The translations under genes and the position numbers were made by a program. A stretch of 64,000 nucleotides of DNA from an uncultured Methanosarcinales archaeon (lineage in GTDB: Archaea > Nanobdellota > Nanobdellia > Woesearchaeales > JAGVZT01): NCBI GenBank assembly GCA_964354685.1, contig CAYHAM010000001.1, positions 110,958-174,957 of the forward strand. The letters are read 5' to 3'. The notes beneath the pieces were generated by a model, which did not search any database, was not told the origin of the DNA, and saw only the letters and a program-made list of their open reading frames with translations. Shown here in pieces: positions 1-64,000 of the stretch. Each line of letters begins with the position of its first letter. Positions within the stretch are counted from its first letter, which is position 1.

Positions 1-1
1 A

Positions 2-1153
2 AGCATAAAGGCCTTTGAAAGAGCCGTTGATATTTGCATTAAAGAAGGAGTAGATTTTGTTCTAATCGCAGGTGACCTATTTAACACCTCTTTACCAGGC
101 ATTGATAGCTTAAAAGCAGCTGTAAAAAAGCTAAGAGAGCTAAAAGAAAAGGATATTACAGTTTATGTAATCCCAGGAAGTCATGACTTTTCACCCAGTG
201 GAAAGACAATGCTAGAGGTTTTAGAAGAAGCCGGCCTGGTAATTAATGTTTCAAAAGGAGACTTTAGCAATGAAAAAGTAGTTCTAAAATTTACAACTGA
301 CAAAAAAACAGGAGCAAGAATAACAGGAATGGTTGGAAGAAAAGGAGGGCTTGAAAAAGTTTATTACAAAGGCTTAGACAAAACAGACTTAGAAAAACAA
401 AAAGGTTTTAAGATATTCATGTTCCACACAGCTTTAGAAGAATTCAAGCCAAAAGGGCTTGAGAAAATAGAAGCTTCTCCTTTATCATTGTTACCAAAAG
501 GCTTTGATTATTACGCAGGTGGCCATGTTCATTATGTTTTCAACAAACAGGAAAAAGATTATGGAACAATAGCTTACCCAGGCCCATTGTTCCCAGACAA
601 CTTCAAAGAGCTAGAAGAGCTAGAAAACGGCGGCTTTTACATTGTTAATGTCAACAAGAAGATTGAGCCAAGCTACCAACCAATTGTTGTTTACAATGTT
701 TTTTCTGTTAGGATGGATTGCAACAACAAAACACCAGAGGAAGTCCACTCAGAACTAATTGAAGAATTCCAAAACAAAGAGTTTGTTAACACCATTGTAA
801 CAATAAGACTATTTGGAATACTAAAAACAGGTAAAACACCAGACATCAACTTTAAGGATATCATGAAATTGTTACAAACAAAAGGTGCTGTTTTTGTAAT
901 GAAAAACACCCACAAACTAAGCTCAAAGGAGTTTAAAGAAGTGAAAATAAAAAAAGCAAGTGTTGAAGAAATAGAAGAAGAGCTGATAAAAGAGCACACA
1001 GATCAAATAAATGTTGAAGACTGGGACCAAAAAAAACAAACCCAATTAATAAAGACCTTAATGAAGATACTAGACACTGAAAAAGGAGAAGATGAAAAGG
1101 TTGCTGATTTTGAAAAAAGAATAGATGAAGAGGCAAAAAATATCTTAGACTGA
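2..1153 (+). CDS. mre11: DNA double-strand break repair nuclease Mre11 (5' end outside window)
   Basis: Frame is open from position 2 (SIKAFERAVDICIKEGVDFVLIAGDLFN...VIPGSHD). Metallophosphoesterase motifs GDLF, GSHD, MFH, YYAGGHVH and YPG are present. Confidence 0.85.
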   Translation, partial: SIKAFERAVDICIKEGVDFVLIAGDLFNTSLPGIDSLKAAVKKLRELKEKDITVYVIPGSHDFSPSGKTMLEVLEEAGLVINVSKGDFSNEKVVLKFTTDKKTGARITGMVGRKGGLEKVYYKGLDKTDLEKQKGFKIFMFHTALEEFKPKGLEKIEASPLSLLPKGFDYYAGGHVHYVFNKQEKDYGTIAYPGPLFPDNFKELEELENGGFYIVNVNKKIEPSYQPIVVYNVFSVRMDCNNKTPEEVHSELIEEFQNKEFVNTIVTIRLFGILKTGKTPDINFKDIMKLLQTKGAVFVMKNTHKLSSKEFKEVKIKKASVEEIEEELIKEHTDQINVEDWDQKKQTQLIKTLMKILDTEKGEDEKVADFEKRIDEEAKNILD

Positions 1154-2386
1154 ACGCCTTCTTATGGCATTTCTAAACCTAGTATTATTCACAATCCTGT
1201 TCAAAAGCTTGTCAGCCCTTATCAAACCAGAGCCAAAAACCCAGTTATTGTCATAGTTGCCACCATAATCAAGGTGCTGTACTGTATCATCCATTAACAA
1301 TTCTAAATTCTGCGGATCTTGCTTGAACATCGCCAAAGCAAGAGCAATTGTCCCTGTAACATGAGGTGTGGCCATTGATGTTCCATCAAGGATTTGATAA
1401 CCACCCCCTGGATAACAAGACATTATACTAACACCTGGAGCAGAAAAATCATTTGTTTTCCAGATATTACTGAAATCAGCATGCTCATTGCTCTTATCAA
1501 CAGCAGCAACCGCAATAACATACTCATCAAAAGCAGCTGGGTAGCTTGGGCCATAACTCTCATTGCCAGCAGCAGCCACCAATAACAAACCATGTTGATA
1601 TGCGATTCTGCAAATCTCCTCAAAAGCCCTAGAAGAATCCCTTGAACCAAGACTCATATTGGCAACATCAATATTGTTCTTTATACACCATTCTATACCA
1701 GCAATAATATCACTATCAAAACCAGCTCCATCCTCATCAAGCACCCTAACTGCATACAACCTTGATTTTAGACTAACACCATACTCTTTGCTGCAAGCAG
1801 TTCCAGTTACATGGGTGCCATGCCCTTCCTCATCCATTGGATTAGTGTCGTCATCAACAAAATCATACCCTTTTTGCTCTCCAAAATTGGCTCTTAGCTG
1901 TGGATGGTTGTAATCAGAGCCAGTATCAATAATCCCTATCTTAACACCCTCTCCTGTTGATATTTCCTGGGCATCATATGCCCCAATATTCCTAAGATTC
2001 CACAAGCTTCGCACTTTTAAATCAAGGTAAACATCCGGCTCTCCTAGCTTAGGGCTTGGAACAACAGAAAACTCTGAAGAAACATCTATAGATTTTATCT
2101 CTTGTAAAAGTTTAGAATAAGTTAATCTGAAATCCCTGGAAACACACCCTTCATGAACATAATTAGCCAACTGCTCTGCAACATCAGCATCGCAGCTTAA
2201 GGCTATAAAAGGTATTAACTCATAAACCTTTTTTACCTTGCCAATCATCAAAAGCTCTTTGGCAACCTCTTGCTGCTTTCCCTCTTCTGTTTCTATCAAA
2301 AGCTCTAATTGCTTTCTATGCCTCTTACTTTGCTCAATTTCTGAGAAAAGATGTTCTCTTCTGCGTACAGCCCTCAAAACATTCAT
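1145..2386 (-). CDS. Subtilisin-family (S8) serine protease, no obvious signal peptide
   Basis: Catalytic triad motifs IIDTG, HGTHVTG, GTSMATPHV; oxyanion AAAGN; N-terminal propeptide-like region. Confidence 0.92.
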   Translation of the reverse strand: MNVLRAVRRREHLFSEIEQSKRHRKQLELLIETEEGKQQEVAKELLMIGKVKKVYELIPFIALSCDADVAEQLANYVHEGCVSRDFRLTYSKLLQEIKSIDVSSEFSVVPSPKLGEPDVYLDLKVRSLWNLRNIGAYDAQEISTGEGVKIGIIDTGSDYNHPQLRANFGEQKGYDFVDDDTNPMDEEGHGTHVTGTACSKEYGVSLKSRLYAVRVLDEDGAGFDSDIIAGIEWCIKNNIDVANMSLGSRDSSRAFEEICRIAYQHGLLLVAAAGNESYGPSYPAAFDEYVIAVAAVDKSNEHADFSNIWKTNDFSAPGVSIMSCYPGGGYQILDGTSMATPHVTGTIALALAMFKQDPQNLELLMDDTVQHLDYGGNYDNNWVFGSGLIRADKLLNRIVNNTRFRNAIRRRSV

Positions 2387-2584
2387 AAAATATTATAAAA
2401 AACACCTCTTGATATGAACTACCCAAACTTTTCCGTAGGTTTTACAACAAAACCAAAAGATTAAGGATACTTTTTAAAAAAACAAGTTTTTCTTTATATA
2501 GGCGTTGAAAACCATTCGCTAGTTAACATAAAACTATTTAAGTAACCCTTTTTTCCAAAATTAAAAGTGGTTGGATAGATATCA

Positions 2585-2890
2585 ATGATTTTTGTTTATA
2601 TAACTTGCAGCAACAGGCTAGAAGCACAAAATATTTCTAAGGCTTTACTAAATAAAAAGCTTGTTGCATGTACAAATCTTTTTCCTATTGATTCCATGTA
2701 CACCTGGAAAGGCAAGCTAACAAAGAACAAGGAGTATGTTCTTATTGCAAAAACATTGCAAAAAAACTTCAACAAAATAAAAAAAGAAGTAAAAGGGCTT
2801 CATAGCTATGATGTTCCTTGTATTCTCTCTTGGAATATAGACAGAGGCAACAAAGCTTACATAGAATGGGTTAAAAAGCAATGCAGATGA
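2585..2890 (+). CDS. cutA: Divalent-cation tolerance protein CutA
   Basis: LVACTN, SMYTWKG and HSYDVPCI motifs; 101 aa. Confidence 0.92.
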   Translation: MIFVYITCSNRLEAQNISKALLNKKLVACTNLFPIDSMYTWKGKLTKNKEYVLIAKTLQKNFNKIKKEVKGLHSYDVPCILSWNIDRGNKAYIEWVKKQCR

Positions 2891-2897
2891 TGTTTTA

Positions 2898-3107
2898 ATG
2901 ACTTCGCACCATTTAATTAAAAATACAGTTGAATGTATATACTGTGGCAAGAATGATTTAAAAAAAGAATGGTTCTCTGAATGGAACTCAGAACACCACT
3001 ATAAATGCTTCCTCTGCCCACATTGTGGAAAACACAACCACATTAGAGTAAATTTTCACGGCTCTGGTCATGATGATGCTTCTGATTTGGAAAAGAGAAT
3101 AGTTTGA
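2898..3107 (+). CDS. Small zinc-finger protein
   Basis: CIYCG...CPHCGKH...HGSGHD; 69 aa, directly after cutA. Confidence 0.65.
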   Translation: MTSHHLIKNTVECIYCGKNDLKKEWFSEWNSEHHYKCFLCPHCGKHNHIRVNFHGSGHDDASDLEKRIV

Positions 3108-3168
3108 GTTAAGAAAAGCTTAAATACACTCTTCTTTTACAAAAACAATTAATAGTTAAAAATAAAAA

Positions 3169-3519
3169 CTATCTTTTTTTCTTGTGACTTGTCTTTTTTC
3201 TCTTTCTTGTCTTTCTTTCTGTTGTTTTCCTTAACTCTTTTTCTATTCTTTCTATCCTCTTTGCCATTACCTTTGCTTCAGTCTTTGAAACAAGCTTGAG
3301 TCTCTTAATAGCTTCTTTTGTCTCCTTCTCTATTACTGGCTGTAGTCTCTTCCTCTGCACCTCTGCGTCCTTCATCATCTTTTTCACTAGAGTTTTTGCC
3401 TCTTTACTTGAGATATCGCCTTTCTTTACAAGCTCTGCTGCAAATTTTTCAGCACCATCTTTTGTTAAGGCTAATGTTCCAAGACCAAGCAAAAAAGCTC
3501 TCCTTATAATTTTCCTCAT
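3169..3519 (-). CDS. Phasin-like (PhaF/PhaI-type) amphipathic helical protein
   Basis: RRAFLLGLGTLALTKDGAEKFAAELVKKGDISSKEAK signature and basic tail; abuts the UbiB kinase gene. Confidence 0.7.
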   Translation of the reverse strand: MRKIIRRAFLLGLGTLALTKDGAEKFAAELVKKGDISSKEAKTLVKKMMKDAEVQRKRLQPVIEKETKEAIKRLKLVSKTEAKVMAKRIERIEKELRKTTERKTRKRKKTSHKKKR

Positions 3520-5196
3520 CTACCCACCTCCTATTCTTTTTTGTCTGAAAAAAGACCCCAACAAAACTAATAAAACAAAAACTGCAATAGCAAAGTAACC
3601 AAAAGAGTACTTTGGAATACTTAATATCTTCTCATCACCATATTGCATTAGCATTGCACCCCCTATTACCAAGCCAACAAACACAATACCAAAAACAAAG
3701 CGATAGCTAAACCTGTTCATCTCAGATGTTAAACTCTTTATATCATAATCCATCTGCCTAGTAACTTTGTCAGAATCTTTCTCATGTATAAGAAAAGCCT
3801 CCATCTGATCAGGCAAACTTGTAAAAAATCTATCTAGCTTGCTCGAGTATTTGAGTGTTTTTTTAATTAGATACGCTGGGCTGCTCCTAATATAAATCAA
3901 CTTCTTAACCATTGGTTGTGATATCTCTGCAAAATTAACATCAGGGTCAAGCAAGGCACAAGTGCTCTCTACAGTCATCATACCCTTTCCCAGAAGGATG
4001 AAATTAACAGGTAGCTTTATGTTGTACTTTTTGGCAATTGTAATAATCTCGCTAAAAGCCTTGGATATGTTAATATATTTTGCAGCCATGTCCTTATAAT
4101 CATCAAACAGCTCTTCAAGCTCATTTTTTAAAGATGGCATGTCTATTTGCTGGTCAATAAACCCTAAATCAACAAGAGAATCTGCTGCTTTGTTAACATC
4201 ACCCTCTATCATGGCCAATAACATTTCAGACACTTGATCTTTCAACTGCTCATCTAAATGACCATTTATACCAAAGTCAAGTAAGGCTATGCTGTTGTTT
4301 TTCAAAACAAGGATATTACCAGGATGAGGATCTGCATGGAAAAAGCCATGAATAAAAACCTGCTTCATTAGTGAATCTGCCAAATTTTTTGCTATCTTCT
4401 TCTTGTTGTAGCCAAGCCTATCAAGCTTTTTTATATCAGAGACCTTTATCCCATCAATGAACTCCATTGTAAGCACATTGTTGGTTGTGTAATCCCAGTA
4501 AACCTTTGGGATTTTGGTGATTTTGTCATCCTTGAAATTACTGTAGAACTTCTCAATTACCTTTCCCTCCCTAACATAATCCAACTCTTTTATAGTATAC
4601 TTCTGGAACTCTTTCACAATCTCAATAGGATCAACTATGCTTTGTTGATAGTGTTGTTTTATTAATTTGGCAAGGTAAGATAAGAGATGAATATCCGTGT
4701 AGATAAGCTTGTTTATGTTAGGTCTTTTCACCTTTACCGCAACCCTCTCTCCACTCTTTAACCAAGCCTCATAAACCTGGCCAATGCTTGCTGATGCTAT
4801 TGGATTCTGGTTGAACCTCTTGAACAGCTTTCCTATTGGCCTTCCAAGTTCACTTTCTATTATTCTCTTTGCCTGGTTGAATGGAAATGGCTTAACATCG
4901 TCTTGCAATTTTGAGAATTCCTCTGAGTACTCCTTTGTCACAAGGTCTGGTCTTAGGCTTATCAATTGCCCAAGTTTTATAAACGTGCCACCTAGCTCTT
5001 CAAACGCAAGCCTCAAGCGCTGTGGATTGCCTGCAACCCTTTTGAACCCATGTTTTTGAGCCTTTTTATGAAATAGAAGCACTGACTCAAGCCTTATATT
5101 TTTTATCAGATAACCAAACTCATACTTTAACAAAACATTCAGAATCTGCTTCAACCTATTAAAATCAGTTACCTCCTTTTTTATTGTTAGTAGCAT
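3520..5196 (-). CDS. AarF/UbiB/ABC1 family atypical kinase with C-terminal TM helices
   Basis: ELGGTFIKLGQ, IASASIGQVY, VAVKVKRP, FHADPHPGN and LLDFG motifs. Start placed at ATG 5196. Confidence 0.92.
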   Translation of the reverse strand: MLLTIKKEVTDFNRLKQILNVLLKYEFGYLIKNIRLESVLLFHKKAQKHGFKRVAGNPQRLRLAFEELGGTFIKLGQLISLRPDLVTKEYSEEFSKLQDDVKPFPFNQAKRIIESELGRPIGKLFKRFNQNPIASASIGQVYEAWLKSGERVAVKVKRPNINKLIYTDIHLLSYLAKLIKQHYQQSIVDPIEIVKEFQKYTIKELDYVREGKVIEKFYSNFKDDKITKIPKVYWDYTTNNVLTMEFIDGIKVSDIKKLDRLGYNKKKIAKNLADSLMKQVFIHGFFHADPHPGNILVLKNNSIALLDFGINGHLDEQLKDQVSEMLLAMIEGDVNKAADSLVDLGFIDQQIDMPSLKNELEELFDDYKDMAAKYINISKAFSEIITIAKKYNIKLPVNFILLGKGMMTVESTCALLDPDVNFAEISQPMVKKLIYIRSSPAYLIKKTLKYSSKLDRFFTSLPDQMEAFLIHEKDSDKVTRQMDYDIKSLTSEMNRFSYRFVFGIVFVGLVIGGAMLMQYGDEKILSIPKYSFGYFAIAVFVLLVLLGSFFRQKRIGGG

Positions 5197-5360
5197 TATA
5201 TATCCCACAATAAATTGCAATATATAAATTTATTGAAAAATCTAGATTTTAAAAAGAAAAAATAAACTGACAGATAATTGTCAAGTTTGCTTAACCATTA
5301 CTTTAATCCAATTAAAAGTTATGAGAATATTTAAATAATACCCCAAATCCCTAATAAAAT

Positions 5361-6086
5361 ATGAGAAATTGTACTTTAGTTATATGCCTCTTATGGATAA
5401 TCTTTATGGGGGGCTGTGTTAAAACATCAACCCAAACAGAAATCCCTCCTTTACCGAAGGCATGCAAAATTGAAGAAACAGGTTGTGCGTTCTTTCAAGT
5501 AGAAGGCATTGCAAAAAACCTGCAAGAAATAAACAACACATTAGTTTTCGATTTTAAGGTTACAAAACACCCTACCCACCCAAAAGAGGAGGGTAAAACC
5601 TTTAGAGTCGCCTGTGAAAAACCAAATTACAAAATAAATGAAAATGAAGAAATCACAATTCAATCTTTTGTAGGGTTATATAATAACAAAATAACAGGGG
5701 TAATATGTCCTACTATCCAATCTATAAATGTAAAACAATCAGCTGGTTCAGCAATGCTCATAGCAGAATGTGTAGATAAAGATTACATCTTAAGAACAGC
5801 AGACTATGTTGTTGAGGGTATCGTAGATAGAACTGACACAAGATGGAATGACGAGAACACGAATATTGTTACATATGTAACACTCTCTGTTGAAAAATAT
5901 GTTAAAGGCTCTGCACTCTGGAGTGAATTACACATACAAGCACCAGGGGGTTGTGTGGAGGACATTTGTGAAGCTGTTGAAGACCAGCCAATATTCCAGC
6001 AAGGCAAAAGAGTCAGGATATATTTCCATAAAACAGAAAACGAATTCTGGATAGTTTGTGCGCAAAATGGTGTTGAGGAAATATAA
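5361..6086 (+). CDS. Putative lipoprotein, unknown function
   Basis: Hydrophobic N-terminus ending in a lipobox-like FMGGC; several Cys pairs. Confidence 0.6.
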   Translation: MRNCTLVICLLWIIFMGGCVKTSTQTEIPPLPKACKIEETGCAFFQVEGIAKNLQEINNTLVFDFKVTKHPTHPKEEGKTFRVACEKPNYKINENEEITIQSFVGLYNNKITGVICPTIQSINVKQSAGSAMLIAECVDKDYILRTADYVVEGIVDRTDTRWNDENTNIVTYVTLSVEKYVKGSALWSELHIQAPGGCVEDICEAVEDQPIFQQGKRVRIYFHKTENEFWIVCAQNGVEEI

Positions 6087-6200
6087 CTCTTAACCCTTAT
6101 TAAACATTTTTCCATAACTTCAACCAAAATCAAAGCTTACTCTAGGATATAAATAAAAGCATACATTTTCTATTTGTATTAATATCTGGAGGTCATTAAG

Positions 6201-7490
6201 ATGAGAAGTGCTATATTCCCGATTTTGCTCTTGATAACCTTGTTCTTAGTCCCAACTATACTTGCATCAGAAGCAATGCCAAGTTATTATCAAGGAGATG
6301 GCTTTGGACAAAACCATTATTATGCTGTAAGCTTTGATGAAGAAGGAGAAGCAGCTGTTGCTGCTAAGCTAACAATACAAAACACAAAAAAACAAGAAAT
6401 AACAGATGTGGTTATAGAAATCCCAGGAGAGAGTGTTAGAATAATAAATGCAATCCAAGAGGCAAGGCAATCTGAAAAAAAATGCAGTAATTGGGATGAT
6501 ATCTGCATATGGTACAATGATAACATATGTGAGAAATATGCAAAAAAATGCTATGAGTGGTATTATGATTATTATTCTTATCCAACTTATCATACAATTG
6601 ATTATGATTATGAAATCTTGTCAAAATCTGTAAAGTACACATTCCATTTGCCAGTGAATGTTTCTGAACAACAAACAACAACCATTCTCCTTTACTACAA
6701 AGCAATTGGCTATGTTGACGAAAGCCTTGGTGTGTACAACTTTGACTTTGAAACAGCAAAGCTCAACTATGACACAAACACAGTTAGAGTTTCAATTACA
6801 GTTCAAGATGACCTATACTTTAAGGGAGGAAAAACAAATATAGATTTCAAACCAAACTTTGGAGTTATGTCAAAGACACTGGCAGCAGAAGGTGCAAGGA
6901 GTGATGAGCTGCAAAGCTTTTCAGATTACATAACTTACTCAGAAGGATATGTGAAAGAGGCATATGGTTTGGATCCTTGGGAAAGCTTCCATGTTAAGGG
7001 AAAATACGCAAGATCATGGTTTGCCTTGTACAAAGTCTGGATAATCATTGGTTTGCTAGCACTAGCAACAATCGTGTGGGGAACAAACATATTCTTAATA
7101 GGCAAAATAAAAAAGATGAAGAAACCGGGGATTAACAAATCCATGAAACCAATAATTGTTGGTTTTTTTAATTCTTTGATCTTGATTGGATTTTGGTTTT
7201 TGTTAAATGTTTTTATTGAATGGTTTAATGTAATTATTTACTACCAATATCAAGGATTCCTATTCCCCTTAATAATACTCTTGGCTTCGATTATAATTTT
7301 GGTTTTAACCTTTGGTATTCCTATATATATGGGGATTAAGTACGGATTGTCTTCAGGGATTATAACATTCCTCTCCCAAATATTCTGGATGTTTGTTTTC
7401 TTAATTGTAATAGCAATCTTCTTGGCAATCTTTGGCTCCCCTACACCAATTGTTTATGGAGTTAGGACACTAGCAGAATCAGTTGCCTAA
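6201..7490 (+). CDS. Membrane protein with extracellular N-terminal domain and ~4 C-terminal TM helices
   Basis: Signal peptide, GGAGGT RBS at ~6188, hydrophobic C-terminal third. Confidence 0.7.
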   Translation: MRSAIFPILLLITLFLVPTILASEAMPSYYQGDGFGQNHYYAVSFDEEGEAAVAAKLTIQNTKKQEITDVVIEIPGESVRIINAIQEARQSEKKCSNWDDICIWYNDNICEKYAKKCYEWYYDYYSYPTYHTIDYDYEILSKSVKYTFHLPVNVSEQQTTTILLYYKAIGYVDESLGVYNFDFETAKLNYDTNTVRVSITVQDDLYFKGGKTNIDFKPNFGVMSKTLAAEGARSDELQSFSDYITYSEGYVKEAYGLDPWESFHVKGKYARSWFALYKVWIIIGLLALATIVWGTNIFLIGKIKKMKKPGINKSMKPIIVGFFNSLILIGFWFLLNVFIEWFNVIIYYQYQGFLFPLIILLASIIILVLTFGIPIYMGIKYGLSSGIITFLSQIFWMFVFLIVIAIFLAIFGSPTPIVYGVRTLAESVA

Positions 7491-7497
7491 CTCTATT

Positions 7498-8961
7498 CTA
7501 TTTTTTATCCTCTGGCCTCATAAAAGGAAAGAATATAACATCCCTTATAGAACTAGAGTTTGTTAATATTATTGTTAGTCTATCAATACCAATACCCAAA
7601 CCAGAGGTTGGAGGCATGCCATACTCCAATGCCCTTAAAAAGTCATGATCCATTCTCTGGGCTTCAACATCCCCCTCTTTAAAATGAGCCTCAGCCATTT
7701 TCCAAAACCCTTTTAGCACCTCAGGATCATTCTGCTCGCAATATGACAAGCCAATCTCCCATCCATTTATGATTGGTTCAAAGCTCTCAACAAGCCTTTG
7801 ATCTGGTTTGTGGATCTTTGCAAGTATTGCAGCCTCTTTTGGATAATTGTAAACAATTGTTGGCTGTATAAGCTTTGCTTGAACAGCTTGTTCAAAAACA
7901 TTGACCATCACTTCACCAAAACTTTGGCAATTACTCACATCAACCCCTATGGCTTGAGCAGACTTTTTAGCCTCTTCAAATCCTGTTATCTTATTAAAAT
8001 CAATCTTTGTCTTTTCTTTTATCACATCTATAAACTGGATCTTTTTCCAAGGAGTTTTAAGATCTATTTTGTTTTCTCCTAGTTCTATTTTAGTGGTGCC
8101 AAGAACCTTCTTTGCAACAAACTCAATAAGCTCCTCACAAAACTTCATATTATCCTTATAATCAGCATAAGCCCACATTGTTTCAACCTGTTCAAACTCT
8201 GGGTTGTGGAGCTTATCAACACCCTCATTCCTAAAGTCTTTTGAGAACTCAAATATTTTCTCATAGCCACCAGCAATCAGCCTTTTTAGATAGAGTTCGT
8301 TTGATATCCTCATGTAAACACTCATGTTTAAAGCATTCAGATGCGACTTAAAAGGCCTTGCAGAAGCACCGCCATAAATAGGCTGCAGAATAGGTGTATC
8401 AACCTCAACAAAACTATGACTTTTCATAAACTCTCTTATTGCCTGCTTTATCTTTGTCCTTTTTTCAAAAACCTCCTTCACATTAGGGTTCATAATCAAA
8501 TCAACATACCTCTGTCTATAACGAAGCTCTTGATCCTTTAAGCCATGCCACTTCTCTGGCAAAGGTACCAAAGACTTTGTTAACAACTCAAAGCTCTTAA
8601 CATTAACACTAATCTCACCTCTCTTTGTTTTGAAAACCTCTCCTTTACAACCAATTATATCCCCTATGTCAAGCAGCTTTAATATTTTATAAACATCCTT
8701 CCCAACACCATCCTCACCAAAATATAGCTGTATTTGGGAGGTCGAATCCTGAATATGCATAAATGTTGCCTTGCCCATTCCTCGCATAGACATTATTCTT
8801 CCAGCAACACTTACACTTTTGTCTTTAAATTTGCTAAAACTTTTCAAGATATCAATCGCATTATTTTTCTTATCATATTTATAGGCATATGGCTCAACAC
8901 CTAACTTTTTCAGCTCCTCAAGCTTTCTTTTTCTTTCTTTTATTAATTGATTTTCATCCAT
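7498..8961 (-). CDS. lysS: Lysyl-tRNA synthetase, class II
   Basis: OB-fold VAGRIMSMRGMGK; RYRQRYVDL; YGGASARPF; motif 2 FRNEGVDKLHNPEF; motif 3 GMPPTSGLGIGIDRL. Confidence 0.97.
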   Translation of the reverse strand: MDENQLIKERKRKLEELKKLGVEPYAYKYDKKNNAIDILKSFSKFKDKSVSVAGRIMSMRGMGKATFMHIQDSTSQIQLYFGEDGVGKDVYKILKLLDIGDIIGCKGEVFKTKRGEISVNVKSFELLTKSLVPLPEKWHGLKDQELRYRQRYVDLIMNPNVKEVFEKRTKIKQAIREFMKSHSFVEVDTPILQPIYGGASARPFKSHLNALNMSVYMRISNELYLKRLIAGGYEKIFEFSKDFRNEGVDKLHNPEFEQVETMWAYADYKDNMKFCEELIEFVAKKVLGTTKIELGENKIDLKTPWKKIQFIDVIKEKTKIDFNKITGFEEAKKSAQAIGVDVSNCQSFGEVMVNVFEQAVQAKLIQPTIVYNYPKEAAILAKIHKPDQRLVESFEPIINGWEIGLSYCEQNDPEVLKGFWKMAEAHFKEGDVEAQRMDHDFLRALEYGMPPTSGLGIGIDRLTIILTNSSSIRDVIFFPFMRPEDKK

Positions 8962-9005
8962 TGTTTTGTATCAATCCTTTGTGATTATATAAATCTTTTG
9001 AGAAT

Positions 9006-9311
9006 CTAAGAATCAGTTTTAATCTTTTTTTCTTTTATTTTTTCAACAACTTTCTTAAAAACCTCAACCTGTTTCTCAGTCAATCTTCCATATTTTAGAT
9101 AGTTTATCTTTATATTTCTTAGAAAAGAATTCTCTTTATAGTACTCTTCTGGTATGTCAAGGAGCTTCTTCATCTTCGGATCCTTAATCTCTCCTTCCAG
9201 CTCTTTCTTCTGGCACTCATAACACACAGGATAAGTATCCTTCCACGTAGCAGTCACATAATTCTTGTTGCATCTGCTACATTTCTTTTTGAATTTTATA
9301 GCCATTATCAA
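9006..9311 (-). CDS. Small zinc-binding hypothetical protein
   Basis: CSRC...CYEC; 99-101 aa. Confidence 0.65.
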   Translation of the reverse strand: MIMAIKFKKKCSRCNKNYVTATWKDTYPVCYECQKKELEGEIKDPKMKKLLDIPEEYYKENSFLRNIKINYLKYGRLTEKQVEVFKKVVEKIKEKKIKTDS

Positions 9312-9326
9312 AACACCAAAAATTCT

Positions 9327-9758
9327 TCACCCCAAAGCAATAAGTATTGCACCAACAGCAACAAGCGCTATTCCCACACCAGCCTTTAGACTTATCTTCT
9401 CACCAAGAATCAAAGCTGCTAAAACAATTGCAAAAACAATACTCAAGCGATCTATTGGAACAACATTAGATACCTTACCAAGCTTCAAAGCAATGAAATA
9501 AAACAACCATGACAATGCTCCCGCAACTCCGCTCAAAACTATGTAAAACATAGCCCTTTTATCAGACAATATCGAAGGCATCTGGCTTAGCTTGCCCTCA
9601 ACAACTATAACCGCAATTAAAAAAAGAGCCATAACAATAGCCCTTATTGCAGTGGCTGTGTTTGTATCAATGTTCTGCAAACCAATCTTTGCAAATATTG
9701 CCACTAATGCTGCAAACAATGCAGAGAACAATGCAAATATAAGCCACAAATATTCCAT
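9327..9758 (-). CDS. EamA/DMT family small transporter
   Basis: FAALVAIFAKIG, GALSWLFYFIALKLG, VVPIDRLS, LGEKIS; ~5 TM. Confidence 0.9.
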   Translation of the reverse strand: MEYLWLIFALFSALFAALVAIFAKIGLQNIDTNTATAIRAIVMALFLIAVIVVEGKLSQMPSILSDKRAMFYIVLSGVAGALSWLFYFIALKLGKVSNVVPIDRLSIVFAIVLAALILGEKISLKAGVGIALVAVGAILIALG

Positions 9759-9918
9759 AACACCAATTTATTTTGTTTAATTTATAAATATATCTGTGTT
9801 CTCTCCAACTATAATATTTCATTCTAAAGTGGTGGTGAACATATTGTATTTAAAAGTAATAAAAAGCAAAACTTTAATATATGAGTAGTTTATAGCTTGA
9901 GGTAAGAGGGGATGTTAA

Positions 9919-10509
9919 TTGGAAAAAAAGGTTTTGATAGCATTTGGTTTGATTCTATTCCTCATTACATTGTATAGCACCATTGCTCAAGAGGAGAACA
10001 AAACAATTCTTGTCCCTTTAGGAGAGCTAGCTAATGAAACTAAAGAAGGGCTTCCAGGAGAATCAGAAGAGGTGGTAGAAGAAATCCCTGGAGAAGTTAA
10101 GGAGATAGTTGAAGAGGGGCAGGAATCTGAAGAAGAACTCGTAATAACACCTCCTCAACCAGGGATTTTTACAAAGATTGTTAATTTTGGAATATCAGCT
10201 TTTTATAAAGTGAAGTATATTGGTTGGTGGTTTTTAACAAGAGATTACATATCATTTGCTAAGAACATATTAAGGTTCGTACTTGGGTTAAGGCTTTGGA
10301 TGAAAATTATATTGATAATTATTGCAATAATCATAATGCTAATAATCTGGGCATATTTTTTTAGAAACACCAGAAATAACAATCTAAGAAGAGCAAGGAC
10401 TCATCACAGAAAAGGAGAAGCAGCCCATGCAATTGGTGATGAAGAAGCAGCTGAGTACAATTATACAAAGGCTGCTGAATATAGAGAGAAGGCTCAAAAT
10501 CAATGGTGA
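9919..10509 (+). CDS. Hypothetical membrane protein
   Basis: TTG start, signal-like N-terminus, acidic linker, TM segment, helical C-terminus; first gene of a three-gene unit. Confidence 0.6.
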   Translation: MEKKVLIAFGLILFLITLYSTIAQEENKTILVPLGELANETKEGLPGESEEVVEEIPGEVKEIVEEGQESEEELVITPPQPGIFTKIVNFGISAFYKVKYIGWWFLTRDYISFAKNILRFVLGLRLWMKIILIIIAIIIMLIIWAYFFRNTRNNNLRRARTHHRKGEAAHAIGDEEAAEYNYTKAAEYREKAQNQW

Positions 10510-10513
10510 TAAA

Positions 10514-11224
10514 ATGAATTGGTATGAGGAACTAGACTTTGAAGAGAACCCTTTTGACACAAATCCAAAAAAGTTTGCAGACAAGCTTGTTGGAATGGAT
10601 GAGCTATTAGAAGGTTTGTTTTATAGAATTACAGCAGGCTCTATGCTGTTTATAGAGGGTAAGCTTGGTTCAGGAAAGAGCTCAATACTCTGGGATATAA
10701 TAAAAAAATACAGAGGCAAAGGAAGGATAATATACTTTGACTGCGAGCAGCTTGAGAGGGATCTAAACATAGAGAAGCTCATAATAAACAAGTATGGTCT
10801 TTTGGGAAGGTTATTCAAGAAAAAGCCAAGGGATATGATATTGCTTCTAGACGATGTTAGCATCCTAAGCAAGAAAAACACTGAAAGGGTAAAATACTTC
10901 TTTGACCAAGGATATATACTCTCTGTTGTATTCACCGGAACAAGCTATGATAAGACAAACTTTTCAAAAAGCCTTAAAGATAGAATAGGTACAAGAATAT
11001 TAAAAACAAGGGAACTGGAACCATACGAAGCAGTCGCCTTAGTAAGAAACCGCATAGGAGAGCTTGATATAATATCAGATGATGTTATTGAACATATTTT
11101 TAAAAACTCAAACAAAAACCCATTAAAGCTGTTACAAAACCTTGACAAGATATTTAGTTATGCAATTGAGAACAATGAGAAAACAATAACAATGCAGATA
11201 TCAAAAAAGGTTATTGGAGGCTAG
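10514..11224 (+). CDS. AAA+ ATPase, ExeA-like (paralog 1)
   Basis: MNWYEELDFEENPF N-terminus, Walker A GKLGSGKS, Walker B ILLLDD; GGTGA RBS before ATG 10514. Confidence 0.8.
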   Translation: MNWYEELDFEENPFDTNPKKFADKLVGMDELLEGLFYRITAGSMLFIEGKLGSGKSSILWDIIKKYRGKGRIIYFDCEQLERDLNIEKLIINKYGLLGRLFKKKPRDMILLLDDVSILSKKNTERVKYFFDQGYILSVVFTGTSYDKTNFSKSLKDRIGTRILKTRELEPYEAVALVRNRIGELDIISDDVIEHIFKNSNKNPLKLLQNLDKIFSYAIENNEKTITMQISKKVIGG

Positions 11225-11228
11225 ACAG

Positions 11229-12110
11229 ATGTTATGGTATCGCGAACTTGGTTTTAACACAAACCCATTTAGTATAAAACCAGCACAATTTGACTTCAAG
11301 ATAATTGGCTATGACCTAAAAGAGATATTTGAAAAAATAGCAAAAGGGGAAGTGCTCTTCATAGAGGGCAAGTATGGCTATGGAAAGACAACCATGCTCA
11401 AGAGCATAATAAACGAGTTTGGTGGCAGCAGAGATGTTGTTTATTATAGCACAAACAGACCTGATAAAAACATAGATGTTGAGAGCTTACTTTTTGGTAA
11501 GTATGGTACCCTAGGAAGGATATTTAATATGATGCCAAAGAATATGATTCTTCTCCTTGATGAGGTTGAGAGCCTAACACAAAAAGACCAAACTGATTTG
11601 CTCAAATTCTACAGCCAGGGCAACATCAAGTCAATTGTGTTCTTTGGCTCAAACTTTGAAAAGGTTGGCTTTAACGTTGAGCTAAAAAAGTCTATGGTAA
11701 ACAATGTGATACAACTAACAAATCTAACACAAGAAGAGGCAGTTGAGCTTGTTAGGCAACGGATTGGTAAGATAAATCTGCTCTCTGACAATACAATTAA
11801 AAGGGTTTACACGCTGTCAGGGTACAACCCAAGACATTTGCTCGAGAACCTTGAAGATCTATGCAAGTATGCTGTGGAAAACAACGATGATGAGGTTGCT
11901 GAAGAACACTTAAAAGAGGTTCTAAAGGTAAAAGAGAAAAAGCAAAGAAAAAAGAGAAAAAAGCAAAAACAGATCTCAAAAAAACAAGAGGTTAATGAGG
12001 ATATCCTTGTTGAGGAAATAAAAAAACCAGAAGAGATAAAACCAAGGCCTGTTTTTTCTAAAAAGCTTGAAGAACCAGAGGACGATGAGGAGGCAGAATA
12101 CTTCTATTAA
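11229..12110 (+). CDS. AAA+ ATPase, ExeA-like (paralog 2) with charged C-terminal tail
   Basis: MLWYRELGFNTNPF, Walker A GKYGYGKT, Walker B ILLLDE, GYNPRHL; GGAGG RBS. Confidence 0.8.
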   Translation: MLWYRELGFNTNPFSIKPAQFDFKIIGYDLKEIFEKIAKGEVLFIEGKYGYGKTTMLKSIINEFGGSRDVVYYSTNRPDKNIDVESLLFGKYGTLGRIFNMMPKNMILLLDEVESLTQKDQTDLLKFYSQGNIKSIVFFGSNFEKVGFNVELKKSMVNNVIQLTNLTQEEAVELVRQRIGKINLLSDNTIKRVYTLSGYNPRHLLENLEDLCKYAVENNDDEVAEEHLKEVLKVKEKKQRKKRKKQKQISKKQEVNEDILVEEIKKPEEIKPRPVFSKKLEEPEDDEEAEYFY

Positions 12111-12125
12111 CCGGAAATCTTCCGG
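12111..12125. promoter_or_regulatory. Perfect 15-bp palindrome CCGGAA-ATC-TTCCGG, candidate operator
   Basis: Lies upstream of the Lrp gene; a degenerate copy CCGGAAATCTTTCGT is at 13884-13898. Confidence 0.4.
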
Positions 12126-12171
12126 AAAAGCATGAACAAGACTTATTAATTTCATTTTCTTAGTTAGAATA

Positions 12172-12648
12172 ATGGTATTTATACAAGAAGTTCTTATACT
12201 CAGACACCTTAGAAAGGATGCAAGGAAGAGCCTTGCAAAGATTGCTAGGCAGGAGGATATACCAATATCAACACTCTTCTCAAAGGTTAACAAGCTGGAA
12301 TCAAGTGTAATAAAAAGAAGCACATCTTTGCTTGATTTCTCAAGGCTTGGCTATAATCTAGCAATCATATCTTTCCTAAAGCTAAAAGACAACTCAAAAC
12401 AAGAGGCAATCGATTTTTTGGCAACACATCCCAATACAAACTGCTTGTTAAAAATCAACAATGGCTTTGATCTTTTTTTAGAAGCAATCTTTGACAACAT
12501 GAGATCATACACCCAATTCTGCGAGGATCTGAAAAAACTAAACATAAAAACAAAGGACGATTACTTTGTTATAGAAGAGCTAAAAAAAGAGGATTTTTTG
12601 ACAAGGAATGAGCATTTGGAACTGTTTAAACAACAAAATACAAAATAA
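12172..12648 (+). CDS. Lrp/AsnC family transcriptional regulator
   Basis: ILRHLRKDARKSLAKIAR HTH, LDFSRLGY, RAM-domain-like C-terminus. Confidence 0.85.
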   Translation: MVFIQEVLILRHLRKDARKSLAKIARQEDIPISTLFSKVNKLESSVIKRSTSLLDFSRLGYNLAIISFLKLKDNSKQEAIDFLATHPNTNCLLKINNGFDLFLEAIFDNMRSYTQFCEDLKKLNIKTKDDYFVIEELKKEDFLTRNEHLELFKQQNTK

Positions 12649-13837
12649 CAGGCAGCAACAAACAACCCATTGCATTGTTTCTCCCAATATTCTTAAGAGC
12701 AGGTATTAACCCAATTGCTGTGCTTGTTGCTAGTACAAGCAACCCAACAAAAGAAGAGAAACAAAAAACCATGGCAATAACAAAAACAATTATGCTGATG
12801 CAAAGCATCTTATAATTAACCTTACTTATGAATCTGGTAAACACCCTTGTCAGAGCCATGCACAATATTGTTGCTATGCCCCCAGCAATCAAAGCTGTTA
12901 GTATCAAAACCAAAAACTTCCCTATAGTTAGCCCCCCAATTATCTCTGAAACAACAACAATAGCGCCATCCCTTGCCTTATCCAATGTATACAATGTAAC
13001 CAAGGAGAACAAAGAGCTAACAGTTCCTATGCCTCCAACCAAAATCATAAAACCATAATTGCCAATATTCCCTGTTAGCTGCATTGCCAAAATAGCAGCC
13101 TGGGCAGCTCCTAATCCAGGAAATATTCCAGTTAGAGCCCCTGAAAATGCCCCTGCTAACAAGGCCTTTATTGTTGCAATCTTTGGAACATGAATTGTTT
13201 CCTTTATCTCCTGTTTGGGAATAGTTGTGTTTTCTGACAATGAGAGTAACAAAGTGCTTATACCGAACAAACCACTAAGCATTGGAAACAAAGGCTGATC
13301 TAAATTTGGAATAGAAAAAACAACAACACCAAATACCCCTGACATTAGGAAAATAATAAAGCTCCATATCTTGCTATCATAAGATTTTTCCTTGATTATC
13401 ATAAACAAAACAACTAGAATTAAGATATATCCAATATAGGGCTTTAGAATAGAAAATATTTTGGGTGCAGCTAATATCAATAAGGGAGTAATAAAAATAC
13501 CCAAAATTAAACAAAAAAAACTACCAGTTATTATTATTTTAACTGCTTCATAGCCTTTGCCTTCTAATAACATCCTATGCCCTGGCAAAACATTCAGGGC
13601 ATCAACTGAATCAGGCGCACCTAGAAATATACTTGGAATGGTGTCTAAAAAGGTGTGGGTAATGGCCATTGAAATAATAAAAACACACAATACCAAGGGG
13701 TTTGTATATTTCAATAAAATAGGAGAAATGCTGAGCAATAAAACTGAAACAAGATTGATATGTACGCCTGGCACTATGCCTGTAAAGGTTCCAACCAAAC
13801 AACCAAGTGCTAGTGCTAACAAAACTTCTGGGAACAT
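12626..13837 (-). CDS. Tripartite tricarboxylate transporter TctA-like (DUF112) membrane protein
   Basis: GTFTGIVPGVHIN, HTFLDTIPSIFLGAP, LPGHRMLLEGKG and PGLGAAQA motifs. Confidence 0.85.
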   Translation of the reverse strand: MFPEVLLALALGCLVGTFTGIVPGVHINLVSVLLLSISPILLKYTNPLVLCVFIISMAITHTFLDTIPSIFLGAPDSVDALNVLPGHRMLLEGKGYEAVKIIITGSFFCLILGIFITPLLILAAPKIFSILKPYIGYILILVVLFMIIKEKSYDSKIWSFIIFLMSGVFGVVVFSIPNLDQPLFPMLSGLFGISTLLLSLSENTTIPKQEIKETIHVPKIATIKALLAGAFSGALTGIFPGLGAAQAAILAMQLTGNIGNYGFMILVGGIGTVSSLFSLVTLYTLDKARDGAIVVVSEIIGGLTIGKFLVLILTALIAGGIATILCMALTRVFTRFISKVNYKMLCISIIVFVIAMVFCFSSFVGLLVLATSTAIGLIPALKNIGRNNAMGCLLLPVILYFVV

Positions 13838-13930
13838 GCTTATAAAACCAAAATCAGCTTTAATAAGAGTTTAGCGCTCAAAACCGGAAATCTTTCGTAT
13901 TCTGAGAAATAGGAAAAATAAAAAAAAGAA

Positions 13931-14821
13931 TTACCTTGTTCTTAACTCATTCAGCATCTCTTGATAATACTTAGCTTTTGCAGCTTGTTCTTCTGGAGTT
14001 GAGTTTGAGCCATTTGGGAACATCAGGTCTCTGCCCACATTTACAATCACTCTATCTGCACTAAAATGTTTCCAGATTGCATCAGCTTCCCCACCTTGTT
14101 TGCCAACTCCGGGAAGCAAAACAAGCATATCCTCACCAGCATAATGCCTAACATTTGCTATCTCTACTTCAGTCATTTGATTTTTTTTACTTGGTGCACC
14201 AATTACCATTGCATCTAAACTGAATGCACTAGCATCATGAGCCAATTGTATATATCTTTTTACATAACGAATTCCATCAACCACTTTAATGTCAGAATCC
14301 CTGTAAGTTAATTCATCAACTGGTACTAACATATTCCTTTCCCTTATATACTCCTCATTACTCATCAAACACATACAGATAGCTCCAATATTCCTGTCTC
14401 TTACTTGCATTGCAACTTGTTTCAAGTTCCCAGCATACGGAGCAACAGTAACAGCATCAAAACCCTTTCTTTCATGATTGTACAATCCAGCATCATTAGT
14501 GGAACCAATATCTGCCAGTTTTGCATCCAAAATACTGACCATACCTTTTTCAGCAGCTAAATCAGCTATATCCATTAAGGCCCACATATGATTATCTTCT
14601 ATCTTCTTACCAGGTCCAACCCAATAATTAAGATTTGGTTTCACTGCAGCACAATAAGGAGCAACAGCCTCAATATATCTCATCGACCAATCTCTTAAAT
14701 CAGCACCTTCTGGCAACCCTTCATCCCCTCTTCCCATTTCAAACTCTGCTGGATCTAATCCAGCACACAAAACCGAATTATTTCTTTTAACAGCTTCCAA
14801 CCATTCTCCAAAAAATGACAT
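13931..14821 (-). CDS. pyrF: Orotidine-5'-phosphate decarboxylase
   Basis: LCAGLDP, DAKLADIGSTN (DxKxxDIxxT), LLPGVGKQGG, NVGR; GAGGAGG RBS before ATG 14821. Confidence 0.88.
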   Translation of the reverse strand: MSFFGEWLEAVKRNNSVLCAGLDPAEFEMGRGDEGLPEGADLRDWSMRYIEAVAPYCAAVKPNLNYWVGPGKKIEDNHMWALMDIADLAAEKGMVSILDAKLADIGSTNDAGLYNHERKGFDAVTVAPYAGNLKQVAMQVRDRNIGAICMCLMSNEEYIRERNMLVPVDELTYRDSDIKVVDGIRYVKRYIQLAHDASAFSLDAMVIGAPSKKNQMTEVEIANVRHYAGEDMLVLLPGVGKQGGEADAIWKHFSADRVIVNVGRDLMFPNGSNSTPEEQAAKAKYYQEMLNELRTR

Positions 14822-14822
14822 T

Positions 14823-15512
14823 TTAGTTACCTCCTCTTTCAACTTTTGGAAAGCCATGCTTTTCTCCCCAGTTAAAGGGGTCAGCTCTCCATTCTTGCAA
14901 CATCCCAATCTGTTCTTCTGTTAGATACCCTATTCCTTTTGCAATATCTAGCAAAGTATCGTAAGTTAAGAGAGATCTAATGTTACATCTTGGATTTAAA
15001 TTAGCAAATTCCTCAACTGCTTTATCTAAACCGTAATCAAATATAGATAAGCACCAATTAGCCTCACCGTTTGCATCTCTAACAGCTTGTACAGCATTTG
15101 CAGAACTTCCACCTGTAGAAATTAGATCTTCGATCACAACAACTTTTCTACCTTCTAAATCTTTTTCTGCATCTATACCCTCAATCTGATTTTTTAAACC
15201 ATGGTCTTTTGGTTTGTCTCTGATGTAAACAAAAGGACAAGCAAGCTCTCTTGCTAAAAACGCACCCCACGGAATGCCTGATGTAGATGTTCCTGCAATC
15301 ACCTCATATTGAATCCCTTCATCTGAAATCAATTGTTCAAATCCCCCTATAATCAAATCTCTAAGCCCAGGAAAATACATGAACATCCTATTATCATTAT
15401 ATATTGGCATACGATACCCAGAAGCCCACAAATAAGGATTATCAGGACTCAACTTAATTGCATTTATTTCAAGACCAGCTTTTGCAATCTCTTCTCCATA
15501 TGTTCCCACCAT
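14823..15512 (-). CDS. pyrE: Orotate phosphoribosyltransferase
   Basis: WASGYRMPIYNDNR, YIRDKPKDHG, PRPP motif VVVIEDLISTGGS. Confidence 0.95.
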   Translation of the reverse strand: MVGTYGEEIAKAGLEINAIKLSPDNPYLWASGYRMPIYNDNRMFMYFPGLRDLIIGGFEQLISDEGIQYEVIAGTSTSGIPWGAFLARELACPFVYIRDKPKDHGLKNQIEGIDAEKDLEGRKVVVIEDLISTGGSSANAVQAVRDANGEANWCLSIFDYGLDKAVEEFANLNPRCNIRSLLTYDTLLDIAKGIGYLTEEQIGMLQEWRADPFNWGEKHGFPKVERGGN

Positions 15513-15641
15513 ATTTACACCCCTTGTATTGTCAAAGAATCATTTGGGTTTAAATTTTTTTCCCATATTTTATAGTCGCTGATTTGGGACAAATTCCCTT
15601 AAACTAAATTTTATTAGAACCTCTTGTATTTGATACAATCT

Positions 15642-15977
15642 CTAATCAAAAAACTCGTCATCAGCACTCTTTAATAAAGAAGATGCATCTGTCTTTGTTG
15701 TTAGCGTATCCTTTCTACCACAATAAGGGCATGCCAACACCTCTACCCCAGCTCTTCTAGAAAACTTGTAATTGCATTTCAAACAATGGTATCTTACACT
15801 CTTCTCCCCTTGCTTTGGTTTAGAACTATACTCAGTTGTTGTTGGTTTTTTTGTTAGACACATCTTACACACCAAGCTGCCTGGTTTGTTAGGATCATGC
15901 CTCATCTGTTCTGTAGTAAACTTTCTACCGCATTTGTAACACTTCATCAATATATTTCTGTTTTCCATTCTTCTCAA
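15642..15977 (-). CDS. Double zinc-ribbon protein
   Basis: Four CxxC pairs (CYKC, CKMC, CLKC, CPYC) and an acidic tail. Confidence 0.65.
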   Translation of the reverse strand: MRRMENRNILMKCYKCGRKFTTEQMRHDPNKPGSLVCKMCLTKKPTTTEYSSKPKQGEKSVRYHCLKCNYKFSRRAGVEVLACPYCGRKDTLTTKTDASSLLKSADDEFFD

Positions 15978-16079
15978 ATATAAAAAGTGGAAGTATTTAT
16001 ACTTTATCCATTTTATATACAGAAGCCTTATTTTTTCCCAAAAGATTTAAATAAAGCCAACCCATATGTTAGCAATGCT

Positions 16080-17375
16080 ATGAAACCAAAACCAGGTGAT
16101 TTGGTAGAAATCAAAACAAAAGAAGAGGTCATAAAAGGAACCCTTATGCCACAAGAGGGCTCAACATTAGTTGTGAAACTAGATAGCGGATATAACATTG
16201 GAATAGAAAACAACAACATCAAAAAAATAAAAGTGGTGAAAAAACAAGAAAAAGCAAAGACCAAGCCTGAAAAAATAAAACAAAAAAAAGGTTTACCTCT
16301 CATTGCTATATTACACACCGGTGGCACAATCGCATCTAAAGTTGACTATGACACTGGCGCAGTGATAGCGCGCTTTTCCCCACAAGAATTGCTAAACCTG
16401 TTTCCAGAGCTAGGGGAAATAGCCAACATTAATTCCAGACTGGTTAGAAACATGTGGTCAGATGACATGAGGTTTGCCCACTACAACCTCATGGCAAATG
16501 AAATACAAAAAGAGATTAAAAAAGGTGCTGAGGGTATTATAATCACCCATGGCACAGATACTCTGCACTACACAAGTGCTGCACTTGCATTTATACTAGA
16601 AGACTTACCAATACCAGTTTTGCTTGTTGGTGCACAACGTAGCTCTGACCGCGGCTCAAGTGATGCTGCCAAAAATTTTATTAACGCAGCTTACTTCATA
16701 GCAAAGAGCGACTTTGCAGAGGTTGCAATATGCATGCACGAAAACCTAAATGATGACTCTGCCCTTATTCTACCAGCAACAAAAACAAGAAAAATGCACA
16801 CCTCTAGAAGAGACACATTCAAACCAATTAATGTTAAGCCATGGGCAAGAATCAACTACAAAGAAAACAAAACCCTTTTTCTGAGAAAAGATTATGCAAA
16901 AAAGGACAAAAAGAAAAGGTTAAAATTAAAACCAATAAAAGAGAACCTAAAAGTGGGCATCTTAAAGGTCCACACAAACATGTATGCCTCAGAGTTTCTT
17001 GCTTACAAAGGATTTGATGGCTTGATTTTAGAAGGAACTGGCCTTGGCCATGCACCCATATCCACAATAGATGAATTCACTAAAGAGCACACCAAGATAA
17101 GAAATGCAATAAAACTCCTTTGCAAAAAAACAATAGTTGTAATGGCTCCTCAAACAATATTTGGAAGATTAGACATGAATGTTTATGCACCTGGCAGAGA
17201 AATACAAGAGCTTGGTGTTTTGGGAAATTACTCTGACATGACACCAGAAACAGCTTTCATAAAACTTGCATGGTTGATTAGTAACCACAAAATGCCTGAA
17301 GTAAAGCAATTGATAACAAAAAACCTAAGAGGAGAGATATCAGAGAGAACACAACAAGACACATTCTTGCCATGA
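16080..17375 (+). CDS. gatD: Glu-tRNA(Gln) amidotransferase subunit D
   Basis: VKLDSGYNIG N-domain, TGGTIAS, HGTDT, GAQRSSDRGSSD, KMHTSRRDTF. Start at ATG 16080. Confidence 0.96.
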   Translation: MKPKPGDLVEIKTKEEVIKGTLMPQEGSTLVVKLDSGYNIGIENNNIKKIKVVKKQEKAKTKPEKIKQKKGLPLIAILHTGGTIASKVDYDTGAVIARFSPQELLNLFPELGEIANINSRLVRNMWSDDMRFAHYNLMANEIQKEIKKGAEGIIITHGTDTLHYTSAALAFILEDLPIPVLLVGAQRSSDRGSSDAAKNFINAAYFIAKSDFAEVAICMHENLNDDSALILPATKTRKMHTSRRDTFKPINVKPWARINYKENKTLFLRKDYAKKDKKKRLKLKPIKENLKVGILKVHTNMYASEFLAYKGFDGLILEGTGLGHAPISTIDEFTKEHTKIRNAIKLLCKKTIVVMAPQTIFGRLDMNVYAPGREIQELGVLGNYSDMTPETAFIKLAWLISNHKMPEVKQLITKNLRGEISERTQQDTFLP

Positions 17376-17611
17376 TCCCTATCAAAGATCTGCTAAACAA
17401 AATAAAATGGGATAAAAACCTTAACCCAAACGAATATTCAATTGGTTACTTTGATCGTATCTCAAAAAAACTTGTTTGGATTGATTTTGAACAAATAAAA
17501 AACATTGATGGCAACTTTATGGTTTTAGAAAAAGATAGAAATGAAGTAAACATCCCCTTGCACAGGATAAGAGTAGTAAAACAAAAAAAGGAGACAATCT
17601 GGAAAAGGTGA
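17372..17611 (+). CDS. DUF504 / MJ1316-type RNA-repair-associated domain protein
   Basis: DLLNKIKWD...IGYFDR...IPLHRIR...IWKR signature. Confidence 0.85.
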   Translation: MIPIKDLLNKIKWDKNLNPNEYSIGYFDRISKKLVWIDFEQIKNIDGNFMVLEKDRNEVNIPLHRIRVVKQKKETIWKR

Positions 17612-18585
17612 ACATTCTTATGAAAAAATTTGAACCAAAAAAGGTGTTGTCTGATGTATCACCACAAGAGGCATTTTGGTTCTTCAATGGTGTCATAGTT
17701 AGAAATATATATGAGCTTTTAAATGAGATAAAGAGCCTTGATGATTGGAACTTTGTTTATCACTCGAATATTGACCATGATGATTTTGCAAAGTGGATAA
17801 ATGACGCTTTGGGTGATGCCAATCTTACTGAGCAATTAAAAAAAGAGAGAGATAGGGACAAATATGTAAAGAAAATTGAAAAGAGAATAAAAAAGATTGA
17901 GTCAATTGTTTACTTTAATGATAAACTTATTAACCCTATTAAAAAAATTCCCATGGAATTGTTAAAGAACCAAAACATTAAATTTATTTCATTGTTGGTT
18001 ACGGTTGTTTTGGTAACATCGTTGTTTTTTTATACCCAATCCAGCTACACAAAAGAGATAGCAAAATTTGAAGACCAAATCTTTGAATTAAAAGAAAGGG
18101 ACCTGATCTTACAGAGATTTTTGTTGCAAAGCTTAATAAGCAATGAAAATCTTGATGAGACAAAATCTACTTCTCAAGAATCTCCAGGAAGCGTAGATAG
18201 CTTCTTTTCGTACAAAGAAAAATTAACTCCCCAAGATAGAATAAAAGAGGAACAAATAAAAGTTTATGAAAATATGGTGGTGATTGATCTTGAAAATGCA
18301 TCTTGGGCAAAGTTTGTCAGCACAGGCTCAATGATACCCACACTAAGCGAAGATGCCAATGCAATAGAACTAACCCCCTCATCATCAAAGGAGATTTATG
18401 TTGGTGACATCGTATCATACGTATCACCTGATGGAGAGGATATAATAATCCACAGGGTTGTTGAAATTGGAGAAGACGAACAAGGTTGGTATGCCATAAC
18501 AAAAGGTGACAACAACCAATTAAATGATCCCTTTAAAGTCAGGTTTGAACAAATAGAAAGGGTTTTAATTGGAATAATATATTGA
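17608..18585 (+). CDS. S26 signal-peptidase-like protein with N-terminal DUF5752-like domain
   Basis: N-terminal AFWFFNG...FVYH...DDFAKWINDAL; single TM; TGSMIPT, VGDIV, IIHRV, ITKGDNN (Ser-His archaeal S26). Confidence 0.72.
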   Translation: MNILMKKFEPKKVLSDVSPQEAFWFFNGVIVRNIYELLNEIKSLDDWNFVYHSNIDHDDFAKWINDALGDANLTEQLKKERDRDKYVKKIEKRIKKIESIVYFNDKLINPIKKIPMELLKNQNIKFISLLVTVVLVTSLFFYTQSSYTKEIAKFEDQIFELKERDLILQRFLLQSLISNENLDETKSTSQESPGSVDSFFSYKEKLTPQDRIKEEQIKVYENMVVIDLENASWAKFVSTGSMIPTLSEDANAIELTPSSSKEIYVGDIVSYVSPDGEDIIIHRVVEIGEDEQGWYAITKGDNNQLNDPFKVRFEQIERVLIGIIY

Positions 18586-18604
18586 ATCATAAAAAAGAAA
18601 AAAG

Positions 18605-18892
18605 ATGGAAGCAAACAATATACAAAAGATATATATTGGAATTTCACTCTTTGTCATCATTGTATTTATTTTTACATTGTTTCGAATTCAGACAAAAACA
18701 CCAAGCACACTTGCTGTGCAAGAATCAAAAGACGAATTTATTAAGATAATACCAGACAAAGTGCAAATTGAAAAATCTGATCTAAAATTTTGTTGTGAAT
18801 TCATAAATGAGAACAAAAAAATGGAATGCTGGCTAATAAAAAAATACAACTGCGATTACTGTAACACTTATTGTGAGGCAAAAGATGAATGA
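18605..18892 (+). CDS. Small membrane-anchored Cys-rich protein
   Basis: N-terminal TM; C-terminal CC...C...CxxCxxxC. Confidence 0.55.
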   Translation: MEANNIQKIYIGISLFVIIVFIFTLFRIQTKTPSTLAVQESKDEFIKIIPDKVQIEKSDLKFCCEFINENKKMECWLIKKYNCDYCNTYCEAKDE

Positions 18893-20306
18893 GTTAAATT
18901 ACGAAAAACTTGGCTTTAAATGTGGTATTGAAATTCATCAGCAGCTTGACACCAATAAACTATTCTGTGAATGTCCAAGCACAATAATAGATGAAAAACC
19001 AGACTTTGAGGTAAAAAGATATCTAAGAGCAACAGCAGGAGAAACAGGAGAAATAGACATAGCAGCAAAGCATGAAATGGAGAAAGGAAAATATTTTCTG
19101 TATTATTGCTATGATAAAAACACCTGTTTAGTGGAATTAGATGAAGAGCCACCACATCTAATAAACAAAGAGGCATTGAAAATTGCCTTGATTATTGCAA
19201 AGCTTTTGAATGCAAAGATTGTTGATGAGATCCAGGTTATGAGAAAAACAGTTGTTGACGGCTCTAACACAGCAGGCTTTCAAAGAACAGCACTCATAGC
19301 AAGAGATGGCTACATAGAAACATCAAAAGGCATAGTGAAAATACCAATAATCTGCCTGGAAGAGGATGCCGCCAAGATTGTAAAAAGAACAGAAGATCAT
19401 GATATATATAACCTTTCAAGACTAGGCATACCCTTAGTTGAGATAGGAACAGATGCTAGCATAAAAGATCCTGAGCATGCAAAGGAGGTTGCCTCAAGGC
19501 TAGGTATGATTCTAAGAAGCACAAAGGTAAAGCGTGGTTTAGGAACAATAAGGCAAGATGTCAATTTATCTATAAAAGAAGGGGCAAGGATAGAGATAAA
19601 AGGCTTCCAAGACATAAAATCAATGCCAAAAATCATTGAGAATGAGATAATAAGACAACTTGATCTAATAAAAAAAGGCATAGCTGTTAATAGAGAAGTA
19701 AGAAAGGCAGAACCAGACTTTACAACCTCTTTTCTCAGGCCATTGCCAGGAGCTGCCCGTATGTACCCAGAAACAGATGTACTTCCTATAAAACCAGATT
19801 TGGGTGAAATAAAAGCACCTAAGCTTCTTACAGACAAGATAGAAGAGTTAAAACAAATTGGATTGAGTGAAGAGCTTGCAACAACAATAGTTAAGAAGAA
19901 AGAACTATCTTTGTTTGAGGAGTTTGTTAAAAAATACAAAAAAATCGAACCAAAGTTCATAGCAACAACACTAATAAACACACCAAAGGAGATAAAGAAG
20001 CGCTACAATATTGAGTCAAAAATAGAAGAACAAACATTAAATCAGATATTTAATGAGCTAAACAAAGGTAAAATATCAAAGGAAGCAATTTTTGAAATAT
20101 TGTTAGGACTCTCTCAAGGCAAAAAACTAAATCTGGAAAAATATGAATTAATGAGTGATGAAGAACTAAAATTAGAATTAGAAAGAATAGCAGAACAAAA
20201 CAAAGGATTGCCATTAAATGCAGTGATAGGCAAGGCAATGCAAAAGCTTAGGGGCAAAGCAGATGGCAAGAAAATAGCGGAAATATTAAAGGAAAAGATG
20301 AATTAA
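18885..20306 (+). CDS. gatE: Glu-tRNA(Gln) amidotransferase subunit E (short form)
   Basis: GIEIHQQL, CLVELDEEPPH, MRKTVVDGSNTAGFQRT, RGLGTIRQDVN, RPLPGAARMYPETD. Confidence 0.95.
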   Translation: MNELNYEKLGFKCGIEIHQQLDTNKLFCECPSTIIDEKPDFEVKRYLRATAGETGEIDIAAKHEMEKGKYFLYYCYDKNTCLVELDEEPPHLINKEALKIALIIAKLLNAKIVDEIQVMRKTVVDGSNTAGFQRTALIARDGYIETSKGIVKIPIICLEEDAAKIVKRTEDHDIYNLSRLGIPLVEIGTDASIKDPEHAKEVASRLGMILRSTKVKRGLGTIRQDVNLSIKEGARIEIKGFQDIKSMPKIIENEIIRQLDLIKKGIAVNREVRKAEPDFTTSFLRPLPGAARMYPETDVLPIKPDLGEIKAPKLLTDKIEELKQIGLSEELATTIVKKKELSLFEEFVKKYKKIEPKFIATTLINTPKEIKKRYNIESKIEEQTLNQIFNELNKGKISKEAIFEILLGLSQGKKLNLEKYELMSDEELKLELERIAEQNKGLPLNAVIGKAMQKLRGKADGKKIAEILKEKMN

Positions 20307-20352
20307 TATTTAATCAAAACATTTATAAACAAAATTAGCTATTTTATTAAAT

Positions 20353-20571
20353 ATGGGGCAAAGAGACATAATCGACTTTTTGAAAAGGTCCAGGAGCAAA
20401 TGGTTTAATGCTAGTGAGATTGCCTCTAAACTAAATCTATCAGTTGGCTCTGTTCTTGCATGTCTTCGCAGGCTAAGAAAATCAAAACTTATTGATTTCA
20501 AAAGCCAGATGACAAAAGCAGGTATGGTCTACAAGAATGTTTTTGTTTATAAATTTAGAAAACCAAAATAA
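20353..20571 (+). CDS. Small winged-HTH protein
   Basis: ASEIASKLNLSVGSVLACLRRLRK HTH pattern; TATA (TTTATAAA) about 25 nt upstream. Confidence 0.7.
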   Translation: MGQRDIIDFLKRSRSKWFNASEIASKLNLSVGSVLACLRRLRKSKLIDFKSQMTKAGMVYKNVFVYKFRKPK

Positions 20572-20610
20572 TCGAAAGTATTATATAAAAGCTAAAAAAG
20601 TATAGCCCCC

Positions 20611-21558
20611 ATGTTAATTGCCAACATCATCCTATTTGTAATAGCTTGTTCTGTGCTTGTAAAAAGTAGTGGTCTTCTAGTTAGATCTTTATCAAAAATT
20701 GCTCACCACTTATCTATAAATGAGTTTGCAATCGGATTTATTATAATGGCTGTTTCAACATCACTTCCAGAATTGTTTGTAGGAATTACATCTGCTATTG
20801 AAAAAAATCCCTCACTTTTACTTGGTACAGTTATTGGCTCAAACATCCTTGATTTAACACTCATCATAGGAATTGTTACTCTGCTCTCAAGAGGGGTTAA
20901 AATAAAAAGCAAAATAATCAAAAAAGATATCTTATACATGATGGGTTTTGTGCTCTTACCTCTGCTTTTAATGCTTGATAAGAAGGTATCAAGATTAGAT
21001 GGCTTGATACTGATTGTTGCTTTTGTTGCTTACATCTGGCAACTCACAAGGCAGGAGAGAAAGTTTAAAAAGTTAGAGGACCATGTTAATAAGAAAGAGG
21101 CAGCATTCTATATGCTATTAACATTGATAGGTATAATCATACTTCTGGTTAGTGCAAACTTTGTTGTCAAATTTGCAACCTTACTCTCAATAGACTTAAT
21201 GTTGCCCCCTATATTCATAGGCCTATTTGTTGTATCACTTGGCACAAGCCTTCCAGAGTTAATTTTTGAAACAAAGTCTGTAATCTCAAAGCATGAGGAG
21301 CTTGCTATTGGAGACTTAATTGGAAGCGTGGTAACAAATTCAACCCTTGTGCTTGGTCTAACAGCATTGATATTTCCTATATCTGCAGACATATTTTTGT
21401 TTTTTACAAGTTCAATATTTATGGTGCTCATCGCATTTATATTCATGACCTTTGCAGAATCTGATAAAGGCATTAGCTGGAAGGAGGGCGTATCTTTGAT
21501 ATTATTGTACATATTCTTTGTTGTTATTGAATCTTATATAAGAATGTTAATCGGTTAA
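20611..21558 (+). CDS. Na+/Ca2+ (CaCA, YrbG-like) antiporter
   Basis: Duplicated alpha repeats STSLPEL/GTSLPEL and GSNILD/GSVVTN; ~10 TM. Confidence 0.92.
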   Translation: MLIANIILFVIACSVLVKSSGLLVRSLSKIAHHLSINEFAIGFIIMAVSTSLPELFVGITSAIEKNPSLLLGTVIGSNILDLTLIIGIVTLLSRGVKIKSKIIKKDILYMMGFVLLPLLLMLDKKVSRLDGLILIVAFVAYIWQLTRQERKFKKLEDHVNKKEAAFYMLLTLIGIIILLVSANFVVKFATLLSIDLMLPPIFIGLFVVSLGTSLPELIFETKSVISKHEELAIGDLIGSVVTNSTLVLGLTALIFPISADIFLFFTSSIFMVLIAFIFMTFAESDKGISWKEGVSLILLYIFFVVIESYIRMLIG

Positions 21559-21559
21559 A

Positions 21560-23395
21560 ATGAAAAATAAAACAAAACATGAGGTTGAAAAACTTGTACC
21601 AGATACTTCTGTTATAGTAGAGGGACTGCTATCCAAAAAGATTGGGAAAGGGGAGATTGTACCCTTAACCATAATTATACACGAAGCAGTTATTGCAGAG
21701 CTTGAGCACATGGCAAACCTCAACAAAGCAATAGGCCTTCTTGGCTTAGACGAGATTGATAAACTAAATAAATTGTCAAAGGATCTAAACTTTAAGATCG
21801 TGTTTTCTGGAAAAAAGCCTAGTGCAGCAGAAATCAAGTATGCAAAGCTTGGAGAAATTGATTCACTGATTCGCGACCTGGCTTATGATGAAGACGCGAC
21901 CCTGTTTACAGCAGACAAAGTTCAATCAAGGATTGCCGAGGCGAAGAAAATGAAATGCATCTTTGTTGAGCTAGAACAAATATTAAGAAAGATCAAGCTC
22001 GAGAGCTACTTTGATGAAACAACAATGTCTGTCCACTTGAGAGAGAAGGTCTATCCCTTTGCAAAAAAAGGCTATCCTGGAAACTGGAAGTTTGTCAAGA
22101 TCAGTGCTAAGGAACTATCCAGAGAGGATATACAAGAAATATCAAGAGAGATAATGGAAGAAACAAATATAAGAAAGGATGCCTTTGTTGAGATTGAAAG
22201 AGCTGGCTCAACAATTGTTCAGCTGGGAAGTTATAGAATTGTGATGACAAGGCCACCATTCTCAGATGGCTGGGAAATAACTGCTGTAAAACCAGTAAAA
22301 AGACTTAATTTAGATGACTACAAACTCACTGAAAAACTATTCAAAAGAATAAGTGAGCAAGCAGAAGGCATACTAATAGCAGGTGCTCCTGGAATGGGTA
22401 AATCAACATTTGCCCAGGCATTGGCAGAGTTCTATGCTGCCAAGGATAAGATTGTAAAAACAATAGAAGCACCCCGTGATTTAATCTTGGCAGACAACAT
22501 AACCCAGTATGCAATAAGCCATGGAACACCACAAGAGATACATGATATCTTGCTTTTGTCAAGACCAGACTATACAATATTTGATGAGATGCGAAACACT
22601 GCTGACTTTAGGCTCTTTGCAGACCTGCGCTTAGCTGGAATAGGCTTGGCAGGAGTTGTGCATGCAACCAATCCAATAGATGCTATCCAAAGATTTGTTG
22701 GGAGAATCGAGCTAGGGGTAATTCCACAGATTATTGATACAGTTATATTCATAAAAAATGGTTTTGTTGACAAGGTACTTAGCTTAAACATGACTGTAAA
22801 GGTTCCTTCTGGCATGACAGAGGCTGACTTGGCAAGGCCAGTAGTTGTTGTAACAGATTTTGAAACAAAGCGCTTGGAATACGAATTATACAGCTATGGG
22901 GAAGAAACAGTTGTTATTCCTGTCATGGGCAAAAAGGATGAAGGCCCAGCAAGAAAGATAGCTGCCAATGCTATTCAAAACGAGTTTAGAAAATACTCTG
23001 ACCAAGTCAAGGTAGATGTTGTTTCTGACCACAAGTGTGTTGTTTATGTTCCTGCTGAGAAAATATCAAAAATAATTGGAAAGCAAGGCAAGAACATAGA
23101 TATGATAGAAAAAGAGCTGGGCATAGGCATAGATGTGAAAGAGCTAACAGACAAAGAGCTTGTAGGAAAAGAGCTGGCATTTGACACAACTATTACAAGA
23201 AAGCACATTGCATTATACCTTGATGAACTATTTGTTGGAAAAAACATTGACATATTTGTAGAAGGGGATTATCTGATGAGCGCCAATATTGGAAAAAAGG
23301 GAGTTGTCAAAGTCCACAAGAAAACAAAGATAGCTCGCATATTGCAAGATGCAATAAACATGAAGGAAGAGATTAAGGTAACGCTGAAGGATTGA
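21560..23395 (+). CDS. PINA-type ATPase (PIN + VirB11-like ATPase + KH)
   Basis: VPDTSVIV PIN, GAPGMGKST Walker A, DEMR, KH motif IIGKQGKNI. Confidence 0.9.
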   Translation: MKNKTKHEVEKLVPDTSVIVEGLLSKKIGKGEIVPLTIIIHEAVIAELEHMANLNKAIGLLGLDEIDKLNKLSKDLNFKIVFSGKKPSAAEIKYAKLGEIDSLIRDLAYDEDATLFTADKVQSRIAEAKKMKCIFVELEQILRKIKLESYFDETTMSVHLREKVYPFAKKGYPGNWKFVKISAKELSREDIQEISREIMEETNIRKDAFVEIERAGSTIVQLGSYRIVMTRPPFSDGWEITAVKPVKRLNLDDYKLTEKLFKRISEQAEGILIAGAPGMGKSTFAQALAEFYAAKDKIVKTIEAPRDLILADNITQYAISHGTPQEIHDILLLSRPDYTIFDEMRNTADFRLFADLRLAGIGLAGVVHATNPIDAIQRFVGRIELGVIPQIIDTVIFIKNGFVDKVLSLNMTVKVPSGMTEADLARPVVVVTDFETKRLEYELYSYGEETVVIPVMGKKDEGPARKIAANAIQNEFRKYSDQVKVDVVSDHKCVVYVPAEKISKIIGKQGKNIDMIEKELGIGIDVKELTDKELVGKELAFDTTITRKHIALYLDELFVGKNIDIFVEGDYLMSANIGKKGVVKVHKKTKIARILQDAINMKEEIKVTLKD

Positions 23396-23439
23396 ATAGA
23401 GTGAGAAGATAGAGAGTTGATTATATAATTATGACCAAA

Positions 23440-23895
23440 TTAATTATATTTTGTTATGGTAAATATTCCTAAAACAAAATTAGTTAAAGCTAGAAATAAA
23501 GTTATTATGTAACTGATATCCCTAATTGGTTCCCAAATTGTATCCCTAGCTTTCAGATCGTTTATTTGGTTGGCCAGATTAACTACATCCAAATTAAGTT
23601 TCTTCTGTTCAGAATTAAGTTTACTTATGTTACTTTTAAGAACATCTTCGCCGCCATATAAATCATATTCCTCCGGATATGGGATTACCTGAAGATATGT
23701 TGATAGTTGAACTTGATTTCTGACGAACTCTAACAATCTGTTGTTCTGTTGAACTAGTAAATCATCTAAATTATTCTCATATTCGGATACCTTGTACTCT
23801 GAGAATAAAGTAAAAATAGTTAATAAAGCGATTAACATTGAAATTAATGTTATAACAAAATTAATTCTTTTTTTGGTTAACATATTTAATAACAA
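23440..23895 (-). CDS. Hypothetical membrane protein (two TM flanking a coiled coil)
   Basis: 151-aa ORF filling the gap between PINA and cdc6; TM at both ends; very AT-rich. Confidence 0.55.
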   Translation of the reverse strand: MLLNMLTKKRINFVITLISMLIALLTIFTLFSEYKVSEYENNLDDLLVQQNNRLLEFVRNQVQLSTYLQVIPYPEEYDLYGGEDVLKSNISKLNSEQKKLNLDVVNLANQINDLKARDTIWEPIRDISYIITLFLALTNFVLGIFTITKYN

Positions 23896-24008
23896 AATGA
23901 TTCTACATTTAATAATATTTCCTTTTAAAAAGTCCTGGAAATGTCTTGCTTATGTTTAAAGCTCCTCAAATCAAAAACCTTAAAAACCCACGCCCCTTTA
24001 TTCTATCC

Positions 24009-25091
24009 ATGGGGATTTTCAAAGACATGCTAGGAGCAGGTGAAACCCTTTTCAAGAATCCTGTTGCCCTGGATTATGATTATGTGCCAAAGCTAATCCC
24101 ATACAGAGAAAACGAGCAATTCAGAATCGCAAACTGCATAAAACCATTGTTCCAAAGAAGAAACGGCAGAAATCTATTAATTTATGGCAAGCCTGGTGTT
24201 GGAAAAACAGTTGCATGCAAGCATGTGCTTAAGGAGTTAGAAGAAGGGCCAGAAGAAGCAGAAGAAATAACACCAATATACATAAACTGCTGGCAAAGAA
24301 ATACAACATTTAAGATTTTGCTTGAGATGTGTGATGTGCTAGGCTACAAGCTGACCCACAACAAAAAAACAGATGAATTGTTAGCAGTGGTTGTAAAAAA
24401 CTTAAACAAGGGTTCAGCAGTTTTGGTATTTGATGAAATAGACAAGATTGATGACTATGATTTTTTGTACCACTTTTTAGAGCAAATATATAGAAAGTGT
24501 ATTATCTTAATAACAAACTACAAAGAATGGGTAATTGAGCTTGATGATAGGGTTAAGTCAAGGCTTTTGCCGGAAATGCTTGAGTTCAAGCCATACAACC
24601 TATCTGAAACAAAAGGCATACTAAAACAAAGAGCTGATTCTGCTTTTTATGAGGGAGTTCTAGATGATACAGCATTTGAACTAATAACAAAAAAAACATA
24701 TGAGCTGCAAGACATAAGAAGCGGATTATACCTCCTAAGAGAGGCAGGCAATGCAGCAGAAGACAAATCATCAAGGAAAATAAGTTTAGAGCATGCAAAA
24801 ACTGCAATTGAGAAACTAGACAAGTTCAAAATAAAAAAAAGCACAGAACTAGAAGATGAAACAAAAACAATCCTAGAACTAGTAAAACAAAACTCTGGCA
24901 AAAGAATAGGAGACATCTTCAAAATTTATCAAGACAAAGGAGGCAAGCTTGTTTACAAGAGCTTCCAAAGAAAGATCAATAAGCTATACCAAGGCAATTA
25001 TATTGAGGTAGCAAAAACAAAAGGAGGCAAGCTTGGCAACACCTCAATAATAAAATACTCAAAAGACGTAAAAAAGCTAACAGACTTTTAA
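24009..25091 (+). CDS. cdc6: Orc1/Cdc6 family replication initiation ATPase
   Basis: LDYDYVPKLIPYRE, GKPGVGKT, YINC, LVFDEID, LDDRVKSRL, FKPY, DIR. Start at ATG 24009. Confidence 0.9.
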   Translation: MGIFKDMLGAGETLFKNPVALDYDYVPKLIPYRENEQFRIANCIKPLFQRRNGRNLLIYGKPGVGKTVACKHVLKELEEGPEEAEEITPIYINCWQRNTTFKILLEMCDVLGYKLTHNKKTDELLAVVVKNLNKGSAVLVFDEIDKIDDYDFLYHFLEQIYRKCIILITNYKEWVIELDDRVKSRLLPEMLEFKPYNLSETKGILKQRADSAFYEGVLDDTAFELITKKTYELQDIRSGLYLLREAGNAAEDKSSRKISLEHAKTAIEKLDKFKIKKSTELEDETKTILELVKQNSGKRIGDIFKIYQDKGGKLVYKSFQRKINKLYQGNYIEVAKTKGGKLGNTSIIKYSKDVKKLTDF

Positions 25092-25360
25092 GGCCTTATA
25101 TAGAAATTGTCAAACTCTTTCTCAGGCTTTCCATATTCTATTTCAATATCCTTAACATGTGCCATTAATGGGCCTTTTCTACACTCTGCTATTAGTTTCT
25201 TCAAATCCTCCTCCTGGCCCTCTGCAACAACCTCAACTGTTTCATCAGGCAAGTTTCTAACAAACCCTTTCAATCTAAGCTTTCTAGCAGCCTTCATAGC
25301 AAACTCCCTATAGAAAACACCTTGCACTTTGCCTTTAATAATTAGATGAACCTGCTTCAC
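25088..25360 (-). CDS. acyP: Acylphosphatase
   Basis: GKVQGVFYR and GFVRNLPDETVEVVAEG. GTG start at 25360. Confidence 0.92.
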   Translation of the reverse strand: MKQVHLIIKGKVQGVFYREFAMKAARKLRLKGFVRNLPDETVEVVAEGQEEDLKKLIAECRKGPLMAHVKDIEIEYGKPEKEFDNFYIRP

Positions 25361-25478
25361 AATACCAATATTTGTTCTTGTATATTTTAATTTTACGAAT
25401 ATTTCACTGGACACTGGACATCCTCAAGTGAGCTATTTAAACAAAAAACCCCTCTTTAAAACCAAAGAGGTGATGTTT

Positions 25479-25577
25479 ATGGATACAAACCAGAAAGCAA
25501 TACAAGAGCTGTTCTTTGTTCAGGTCAGGGCCATGACATTAAATGCCCATAAAAAAAGAGGTGATATCCATGGATGA
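25479..25577 (+). CDS. Unannotated 32-aa micro-ORF
   Basis: GAGGTGA RBS at 25467-25473; MDTNQKAIQELFFVQVRAMTLNAHKKRGDIHG; overlaps the next micro-ORF. Confidence 0.35.
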   Translation: MDTNQKAIQELFFVQVRAMTLNAHKKRGDIHG

Positions 25578-25677
25578 GGATATATACACAGAGGATGGAA
25601 TTGAGGAGATGTTTGATGATGACAGCCTGGCAGCAGAGGAGTATGGCTTCATGCTAGGCTATATACAAGCAGAATAA
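25570..25677 (+). CDS. Unannotated 35-aa highly acidic microprotein
   Basis: GAGGTGA RBS at 25558-25564; MDEDIYTEDGIEEMFDDDSLAAEEYGFMLGYIQAE. Confidence 0.65.
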   Translation: MDEDIYTEDGIEEMFDDDSLAAEEYGFMLGYIQAE

Positions 25678-25819
25678 TATGTTTGATATTGAATACAAAA
25701 CCTGGCCAGAATACTCAAAACTAGTTGAATTCTTACGCTTATTCTATATACAGCAAAGTATTAGAAAGCAAAACCTAAAGCAGTAAGTTTTTTAAATCAC
25801 CCCTTTTTCCCATTCCTAT

Positions 25820-26392
25820 ATGAGAGTATTAACAAAAGATGAACTTTTGCTTGACAAAGCGAAGTCTATATCACGAATAAGAAAAGGCGCAATATTTATC
25901 CACCCCACAGATACCATATATGGTATAGGTTGTAGTGTTCTGAGCTCACAAGCAGTAAACAAGGTGAGAGAAATAAAACAACGCAGATTCATGCCCTTTT
26001 CCATACTTGTACCTTCTAAAGAATGGATTTATGAAAATTGTAATACAGATGATAAAGTGGAGGAATGGATAAAAAAACTCCCAGGACCTTACACTTTAAT
26101 ACTTACCCTAAAAAATAAAAGCGCAATTGTTCCTGAGGTTAACAACAGCTTAAGAACAGTTGGTGTCAGGATCCCAGACCATTGGTTTAGTGACTTTGTC
26201 AAAGAGCTTGGCTTTCCAATAATAACAACAAGCGCGAACATTGTTGGGGAAAACTTTATGACATCATTAGAAAACTTAGATGATAGAATCAAAAGCAAGT
26301 TAAATTTTATAATATATGAAGATGAGAAAAAAGGCAGGCCATCAACAATAGTTGACCTCTCAAAAAAAGAGCCCAAAATAACAAAGAGATAA
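25820..26392 (+). CDS. tsaC: Threonylcarbamoyl-AMP synthase (YrdC/TsaC domain)
   Basis: PTDTIYGIG, IKQR, LPGPYTLIL, VGVRIP, TTSAN, PSTIVD. Confidence 0.92.
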   Translation: MRVLTKDELLLDKAKSISRIRKGAIFIHPTDTIYGIGCSVLSSQAVNKVREIKQRRFMPFSILVPSKEWIYENCNTDDKVEEWIKKLPGPYTLILTLKNKSAIVPEVNNSLRTVGVRIPDHWFSDFVKELGFPIITTSANIVGENFMTSLENLDDRIKSKLNFIIYEDEKKGRPSTIVDLSKKEPKITKR

Positions 26393-26427
26393 AAAGATTT
26401 TTAAAATATACACCCTTTCTATTTAAT

Positions 26428-27030
26428 ATGAGGATACTTGCATTTGGAGACATCCACGGTGATTCAAGGCTAGCAGAAAGACTGGCGGAAAGAGCAGAAA
26501 AAGAAAAGGTTGACCTAGTTGTACTATGCGGGGATATAACCTATGCTGATAGGTCAACTGCAAATTTGGTTGGACCATTCATCAAAAAAAAGAAGAAGGT
26601 TGTGCTCATCCCAGGCAACCATGAAAGTGTTGCAACTGCTGATTTCTTAGCACAGCTATATGGCGCAACAAACCTGCATGGTTATTCAATAACTGCTGGT
26701 GATATTGGATTCTTTGGTTGCGGTGGTGCAAACATAGGAGTAAATCAGATTGAAGAAAAAGAGATTTTTGATCTACTAAAAAAAGGATTTGAAGGGATTA
26801 AAAAATCAAAAAAGAAGATAATGATAACCCATGTACACCCAGAAGGAACTTTGATGGAAAAGTTCACCAGTTTTTTTCCAGGCTCATCTGGTATAAGAAA
26901 GGCAGTAGAAAAATTCAAGCCAGACATATTACTCTGTTCACATGTTCATGAGGCAGAAGGCTTAGAAGAGAGAATAGGAAAAACAAAAGTGATAAATGTT
27001 GGTAGAGAAGGAAAGATAATAGATCTATAA
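26428..27030 (+). CDS. Metallophosphoesterase (Icc-like)
   Basis: GDIHG, CGD, PGNHE, THVHP, CSHVHE. Confidence 0.88.
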   Translation: MRILAFGDIHGDSRLAERLAERAEKEKVDLVVLCGDITYADRSTANLVGPFIKKKKKVVLIPGNHESVATADFLAQLYGATNLHGYSITAGDIGFFGCGGANIGVNQIEEKEIFDLLKKGFEGIKKSKKKIMITHVHPEGTLMEKFTSFFPGSSGIRKAVEKFKPDILLCSHVHEAEGLEERIGKTKVINVGREGKIIDL

Positions 27031-27034
27031 TTTT

Positions 27035-28492
27035 CTACCCCTTAATACTAATCATAGGCTTTACCATAACAACCCTTTTTGCAATATTGGCATTGTGCAT
27101 AACATCAACAACCTGCTCAACTGCTTTGTAAGCTCCAGGAGCCTCTTCTGCAACACCAGCCAAGCTATGGCCTTTGATGATTATTCCTCTTTTTGCAAGC
27201 TCTTGCACAACACCTTCTCCTCTCCATTGCCTCTTTGCTTGGTTACGGGACATAATTCTTCCAGCACCATGGATAGCACTACCAAAAGTCTCTTCCATGC
27301 CCAGCTTTGTCCCATGTAAAATATAAGACTGAGTTCCCATTGTGCCACCTACTAAAACAGGTTGTCCTATGCTTCTATATGCTTTTGGGACCTCATCTCT
27401 ATCAGGACCAAACGCCCTTGTTGAACCTTTTCTATGAACAAGCAACTGCTTAATCTTTCCATCAACATCATGCTTCTCAAGCTTCACATTGTTGTGGCCA
27501 ATCTCATAAAAGGTTTTTATCTCCTCTGGCTTGACATTAATAACCTTGAAAGCCCTTCTTGTTAGATGTGCTATTGCCTGTCTATTTGCAAATGCACAGT
27601 TTATTCCTGCATTCACCGCAGAAAAATATCTCTCTCCTTCTGGGCTTTTTATTGGGGCACAAACAAGCTCACGCTCTCTTATTGGGATCCCATACTTCCT
27701 GCTTGCAGCCTCTAATGTTTTTAAATAATCTGTCCCTATCTGATGCCCAAGAGCCCTTGATCCACAATGGATGCTCACCAAAACCTGATCCTTAAACAAT
27801 CCGTAAGCTTTTGCAGCATTCTCATCAAAAACCTCTGCAACATACTGCACTTCTAGGTAATGGTTTCCACTGCCCAAAGTACCAATTTGTCTGAACTCTC
27901 TTTGCTTTGCATTTATGCTAACACTCTCAGGGTTTGAATTATCAACCCTTCCATTCTCTTCAATATACTCTAAATCCTCTTTAAAACCATATCCTCGCTC
28001 AATTGCAAACTCAGCACCCCTTATCAAAACATCATCAATCTCCTTTAGATCAAGCCTTATATCTCCTTTTGAACCAAGCCCAGCAGGAACTGTTTTGAAA
28101 AGGGAATCTGCCAGTTGGTTTTTAACCTTCTCAACCTCTTTTTTTGTTAGCTGTGTTTTTAGTGTTCTAACCCCGCAATTTATATCAAAACCAACGCCTG
28201 CCACACTAATAACACCATCATCCAGATTAAATGCCCCAATTCCGCCTATTGGAAAGCCATAGCCTGGATGAATATCAGCCATTGCTAAGGAATACTTTTG
28301 TATTCCAGGCAAACAAGCAACATTCTTTATCTGTTTGAGCGCATTCCACTCCTTATCCAACCTTATATCCTCTAACAAATGGTCAATTATTGCCTTATCC
28401 CCATAGATCCTACCACTAACTATCATCTCTCCACTCTTTGGAATCTCCCAAACATAATCTTTTACCTTTTTAACATCAATCTTCTCAACCAT
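27035..28492 (-). CDS. rtcB: tRNA-splicing/RNA repair ligase RtcB
   Basis: DIHPGYGFPIGG, GFDINCGVR, GTLGSGNHYLE, HCGSR, HN, HRKG, HGAGR, EEAPGAYK. Confidence 0.97.
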   Translation of the reverse strand: MVEKIDVKKVKDYVWEIPKSGEMIVSGRIYGDKAIIDHLLEDIRLDKEWNALKQIKNVACLPGIQKYSLAMADIHPGYGFPIGGIGAFNLDDGVISVAGVGFDINCGVRTLKTQLTKKEVEKVKNQLADSLFKTVPAGLGSKGDIRLDLKEIDDVLIRGAEFAIERGYGFKEDLEYIEENGRVDNSNPESVSINAKQREFRQIGTLGSGNHYLEVQYVAEVFDENAAKAYGLFKDQVLVSIHCGSRALGHQIGTDYLKTLEAASRKYGIPIRERELVCAPIKSPEGERYFSAVNAGINCAFANRQAIAHLTRRAFKVINVKPEEIKTFYEIGHNNVKLEKHDVDGKIKQLLVHRKGSTRAFGPDRDEVPKAYRSIGQPVLVGGTMGTQSYILHGTKLGMEETFGSAIHGAGRIMSRNQAKRQWRGEGVVQELAKRGIIIKGHSLAGVAEEAPGAYKAVEQVVDVMHNANIAKRVVMVKPMISIKG

Positions 28493-28501
28493 TTTTTTCA
28501 C

Positions 28502-28927
28502 CTAAATGTCTAGAACGCATTGGATATAATGCTTACCTTCCTTTATACCATACTTTAAACCAGAATAGGTTGCACCCTTTACCTCGGTCTTTATCTCATG
28601 TTTGTTTACATCAATGTCCTCACCAATTGCAAAACCCTTCAAAGAATAACCGCCAGGTTCCTCGTTTATGTACTCTATTTCAAACTCTGAAAAAAACAAA
28701 TCATTCAAATCCTTTTGGGTTAAGAGTTCATTCAACCACTCAACAAACAAAGCAGGTATGTCCAATGCGCTACACTCTATTTCAACCCTTTTATTTGGTT
28801 TGATTTTTTCTATATTGACCATAACATTAAACATTGCCTTTGCACCATCAGTAAAAGCACCTTTCAAACTAGTACCCCATGCAGCAATTCCTATATCTGC
28901 TTCGTGATCAAGATATTTATACCCCAT
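28502..28927 (-). CDS. Archease
   Basis: YKYLDHEAD...EVKGATY...VLDI; immediately upstream of rtcB. Confidence 0.95.
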   Translation of the reverse strand: MGYKYLDHEADIGIAAWGTSLKGAFTDGAKAMFNVMVNIEKIKPNKRVEIECSALDIPALFVEWLNELLTQKDLNDLFFSEFEIEYINEEPGGYSLKGFAIGEDIDVNKHEIKTEVKGATYSGLKYGIKEGKHYIQCVLDI

Positions 28928-29093
28928 AAAGGTTATTAACAACATGCACTTTATATAATTTATGGTGAACAGAAAATATTTAGCCTCAAATTTATTTTAA
29001 TTAATATAGTTTAAACTACATAAATATTTATAAACATCCAGAAAGTCTAGACCAATAAAGCAATTACATTCCTTCTGAGTTTACCACCCTCAA

Positions 29094-37868: not shown

Positions 37869-38425
37869 GCCCTTCCACTGCTCTCTCCCATTGCTATCCC
37901 TTGTCCAATTAAATGAGCAATTCTAATTGGTTCAGGAACATAGCTTCTAGTACAACTAATCTTTAAAAATTGTTTTGCCTTTTTAAGATCAACACCCACA
38001 ACCTGAATATGGATGTTATCAACCTTTATCACTTCTCCAGCTTTTTTTAATAAGCTTAGTTTACCCTCTTTTTTCAACTTCCTAAGCGCGCTTTCTATTT
38101 TTTTAAAATCAGGATAATCTCGCATAACAACAATAACAGGAATCCCTGTTTTTCTATTCAGCATTTGCACATCAACAATATTAAAACCACCCAAGGCAAT
38201 GCCATCAAGCATTATGCACTGCAACTGGGGCTTGAACTTGCAGCCATTTATCATTTCTATTAACTTCTTTGTTGAGTTTTTGCCATCAACCCTAACATAA
38301 GTGCTCAAAACCCCATCCAGCCAAGAACCACCCCTAAAAACAGTGCCAATAACCAAAACCCTTTTATCATTAAACTTGTCAAAGCTTGCATCATCTATGC
38401 CCAGGATTCTTATTTCTTTTTTCAT
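37865..38425 (-). CDS. DUF99 family protein (endonuclease V-like fold)
   Basis: IRILGIDD, DGIALGGFNIVD, VPEPIRIAHLI. Confidence 0.88.
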   Translation of the reverse strand: MKKEIRILGIDDASFDKFNDKRVLVIGTVFRGGSWLDGVLSTYVRVDGKNSTKKLIEMINGCKFKPQLQCIMLDGIALGGFNIVDVQMLNRKTGIPVIVVMRDYPDFKKIESALRKLKKEGKLSLLKKAGEVIKVDNIHIQVVGVDLKKAKQFLKISCTRSYVPEPIRIAHLIGQGIAMGESSGRA

Positions 38426-38524
38426 TAATCTATTCTAAACAAAACTAAGATAAAAATTTTTTGTTTTTATTATAACTTGCGGGGTTGCTTTAAAACTATT
38501 TAATATTATTTTTATTAATAATAC

Positions 38525-38568
38525 TAGCGAGTTGCCAGTGTTCAATCACATAAGAGGCAACTCGTGGT
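38525..38568 (+). repeat. Conserved stem-loop element, copy 1 (CGAGTTGCC-N-GGCAACTCG)
   Basis: TAGCGAGTTGCCAGTGTTCAATCACATAAGAGGCAACTCGTGGT; near-identical reverse-complement copy at 50173-50216. Confidence 0.7.
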
Positions 38569-38695
38569 GATTCTGTTTCTTTATTCTCTGGATGGCAAGA
38601 GATAGTAAAAAACAATTAAAAATATTTTTTTAATAGTTCTATCAATCTTTTAGTTATATTTATATATAAGTTATATACTAAATCCTTTCTGTAAA

Positions 38696-40456
38696 ATGTG
38701 CGGAATAATTGCTTATAAAGGAAAAGATGATGCTACTAACATTGTTATAGATGGACTTAAGAAACTAGAATACCGTGGCTATGATTCTTGGGGCATTGCA
38801 ACCTTGGATAAAGATCTAAACTTGCACAAGGAAGTAGGAAGGATAGGTGAATTTAACAAAGACAAAATCAAACTAGACAAAAGCTTTGTTGCCTTGGGCC
38901 ATACAAGATGGGCAACCCATGGAGGAGTTACTATTTCTAATGCACATCCACAGCTTGACTGCAAAAAGGAGATAATCGTTGTGCACAATGGGATAATAGA
39001 AAATTACCATGAGATCAAACAGGAGTTAATAAAAAAGGGCCACAAGTTTAGTTCTGAAACAGACACAGAGGTGATAGCCCATTTCATAGAAGAAAATATA
39101 AATTTAGGAATAAAAAGCGCAGTTGTAAAGCTTGCAAAAACTATTGAAGGAAGAAATGCGATTGTTTTCTTCTATAAACCAACTAAGCAGATATTTGCTC
39201 TAAAAAAAGGAGCGCCATTGGTTTTGGGAATATCAAAACAAGGATATTTTGTTGCTTCAGACATCCCTGCCTTTATTGAACACACAAGAAATGTGATATT
39301 TCTTGATGATGAAGAGGGAGTTGATATAAACAAAGAGATTAAAATCTTTAACACAGAAAATGGAAAGGATATTGACAAAAAAATAGAAGAAGTCAACTGG
39401 AGCTTTGAGCAAGCAAAAAAAGGTAAATATGAAAGCTTCACAATAAAGGAAATAATGCAACAATCTGAAACAATAAGATTAGCAGCTGTGCAGGACGAAG
39501 ACAAGATAAAGGAGCTTTCAAGCATAATCAAAGAAGCTTATGGCAGTTTTTTGATAGGATGTGGAACAGCAAGCTATGCAGCATTACTAGGAACCTACTA
39601 CTTCTCTAAGATCGCGAAAAAGCACCTCAACTTTGTTGTGGCATCTGAATTTTTAGACCACCAACACTTTTTAACAGACAGGAGTTTAGTTATTGCAGTC
39701 TCACAAAGCGGTGAGACTGCTGATATTCTTGAAGCAGTTGAGACTGCCAAAAAACACAACGCAAAGATAGCTTGCGTTGTCAATGTGATGGGTTCAAGCC
39801 TTATGAGAAAATCTGATTATCCATTTTTGATGAGAGCTGGGCCAGAAATATCAGTTATTTCAACAAAGGCCTTCACATCACAGATAGCTGTCCTTTTGCT
39901 ATTGGCATATGCCAGTGCAAACAGGTTAGATGAAGGGAAGGATTTGTTAGAGAAAACATCAAAAAAAATAGAGCAAATGTTAAAACCAAAATTCTTAAAA
40001 AACATTGAAGAGCTGGCAGAGAAACTGAAGAACAAGCAACACATTTATGTTATTGGTAAAGGTAGCAATTATCCTATTGCCCTTGAAACAGCCTTAAAAA
40101 TTAAAGAGATGAGTTATATACATGCAGAGGGCTTTGCCTCTGGTGAACTCAAGCATGGAGTAATAGCATTAATAGAGAAAGGAACACCTTGTATAGCAAT
40201 AGTAAGCAATGATGAGCACAAAAATGATGTGCTTAGCGGTGCAATTGAAATCAAATCAAGAGGTGGTTTTATAATTGGAATAAGCCCAGAAAACAACAAA
40301 GTGTTTGATTATTGGATCAAGGTTCCTGATTGTGGGTATGCCTCTCCTATAGTTAATGTTATCCCCTCTCAACTTTTAGCATATAACTTAGCGAAACTAT
40401 TAAAAAGAGATCTAGACAAACCAAGAAACCTAGCAAAGAGTGTGACAGTGAAATGA
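38696..40456 (+). CDS. glmS: Glutamine-fructose-6-phosphate aminotransferase
   Basis: MCGII, LEYRGYDS, GHTRWATHG, HNGIIEN, SQSGETAD, ELKHG, PRNLAKSVTV. Confidence 0.97.
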   Translation: MCGIIAYKGKDDATNIVIDGLKKLEYRGYDSWGIATLDKDLNLHKEVGRIGEFNKDKIKLDKSFVALGHTRWATHGGVTISNAHPQLDCKKEIIVVHNGIIENYHEIKQELIKKGHKFSSETDTEVIAHFIEENINLGIKSAVVKLAKTIEGRNAIVFFYKPTKQIFALKKGAPLVLGISKQGYFVASDIPAFIEHTRNVIFLDDEEGVDINKEIKIFNTENGKDIDKKIEEVNWSFEQAKKGKYESFTIKEIMQQSETIRLAAVQDEDKIKELSSIIKEAYGSFLIGCGTASYAALLGTYYFSKIAKKHLNFVVASEFLDHQHFLTDRSLVIAVSQSGETADILEAVETAKKHNAKIACVVNVMGSSLMRKSDYPFLMRAGPEISVISTKAFTSQIAVLLLLAYASANRLDEGKDLLEKTSKKIEQMLKPKFLKNIEELAEKLKNKQHIYVIGKGSNYPIALETALKIKEMSYIHAEGFASGELKHGVIALIEKGTPCIAIVSNDEHKNDVLSGAIEIKSRGGFIIGISPENNKVFDYWIKVPDCGYASPIVNVIPSQLLAYNLAKLLKRDLDKPRNLAKSVTVK

Positions 40457-41802
40457 GAAAACTATTTGGCACAGATGGTGTTAGAGGAGTTGCAAACACC
40501 TATCCAATAACTCCTGAAGTGATTATAAAGCTTGGAAAAGCAGCAGCACTTATTCTTAGAAATGGCAAGAAGCGTCCAAAAATTGTTATTGGCAAAGACA
40601 CAAGGCTCTCTGGTTATATGATTGAAACCGCTTTGACATCAGGCATACTATCAGTAGGAGGAGATGTGCTGCTTGTTGGACCAATGCCAACTCCAGCAGT
40701 TGCACACCTAGTAAAGTCATTTGCAGCAGATGCTGGGATAGTTATAAGCGCAAGCCATAACCCTGCTCAAGACAATGGAATCAAGTTCTTCTCAAATCAG
40801 GGATTAAAACTCTCTGATGAAACAGAAAAAAAAATTGAGGATCTGTTTTTCTCAAACAAAATATCAACAGATAAGATAAATGGAGAAAAAATAGGAAAAG
40901 CATACCGCATTGATGATGCAAAAGGTCGCTACATTGAGTTTGCAAAAAGCTCTATTCACAACAACTCCCTAAAAGGGTTGAAGGTTGTACTTGATTGTGC
41001 AAACGGCGCAGCTTATAATATCACCCCTCTAATTTTGGAAGAACTAGGTGCAGAAGTTATCACATTAAACAACAAACCAAATGGTCTAAACATAAACCTA
41101 AACTGTGGCGCATTGCATCCAAATATAATAAGCAAAGAGGTCTTGAAACAAAAAGCAGATGTGGGAGTAGCATTAGATGGTGATGCAGACAGAATTATAA
41201 TGGTTGATGAGAATGGTAGAATAGTAGATGGTGATGAGATCATGGTGATAGCTGCTTTAGATATGATAAAAAAAGGAGAACTAAAAAACAACACACTTAT
41301 TGCAACAGATTATTCAAACCTAGGTTTAGACAAAACCATAAAAGAGGTAGGAGGTAAAGTGATTAGAGTGAAGAACGGTGATAGGTATGTTATAGACGAA
41401 ATGTTAAAAAAAAGATACAACTTTGGTGGAGAACAATCTGGCCATATAATCTTCTTTGATTATTCAACGACAGGAGATGGCACAATAGCAGCCATAAAAA
41501 TGTTAGATATAATGAAACAAAACAATAAAAAACTCTCTCAACTTGCCAAGTGTTTAAACAAATTCCCTCAAATTTTGGTGAATATCAAAGTAAAAGAAAA
41601 AAAGGATTTAAAGAAAATACCACCCTTATCTCAAGCAATAGGCAAGGCAAACAAAGAGCTTGGAGAAAACGGACGAACTTTAATAAGATACTCTGGGACC
41701 CAGAATGTCCTAAGGATAATGATGGAAGGTAAAGATAAAAAATTGATAACAAAATTGGCTAATGATATTGCAAACAAAGCAAAGAAGGCAATAGGTGCTT
41801 GA
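40453..41802 (+). CDS. glmM: Phosphoglucosamine mutase
   Basis: [32 protein letters not shown]. Confidence 0.95.
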
Positions 41803-41803
41803 A

Positions 41804-42994
41804 ATGAGACAAGCAGTTATTCTAGCAGCAGGCAAATCAACTAGATGTTACCCCCTCACCCTAACACGACCAAAAGTACTTCTAAAAGTTGCAAACAAAA
41901 CATTAATTGAACACAACCTAGAACAGTTAAATGGAATTTTTGGCGAGGTAATAATCATTATAGGATACAAAAAAGAAATGATAAAAAGATTAATTGGTAA
42001 TAAGTATAAAAAGATCAATATAAAATATGTTGAACAAAAACAACAACTAGGAACAGCAAATGCATTGTTACAAACAAAAGATTTAATCAAAAATAATTTT
42101 GTTGTGTTGTATGGAGATGACCTGTATTTTAAAGAAGATATTAAACAATGCGCAAATGAAGGATACGCTCTACTCGCTGCTAAAACCACAGACCCAAAGA
42201 GGTTTGGTATTATTTCTTTGAAAAAAGGATTTGTTGAAAAGATAATCGAAAAATCCAAGAACACCGAAAATAACTTAGCCAACTGCGGTGTTTACTTCCT
42301 TGACACTTCTATCTTTACCATTATAAAAAATTTAACAAAATCCGAAAGAGGAGAATACGAACTCACAGACGCTATTAATGAATTTGCAAAAAAAAAGAGC
42401 CTAAAAGTTGTGAAAGCAAAGCAATGGTTACCCAATGGTTATTCATGGGATTTGCTAGATTCAAATGAATTTTTACTTAAAAACATAAAAAAGAATACTA
42501 TAAGAGGTAAAGTAGAGAAAGGAGCAACAATTAATGGGGCTGTTGAAATTGGCAAAGGCACAATTGTTAAAGCTGGAACCTATATTGAAGGTCCGGTTGT
42601 TATTGGAGAAAACAGCTCGATTGGTCCTAATAGTTACATAAGGCCTTACACATCAATAGGTAACAACTGCAAAGTTGGACAAGCTGTTGAAATAAAAAAC
42701 ACCATAATAATGGACAACAGCAAAGTACCGCATCTCAGCTATGTTGGAGACTCCATTATAGGAGAAAATGTCAATATTGGAGCAGGGACAATAACCGCTA
42801 ATCTTAGGCATGACTATGGTATAATCAGTTCAATGGTAAATAGTAAATTAAAAGAAACAGGCAGGAAAAAGTTTGGTGCTGTAATTGGTGACAATTCAAA
42901 AACAGGAATCCATACAACAATTTATCCTGGAAGGAAGATTTGGCCCAACAAAGCAACAATGCCAGGAGAAATAATAAAAAAGGATATAACTTAA
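41804..42994 (+). CDS. glmU: Bifunctional sugar-1-phosphate nucleotidylyltransferase/acetyltransferase (GlmU-like)
   Basis: [20 protein letters not shown], hexapeptide repeats, [11 protein letters not shown]. Confidence 0.88.
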
Positions 42995-43734
42995 CTCTTA
43001 ACCTTCCTAACAAAGCTCAAAAACCCGCTATGGCCTATTGTCTGAGTCTTTGGCCTTACCTTTCTTTCATCAACATCCCATTCTCTTTCCAAAACCTCAA
43101 TTGTTTTCAAGAAAATGAGCTTGTCACTTTTATTAACCTCATTAACAAAATCCATTACTTGGGGAATTGTTGGAGAATAAGATACAATAAAACCGCCCAC
43201 TTTTAAAGCCTTCTCAGCACTCTTGATAGCCTTCCAAGGCTCTGGAAGATCTAGTGTTATAAGATCAACATTCTTCTCATTTATTCCATCATAAACATTT
43301 CCTTCCTTTATTTTCAGGTTTTTCAATTCTAAAAGCTCTTTATTTTTCTTTACTATTTTGATAAAATCATCTCTTATATCATATGTTATAACCTCTTTAG
43401 CTATGTTCGCTAAAAAACATGCTAAGCCACCAGAACCAGCACCAGCATCAACAACCCTGCTTGTTGAGTTGATACCAGTTTCTGTAAGTATTATACCTAT
43501 ATCTTTGAGTGGTATTATCTGTGCAGAGCGCTTTATTTTTCTATATACATCAACAAAGCTAGGCTTTAAGACAAAAAGCTCTTTTCCAGTGTTTGTCTTT
43601 AGTATCGAGCCTGGCTTTGATTTTTTGATGTCTGTTGATTTAACAAATCCATATTGGGTGTGAAAATCTTTGGAGGTATCCCTAACATAGAATTTTTTGC
43701 CTTGTTGTGTTATCAAAACCTTTTCTACCCCCAT
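42991..43734 (-). CDS. trmI: tRNA (adenine-N1)-methyltransferase
   Basis: [34 protein letters not shown]...HSGFL. ATG 43734. Confidence 0.92.
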
Positions 43735-43798
43735 GGCCTTAAAGTTATATACAACAATTTTAAAGCTTTCGGTTTTTAAACAGAAAGATTTATACAAG

Positions 43799-43920
43799 AG
43801 AAAATGCTTTGCATTTTCTAAGTGTCAAGAACCATTGGTTCTTGAACATGCCAGAAATTCCAAAGGAATTTCTAAGCATATAAATCTTCGAAAATTCAAT
43901 GATTTTCGAAAGATTTATAT
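43799..43920. repeat. Array of four short hairpins (same family as 35708-35824)
   Basis: AGAAAATGC-TTT-GCATTTTCT; TCAAGAACC-ATT-GGTTCTTGA; ATGCCAGAAATTCC-AAA-GGAATTTCTAAGCAT; ATAAATCTTCGAAAAT...ATTTTCGAAAGATTTAT. Confidence 0.75.
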
Positions 43921-43972
43921 ATTCCTTTTTAGGTTATTAATCATATCAAGCTTATCAAAACGAGGTGATCAG

Positions 43973-44239
43973 ATGTTCAAAAACAAGAAGGCCCAGGGTT
44001 TGTCCTTAAATACAATAATAATTGCAGCTCTTGTTCTAATTGTATTAGTTGTGTTAATAATGATATTTACAGGTAGAATGGGTTGGTTTAATATTGGGCT
44101 ATTCAATGCAACAACGCCAAAAACTTGTGGTGAGATGGGTGGAACACCCACACCAGAAGATCAATGCTCAATAGAACAAAGAGTTTTAGTTCAAGTGAGT
44201 GATTTGGAACCAGGAGAAGTGTGTTGTAAACAATCATAG
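43973..44239 (+). CDS. Pilin-like protein with class III signal peptide
   Basis: GAGGTGA RBS; MFKNKKAQ-GLSLNTIIIAALVLIVLVVL; C-terminal Cys residues. Confidence 0.82.
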   Translation: MFKNKKAQGLSLNTIIIAALVLIVLVVLIMIFTGRMGWFNIGLFNATTPKTCGEMGGTPTPEDQCSIEQRVLVQVSDLEPGEVCCKQS

Positions 44240-44283
44240 TTTTCCAAACATTATTAAATATCTATTTCTTTATTTTTTAAATC

Positions 44284-44622
44284 ATGAAGCAGAAACACAA
44301 AAAAAAGCCATCAGAGCATAGAAAAATAGCTTTGGAAAGAATAAAAACCTTGTTCAAAGAAGCGGATTCTATGTTTAAAGAAGACCCCCAGCTCTCAAAC
44401 AAATATATAATGCTAGCAAGAAAAATATCAATGAGATACAAGGTTAAGATACCTTCTGAGCTAAAAAAGAGGTTCTGTAAGCACTGCCACACCTTTCTCA
44501 AACCATCGAAGAATTGCAGAATAAGACTCCACAATGGCAAGGTTGTTTATTACTGCCTAAGTTGCAAGAAGTATATGAGATTCCCTTATATAAAAGAGCA
44601 AAAAGCCAGAAGATCTAGATGA
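44284..44622 (+). CDS. rnp4: Ribonuclease P protein component 4 (Rpp21)
   Basis: IALERIKTLF, KRFCKHC, CLSC...MRFP. Confidence 0.92.
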   Translation: MKQKHKKKPSEHRKIALERIKTLFKEADSMFKEDPQLSNKYIMLARKISMRYKVKIPSELKKRFCKHCHTFLKPSKNCRIRLHNGKVVYYCLSCKKYMRFPYIKEQKARRSR

Positions 44623-46543
44623 ATGGCACATCTTTCTCTGATTTAATTCCATATATGAATATGTAGTTCCAAAACAACCCTTTTTTCCTCTTAACCTGAA
44701 CAGAAAAACCACAGTTCCTAAAAACCATCTCAATATCCTCGTTTTTTGCCAACCAATCAACATTAGGCAACACATGGAAGAAATCGCCATAATCAACAAA
44801 GCAAATCTTGCCTCCTGAAGGCATTATCTCATTCACCTCCCTCAAAACCTTCTCAATATCCTGCACATATCCTATCATACCAACAGAAACAGCAGCATCA
44901 ACATCCTCAACATCAGGATGTACCCTGCTGGTGTGCTCCAAGTCATGTATTAGTTTCACATCTCCAAAAATTCTTTTTTCTGACAACCAGTTTTGCTGCT
45001 CTATCCTGCGCTTAGTTATCTTAATATGATTTTCTGAGAAGGAGGTTGCATAAACATTGCCATTAGGACCAACAGCTTCAGCAAGCGTTACTGTTAAAGT
45101 TCCCACCCCACAACCAAACTCTAGAACAGATTTACCTCTTAAATCACCAAGTAAAACCATGATCTCTTTTCTCACACTTTTTGGCAAATTAATCCTCTCT
45201 GTTAAGAGAGTTAAATAGGCAAGCACATCATTCACATTGGTAATCATCTTTGGATCATTGTAAAGCTCTATTAGCAAATATAGTGGAAAACCGATTAGAA
45301 CTAAAGAGCCACAAACCCTTAGGATACCTAAAGCATTTGGTTCTATTATCAGCCATGAAACAATAAGAACAATAAAGAACACAACAACAATGAGTGGCCC
45401 CAACTTGCCAAAAGGGGCCTTGAATGGTCTTTTAATATCAGGCCTTTTAAACCTCAAAACAACAAGCGAAAGCATAACCGCTGTGTACATAAACAAAGCC
45501 AAGGGCACAAGCAGGCTAAGTAACACCTTGTATTTGCCGAAACCAATGATCAGCACAATTATAGAAACAATTGCCTGGAAAATTATTGCATTGTGAGGGG
45601 TAAAAAACCTTGGGTGGATCTTTGTGAACTGTTTTAAGAACAACTTATCTCGAGCCAATGCAAGTATAAGCCTGGGCATCGTTATTATGTTCCCAGCAGC
45701 ACTACCTATGAGGATTAGATAAACACCAATAGATAAAACATCCCTACCCGAAGCACCAAATAGCAAATCAGAAAGAGTACTCAAGGGGGCAGTTAATTTT
45801 GAAAGTTGCTCTGCGCCAAAAACGCCCAACAACACCAAAGCTATTAAAACACAGATTATTGAAATCAGGAGGGTAGCAACGAATATCATCCTTGGAATAA
45901 CCTTCTCAGGGTCTTTAGTCTCCTCAGATATGTATGCAGCAGACTCCCAACCAAAGAAGGTTTCAGCGATAAAGAATATTGCAATGAATATCGAAGGTAT
46001 ATTAATGTTGAAGTTTGTTGTTAAATTAGCAGGTTTTACAAAAAACATACCAAACACAACTACTGTTATCAAAACAACAATGGTGATTGTTGAGAATGTT
46101 ATTACAGCAATAGAACTTTCTTGCATCCCTAACAATGCAATTGTGTTAAGCAAAAGCACAAAAAATATGCTGATCCCTATTTTTATCATAACCAAACTGG
46201 GAGAAGGAAGAAGATAGTCAACAGCAGCAACAATCAAAACAACTGTTGTTATATTACCAACAAGCCAGGCAACCCAGCCAATTATAAAAGAGATAAACCT
46301 ACCGTAGCTCTGTTTGCCGAATTCATAAACACCACCAGCTTTTGGGAACATTGCAATTAGCTCACCAAAGCAAAGCCCAATGTAGATAGCAACTATACTC
46401 AAAATAATCCATGATAACAATGATGCAGCACCAGCGTAGCTTGCGGCAATTGCTGGACCAAAGAACAGACCAGTGCCAGCTATAGTCCCAATGGTTAAGG
46501 CTAGTACAGTCCATTTGCCTGCTACTCTTTTAAGCTCTGTCAT
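44615..46543 (-). CDS. APC-family amino acid permease fused to a C-terminal class I SAM-dependent methyltransferase-like domain
   Basis: GTIAGTGLF, FGELIAMFPKAGGVY, FGWES...SEETKDP, RPFKAP; then VLEFGCGVGTL...AEAVGPNGNVY...GGKICFVD. Confidence 0.85.
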   Translation of the reverse strand: MTELKRVAGKWTVLALTIGTIAGTGLFFGPAIAASYAGAASLLSWIILSIVAIYIGLCFGELIAMFPKAGGVYEFGKQSYGRFISFIIGWVAWLVGNITTVVLIVAAVDYLLPSPSLVMIKIGISIFFVLLLNTIALLGMQESSIAVITFSTITIVVLITVVVFGMFFVKPANLTTNFNINIPSIFIAIFFIAETFFGWESAAYISEETKDPEKVIPRMIFVATLLISIICVLIALVLLGVFGAEQLSKLTAPLSTLSDLLFGASGRDVLSIGVYLILIGSAAGNIITMPRLILALARDKLFLKQFTKIHPRFFTPHNAIIFQAIVSIIVLIIGFGKYKVLLSLLVPLALFMYTAVMLSLVVLRFKRPDIKRPFKAPFGKLGPLIVVVFFIVLIVSWLIIEPNALGILRVCGSLVLIGFPLYLLIELYNDPKMITNVNDVLAYLTLLTERINLPKSVRKEIMVLLGDLRGKSVLEFGCGVGTLTVTLAEAVGPNGNVYATSFSENHIKITKRRIEQQNWLSEKRIFGDVKLIHDLEHTSRVHPDVEDVDAAVSVGMIGYVQDIEKVLREVNEIMPSGGKICFVDYGDFFHVLPNVDWLAKNEDIEMVFRNCGFSVQVKRKKGLFWNYIFIYGIKSEKDVPFI

Positions 46544-49136
46544 TTTTTGTTAGAAGTTTTATCAATTCTATTATAACTAATATTGAGCCTGAAACTAGGA
46601 TTATATAAACCCAATCAACAAGGCCAATTTTTACAGTATCAAATAATACACTCAATGGAGTGTATATGACAATAAGTTGTATAATTAATGAGGATGCAAT
46701 AGCACCAATTAGGTATTTGTTTGAGAAAATGCCCACACTAAATAAACTCCTTTTTTCTGAGCGACAGTTAAGAACATTAAACATCTGGAACATGACCAAT
46801 GTCGTGAATGCCATTGTCTGGGCATACCTTACTTCACCTGAGTTTAGGTAAAGCTTGAATATACCTAGTGTCCCAATACATAAGATAATTCCCACAATAA
46901 GCATATTTATTAAGGTTGATTTTGAGAAGATTCTCTCTTTTGGTTTTCTTGGTTTTCTAAACATAATGTCTGCTTCAATTGGTTCAATACCCAAGGCAAG
47001 AGCAGGCAATCCATCTGTTACAATGTTCATCAACAAGATTTGTAATGCCAGCAAGGGTGGAGGCAAACCAAGCAGAATCCCAATAAATATTGTCAAAACC
47101 TCTCCAATGTTACAGCTCAACAAGTATTTGACAAACTTTTTTATGTTGTCATATATGCCTCTGCCCTCTTCAACTGCATTGACAATGCTAGCAAAGTTGT
47201 CGTCTGTTAGGATCATATCACTTGCCTCTCTAGAAACATCTGTTCCAGTTATACCCATTGCAATTCCAATATCAGCCTTTTTTAATGCTGGTGCATCATT
47301 AACACCATCACCAGTCATTGCCACAATATGGCCTCGCTTCTTGAAGGCGTCAATAATCTTCATCTTATGCTCTGGGTTAACCCTGGCATAAATCCCAATA
47401 TCCTCAACCCTTTCTTCTAAGTTTTCTATTTCATCTAGTTCTGTACCTGTTATTGCTATGCCATCAATACCAAGCTCTTTTGCTATTGCCTGTGCAGTTC
47501 CTTTGTAGTCTCCTGTAACCATCACAACCTTTATACCTGCTCGCTTGCATTTTGCAATAGCATCCTTAACCTCTGCTCTTGGTGGATCAATCATTGCTTG
47601 TAAGCCTACAAAAACCATATCCTTTTCTATGCTTTTTTTGTCTTCATTAGTTATTTCTTTATATGCAAAACCTAGAACTCGTAAAGCTTGATTAGCAAAT
47701 TCTTCTTCTACTCTACTTATCTCTTTTTTTTGTAGGTTTGTAAACATTTCAACTCTACCATCAATTAAAATTTTGTTACAGAACTCAATAACAATATCTG
47801 GTGCACCTTTTGTAAAAGCAATCTTGCATTGCTTTGTGTTGTGGATTGTTGTCATAAGCTTTCTCTCAGAATCAAATGGGATCTCATCTATTCTTTGGTT
47901 CTCTTTTTCTAAGACCTCTTTTTTAAGCCCTGCTTTTTCAGCACTAACTATTAAGCAACCCTCAGTTGGGTCTCCAATTATCTTTCCAGAATCGAGCTTT
48001 GCATCATTATTAAGTGCACCAATCTTTAGAAGCATCTCAAAGTCCTTTGGATTAGAGCTAAACCCACCTTTGGTTGAGTAACCAGAGCCACTCACATCCA
48101 CAATCTTGTTATTGACATACATTTTTACAACTGTCATCTCATTATGGGTCAATGTTCCTGTTTTGTCTGTGCATATAACAGTTGTTGAACCTAATGTTTC
48201 AACAGATGGAAGTTTTCTCATCAAGGCATTTCTTCTTATCATCCTTTGTACACCTAATGCCAGAGATATTGTGACAACTGCTGGCAGACCTTCTGGTATA
48301 GCAGCTACCGCAAGTGCAATAGATGTTTTTAGAATCTCAAAAAACTCATTACCTTTTAGTATACCAACTCCAAAGATTACAAAACAGATTATTATTGTTA
48401 ATATTCCTAATGACTGAGCAAGCTCCTTAAGCTTTACCTGAAGAGGGGTTGGCTCCTCTGGGGTAACCTGGATTAGCTCAGCAATCTTTCCGAACTCTGT
48501 CTTCATACCAGTTGCTATAACAATTGCCTTGCCGCGACCTTTTGTTACAATAGTACTAGAATATACTATATTTTTGCGATTGGCAACTGCAGTTTTTTCA
48601 TTAAGGATACAAACCTCTTTTTGTACAGGTACAGACTCTCCTGTTAGAGCAGCCTCTTGTGTTTCTAGATTCATCTGTTCTATTATCCTAGAATCTGCTG
48701 GGATCTTGTCGCCTGTTGCCAGAACAAGTATATCACCAGGCACAACCTCTCTTGAATCAATCTCTTGGTCGCGGCCATTTCTAATCACCTTTGCCTTTGG
48801 TGTTGCCAGTTTTTTCAGTGCTTCTATCGCCTTTTCTGCCTTGTACTCCTGGATAAAACCAAGGAATGCATTTAGGATAAGGATTGCAAAAACAGCTATT
48901 GCCTCTGGCCATTCTTTTAGCAAAAGAGAAATTATCACAACTACAATCAATATTCCTATAACAAAACTCTTGAACTGATTAATAAAAATAGTTATTGGCT
49001 TTATTTTCTCTTTTTCTTGTAGCTCATTAGAGCCAAACTCTTCTAACCTTTGTTTGGCTTCCTCACTTGTCAGGCCCTTGTTAGAACTCTTGAGCTCTTT
49101 GTATACATCTTCTAAGCTTAAGCTATGGAATTCCAT
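46530..49136 (-). CDS. P-type ATPase, type IIA (Ca2+-transporting, PMR1-like)
   Basis: TGES, IPEGL, DKTGT, KGAPD, DPPR, TGD, GDGVND. Confidence 0.95.
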   Translation of the reverse strand: MEFHSLSLEDVYKELKSSNKGLTSEEAKQRLEEFGSNELQEKEKIKPITIFINQFKSFVIGILIVVVIISLLLKEWPEAIAVFAILILNAFLGFIQEYKAEKAIEALKKLATPKAKVIRNGRDQEIDSREVVPGDILVLATGDKIPADSRIIEQMNLETQEAALTGESVPVQKEVCILNEKTAVANRKNIVYSSTIVTKGRGKAIVIATGMKTEFGKIAELIQVTPEEPTPLQVKLKELAQSLGILTIIICFVIFGVGILKGNEFFEILKTSIALAVAAIPEGLPAVVTISLALGVQRMIRRNALMRKLPSVETLGSTTVICTDKTGTLTHNEMTVVKMYVNNKIVDVSGSGYSTKGGFSSNPKDFEMLLKIGALNNDAKLDSGKIIGDPTEGCLIVSAEKAGLKKEVLEKENQRIDEIPFDSERKLMTTIHNTKQCKIAFTKGAPDIVIEFCNKILIDGRVEMFTNLQKKEISRVEEEFANQALRVLGFAYKEITNEDKKSIEKDMVFVGLQAMIDPPRAEVKDAIAKCKRAGIKVVMVTGDYKGTAQAIAKELGIDGIAITGTELDEIENLEERVEDIGIYARVNPEHKMKIIDAFKKRGHIVAMTGDGVNDAPALKKADIGIAMGITGTDVSREASDMILTDDNFASIVNAVEEGRGIYDNIKKFVKYLLSCNIGEVLTIFIGILLGLPPPLLALQILLMNIVTDGLPALALGIEPIEADIMFRKPRKPKERIFSKSTLINMLIVGIILCIGTLGIFKLYLNSGEVRYAQTMAFTTLVMFQMFNVLNCRSEKRSLFSVGIFSNKYLIGAIASSLIIQLIVIYTPLSVLFDTVKIGLVDWVYIILVSGSILVIIELIKLLTKNDRA

Positions 49137-49199
49137 TCATCACCCTCTTTTTATTGTTCAAAACCCCTTATATTAATATATCTTTTTATTTTAATCAAC

Positions 49200-49370
49200 A
49201 ACCTCGCCCTAAAGGACGAGGTATGTTGGTAATTGAAAAAGCTTAATATCATACAAAGAGGTTGTTGATTACTGAATCATGAAAATCCAAAAAAGGATTT
49301 TCAGGATGCTCAGAAACCCTTGGTTTCTGACAAAAGGAAACCTATCCATGCCTTAAAAGACAAGGTATGC
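49200..49370. mobile_element. Possible non-autonomous IS200/IS605-like miniature remnant
   Basis: Hairpin ACCTCGCCCTAAAGGACGAGGT-ATG at 49201-49225 and a degenerate copy ATGCCTTAAAAGACAAGGT-ATG at 49348-49369, flanking two internal hairpins. Confidence 0.4.
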
Positions 49371-49406
49371 TTTTTCAATTAATCAAAATCTTTTTATATT
49401 GAACTA

Positions 49407-49472
49407 AAAATCAAGTGGCTAGGAATAGCACTCATCTTAATCGGGGTGAGCTTAATAGGGGTAGGAAGCTAA
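49407..49472 (+). pseudogene. C-terminal remnant of an EamA/SMR-like membrane protein
   Basis: Reads KIKWLGIALILIGVSLIGVGS-stop, ending just before the pyrH ATG; no in-frame start (stop at 49380-49382). Confidence 0.4.
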
Positions 49473-49473
49473 A

Positions 49474-50157
49474 ATGAACAAAACAGTTGTAATATCACTT
49501 GGAGGCTCAATAGTGGTGCCAGGAAAGGTAAACACAAGATTCCTCAAGCAATTCAGAAAACTAATAATCCAACAAATAAAAAAAGGGTTTAAATTTATTA
49601 TTATTGTTGGTGGTGGCAAAACATGTAGAAATTATCAAAAAGCAGCCTCAAAAATAACAAAACTAACAAGTGAAGACATTGACTGGCTAGGCATACACAC
49701 AACAAGGTTAAATGCACATCTACTCAGAACAATATTTAGAGAATATGCTCATAAACGCGTAATAAAAAACCCAACAGAGAAAAACATAAAATTCAAAGAA
49801 AAGATTCTAATAGCAGCTGGTTGGAAGCCAGGTTGGAGCACAGACTATGATGCAGTTATGCTTGCAAAGAACTTTAAGGTGAATACAATAATAAACCTAA
49901 CTAACCTATCTCATGTATATGACAAAGACCCAAAATTATACAAAAATGCAAAACCATTAAATCAACTTTCATGGAAAAAGTATAGAAATATTGTGGGAGA
50001 CAAATGGCATCCTGGGCTTAATGCCCCTTTTGACCCTGTTGCAAGCAAGATTGCACAGAAATCCAAAATCAAAGTCTACATACTGAAAGGAACAAACATA
50101 AAAAACCTTGAAAACTTCTTGAATAAGAAAGAATTTATTGGAACTACAATAAGTTAA
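49474..50157 (+). CDS. pyrH: UMP kinase (archaeal type)
   Basis: VISLGGS, VGGG, DWLGI, PGWSTDYDA, VYDKDP, PFDPVA. Confidence 0.95.
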   Translation: MNKTVVISLGGSIVVPGKVNTRFLKQFRKLIIQQIKKGFKFIIIVGGGKTCRNYQKAASKITKLTSEDIDWLGIHTTRLNAHLLRTIFREYAHKRVIKNPTEKNIKFKEKILIAAGWKPGWSTDYDAVMLAKNFKVNTIINLTNLSHVYDKDPKLYKNAKPLNQLSWKKYRNIVGDKWHPGLNAPFDPVASKIAQKSKIKVYILKGTNIKNLENFLNKKEFIGTTIS

Positions 50158-50172
50158 GATTGTAACTGAAGA

Positions 50173-50216
50173 ACCACGAGTTGCCCATCTTGTGATTGAA
50201 CACTGGCAACTCGCTA
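50173..50216 (-). repeat. Conserved stem-loop element, copy 2
   Basis: Minus strand reads TAGCGAGTTGCCAGTGTTCAATCACAAGATGGGCAACTCGTGGT. Confidence 0.7.
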
Positions 50217-50257
50217 AGCTTATTTTTAATAATTGAATATTAAAAATAATCAGAAAA

Positions 50258-52258
50258 TTACTTTTTCTCAATCTGTTTATGAATCTCAACTATCTTCTTA
50301 AAATACTCCTGTTTCTTATCAGCTGGTAGCATTGTATATAACTCATTCAGATTAACATAAATCATCCTTGCTTCCTTGTATTCCTTATTTTTTATGTGCT
50401 CCTCAGCTGCTTTTATCAAAGCCCCTGTTTTGGTAACAGGATCAAACCCTTTGTCAGCAACATCAACAACCTTCTCCTTCTCAACATGCTTTGGTGCAAG
50501 CCTCAAAACATGCTTGAACAACATTCTCCTTTTGGTAATTATTTGGATAACAATTAACACCATCAAGAAGAGTACAATATATCCAAGCAAGAAGAATATA
50601 GCAGACACAGGGGTTATCGAGTATGTTTCTTTAACCAACTCATCCAGACCTGTTTGGAACAGAATGGTCTTCCTTAATAATGAGTCACTTATAACAAAAG
50701 GATTAAAGCGCGCAACCTGCATTAAATAGAGAGGCATGCTCTCAAGCGGCAGTATAACATTAGACATAAACAAAGACACTGCTCCAACAGAAACTGCTGC
50801 TAATGTAGAGGTCTCAGCAGATGAAAACACCATACCTATTAATATCCCTATTGTTGTAAACAAGGTTATAATCATAAACACAATCAGCAAGGTTGTTAAT
50901 AGATTTGCAATTATATCAACCTTAAACACCCCCTGGGATACCCCTAGGATTATTACAAGCTGTATGCTCAAAAGTATAAATGTTGTTAAAAATGTTGCAA
51001 GCAAAAATAGCGAATCCCTTGTAGGTGTTACCAAATTCCTAAAATAAGCCTTTGAACGCTTCTCCATCATCACAATTGTCTCAGAGAACAAAAGGCTTAT
51101 GAACATCACAACCAGAACAATCAGTGCAGGGAACATATAATTCAAATACGTTTGTGAGACAACAGGCTTTATGTTGGTGGTTATTGGGCTAACAATGCTG
51201 CCAGCCTCCTTTACTTCTATACTATCAATATCCCCCTTTACATTATCCAATGCGCCCTTTATTGTCATAACCTTATTCAAGCTTGATTTAAGCGAAGAGT
51301 CAATCTCATTCATTCCACGAGTCATATCAATCCTAGCACTCTTTGCATCAGTGAACTTTGTCTTTGTTGAATTGAGCTCTTTTTCAATTGAGTAAACGGC
51401 TGATGTTAAACCAGCAAGCATATCCTCGTCCAAGCTTTTGAGATCACCATTAATATCCTTAAGGTAATCCCTTAACTCCTCCATATCATCCATTGTTGAG
51501 GTGCCATTTAACACAGATTCACCCATATCATCTATAATGCTATCTGCCAATACAAGGCTTTCATTTATAGAATCTCTCAATGTGCTATTCTCCCCAATTG
51601 CAGAGCCTCGCAAGTTCTTATCCACATTCTTTAGTGTTTGAAGCTTGAATTCACCCTCATCAAAATCAAAGTTAAGATTGCCCAACATGTTTTTAACAGA
51701 GCTATCCTTTGTCTGCATATCCTCATTTGCCTGAATAACATCAACAAAGTTGGGATTCTGCTCAGTTATTGTTGTCTTGGCATTGTCCAGAGTGTTTAGG
51801 ATTATTGCAGTTAGCTCAGAGCTTATCTCCTCTTCTCTTGCTGAAACCCTTGTTGAGATTGTATCTATAACACTATACACTAAGTTTATTTGGGTAGGAT
51901 CAACATAAAATGTTATCTCATTGTTTGCACCACCCTCTTCTCCTATGTTAAACCCTTCTGGAAATAGCATACACACATTTACAATACCTTCTCTTATACC
52001 ATCAATACACTCTTGTTCTGAAGTGTGCTTTATAACCCTGAATTGCACTTCATTGAGCTTGTCTAAGAAAGAGTTAACCAAATCATTGTACTCTGGAGAA
52101 TAAACCCCTATGTTTATATTATAGAGTGAGGCATTGTTGAATGCCAAACCAACAAGTAAAGTTATAACCAAAGGCCCAAACAACACTATCAAGGCTTGGG
52201 TTTTTGACCTTGAGATTAGCTTAAAGTTCTTCTTTATTATTGTAAACAACTTAACCAT
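50258..52258 (-). CDS. ABC-2 type permease with large extracellular helical domain
   Basis: N-terminal TM, ~300-aa helical ectodomain, ABC-2 TM bundle (YMFPAL...ILPLESMP...FNPF). Confidence 0.85.
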   Translation of the reverse strand: MVKLFTIIKKNFKLISRSKTQALIVLFGPLVITLLVGLAFNNASLYNINIGVYSPEYNDLVNSFLDKLNEVQFRVIKHTSEQECIDGIREGIVNVCMLFPEGFNIGEEGGANNEITFYVDPTQINLVYSVIDTISTRVSAREEEISSELTAIILNTLDNAKTTITEQNPNFVDVIQANEDMQTKDSSVKNMLGNLNFDFDEGEFKLQTLKNVDKNLRGSAIGENSTLRDSINESLVLADSIIDDMGESVLNGTSTMDDMEELRDYLKDINGDLKSLDEDMLAGLTSAVYSIEKELNSTKTKFTDAKSARIDMTRGMNEIDSSLKSSLNKVMTIKGALDNVKGDIDSIEVKEAGSIVSPITTNIKPVVSQTYLNYMFPALIVLVVMFISLLFSETIVMMEKRSKAYFRNLVTPTRDSLFLLATFLTTFILLSIQLVIILGVSQGVFKVDIIANLLTTLLIVFMIITLFTTIGILIGMVFSSAETSTLAAVSVGAVSLFMSNVILPLESMPLYLMQVARFNPFVISDSLLRKTILFQTGLDELVKETYSITPVSAIFFLLGYIVLFLMVLIVIQIITKRRMLFKHVLRLAPKHVEKEKVVDVADKGFDPVTKTGALIKAAEEHIKNKEYKEARMIYVNLNELYTMLPADKKQEYFKKIVEIHKQIEKK

Positions 52259-53267
52259 TTTTCCCCTCTTTCACAAATGACTCAAAAACCTCTTTGAGAG
52301 TTGGTTTATTTACATCAACATCTATTAATTGCTCATTCTTCTTCTCAACAATATGCAGAAGGTTATGTAACACTTCCATAGAATCCATAGTATAGATTAC
52401 CAACTTATGCCCTTTGTTAACTATCTTTGATATGTGTAGGCCCCTCACCTTTCTTAGCCTGTTTACAATATCTACATAATCACCAGGTTGTGTTTCCAGG
52501 TGGATCTCCTCATTTCTTGAGTATAGATTTCTAATATGATCTGGAGTTCCAATCCGCTCTATTTTGTGGTTGTGGAGTATGCCTATCCTTGTACAAAATG
52601 TTTCTATCTCTTGCAGAAAATGCGATGCTACAACAACTGTTGTACCCTTACTGTTTATCCTTTTTATCAAATCCCACATCTGGCCACGAAGTATTGGATC
52701 TAAATCAGCAGTTGGCTCATCAAGAATAAGAACCTTAGGGTTGTGTACAAGTGAGCACGCAATATCAAGCCTCTTCTGCATACCACCAGACAAGCGGTCT
52801 GAACGCAGGTTTTTAGAATACCCCAATCCAACAAGCTCTAAAACAGTGTTTATGTTCTTGTTTCTCATATCCTTTGGAAGAGAATACATTGAGCTAAAGT
52901 ATTGTAGGTTCTCTACAACTGTAAGTTGGGGATAAAAGCTCGGCTCTTGTGCTGCAAAACCAAACACCTGTCTAACCTTAAGAAGGTTCTTCATAATCGG
53001 GTTAAACTCTGGTTCTTTCTTTTTCCCTTTCTTCTTTTCTGGCTCAATTTTGTATAGAATCTCTCCTGAAACTGGCTCTAAGAAACCAATCAATGTGTTT
53101 AGCAAAGTTGTCTTACCAGAACCACTCAAACCCACTATACCAAATACCTCTCCCTTGTTTATCTCAAAGTCTATATTTTTTAGAACAACACTCTTTCCAA
53201 AGCTAACTGTTAGATCCTTGACCTTTATCAAAGCTTCTTTAGCCATATTAAACCCACTATCCGCCAT
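52251..53267 (-). CDS. ABC transporter ATP-binding protein
   Basis: GLSGSGKTT, LSGGMQKR, ILDEPT, SH. Confidence 0.95.
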   Translation of the reverse strand: MADSGFNMAKEALIKVKDLTVSFGKSVVLKNIDFEINKGEVFGIVGLSGSGKTTLLNTLIGFLEPVSGEILYKIEPEKKKGKKKEPEFNPIMKNLLKVRQVFGFAAQEPSFYPQLTVVENLQYFSSMYSLPKDMRNKNINTVLELVGLGYSKNLRSDRLSGGMQKRLDIACSLVHNPKVLILDEPTADLDPILRGQMWDLIKRINSKGTTVVVASHFLQEIETFCTRIGILHNHKIERIGTPDHIRNLYSRNEEIHLETQPGDYVDIVNRLRKVRGLHISKIVNKGHKLVIYTMDSMEVLHNLLHIVEKKNEQLIDVDVNKPTLKEVFESFVKEGKNG

Positions 53268-53321
53268 TATTATTAAATTTATGGTATTACTTTAGAGAAG
53301 TTAATGTTTATTAATTAAAAA

Positions 53322-53933
53322 TTACTCTCTGTTCCTTAACCACTCCACAAACAGATAAACAAACATAACAAACATTGCTCCTATCAAAAACCAAAGCACA
53401 AAATTTGTTCCAGCTATTGTTACTGGTGCTTGAGCAACAACCCCTTCTGCTCCTAATACAAGATCCCCTCCAGTCTCTGCTGCCATTGGAGCTTGTGCTG
53501 ATTTTGATGCAAAATAACCAACCCCTAAATAATATCTTGACAATATTTGCATAACCCCAGCAGTTGCCACTGCTATTAAAGCAACAGGCAGTATGGATTT
53601 CAGCCTGTCTTTTATACTGGGTGTTGTTGATTCAGGCGCAATTATTATGTACTTGTTTGTCAAAGAGTAATGATTAACCTCTTTTCCTTTATCACTGTAG
53701 TGGAACTCATCAGCCTTCAAAAGCTTTGCTTCCAAAAGGTGCTTTATATTGTAATGCACTGTTGATATAGGCAGAGAGAGCTCTTTTGACAGCTCTGATT
53801 CAGTTGCCTTTTTGTTCTCTGCTAAATAATCAAGTATTTTCCTAGAAGTCTCATTGCTTATAACTTGAGCTAGCTTCTTTGCCTTACTTCCCTTTAATGA
53901 TACCAAGAGAAAAGATTCCTTTGCCATTTTCAT
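53322..53933 (-). CDS. ArsR-like wHTH regulator with two C-terminal TM helices
   Basis: ISNETSRKILDYL...ELSKELSLPISTVHYNIKHL; hydrophobic C-terminal segments. Confidence 0.8.
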   Translation of the reverse strand: MKMAKESFLLVSLKGSKAKKLAQVISNETSRKILDYLAENKKATESELSKELSLPISTVHYNIKHLLEAKLLKADEFHYSDKGKEVNHYSLTNKYIIIAPESTTPSIKDRLKSILPVALIAVATAGVMQILSRYYLGVGYFASKSAQAPMAAETGGDLVLGAEGVVAQAPVTIAGTNFVLWFLIGAMFVMFVYLFVEWLRNRE

Positions 53934-53986
53934 ATGTAACTTATGTTGATATATAAACCTTGGTTAAGCTTTAATCATGATTGAAG

Positions 53987-56900
53987 TTATAGAAACTTAC
54001 TAATTGCCTCATCTACAACATCCTCTTGCCAACCCACATCCAACAGGTTTTGTCTTATATTAGCCATTGTAACTTCCATAGTTAAGCATTCCTTTATATA
54101 ACTCTCCAATTCTGGATACCTTCTTGCTGATCTCTCAAGCTCAGGTAACTCAATTGTTGGTTGCTCAAAATCCTTCAAGTATTGCTCAACCTTAGTTAGT
54201 TCGCGGCTCTTGCTCATCTTCTTATATGATACAAACCCAACACCAGCAACTATAATTGTAACCAACACAATTGTTGCAATCAGTATTATCTTTAGTGTTT
54301 CTGCCCCTACCAACGACTCTTTAGGAATAGTTGGCTCTATTGTCTCAACAATAACATCCTCAGGCATCTCTTCTTGCTCTGGTTGTAAAGTGGGTGTTAT
54401 GGGTTGAGCAACTGCTGTTGAACTAATTGCAAACAAAGAGAATGAAGGCGCAGTTGCCTCATAGTGAACATAATTTGTCTCTGTGTTGAGCTTTTTAGTA
54501 GGCAGCTTTACCCATTTATTAGTGTACTTATATAATGCCATGTTGTCTGGATTGATATCATGTTGCTCTAACCATTCCCTCTCAATCCTAAACCTTATCT
54601 TAACCGTCTCAATATCCTCTTCTTTTAGGTTATCTTTTGTTATTTGTAAATATTGATAAACTGTTCCAGAATGGCTTGGAATAACCTCTGGCTCATCAAG
54701 CAACCTCTCAACAACAATCTCAACATTATACAGCTTTGTATTAACACTAAATATCATCCTTGTGAATGCTATCTCCTCATCAGCAATGTTCATTATTGTA
54801 GAACCCTCTTCTAATATTGATGACCAGAAATGCATAACCTTTGGATTCTCTTTAGAAGGTGTTGGTGTATACCCTCCTCCACTCCTATACCAAACAGAAA
54901 CAGTGAAGCTGAGCTCAAGCTGCTCGCCAGTGTTGTTATGAATATCTCTACACCTAACATAATAAGTCTTGACACCGTTTGCTAATTCACCTATATAATG
55001 ATCATGATAAGTGCCCTCCCCATATAATGTTAAATTCATCTGGTCATAACTAGTGCCATTTATTGTATCATACCTACAAGTGGCTGCCTCATCTGTCCAT
55101 ATCTCTAGTTTAACAGAGGGATCCTCAAGAGTGCCTTTTGGTTGGTAATCTGTTATATTTGGAGGAGTTAAGTCAGTAGTCTCATTTATAGGTGTGTCTG
55201 TTAGCAATGCAATATCTCCTATATCAGTAGAATTTACAACAATATTGTACGTAACATTATAATTTGCATAAGTAAATGTTATATTTGGTTCTATATACCC
55301 ATTTGTATCAGTTGTTCCGTTCCACAAAACACTAGTGCTATTCTCTATTGTTATTGATATGTTAACATCTGGCAAACTTGACTGGTTGATAATGTAAGTG
55401 GGGTAGAATCTTTTTATTGTCAGGTTGCCGCTGTTAAATGATACACTAGAAGGCATATTAACTAAACCATAAATTATTGCATAAGAATTATTGTCCTCTC
55501 CCTCTATTATATCTAAAAAATTAGTTATATAAGACTGTGTTGTGAAATTGATTGTTGAAAGACCATCAGATATGTTCAAGATACTTATGTTTGTATAGTT
55601 CCCGATTGTTATATCAGAGTGGAATGTTTTTAAAGTTGTTATATCAACTCCATATGAGGTCCATGTACTATTCAAAGCTGTAAAACTCAACTGACTAACA
55701 TTTGTGTTTGTTAGATTCAGTTGATAACTTGTTGTTGAAGAACTGATGTTTCTGTTAAGTGTTCCTGCTCTTATATCATTTAATGTAATATTGCCATTAT
55801 CAACCCATATTACTAAAGAATCCATTGTACAATTTATCACACTGCTAGAAGAATTGCCTCTAAAAGTAGCATCACCAAGATTAGAGCTTTGGATTGTATT
55901 TGCAGAACTGCTCACCACTGTAGCATCCTGTACTATTATAGTTTGGATATTATTTGATACACTACCTCCACTTATCGACAGATAAGAAATATTAGTGTTG
56001 GTAACATATGAATCATTTGAAGTAAGATAAACAGAGATATAATACAAATCACTATTTGTTATGTTCACCTCAAAGTTGTTTGATAAAGAATATATCCTAT
56101 TTGTCCCAGGCACAACATAGCTTAAATTAGTGATATTTAATCCACCTCCCTCAAAATCAAACTCTTGCGAAAAGTTGGTGTTGGTTAGTCTATTTATAGA
56201 ATTACCCATAAATTTGCCTCTTGTAATCTGGGAATTATCAAATATATTTGTTGAATCTTCATACACAAATACAGAATATGTAGACGCAACTGTAAAGTCT
56301 GAATTGTTGAAATAGGTAGTGGAGTTGGCTCTTGATAATATTGAATAAAACGTGCCATTATTAGCATTAATAGTGGTGTTCTCATCAAATTCAAGAGAAT
56401 TGCTGAAAATCGAGTTTGTGATTGTTAGTTGAGCATTACCATCAGATTCTGAAGAATCATCAATCATATAAACAACAGAATCTACTATAGAAACATTCGC
56501 ATTGTTCTGGAAATAAAAGTTTGTTACATTTATAGTACTTCTATTAATTGTAAAATTTACATTGTTTCTTATGTATAAATCACTTGACAAAACACTAATA
56601 TTTGTGTTATCAACCAAGAAATTCTGCGTACCACCCATTATCAAATTTGATGATGAGTATAAGTTGACTGTATTTGAATACAAACCATAATCTATGTTTG
56701 AACTCAAAGTATTATTAACCCAAGTAACATTTGATGAATTAGACAAATAAACTCCATAAGAGAAGTTCACCACATTGCAGTTTTTCAATTTTATATTGCT
56801 ATAATTTGTAACATTTATTCCGATTCCTGTCTCATTCCCTGTTATAGAATACCCAGCACAATCTAACGTTATTGAGTTATTTAATATTGTGAAACAAGTC

Positions 56901-59900
56901 CCGTTAACATTCACATCAATAACAAGGGTTGTGTCATTATATATATCTCCGCAGGAGGTTGGTGCAATAATTGTTTTTGTTGCACTTGTGTAATCTGAAT
57001 AGTACAGACCATCAAAGGTCCTGACTGTGCAGTTCCATGTTTCTCCTACAGTGGTGTTATCAGAACCAAGGGTTGTGATTAATGAGTTTGTTCCATTGGA
57101 AACACCAGTAGTATTCCCAGAAACAACAGGTGTTGGATCAGTTCCATTATACCACCAATACTCAACAGTTAGTGTTGTATTCTTAGCATCAGTTGGAGTT
57201 GCATTACATGTTAGATTATCTGATGAATATGCAACTGTTGGTAGCATCACTACTCCTGATATAGATGGTTTGTCTTCTGTAGTAAAGCTGTAAGGCCCTA
57301 ACTCCGCACAATTGCTCTCATTATCACAAGAGCTGATATTATAATAGTACAAGGTGTTTGGTAATAATCCTGTTAAAGGAACATTGTGTCCTTGGGTCAC
57401 ATTAGAGGAATTGTATGTGTAAATACCTAAACCAAGGGTAATATTGTAATTAACACTAGAGTTGCTTGGAGTATCTGTGTCCCATTGTATTACAGCAGAC
57501 TCGTTTGTGATAGATGTATTTGTTATATTCTCTATTACCATAGTGATGCTTAAATCATCCAAGGTAGAGATATTAAACAAACTAATAGAAGAATTACAAG
57601 TAACATTAAATTGGTATGTGCCCAGAGCCAAGAAAGTCCTATTGTACTGATACAATTCTCTGGTTTCATTAAATATCATATCCTCAAATGAACCCCAGCC
57701 AGCAACATTGAACTTAATTTGGCATGAACCATTATACTCACTTGAATTGCTTATTATTGTTCCATTGGTTGATGTGTAATTTGCAAAAAAGTACACGCTA
57801 TTATTAATCCCTCTTGTTTGACTACCCTCTTCTGCATCTGTTGAATCCCAAATTGTTAGATTCGAATCTTCTGTTGCAGCATAACTTGTAAATCCAGTTA
57901 CACTAAAGGTTATGTTCCCTCCAGAACTTGGTAGTAATGTACACTCGTTTCCACAAAGCAAACCATCTTTTAAAATAACCGGATCATTTATCCCCGTGTT
58001 AAACAAGGTGATGTTTGCAGAGCTGTTGAATGATGTATGCAAACCAGAAGAGTTTATTGAAACCAAATTGTTTGAGATATTTATGTTTAAATCAAAGTCT
58101 TGGCCAGAAGCATTAACCGTGTTTAACCATACTATTTTACCCACATCTGTGATTTCTATTGTTGCATTAGACACATTTTCTATATTGGGCACAGAATTGA
58201 AGTCTGTGGAAGAACCATTAAATTCTGTATAGTTTGATGATGTACCGTTCTTTATTGTTACAGTTGAACTTGCATAGTCTGAATAATAAGTACCATCAAA
58301 AGCTCTTACTGTGCAGTTCCATGTCTCACCTGCAGTTGTATTGTCAGAACCAAGGGTTGTTATCAAAGAGTTTGTGCCATTAGCAACGTCAGTTGTATTC
58401 CCAGACAACATCAATGTAGAACCATTATACCACCAGTACTCAACTGTCAGAGTTGAGCTCTCAGCATCTGTTGGAGTTGCATTACAAGTTAGATTACTCG
58501 ATGAGTAAGCAAGTAAAGGTAAAATAGTTGGTGTAGATATACTTGGTGCTGTTATTAATGTTGAAATATTTAATGGTGTATCTGTTACCAGATTAATGTC
58601 ATAAATATCAGTAGTAGCCACAATATCATAAATAACATTATAATCTGCATAAGTAAAGGTTATATTCGGCTCTATGTAGCCATTTGCATCAGTTGTTCCA
58701 TTCCACAAAACAGTGCTTCCGTTTTGTATTGTTATTACCTTGTTTATGTCAGGCAAACCTGATTCATTGACCACATAAGTTGGATAAAATCTCGAAAGAG
58801 CCCTGGTTGATGAAATAGTTGCTATCGTATCATTATTAATTGTTATATTTCCCCTGATTGTATTCTTTCCAACTGTATTAACATCCCATCCAATAATCTG
58901 ATTAACACTATTTGAACCAACAAAGGTTACATTAGCATAACTATCGAATGTGCTATTTCCTGTGACATTTGAATTTGTAAAGGTTGTAATAGATGTGCCT
59001 AAGAAGTTTGCATTTCCTGTTGTTGTGTTCTCCATAGAATTCACTCCAGTGCCTCCTAAACTCAAAGTGTCAAAGTTAGAATCGGTGATTGTTGCACTAG
59101 AACCAGTCTCTGTGTACAATGAGAAATTTAACACATCAACATTTGTTAGATTCACAGAAAAAGCACCTGTTGTGTTAATATGTCTAGTTATACCACTTGA
59201 AGGGCTCAAACTGTCAATTGTTATATTTGTATCATATAAATGCATGCTAATGTGAGGCACAGTACTGTTGATTATTGTTGTATCAGAAAGATTCCTAACA
59301 TTCAAATCTGCACTAAAAACACAATCAGTGAACGTATTGGTTGAATTATGGTCAAGAAGTATAGAGACGGCAGGGGTTTCAGTGTTCACAAACACATTTG
59401 CATAGGCTTCTGTAGTAGGATATGTTATTCTGACAGAATATTGACTTCCAGATTTATTATGGATGAGTTTTGTACCAAAAGTGGTGTAATAACCCATCTC
59501 ACCGCTGTCATTATACTCATAATATGTATCTTTTCCAGGAGCCACATCAAATGCTGTATCAGGGGTTATTGCTTTTATTGTACTTTTACTACTATTAAAT
59601 CCAGCACTTATGGTAAAGTTGGTTCCACTCTCCAAAACACCATTTTGGTCCTCTTCAACTATTGAAATATTATGCGTCTCTTTATTACTTATTGGCGACC
59701 TTAAATCAATTGTTAATCCTTTTTTGGTGTAAATCTTGGCACTTGCATCTGAACTTGCAGATACCACAACACTTGGTTCGATGTAATTAACAGATGTCAA
59801 AACCAAGTCAACATCACCTACACTAATAGTACACCCATTTGTGCATGTTGCCTGGTAAGTTGCACCGTCTGCAAGATCTTTTATTCTTGTGACATTTTGT

Positions 59901-62710
59901 GAGTTTATATTATCAATCTCAACAATATGAGACTTGCGCTCTGTTGCATCTGAAAGCACAAGGTAGTCACCAACCCATATTATACCAGCTGTTGTCCATA
60001 ACTTACCACTTGCGTTTGTGGCGGCCTTACCAAAATTGGTCCAGTTATCCAAGTTACTTGAATACAAAATATCTAAAGTTGTTGTTCCTGCCTCTAATGG
60101 TGCGCTTAACTCTATCTTGTCATCACCGTGTGGTCTAAGGATTATCCCCTCCTCAACCCAGTCATGAGTCATTCCCTCAAACTCAACCTTATACGAGCCT
60201 AGCCTAGGGAATAACAACTCATCCCCAACAGCTGCAAAGAGTTCATCAGCTGGTGCCCACCAAAGCACAATCTTATCTATCTGCACATAATTAGCTCCAG
60301 TGTTTATAAAAAAGTCAGTGTAAAGCCCTTCTATCTCTATTCCATCAATTGTTACATTTGAGTTAAAATAATCTGATGTATTTGCATCTGTTAATACTAT
60401 CCTGTGTCCCCCTCCAATCATCTCCCAGATAATTGAATTACCATTCCTTTCTGCTTTAGTTACAGTATACTTGGTACCCATTATTTCCATAGTTGTGCCC
60501 TCAAAGTTGCATAACTTGTTTGCATAACCACAAATCTCATCTGCATACCAATAGCTCTCTGCTAAGCCAGGGAAAGTAAGAGTATACCACATAAACTTTG
60601 CTTTTGAAGCACCAGTCCCTAATGATTTCGGTCCATAAACCATTAAATAAGGATTGTCTGGGTCTGTATAATCACTATCTCTCAAGAACTGAATACTTGC
60701 ATTCCTTGACACCCCCCATTCTAATTTTTGAGTGTACGCAAAGCTACTACTCCCAAGATATTCCGCAATTAAATATGTTCTGTTTGATAATAATTGTGGT
60801 AAATTACTATCATTTAGCTCTGCCTTGACTGATGCAAATGACTCATTAATTGTTAGCTTATTGCTATCTGTTTCTATTTTAGCACTCTCTCCAGAAAGAT
60901 CGCCACCTGAGAAACCAACAATACTACAATTCTCAAAGGTGTTTACAGAGTTATCTAGCAGGTACAAAGAATCTGTTATTGTAGAATTTATAAACGTGTT
61001 AATTGAGTTATGATAGACTGTAATGTTGCCAAATGAAGTTGTGTTGAAAGTGTTGTTTGTGTTATCATAAATAAACAAATCACCATCTATGGTTGAATTC
61101 TCAAAAGTGTTAACTGAGCTATTTTCAAGGTATAGTACACCAGTTAGTTCAAGCCCTTGTATAAAATTTACAGTTGTATCTTGGAAGTATGATACCCCTC
61201 CTATAGTTAAATTAATTAAGTTACTATTAGAGCTTGCCCCTATGTTTATCCCTTTTTCTATAGTTATATTAGTCATATTATTTGAAGAGGTGCTTCCCCC
61301 TTCAATTGTGACAGACTTGAAGATGGAGTTTGTAATAACATTTGTTGAATTATCATAAAAGTAAAATTCAAAATATGAGATGTTTGAGTTTGTTACGTTG
61401 ATAGCATAAGAGGTAGTTGCTGATTGAATACTATTTGTGATAGATATGTTTGGTATTAGACCATCTATTGTTAAAGAGGCATCATCCTCTGAGTATATCC
61501 TATAATATCCTGTTAAATTACTGTTAATTAATATAACAGACGTATTTTGTCTACTAGTTATTGAGTTTACTGTTGAGTTCTCAAATAACCCTACAGAGTC
61601 ATTTTTGAAGTAAAAAATAGCACTCATAGAATTTGTAAAGGTTATATCAGCACTATCCGTCATATAAACAATACCACTTACACTGATATTTGTCTTATCC
61701 ATAAACAAATTTTGAGTACTATTTACTGTCCAGTCCTCTGTTAATGTTACATTGCTCTCTAATGCATAAAATTCATACAAACTGTTTTGACCATATGTAT
61801 TGTTAGTCAAGGTTAATTCTTGTGAATTAGATACATAAACACCATAAGAAAAGTTCGTAACAGAACAATCTATTAAAGTAATATTCCCATACCCTGTAAC
61901 ATTTATCCCAATCCCTGTCCCATTTCCCGTTATAGAATACCCAGCACAATCTAATGTTATTGAATCATTTAATATTGTAAAACAAGTTCCATTAGAGTTT
62001 ACATCAATAACAAGGGTTGTGTCATTATATATATCTCCGCAGGAGGTTGGTGCAATAATTGTTTTTGTTGCACTTGTGTAATCTGAATAGTACAGACCAT
62101 CAAAGGTCCTGACTGTGCAGTTCCATGTTTCTCCTACAGTGGTGTTATCAGAACCAAGGGTTGTGATTAATGAGTTTGTTCCATTGGAAACACCAGTAGT
62201 ATTCCCAGAAACAACAGGTGTTGGATCAGTTCCATTATACCACCAATACTCAACAGTTAGTGTTGTATTCTTAGCATCAGTTGGAGTTGCATTACAAGTT
62301 AGATTATCTGATGAGTATGCAACTGTCGGGTATATCACTGCCCCAGATATTGAGGGATTGTCATCTGTTGTAAAATTATAGGGTCCAGACTCCTCACAAA
62401 TGCTTTCATTAGTGCAGCTGCTAACATTATAGTAATACAAAGTATTGGGTGTCAAATTTTCTAGATAAACTTGATGGCCTAAGGTAACCTCTGATGAGTT
62501 GTAGGCATAAATACCCAAACTAGTAGAAATGTTGTAGTTGACAGTAGCGTTGCTTAGATTTACAGTGTCCCATGTTATTATAGCAGACTCATTTGTTATG
62601 GAAGAATTTGTTACGTTTTCTATTGTTAGCTGTGCTCTAACTGAAGTGATCACTAGTAAAAGCACAAGCAACAACAACTCTACCAATCTACTCCTCTTTA
62701 TCTTCATCAC
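53987..62710 (-). CDS. Giant (2907 aa) cell-surface glycoprotein: Fn3/Ig-like repeats, beta-helix repeats, S-layer-like insert, PGF-pre-PGF domain, TM anchor
   Basis: Signal peptide; very many N-x-S/T sequons; repeated LTCNATPTDA...ETWNCTVR modules; TLDCAGYSITG beta-helix starts; VYQYL...YEATAPSFSLFAI; C-terminal TM. Confidence 0.85.
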   Translation of the reverse strand: MMKIKRSRLVELLLLVLLLVITSVRAQLTIENVTNSSITNESAIITWDTVNLSNATVNYNISTSLGIYAYNSSEVTLGHQVYLENLTPNTLYYYNVSSCTNESICEESGPYNFTTDDNPSISGAVIYPTVAYSSDNLTCNATPTDAKNTTLTVEYWWYNGTDPTPVVSGNTTGVSNGTNSLITTLGSDNTTVGETWNCTVRTFDGLYYSDYTSATKTIIAPTSCGDIYNDTTLVIDVNSNGTCFTILNDSITLDCAGYSITGNGTGIGINVTGYGNITLIDCSVTNFSYGVYVSNSQELTLTNNTYGQNSLYEFYALESNVTLTEDWTVNSTQNLFMDKTNISVSGIVYMTDSADITFTNSMSAIFYFKNDSVGLFENSTVNSITSRQNTSVILINSNLTGYYRIYSEDDASLTIDGLIPNISITNSIQSATTSYAINVTNSNISYFEFYFYDNSTNVITNSIFKSVTIEGGSTSSNNMTNITIEKGINIGASSNSNLINLTIGGVSYFQDTTVNFIQGLELTGVLYLENSSVNTFENSTIDGDLFIYDNTNNTFNTTSFGNITVYHNSINTFINSTITDSLYLLDNSVNTFENCSIVGFSGGDLSGESAKIETDSNKLTINESFASVKAELNDSNLPQLLSNRTYLIAEYLGSSSFAYTQKLEWGVSRNASIQFLRDSDYTDPDNPYLMVYGPKSLGTGASKAKFMWYTLTFPGLAESYWYADEICGYANKLCNFEGTTMEIMGTKYTVTKAERNGNSIIWEMIGGGHRIVLTDANTSDYFNSNVTIDGIEIEGLYTDFFINTGANYVQIDKIVLWWAPADELFAAVGDELLFPRLGSYKVEFEGMTHDWVEEGIILRPHGDDKIELSAPLEAGTTTLDILYSSNLDNWTNFGKAATNASGKLWTTAGIIWVGDYLVLSDATERKSHIVEIDNINSQNVTRIKDLADGATYQATCTNGCTISVGDVDLVLTSVNYIEPSVVVSASSDASAKIYTKKGLTIDLRSPISNKETHNISIVEEDQNGVLESGTNFTISAGFNSSKSTIKAITPDTAFDVAPGKDTYYEYNDSGEMGYYTTFGTKLIHNKSGSQYSVRITYPTTEAYANVFVNTETPAVSILLDHNSTNTFTDCVFSADLNVRNLSDTTIINSTVPHISMHLYDTNITIDSLSPSSGITRHINTTGAFSVNLTNVDVLNFSLYTETGSSATITDSNFDTLSLGGTGVNSMENTTTGNANFLGTSITTFTNSNVTGNSTFDSYANVTFVGSNSVNQIIGWDVNTVGKNTIRGNITINNDTIATISSTRALSRFYPTYVVNESGLPDINKVITIQNGSTVLWNGTTDANGYIEPNITFTYADYNVIYDIVATTDIYDINLVTDTPLNISTLITAPSISTPTILPLLAYSSSNLTCNATPTDAESSTLTVEYWWYNGSTLMLSGNTTDVANGTNSLITTLGSDNTTAGETWNCTVRAFDGTYYSDYASSTVTIKNGTSSNYTEFNGSSTDFNSVPNIENVSNATIEITDVGKIVWLNTVNASGQDFDLNINISNNLVSINSSGLHTSFNSSANITLFNTGINDPVILKDGLLCGNECTLLPSSGGNITFSVTGFTSYAATEDSNLTIWDSTDAEEGSQTRGINNSVYFFANYTSTNGTIISNSSEYNGSCQIKFNVAGWGSFEDMIFNETRELYQYNRTFLALGTYQFNVTCNSSISLFNISTLDDLSITMVIENITNTSITNESAVIQWDTDTPSNSSVNYNITLGLGIYTYNSSNVTQGHNVPLTGLLPNTLYYYNISSCDNESNCAELGPYSFTTEDKPSISGVVMLPTVAYSSDNLTCNATPTDAKNTTLTVEYWWYNGTDPTPVVSGNTTGVSNGTNSLITTLGSDNTTVGETWNCTVRTFDGLYYSDYTSATKTIIAPTSCGDIYNDTTLVIDVNVNGTCFTILNNSITLDCAGYSITGNETGIGINVTNYSNIKLKNCNVVNFSYGVYLSNSSNVTWVNNTLSSNIDYGLYSNTVNLYSSSNLIMGGTQNFLVDNTNISVLSSDLYIRNNVNFTINRSTINVTNFYFQNNANVSIVDSVVYMIDDSSESDGNAQLTITNSIFSNSLEFDENTTINANNGTFYSILSRANSTTYFNNSDFTVASTYSVFVYEDSTNIFDNSQITRGKFMGNSINRLTNTNFSQEFDFEGGGLNITNLSYVVPGTNRIYSLSNNFEVNITNSDLYYISVYLTSNDSYVTNTNISYLSISGGSVSNNIQTIIVQDATVVSSSANTIQSSNLGDATFRGNSSSSVINCTMDSLVIWVDNGNITLNDIRAGTLNRNISSSTTSYQLNLTNTNVSQLSFTALNSTWTSYGVDITTLKTFHSDITIGNYTNISILNISDGLSTINFTTQSYITNFLDIIEGEDNNSYAIIYGLVNMPSSVSFNSGNLTIKRFYPTYIINQSSLPDVNISITIENSTSVLWNGTTDTNGYIEPNITFTYANYNVTYNIVVNSTDIGDIALLTDTPINETTDLTPPNITDYQPKGTLEDPSVKLEIWTDEAATCRYDTINGTSYDQMNLTLYGEGTYHDHYIGELANGVKTYYVRCRDIHNNTGEQLELSFTVSVWYRSGGGYTPTPSKENPKVMHFWSSILEEGSTIMNIADEEIAFTRMIFSVNTKLYNVEIVVERLLDEPEVIPSHSGTVYQYLQITKDNLKEEDIETVKIRFRIEREWLEQHDINPDNMALYKYTNKWVKLPTKKLNTETNYVHYEATAPSFSLFAISSTAVAQPITPTLQPEQEEMPEDVIVETIEPTIPKESLVGAETLKIILIATIVLVTIIVAGVGFVSYKKMSKSRELTKVEQYLKDFEQPTIELPELERSARRYPELESYIKECLTMEVTMANIRQNLLDVGWQEDVVDEAISKFL
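56913..57208. repeat. Intragenic ~296-bp direct repeat, copy 2 (copy 1 at 62001-62296)
   Basis: Appears nucleotide-identical by eye to 62001-62296 (offset 5088); a diverged third copy is at ~58260-58510. Confidence 0.85.
62001..62296. repeat. Intragenic ~296-bp direct repeat, copy 1
   Basis: Same sequence as 56913-57208. Confidence 0.85.
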
Positions 62711-62858
62711 CCTCTTTTATCTTCTCCATAACCAAGCTTTCAAAGCAGTGGCTCTCATTAGCATACACTTTCTCAGCTATCTTCTTGTAAACCCATTTTA
62801 GAATATCTTCGTCTATGTTCAGCCACACCCTTTTCTTAGCTGGTTTTGGTCTTTTCAT
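62688..62858 (-). CDS. Ribbon-helix-helix (CopG/MetJ-like) DNA-binding protein
   Basis: KKRVWLNIDEDILKWV...YANESHCFESLV pattern; overlaps the start of the giant surface gene. ATG 62858. Confidence 0.65.
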   Translation of the reverse strand: MKRPKPAKKRVWLNIDEDILKWVYKKIAEKVYANESHCFESLVMEKIKEGDEDKEE

Positions 62859-62960
62859 GTGATAATTATCAATTTTTAACAATTTTATATATCATTATTG
62901 ATTTTTAACAACCAATATTTAATTTTTATGATATTTTTAAATTTTTGTGATTTTCATCAC
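62859..62960. promoter_or_regulatory. TGAT-N4-ATCA palindromes, candidate RHH operators
   Basis: TGATAATTATCA at 62860-62871 and GTGATTTTCATCAC at 62947-62960. Confidence 0.45.
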
Positions 62961-63020
62961 TTTTAAACCTTTCGGTTTTTAACCAAAAATATATATAATT
63001 CAAACCCTTAGCCAAGTTTT

Positions 63021-63425
63021 ATGATAAAGGAAATAAGTGTCTCTTCAAGCAAAGAAAACCAGTTACTAGATATTACTTCTCAAGTTGAAGAGGTTGTCAA
63101 GCAATCAAAAATCAAGCAAGGACTTTGCATAGTATATGTGCCCCATGCAACTGCTGCTCTAATGATAAATGAGAACTATGACCCGAATGTATGTGATGAT
63201 ATCCTAGACTCTTTAAGAGAAAACATACCAGAAGGCAAGTGGAAGCATGATAGAGTAGACAACAATGCAGCTGCACATATAAAATCTGCAATAATAGGCC
63301 CAAATGAATTAATCCCAATAAAAGATGGAAAGCTATTGCTTGGAACATGGCAAAGCTTGATGCTTGCAGACTTTGATGGCCCTAAGAGAAGAAGGATTTA
63401 TGTACAGATAATTGAGGATAAGTAA
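63021..63425 (+). CDS. yjbQ: YjbQ (UPF0047) family protein
   Basis: PHATAALMINEN, HD...NAAAHIKS, LLLGTWQ, DFDGPKRR. Confidence 0.92.
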   Translation: MIKEISVSSSKENQLLDITSQVEEVVKQSKIKQGLCIVYVPHATAALMINENYDPNVCDDILDSLRENIPEGKWKHDRVDNNAAAHIKSAIIGPNELIPIKDGKLLLGTWQSLMLADFDGPKRRRIYVQIIEDK

Positions 63426-63427
63426 AA

Positions 63428-63435
63428 TTTATATA
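63428..63435 (+). promoter_or_regulatory. TATA box for the thrS leader transcript
   Basis: TTTATATA ending 25 nt before ATG 63460, the spacing expected for a leaderless archaeal transcript. Confidence 0.55.
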
Positions 63436-63459
63436 TCTCAAACAATTCCCACTCCAAAT

Positions 63460-63531
63460 ATGGTTAGAGCAAATAAAATAAAAAACGTATTTTCTCTAGT
63501 TACAACTCTAACCACTACAACAACAGCTTAG
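63460..63531 (+). CDS. Thr-rich leader peptide (candidate attenuator) of thrS
   Basis: MVRANKIKNVFSLVTTLTTTTTA-stop: 7 Thr in the last 9 sense codons, directly upstream of threonyl-tRNA synthetase. Confidence 0.75.
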   Translation: MVRANKIKNVFSLVTTLTTTTTA

Positions 63532-63550
63532 GCTGTTCATTGTTTCTTTT
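63517..63550 (+). terminator. Hairpin plus U-tract at the end of the thrS leader
   Basis: AACAGC-TTAG-GCTGTT stem-loop (63522-63537, extendable via ACAA/TTGT) followed by TTTCTTTT. Confidence 0.5.
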
Positions 63551-63619
63551 AAAACTTAAGGAGGTTTTAAAGATATATTTAAATAAAAGCTAGATAAAAA
63601 TCAAACAAAGGTGAGAAAA

Positions 63620-64000
63620 ATGGAAATCGAATTAAGATTCAAAGATGGTTCAAAAAAGAAAGTTGAGAAAGGTGCAAAGCTAGCAGAAATTGCACCAAAG
63701 CAGGCAATAGCTGCTAGACTAGATGATAAATTAGTTGACTTAAGCAGAGCTGTTGACAAAAATGCACAAGTTGAATTCATAAGCGTAGATTCCAAAGAAG
63801 GAATAGAAGTTTTACGCCATTCTGCTGCCCATGTTCTAGCACAAGCTGTTGTTAGCCTATTCCCAAAAGCATTGCCAACAATAGGCCCAGTTGTTGAAGA
63901 AGGATTTTACTATGATTTTGAACACGAGCCATTCATTCCTGAGGATCTGAAAAAAATAGAAAAAGAAATGCAAAGGATAGTTGCTAGAAACGAAAAATTT
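63620..64000 (+). CDS. thrS: Threonyl-tRNA synthetase, bacterial-type N-terminus (3' end outside window)
   Basis: GGTGA RBS; MEIELRFKDGS...TGS domain; LRHSAAHVLAQAV...TIGPVVEEGFYYDF...DLKKIEKEM. Confidence 0.93.
   Translation, partial: MEIELRFKDGSKKKVEKGAKLAEIAPKQAIAARLDDKLVDLSRAVDKNAQVEFISVDSKEGIEVLRHSAAHVLAQAVVSLFPKALPTIGPVVEEGFYYDFEHEPFIPEDLKKIEKEMQRIVARNEKF

Follow-up and report, generated by a model that had tools for sequence, protein, structure and literature searches.

We propose that a short threonine-rich leader peptide encoded immediately upstream of thrS in this archaeal genome acts in cis as a sensor of charged tRNA-Thr and sets thrS expression by ribosome-mediated attenuation, as one locus of a multi-locus regulon. 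We give this reading a probability of roughly 0.6. The cognate-tRNA sensor is its well-supported part: at the level of sequence we could demonstrate the upstream open reading frame (uORF), its leaderless geometry, its linkage to thrS or threonine biosynthesis, the hairpin over its end and the sister leaders elsewhere in the genome. Translation of the uORF, ribosome stalling and termination as the regulated step are inferred, and there are no RNA data for them.

The locus lies at the end of the window, by which we mean the whole stretch of 64,000 nucleotides that was analysed. The first-pass annotation had placed there a TATA box, a start codon, a 23-residue ORF, two RNA pairings including a hairpin, a U-tract and the start of thrS, and all of these coordinates proved correct on re-checking. 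The features are as follows.

63428..63435, + strand: TATA box of the leader promoter P1 (TTTATATA, tttatata), 24 nt before the leader ATG
63445..63450, + strand: ATTCCC promoter-proximal motif, common to leader promoters of this genome
63460..63531, + strand: leader ORF MVRANKIKNVFSLVTTLTTTTTA, 23 codons plus TAG (ATG 63460, stop 63529-63531)
63502..63525, + strand: Thr codon run, codons 15, 16 and 18-22 (ACA ACT cta ACC ACT ACA ACA ACA)
63461..63514, + strand: 5'-end stem, TGGTTAGAG (63461-63469) with CTCTAACCA (63506-63514)
63517..63543, + strand: hairpin spanning the final Thr codons and the stop, with TAG within the loop
63522-27/63532-37: inner stem of the stop-codon hairpin, AACAGC-TTAG-GCTGTT (hairpin 63522-63537)
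63517-20/63540-43: outer stem of the stop-codon hairpin
63538..63550, + strand: conserved CATTGTTTCTTTT, outer-stem 3' half plus U-rich tract, a candidate termination signal
63549..63570, + strand: a further hairpin predicted from UUAAAACUU/AGGUUUUAA, which overlaps the U-tract at its end; low confidence
63578..63585, + strand: TATA-like TTTAAATA, 34-35 nt upstream of the thrS ATG and possibly a second promoter (P2)
63610..63614, + strand: Shine-Dalgarno (SD) sequence GGTGA of thrS
63620..64000, + strand: 5' part of thrS (ATG 63620); the gene continues beyond the window and encodes 623 aa from this ATG

The leader peptide ends in VTTLTTTTTA, with seven Thr among the last 10 codons, and its Thr codons match the normal Thr usage of the genome (ACA 56%, ACT 27.5%, ACC 13.6%). 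Between the leader stop and the thrS ATG there are 88 nt. The thrS product matches TIGR00418 with 705 bits (cut-off 383.65) and is a ThrRS of the bacterial type, 45-53% identical to bacterial ThrRS. The host itself is an archaeon, as established by its SSU rRNA (best match within the clan: RF01959, 972 bits) and by archaeal-type information genes; leuS_arch (TIGR00395) and PEPCase_arch are among the archaeal-type genes matched. The genome has a DPANN-like size of 1.28 Mb. It is 100% complete and mcrA is absent from it. Aragorn detected only 9 tRNAs in the genome, no tRNA-Thr among them, and none in the window.

Uniqueness and conservation of the threonine leader

The distance between a TATA 8-mer and the start codon peaks genome-wide at 23-24 nt (65 and 49 genes, where the background is about 8-10), and this spacing is the geometry of leaderless genes. 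With 24 nt between its TATA box and its ATG, the Thr leader sits on the peak, the transcription start itself being unobserved. In relatives, the same regular expression places the TATA box of the Thr leaders 21-26 nt before the ATG. The combined pattern TATA-N4-14-[AC]TTCCC-N-ATG occurs 9 times in the whole genome, both strands included, and seven of the nine occurrences are cognate-codon leaders. No clear conservation of the ATTCCC motif could be seen by eye in relatives.

We then asked how unusual the leader ORF is. A total of 1023 small upstream ORFs were collected from 784 upstream regions of the genome; a single one is Thr-rich (at least 5 Thr in 8 residues), and it precedes thrS. The first-pass annotation had made its case depend on cognate-codon uORFs being found before thrS in relatives, and this was borne out: a leaderless Thr-run uORF precedes thrS in 8/8 genomes of the family (7/7 if the unpublished genome G004 is left out), and such uORFs are also present in further families. 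All the genomes compared are MAGs of uncultured organisms. Within the family, both the N-terminal sequence of the peptide and the upstream gene vary between genomes, and AAGGTGA before thrS is kept in 6 of the 7 other genomes. When 17 leaders were aligned, codon positions 1 and 2 were invariant or nearly so and the wobble positions varied; moreover, the ACN repeat is always in frame with an ATG and is directly followed by the stop codon.

A DNA pattern blind to the downstream gene, ACNACNACNACNGCNTARGC, was run on 401 genomes of the order. It matched 14 of them, as compared with 5 matches for the reversed control. Twelve of the 14 matches are small ORFs, with a TATA-like 8-mer 21-25 nt before the ATG wherever the flank suffices; ten of these stand before a bacterial-type thrS, one before a homoserine dehydrogenase gene (505.7 bits, cut-off 205) and one before an unknown gene. 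Three of the 12 leader-like matches come from the unpublished genomes G004, G188 and G249, and nine remain without them. A 13th Thr leader, in G500, precedes an archaeal-type thrS, so that the order holds 13 Thr leaders in total, 11 of them before thrS. Two broader searches were also made. A search of genome contigs for ThrRS homologues gave 67 loci, nearly all of them bacterial because the ThrRS considered here is of the bacterial type; there was one archaeal record (the G007 contig), and no further leaders were found at these 67 loci. A metagenome scan with a 26-nt degenerate pattern returned 5 stretches, three of which are C-terminal ends of long frames and two leader-like; no bacterial-type thrS N-terminus was detectable in the available flank of the latter two, and they add little.

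The putative leader locus is not a chance arrangement, and the basis for this statement is its uniqueness in the genome together with its conservation in relatives, not the fold alone. Taken alone, the fold of the region is unremarkable: the 171-nt region has a z-score of -1.78, with 7/200 shuffles folding as well, and a terminator scan found 1 site where 0.8 were expected.

Sister leaders in the same genome

The first-pass annotation had also looked to other aminoacyl-tRNA synthetase (aaRS) genes for cognate-codon uORFs, and they were found in this same genome. Leaders ending in cognate codons are Leu-rich before leuS, and contain Val before valS, Ile before ileS and Met before metS; further ones contain Cys before cysK-GNAT-cysS and Asn-Asn before asnA-asnS, and an Asp-rich leader precedes the archaeal PEP carboxylase gene. 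The genes downstream of these leaders all score above their NCBIfam cut-offs. As a rough estimate, 6 or more cognate matches in a set of 39 single-residue-rich ORFs would arise by chance with a probability of 1.4e-11. No uORF was found before serS, proS, glyS, lysS, aspS, trpS, tyrS, gltX, argS, pheST, alaS or hisS. These 12 uORF-less aaRS loci are plain leaderless, with the exception of proS, which is SD-led with a more distant TATA-like sequence, and pheT, which is operon-internal. Within the family, the sister leaders are conserved in 5/7 genomes for Ile, 4/6 for Met, 3/7 for Val and 2/8 for Leu, the leuS count resting partly on the unpublished G004. A Cys-rich small ORF beside MetK was considered as a leader and rejected, as it is non-cognate and lacks the TATA/TTCCC geometry.

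RNA structure and the regulated step

A covarying stem, the other feature that the first-pass annotation had proposed to look for, is found in the stop-codon hairpin, which shows compensatory changes among the Thr leaders. Over 17 leaders, 80.9% of the inner-stem cells are paired and in four of the six pairs both partners change; the covariation score of 0.174 compares with 0.092 in shuffles (0/500 reach it) and 0.02-0.04 with the partner slid. In particular, the wobble base of the last Thr codon covaries with its partner (A-U in 10 leaders, U-A in 2, G-C in 1), one of the two U-A cells belonging to the unpublished G188. The outer stem is weaker, with 61.8% paired over the same leaders. Only four of the 8 leaders in this genome (thr, met, cys and leu) have a strong stop-codon hairpin, and the stability of the eight hairpins was not significantly greater than that of 1088 control windows (p=0.063).

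Two other elements of the original description hold in part. The pairing of 63461-63469 with 63506-63514 is strong only in this genome and its nearest kin: it appears in the minimum free energy (MFE) fold, and its duplex reaches -13.5 kcal/mol, a value met by 0/200 shuffles. It is weakly present in G001, G005, G006 and G007 and no better than shuffles in the other 13 leaders; it is therefore lineage-specific and not conserved beyond close relatives. No mutually exclusive antiterminator was found, the 5' stem coexisting with the hairpin in the MFE fold. As for the U-tract, CATTGTTTCTTTT is identical or nearly so in G001, G004, G006, G007 and G352, and TTTT occurs within 30 nt after the hairpin in 11/18 Thr leaders, compared with 34% of 833 control windows (p=0.016, with the reservation that the leaders are kin and not independent). 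The remaining 7/18 have no TTTT run there. The second hairpin, UUAAAACUU/AGGUUUUAA, was found in the MFE fold only, with similar pairings seen by eye in G001 and G007. In family f92, a second conserved hairpin takes the place of the U-tract, an observation that rests partly on the unpublished G188 and G249.

The motif YCATTGT, which in the Thr and Met leaders is the 3' half of an extended hairpin, was rejected as a unique signal: the genome has 207 copies of TCATT[GT]T[TC]T (32 intergenic), mostly as the reverse complement of A-rich start regions. A masking of the thrS start codon by YCATTGT, suggested by eye, was likewise discarded, as the conserved G would mismatch. Rfam cmscan of 62700-64000, with E values up to 10, returned no leader family (Thr_leader included) and no T-box family, and there were no Rfam matches in the 8 other leader regions with E up to 1.

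The scenario that we infer from this arrangement would run as follows. Transcription would start about 24 nt downstream of the TATA box; the RNA would therefore begin at or next to the AUG, making the uORF leaderless. A ribosome would translate the 23 codons of the leader with the RNA polymerase still nearby. The 5' arm and loop of the hairpin are predicted to consist of the final Thr codons followed by the Ala and stop codons, with the U-rich tract after the 3' arm. When Thr-tRNA is plentiful, the ribosome would finish and leave, the hairpin would form and transcription would end at the U-tract, either intrinsically or through the aCPSF1/FttA nuclease encoded in the genome (a 637-aa beta-CASP protein has aCPSF1 as its best match). 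When Thr-tRNA is scarce, a ribosome stalled in the Thr run would cover the 5' arm and block the hairpin, and the polymerase would read through into the SD-led thrS. The stalled ribosome would thus occlude the hairpin arm directly, in place of an antiterminator. The archaeal polymerase does not require a hairpin to terminate at U-tracts and makes use of aCPSF1/FttA; aCPSF1 is reported to terminate at uridine-rich tracts in archaea (PMC7515710). The position of the stop codon within the hairpin loop has a consequence: a terminating ribosome would also cover the hairpin, and the model therefore needs the polymerase to pause at the U-tract until the ribosome leaves.

The same sensor might, alternatively, have a post-transcriptional output, stalling altering access to the thrS ribosome binding site (RBS) or RNA processing and stability instead of premature termination. 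We consider this unlikely, although it cannot be brushed aside. The seven Thr leaders without a U-tract speak for it, as do the f92 leaders with their second conserved hairpin and the conserved SD of thrS; moreover, the polycysteine leaderless sORFs reported from mycobacteria unblock a downstream RBS (bioRxiv 10.1101/834739). However, the unmasking of the RBS finds no echo in the predicted structures. When the footprint on the Thr run was held unpaired, the predicted accessibility of the SD and AUG was not raised in the 10 leader-to-thrS RNAs that could be scored out of 15, the change being at most +0.05 in five, nil in one and negative in four, and no conserved anti-SD pairing was seen. On AT-rich RNA, such thermodynamic predictions carry little weight in either direction.

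Does thrS need the leader promoter at all? TATA-like sequences are present in 5/8 spacers between leader and gene (none in the cys, asp and asn spacers), and the genes may therefore have their own promoters. The leader could then be a separate small transcription unit, producing an sRNA or a peptide that acts in trans, or inert, with thrS transcribed only from TTTAAATA in the spacer. In the valS and metS spacers, the TATA-like sequences do fall on the 23-24 nt peak, at the canonical distance of 24-27 nt from the ATG; near relatives retain an AT-rich block like TTTTAAAGATATAAATAAAAG behind the thr terminator, and the hairpin with its U-tract could merely end a small gene. We nevertheless hold this explanation to be improbable. 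Each leader is strictly linked to a gene of its own amino acid, and that this holds for 8 loci and across many genomes is difficult to account for without action in cis; three spacers have no TATA-like sequence, and in G002 only 51 nt separate the leader stop from thrS, with no evident TATA. Moreover, SD-like motifs precede 7/8 leader-controlled genes, compared with 30% of all genes (p=0.0013) and 10.5% of the genes with an on-peak TATA, that is, they are enriched behind leaders and rare before leaderless genes; together with the TATA-less spacers, this speaks for co-transcription of leader and gene. Finally, the spacing of P2 to the thrS ATG is off the peak and variable, AT-rich blocks comparable to TTTAAATA lying, by eye, about 17 to 40 nt before the ATG in relatives. 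A second promoter at TTTAAATA is neither excluded nor supported, and an internal basal promoter is compatible with attenuation from P1.

That the ACN repeats act as RNA, by binding tRNA-Thr in a T-box-like manner or by binding a protein, with the open frame incidental, can hardly be maintained: ACA and ACC could indeed pair with the tRNA-Thr anticodon, and there is no direct evidence of translation, but neither the thr leader nor the 8 other leader regions match a T-box or other Rfam family, the repeat is in frame with an ATG and closed directly by a stop, the TATA stands at the leaderless distance where the sequence suffices, the wobble positions vary freely, and the same architecture serves 8 amino acids, AUG runs included.

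Comparison with known systems

Attenuation by a leader peptide remains our preferred reading of the thrS leader, which resembles the amino-acid sensors of bacteria; gene control of this kind has not been demonstrated in archaea so far. The first-pass annotation had remarked that leader-peptide attenuation is not well established in archaea, and our full-text literature search agrees with it, as no archaeal leader-peptide attenuator was found there. A transcriptome study of 2014 stated that attenuators and riboswitches acting in vivo in Archaea lacked direct experimental support (PMC4247193), and according to a paper of 2021 activation and repression had no known target other than promoter recruitment (PMC8448881). 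How archaea regulate their genes after initiation has long been a gap in the knowledge of these organisms. In its fullest form, our proposal would describe the first natural ribosome-mediated attenuation in Archaea, in a DPANN-like lineage dependent on scavenged amino acids: a regulon that arose independently of the bacterial attenuators and comprises at least 8 leaderless cognate-codon uORFs per genome, each gating an aaRS or amino-acid gene through a stalled ribosome that blocks a hairpin/U-tract signal read by the archaeal RNA polymerase and aCPSF1/FttA. We see the chances of this complete statement as evenly balanced. If it is true, archaeal transcription-translation coupling would be used for gene control, and the locus would offer a compact natural substrate (about 160 nt) for the interplay of ribosome, hairpin, U-tract and FttA. 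It would also reveal how archaea with tiny genomes tune tRNA charging to amino-acid supply, and experiments could draw on the eight amino-acid-specific leaders as internal controls of specificity.

T-box riboswitches and the E. coli thrS operator have the same purpose, since they raise the aaRS when charged tRNA or the enzyme is short; unlike the thr leader, they read tRNA or protein by RNA structure, without a leader peptide. To our knowledge, T-box elements are not known from archaea.

In bacteria, trpL, thrL, hisL and leuL, together with pheM before pheST, are attenuators in which the ribosome mediates the attenuation of transcription. The leaders described here resemble them in having a short ORF with a run of cognate codons before a gene of the same amino acid, aaRS genes included (as for pheST), in the hairpin and U-rich tract that follow the leader, and in the presence of several loci per genome, each tuned to its amino acid. 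They differ in their archaeal host, in the TATA/BRE promoter and in the leaderless uORF. Moreover, we found no alternative antiterminator fold; the 5' arm of the hairpin is made up of the regulatory codons themselves, with the stop in the loop. Not every Thr leader has a U-tract, and there is no homology of sequence or structure to the Rfam leader families.

A second comparison is with the polycysteine sORFs of mycobacteria, the 'Cys ribulon', in which a stalled ribosome blocks a duplex that sequesters the downstream RBS (bioRxiv 10.1101/834739). Several independent loci respond there to one amino acid by ribosome pausing. Both systems have consecutive cognate codons and a leaderless sORF as first cistron, the leaderless state being inferred here from the TATA spacing, and this genome even has a poly-Cys leader before cysK-cysS. 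In contrast to the mycobacterial case, which is bacterial and has a translational output, folding gives here no sign of RBS unmasking; eight amino acids are represented, with aaRS genes as the main targets. The mycobacterial polycysteine leaderless sORFs are the closest described analogue of the archaeal leaders.

The threonine leader and its conservation

The first-pass annotation had proposed a Thr-rich leader peptide upstream of thrS. When the sequence was read directly, every part it had listed was recovered:

63428-63435, + strand: TATA box TTTATATA
63460, + strand: ATG start codon of the leader
63529-63531, + strand: stop codon TAG of the 23-codon leader ORF, MVRANKIKNVFSLVTTLTTTTTA
63461-63469 with 63506-63514, + strand: 5' stem, TGGTTAGAG pairing with CTCTAACCA
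63522-63537, + strand: hairpin AACAGC-TTAG-GCTGTT, then CATTGTTTCTTTT
63578-63585, + strand: TTTAAATA
63610-63614, + strand: GGTGA, Shine-Dalgarno (SD) sequence of thrS
63620, + strand: ATG of thrS

The thrS product scores 705 bits on TIGR00418 and is a bacterial-type ThrRS; yjbQ lies upstream of the leader region. Both RNA pairings are in the minimum-free-energy fold, and the hairpin was also reported by a terminator scan. Taken alone, the fold of the region is unremarkable (z-score −1.78), and the scan gave one terminator-like site for 0.8 expected. No Rfam family matched the leader region at E up to 10, and no tRNA was found in the window. Elsewhere in the window, an ORF of 2907 aa (53987-62710, − strand) probably encodes a giant glycosylated surface protein: its N-terminus is signal-like, it contains internal repeats and N-x-S/T sequons by the hundred, and a membrane anchor lies at the C-terminal end.

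We then asked how unusual such an ORF is. The genome (1.28 Mb, 36% GC) has 784 upstream regions, which contain 1023 ATG-ORFs between 6 and 60 codons long; in only one of these, the thrS leader, does any stretch of 8 residues include 5 or more Thr. Judged from the sequences, its position before thrS is not a chance occurrence. The proposal would have fallen if relatives lacked a Thr-rich ORF; among the thrS upstream regions of 41 related genomes, those of all eight members of the family, including this genome and the separately retrieved G007, contain a short ATG-ORF that closes with a run of Thr codons. The leaders of the nearest relatives finish with ...TTTTT(T)A-stop, after which come the same hairpin and CATTGTTTCTTTT; those of G002, G003 and G005 are shorter or have Ala scattered through them. 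Within the family, neither the N-terminal part of the peptide nor the gene upstream is constant. Outside it, 26 thrS loci were inspected and two have such an ORF (G014, G028); most of the others lack an upstream ORF and have a TATA box about 22-30 nt ahead of the thrS start codon.

A search independent of the downstream gene, with the pattern ACNACNACNACNGCNTARGC over 401 genomes of the order, matched 14 genomes (5 for the reversed control pattern). Two matches lie inside long ORFs; the other 12 are ORFs only 15-32 codons long, all of which, where enough upstream sequence is available, carry a TATA-like 8-mer 21-25 nt before the ATG. Ten of the 12 precede a bacterial-type thrS, one an unknown 239-aa gene and one homoserine dehydrogenase (NF004976, 505.7 bits), a Thr-pathway enzyme. 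In a second sample of 301 genomes of the phylum, no Thr leader was found in the 84 genomes of other orders; one more turned up within the order (L159 in G500), before an archaeal-type thrS, and is of the same kind as L001, which precedes a bacterial-type gene, the type that such leaders precede in the remaining families. Since leaders stand before both thrS types and homoserine dehydrogenase, the leader tracks threonine function and not one gene lineage. A metagenome scan added only two leader-like sequences.

The host is archaeal by its partial SSU rRNA; its LeuRS and PEP carboxylase are of archaeal types, and an RNA polymerase subunit N gene, recognised by eye only, lies upstream of leuS. 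No mcrA was found in the genome, which is 100% complete, and genomes of the phylum sample measure 0.5-2 Mb, which would fit a DPANN lineage such as the suggested Woesearchaeota. For these two reasons the label "uncultured Methanosarcinales archaeon", carried by the G007 contig record (L092), is probably wrong.

Leaders before other cognate genes

A scan for cognate-codon ORFs before other aminoacyl-tRNA synthetase genes had also been proposed as a check. A small-ORF scan of the same genome did find single-residue-rich ORFs before cognate genes, at seven loci besides thrS, all on contigs (C) outside the window:

C1:87649-87711, − strand: leader ending ...LLVLLLLL, before leuS
C2:218119-218163, − strand: leader ending ...VVVVVL, before valS
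C9:22154-22219, − strand: leader ending ...SFIIII, before ileS
C4:119916-119987, + strand: leader ending ...VMAMMMA, before metS
C2:98978-99043, − strand: leader ending ...CCCCCKCDCC, before cysK-GNAT-cysS
C8:29994-30062, − strand: leader ending ...SNN, before asparagine synthetase A (asnA), then asnS
C7:44833-44883, − strand: Asp-rich leader, before archaeal PEP carboxylase

All the downstream genes score above NCBIfam cut-offs, and by a rough binomial estimate the chance of at least 6 cognate matches among 39 residue-rich ORFs is 1.4e-11. Sister leaders recur in the family (Ile in 5/7 genomes, Met in 4/6, Val in 3/7, Leu in 2/8). Two of the leaders head operons that pair a biosynthetic enzyme with the matching synthetase. 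A Pfam census of the remaining synthetases found no such ORF before serS, proS, glyS, lysS, aspS, trpS, tyrS, gltX, argS, pheS/pheT, alaS or hisS, and an Rfam search of these leader regions gave no family match.

The leaders also share a promoter pattern. TATA-N-[AC]TTCCC-N-ATG occurs nine times in the genome, and seven of these are leaders, that is, seven of the eight. The [AC]TTCCC motif, some 10 nt upstream of the leader start codon (63445-63450 for thrS), is unexplained; a regulator site common to the leaders and a special initiator are both possible. Of the two other occurrences, one belongs to a uL16/L10e-like gene at C2:26761 and the other to an unknown gene of 240 aa at C5:52471.

Three further elements were noted. 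Downstream of the metS leader comes a spacer, about 200 nt long, that contains two long multi-stem domains; the region (L037:317-600, C4:119916-120199) folds at −88.8 kcal/mol (z=−4.37, 0/200 shuffles as stable) and has no Rfam match. As relatives have only 48-56 nt there, this structure is an inserted element of unknown role. A Cys-rich ORF (...CRQCCCCRII) 177 nt before a bacterial-type metK (L040, C4:8500-9007) was not counted as a leader, being non-cognate and without the leader-type promoter. A small ORF or element starting MRL(N/R)(T/R)GNS recurs at C1:176426(+), C2:1286(+), C3:102011(+), C3:133689(−) and C5:65539(−), and one copy overlaps thrS at its 3' end. This sequence is probably repetitive and not a leader.

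Proposed sensing and output

Several features bear on translation of the leaders. Throughout the genome, the spacing between TATA 8-mers and start codons peaks sharply at 23-24 nt, the signature of leaderless mRNAs, and the leader ATGs fall on this peak. In an alignment of 17 Thr leaders, the first two bases of the Thr codons change little or not at all, and the variation is at the wobble base; the codons used are the common ones.

The hairpin over the last Thr codons and stop is conserved as a structure; covarying stems had been named as a check. Over the 17 leaders, 80.9% of the cells in its inner stem are paired, with both-side changes in 4/6 pairs, and covariation links the wobble base of the final Thr codon to the base it pairs with (A-U 10, U-A 2, G-C 1). 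The covariation score is 0.174 against 0.092 in column shuffles (0/500 reach 0.174). Related sequences can exceed shuffles without any structure, but sliding the 3' partner, a control free of that problem, gave 0.02-0.04. The outer stem, earlier Thr codons with a conserved CATTGT, is weaker (61.8% paired); in one genome ACAA/TTGT is replaced by CCAC/GTGG. The 5' stem holds only locally: it is strong in this genome (−13.5 kcal/mol, 0/200 shuffles), but marginal in G001 and G005-G007 and absent elsewhere. Leaders of another family, f92 (L155, and L154 and L156 from unpublished genomes), have no U-tract after the hairpin; in its place stands another conserved hairpin, of 9 bp, whose loops vary, which points to an output module of another kind.

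The 5' arm of the hairpin is made of the regulatory Thr codons themselves. The footprint of a stalled ribosome extends about 12-15 nt beyond the A site, so that one halted on the Thr codons must keep this arm single-stranded. We propose that at low Thr-tRNA the ribosome would stall there and occlude the arm, the hairpin would not form, and polymerase would read through into thrS, yielding more ThrRS. This occlusion-type attenuation is the simplest model. A U-rich tract follows the thrS leader hairpin; in archaea such tracts are the termination signal, at which aCPSF1/FttA acts (PMC7515710), and the genome encodes an aCPSF1-like protein.

Co-transcription of leader and gene is favoured by an SD-like motif before 7/8 leader-controlled genes (30% of all genes, 10.5% of leaderless-type genes) and by the lack of TATA-like sequences in three spacers, whereas the valS and metS spacers carry such sequences at promoter distance. 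Against a termination step, TTTT is absent after the hairpin in 7/18 Thr leaders, the val, asp, ile and asn hairpins are weak, and as a group the leader hairpins do not significantly exceed controls in stability (p=0.063). No antiterminator was found. Moreover, because the loop of the hairpin contains the stop codon, termination would require polymerase to wait for ribosome release. Termination as the regulated step thus remains plausible and, without expression data, unproven. The same sensor could instead act after transcription, through ribosome-binding-site access or RNA processing or stability. One such output, of the mycobacterial type, in which the stalled ribosome unmasks the downstream ribosome-binding site, receives no support from RNA folding, itself weak evidence.

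What the conserved cognate ORFs and sister leaders do support is the sensor and its linkage in cis. Counting attenuation and post-transcriptional output together, we put at roughly 0.85 the probability that the leader senses its cognate tRNA, an inference drawn from comparative sequence data.

Relation to known systems

Leader-peptide attenuation is classical in bacteria. In archaea we found no comparable system in the literature searched, most subscription journals being outside its coverage, and a 2014 paper states that no attenuator in Archaea had experimental support (PMC4247193). The nearest analogue is the mycobacterial "ribulon" of leaderless polycysteine small ORFs (bioRxiv 10.1101/834739). 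Compared with the bacterial leader-peptide attenuators, the leaders described here stand in a domain new to such elements, where promoter, polymerase and termination apparatus all differ, and their RNA logic is simpler.
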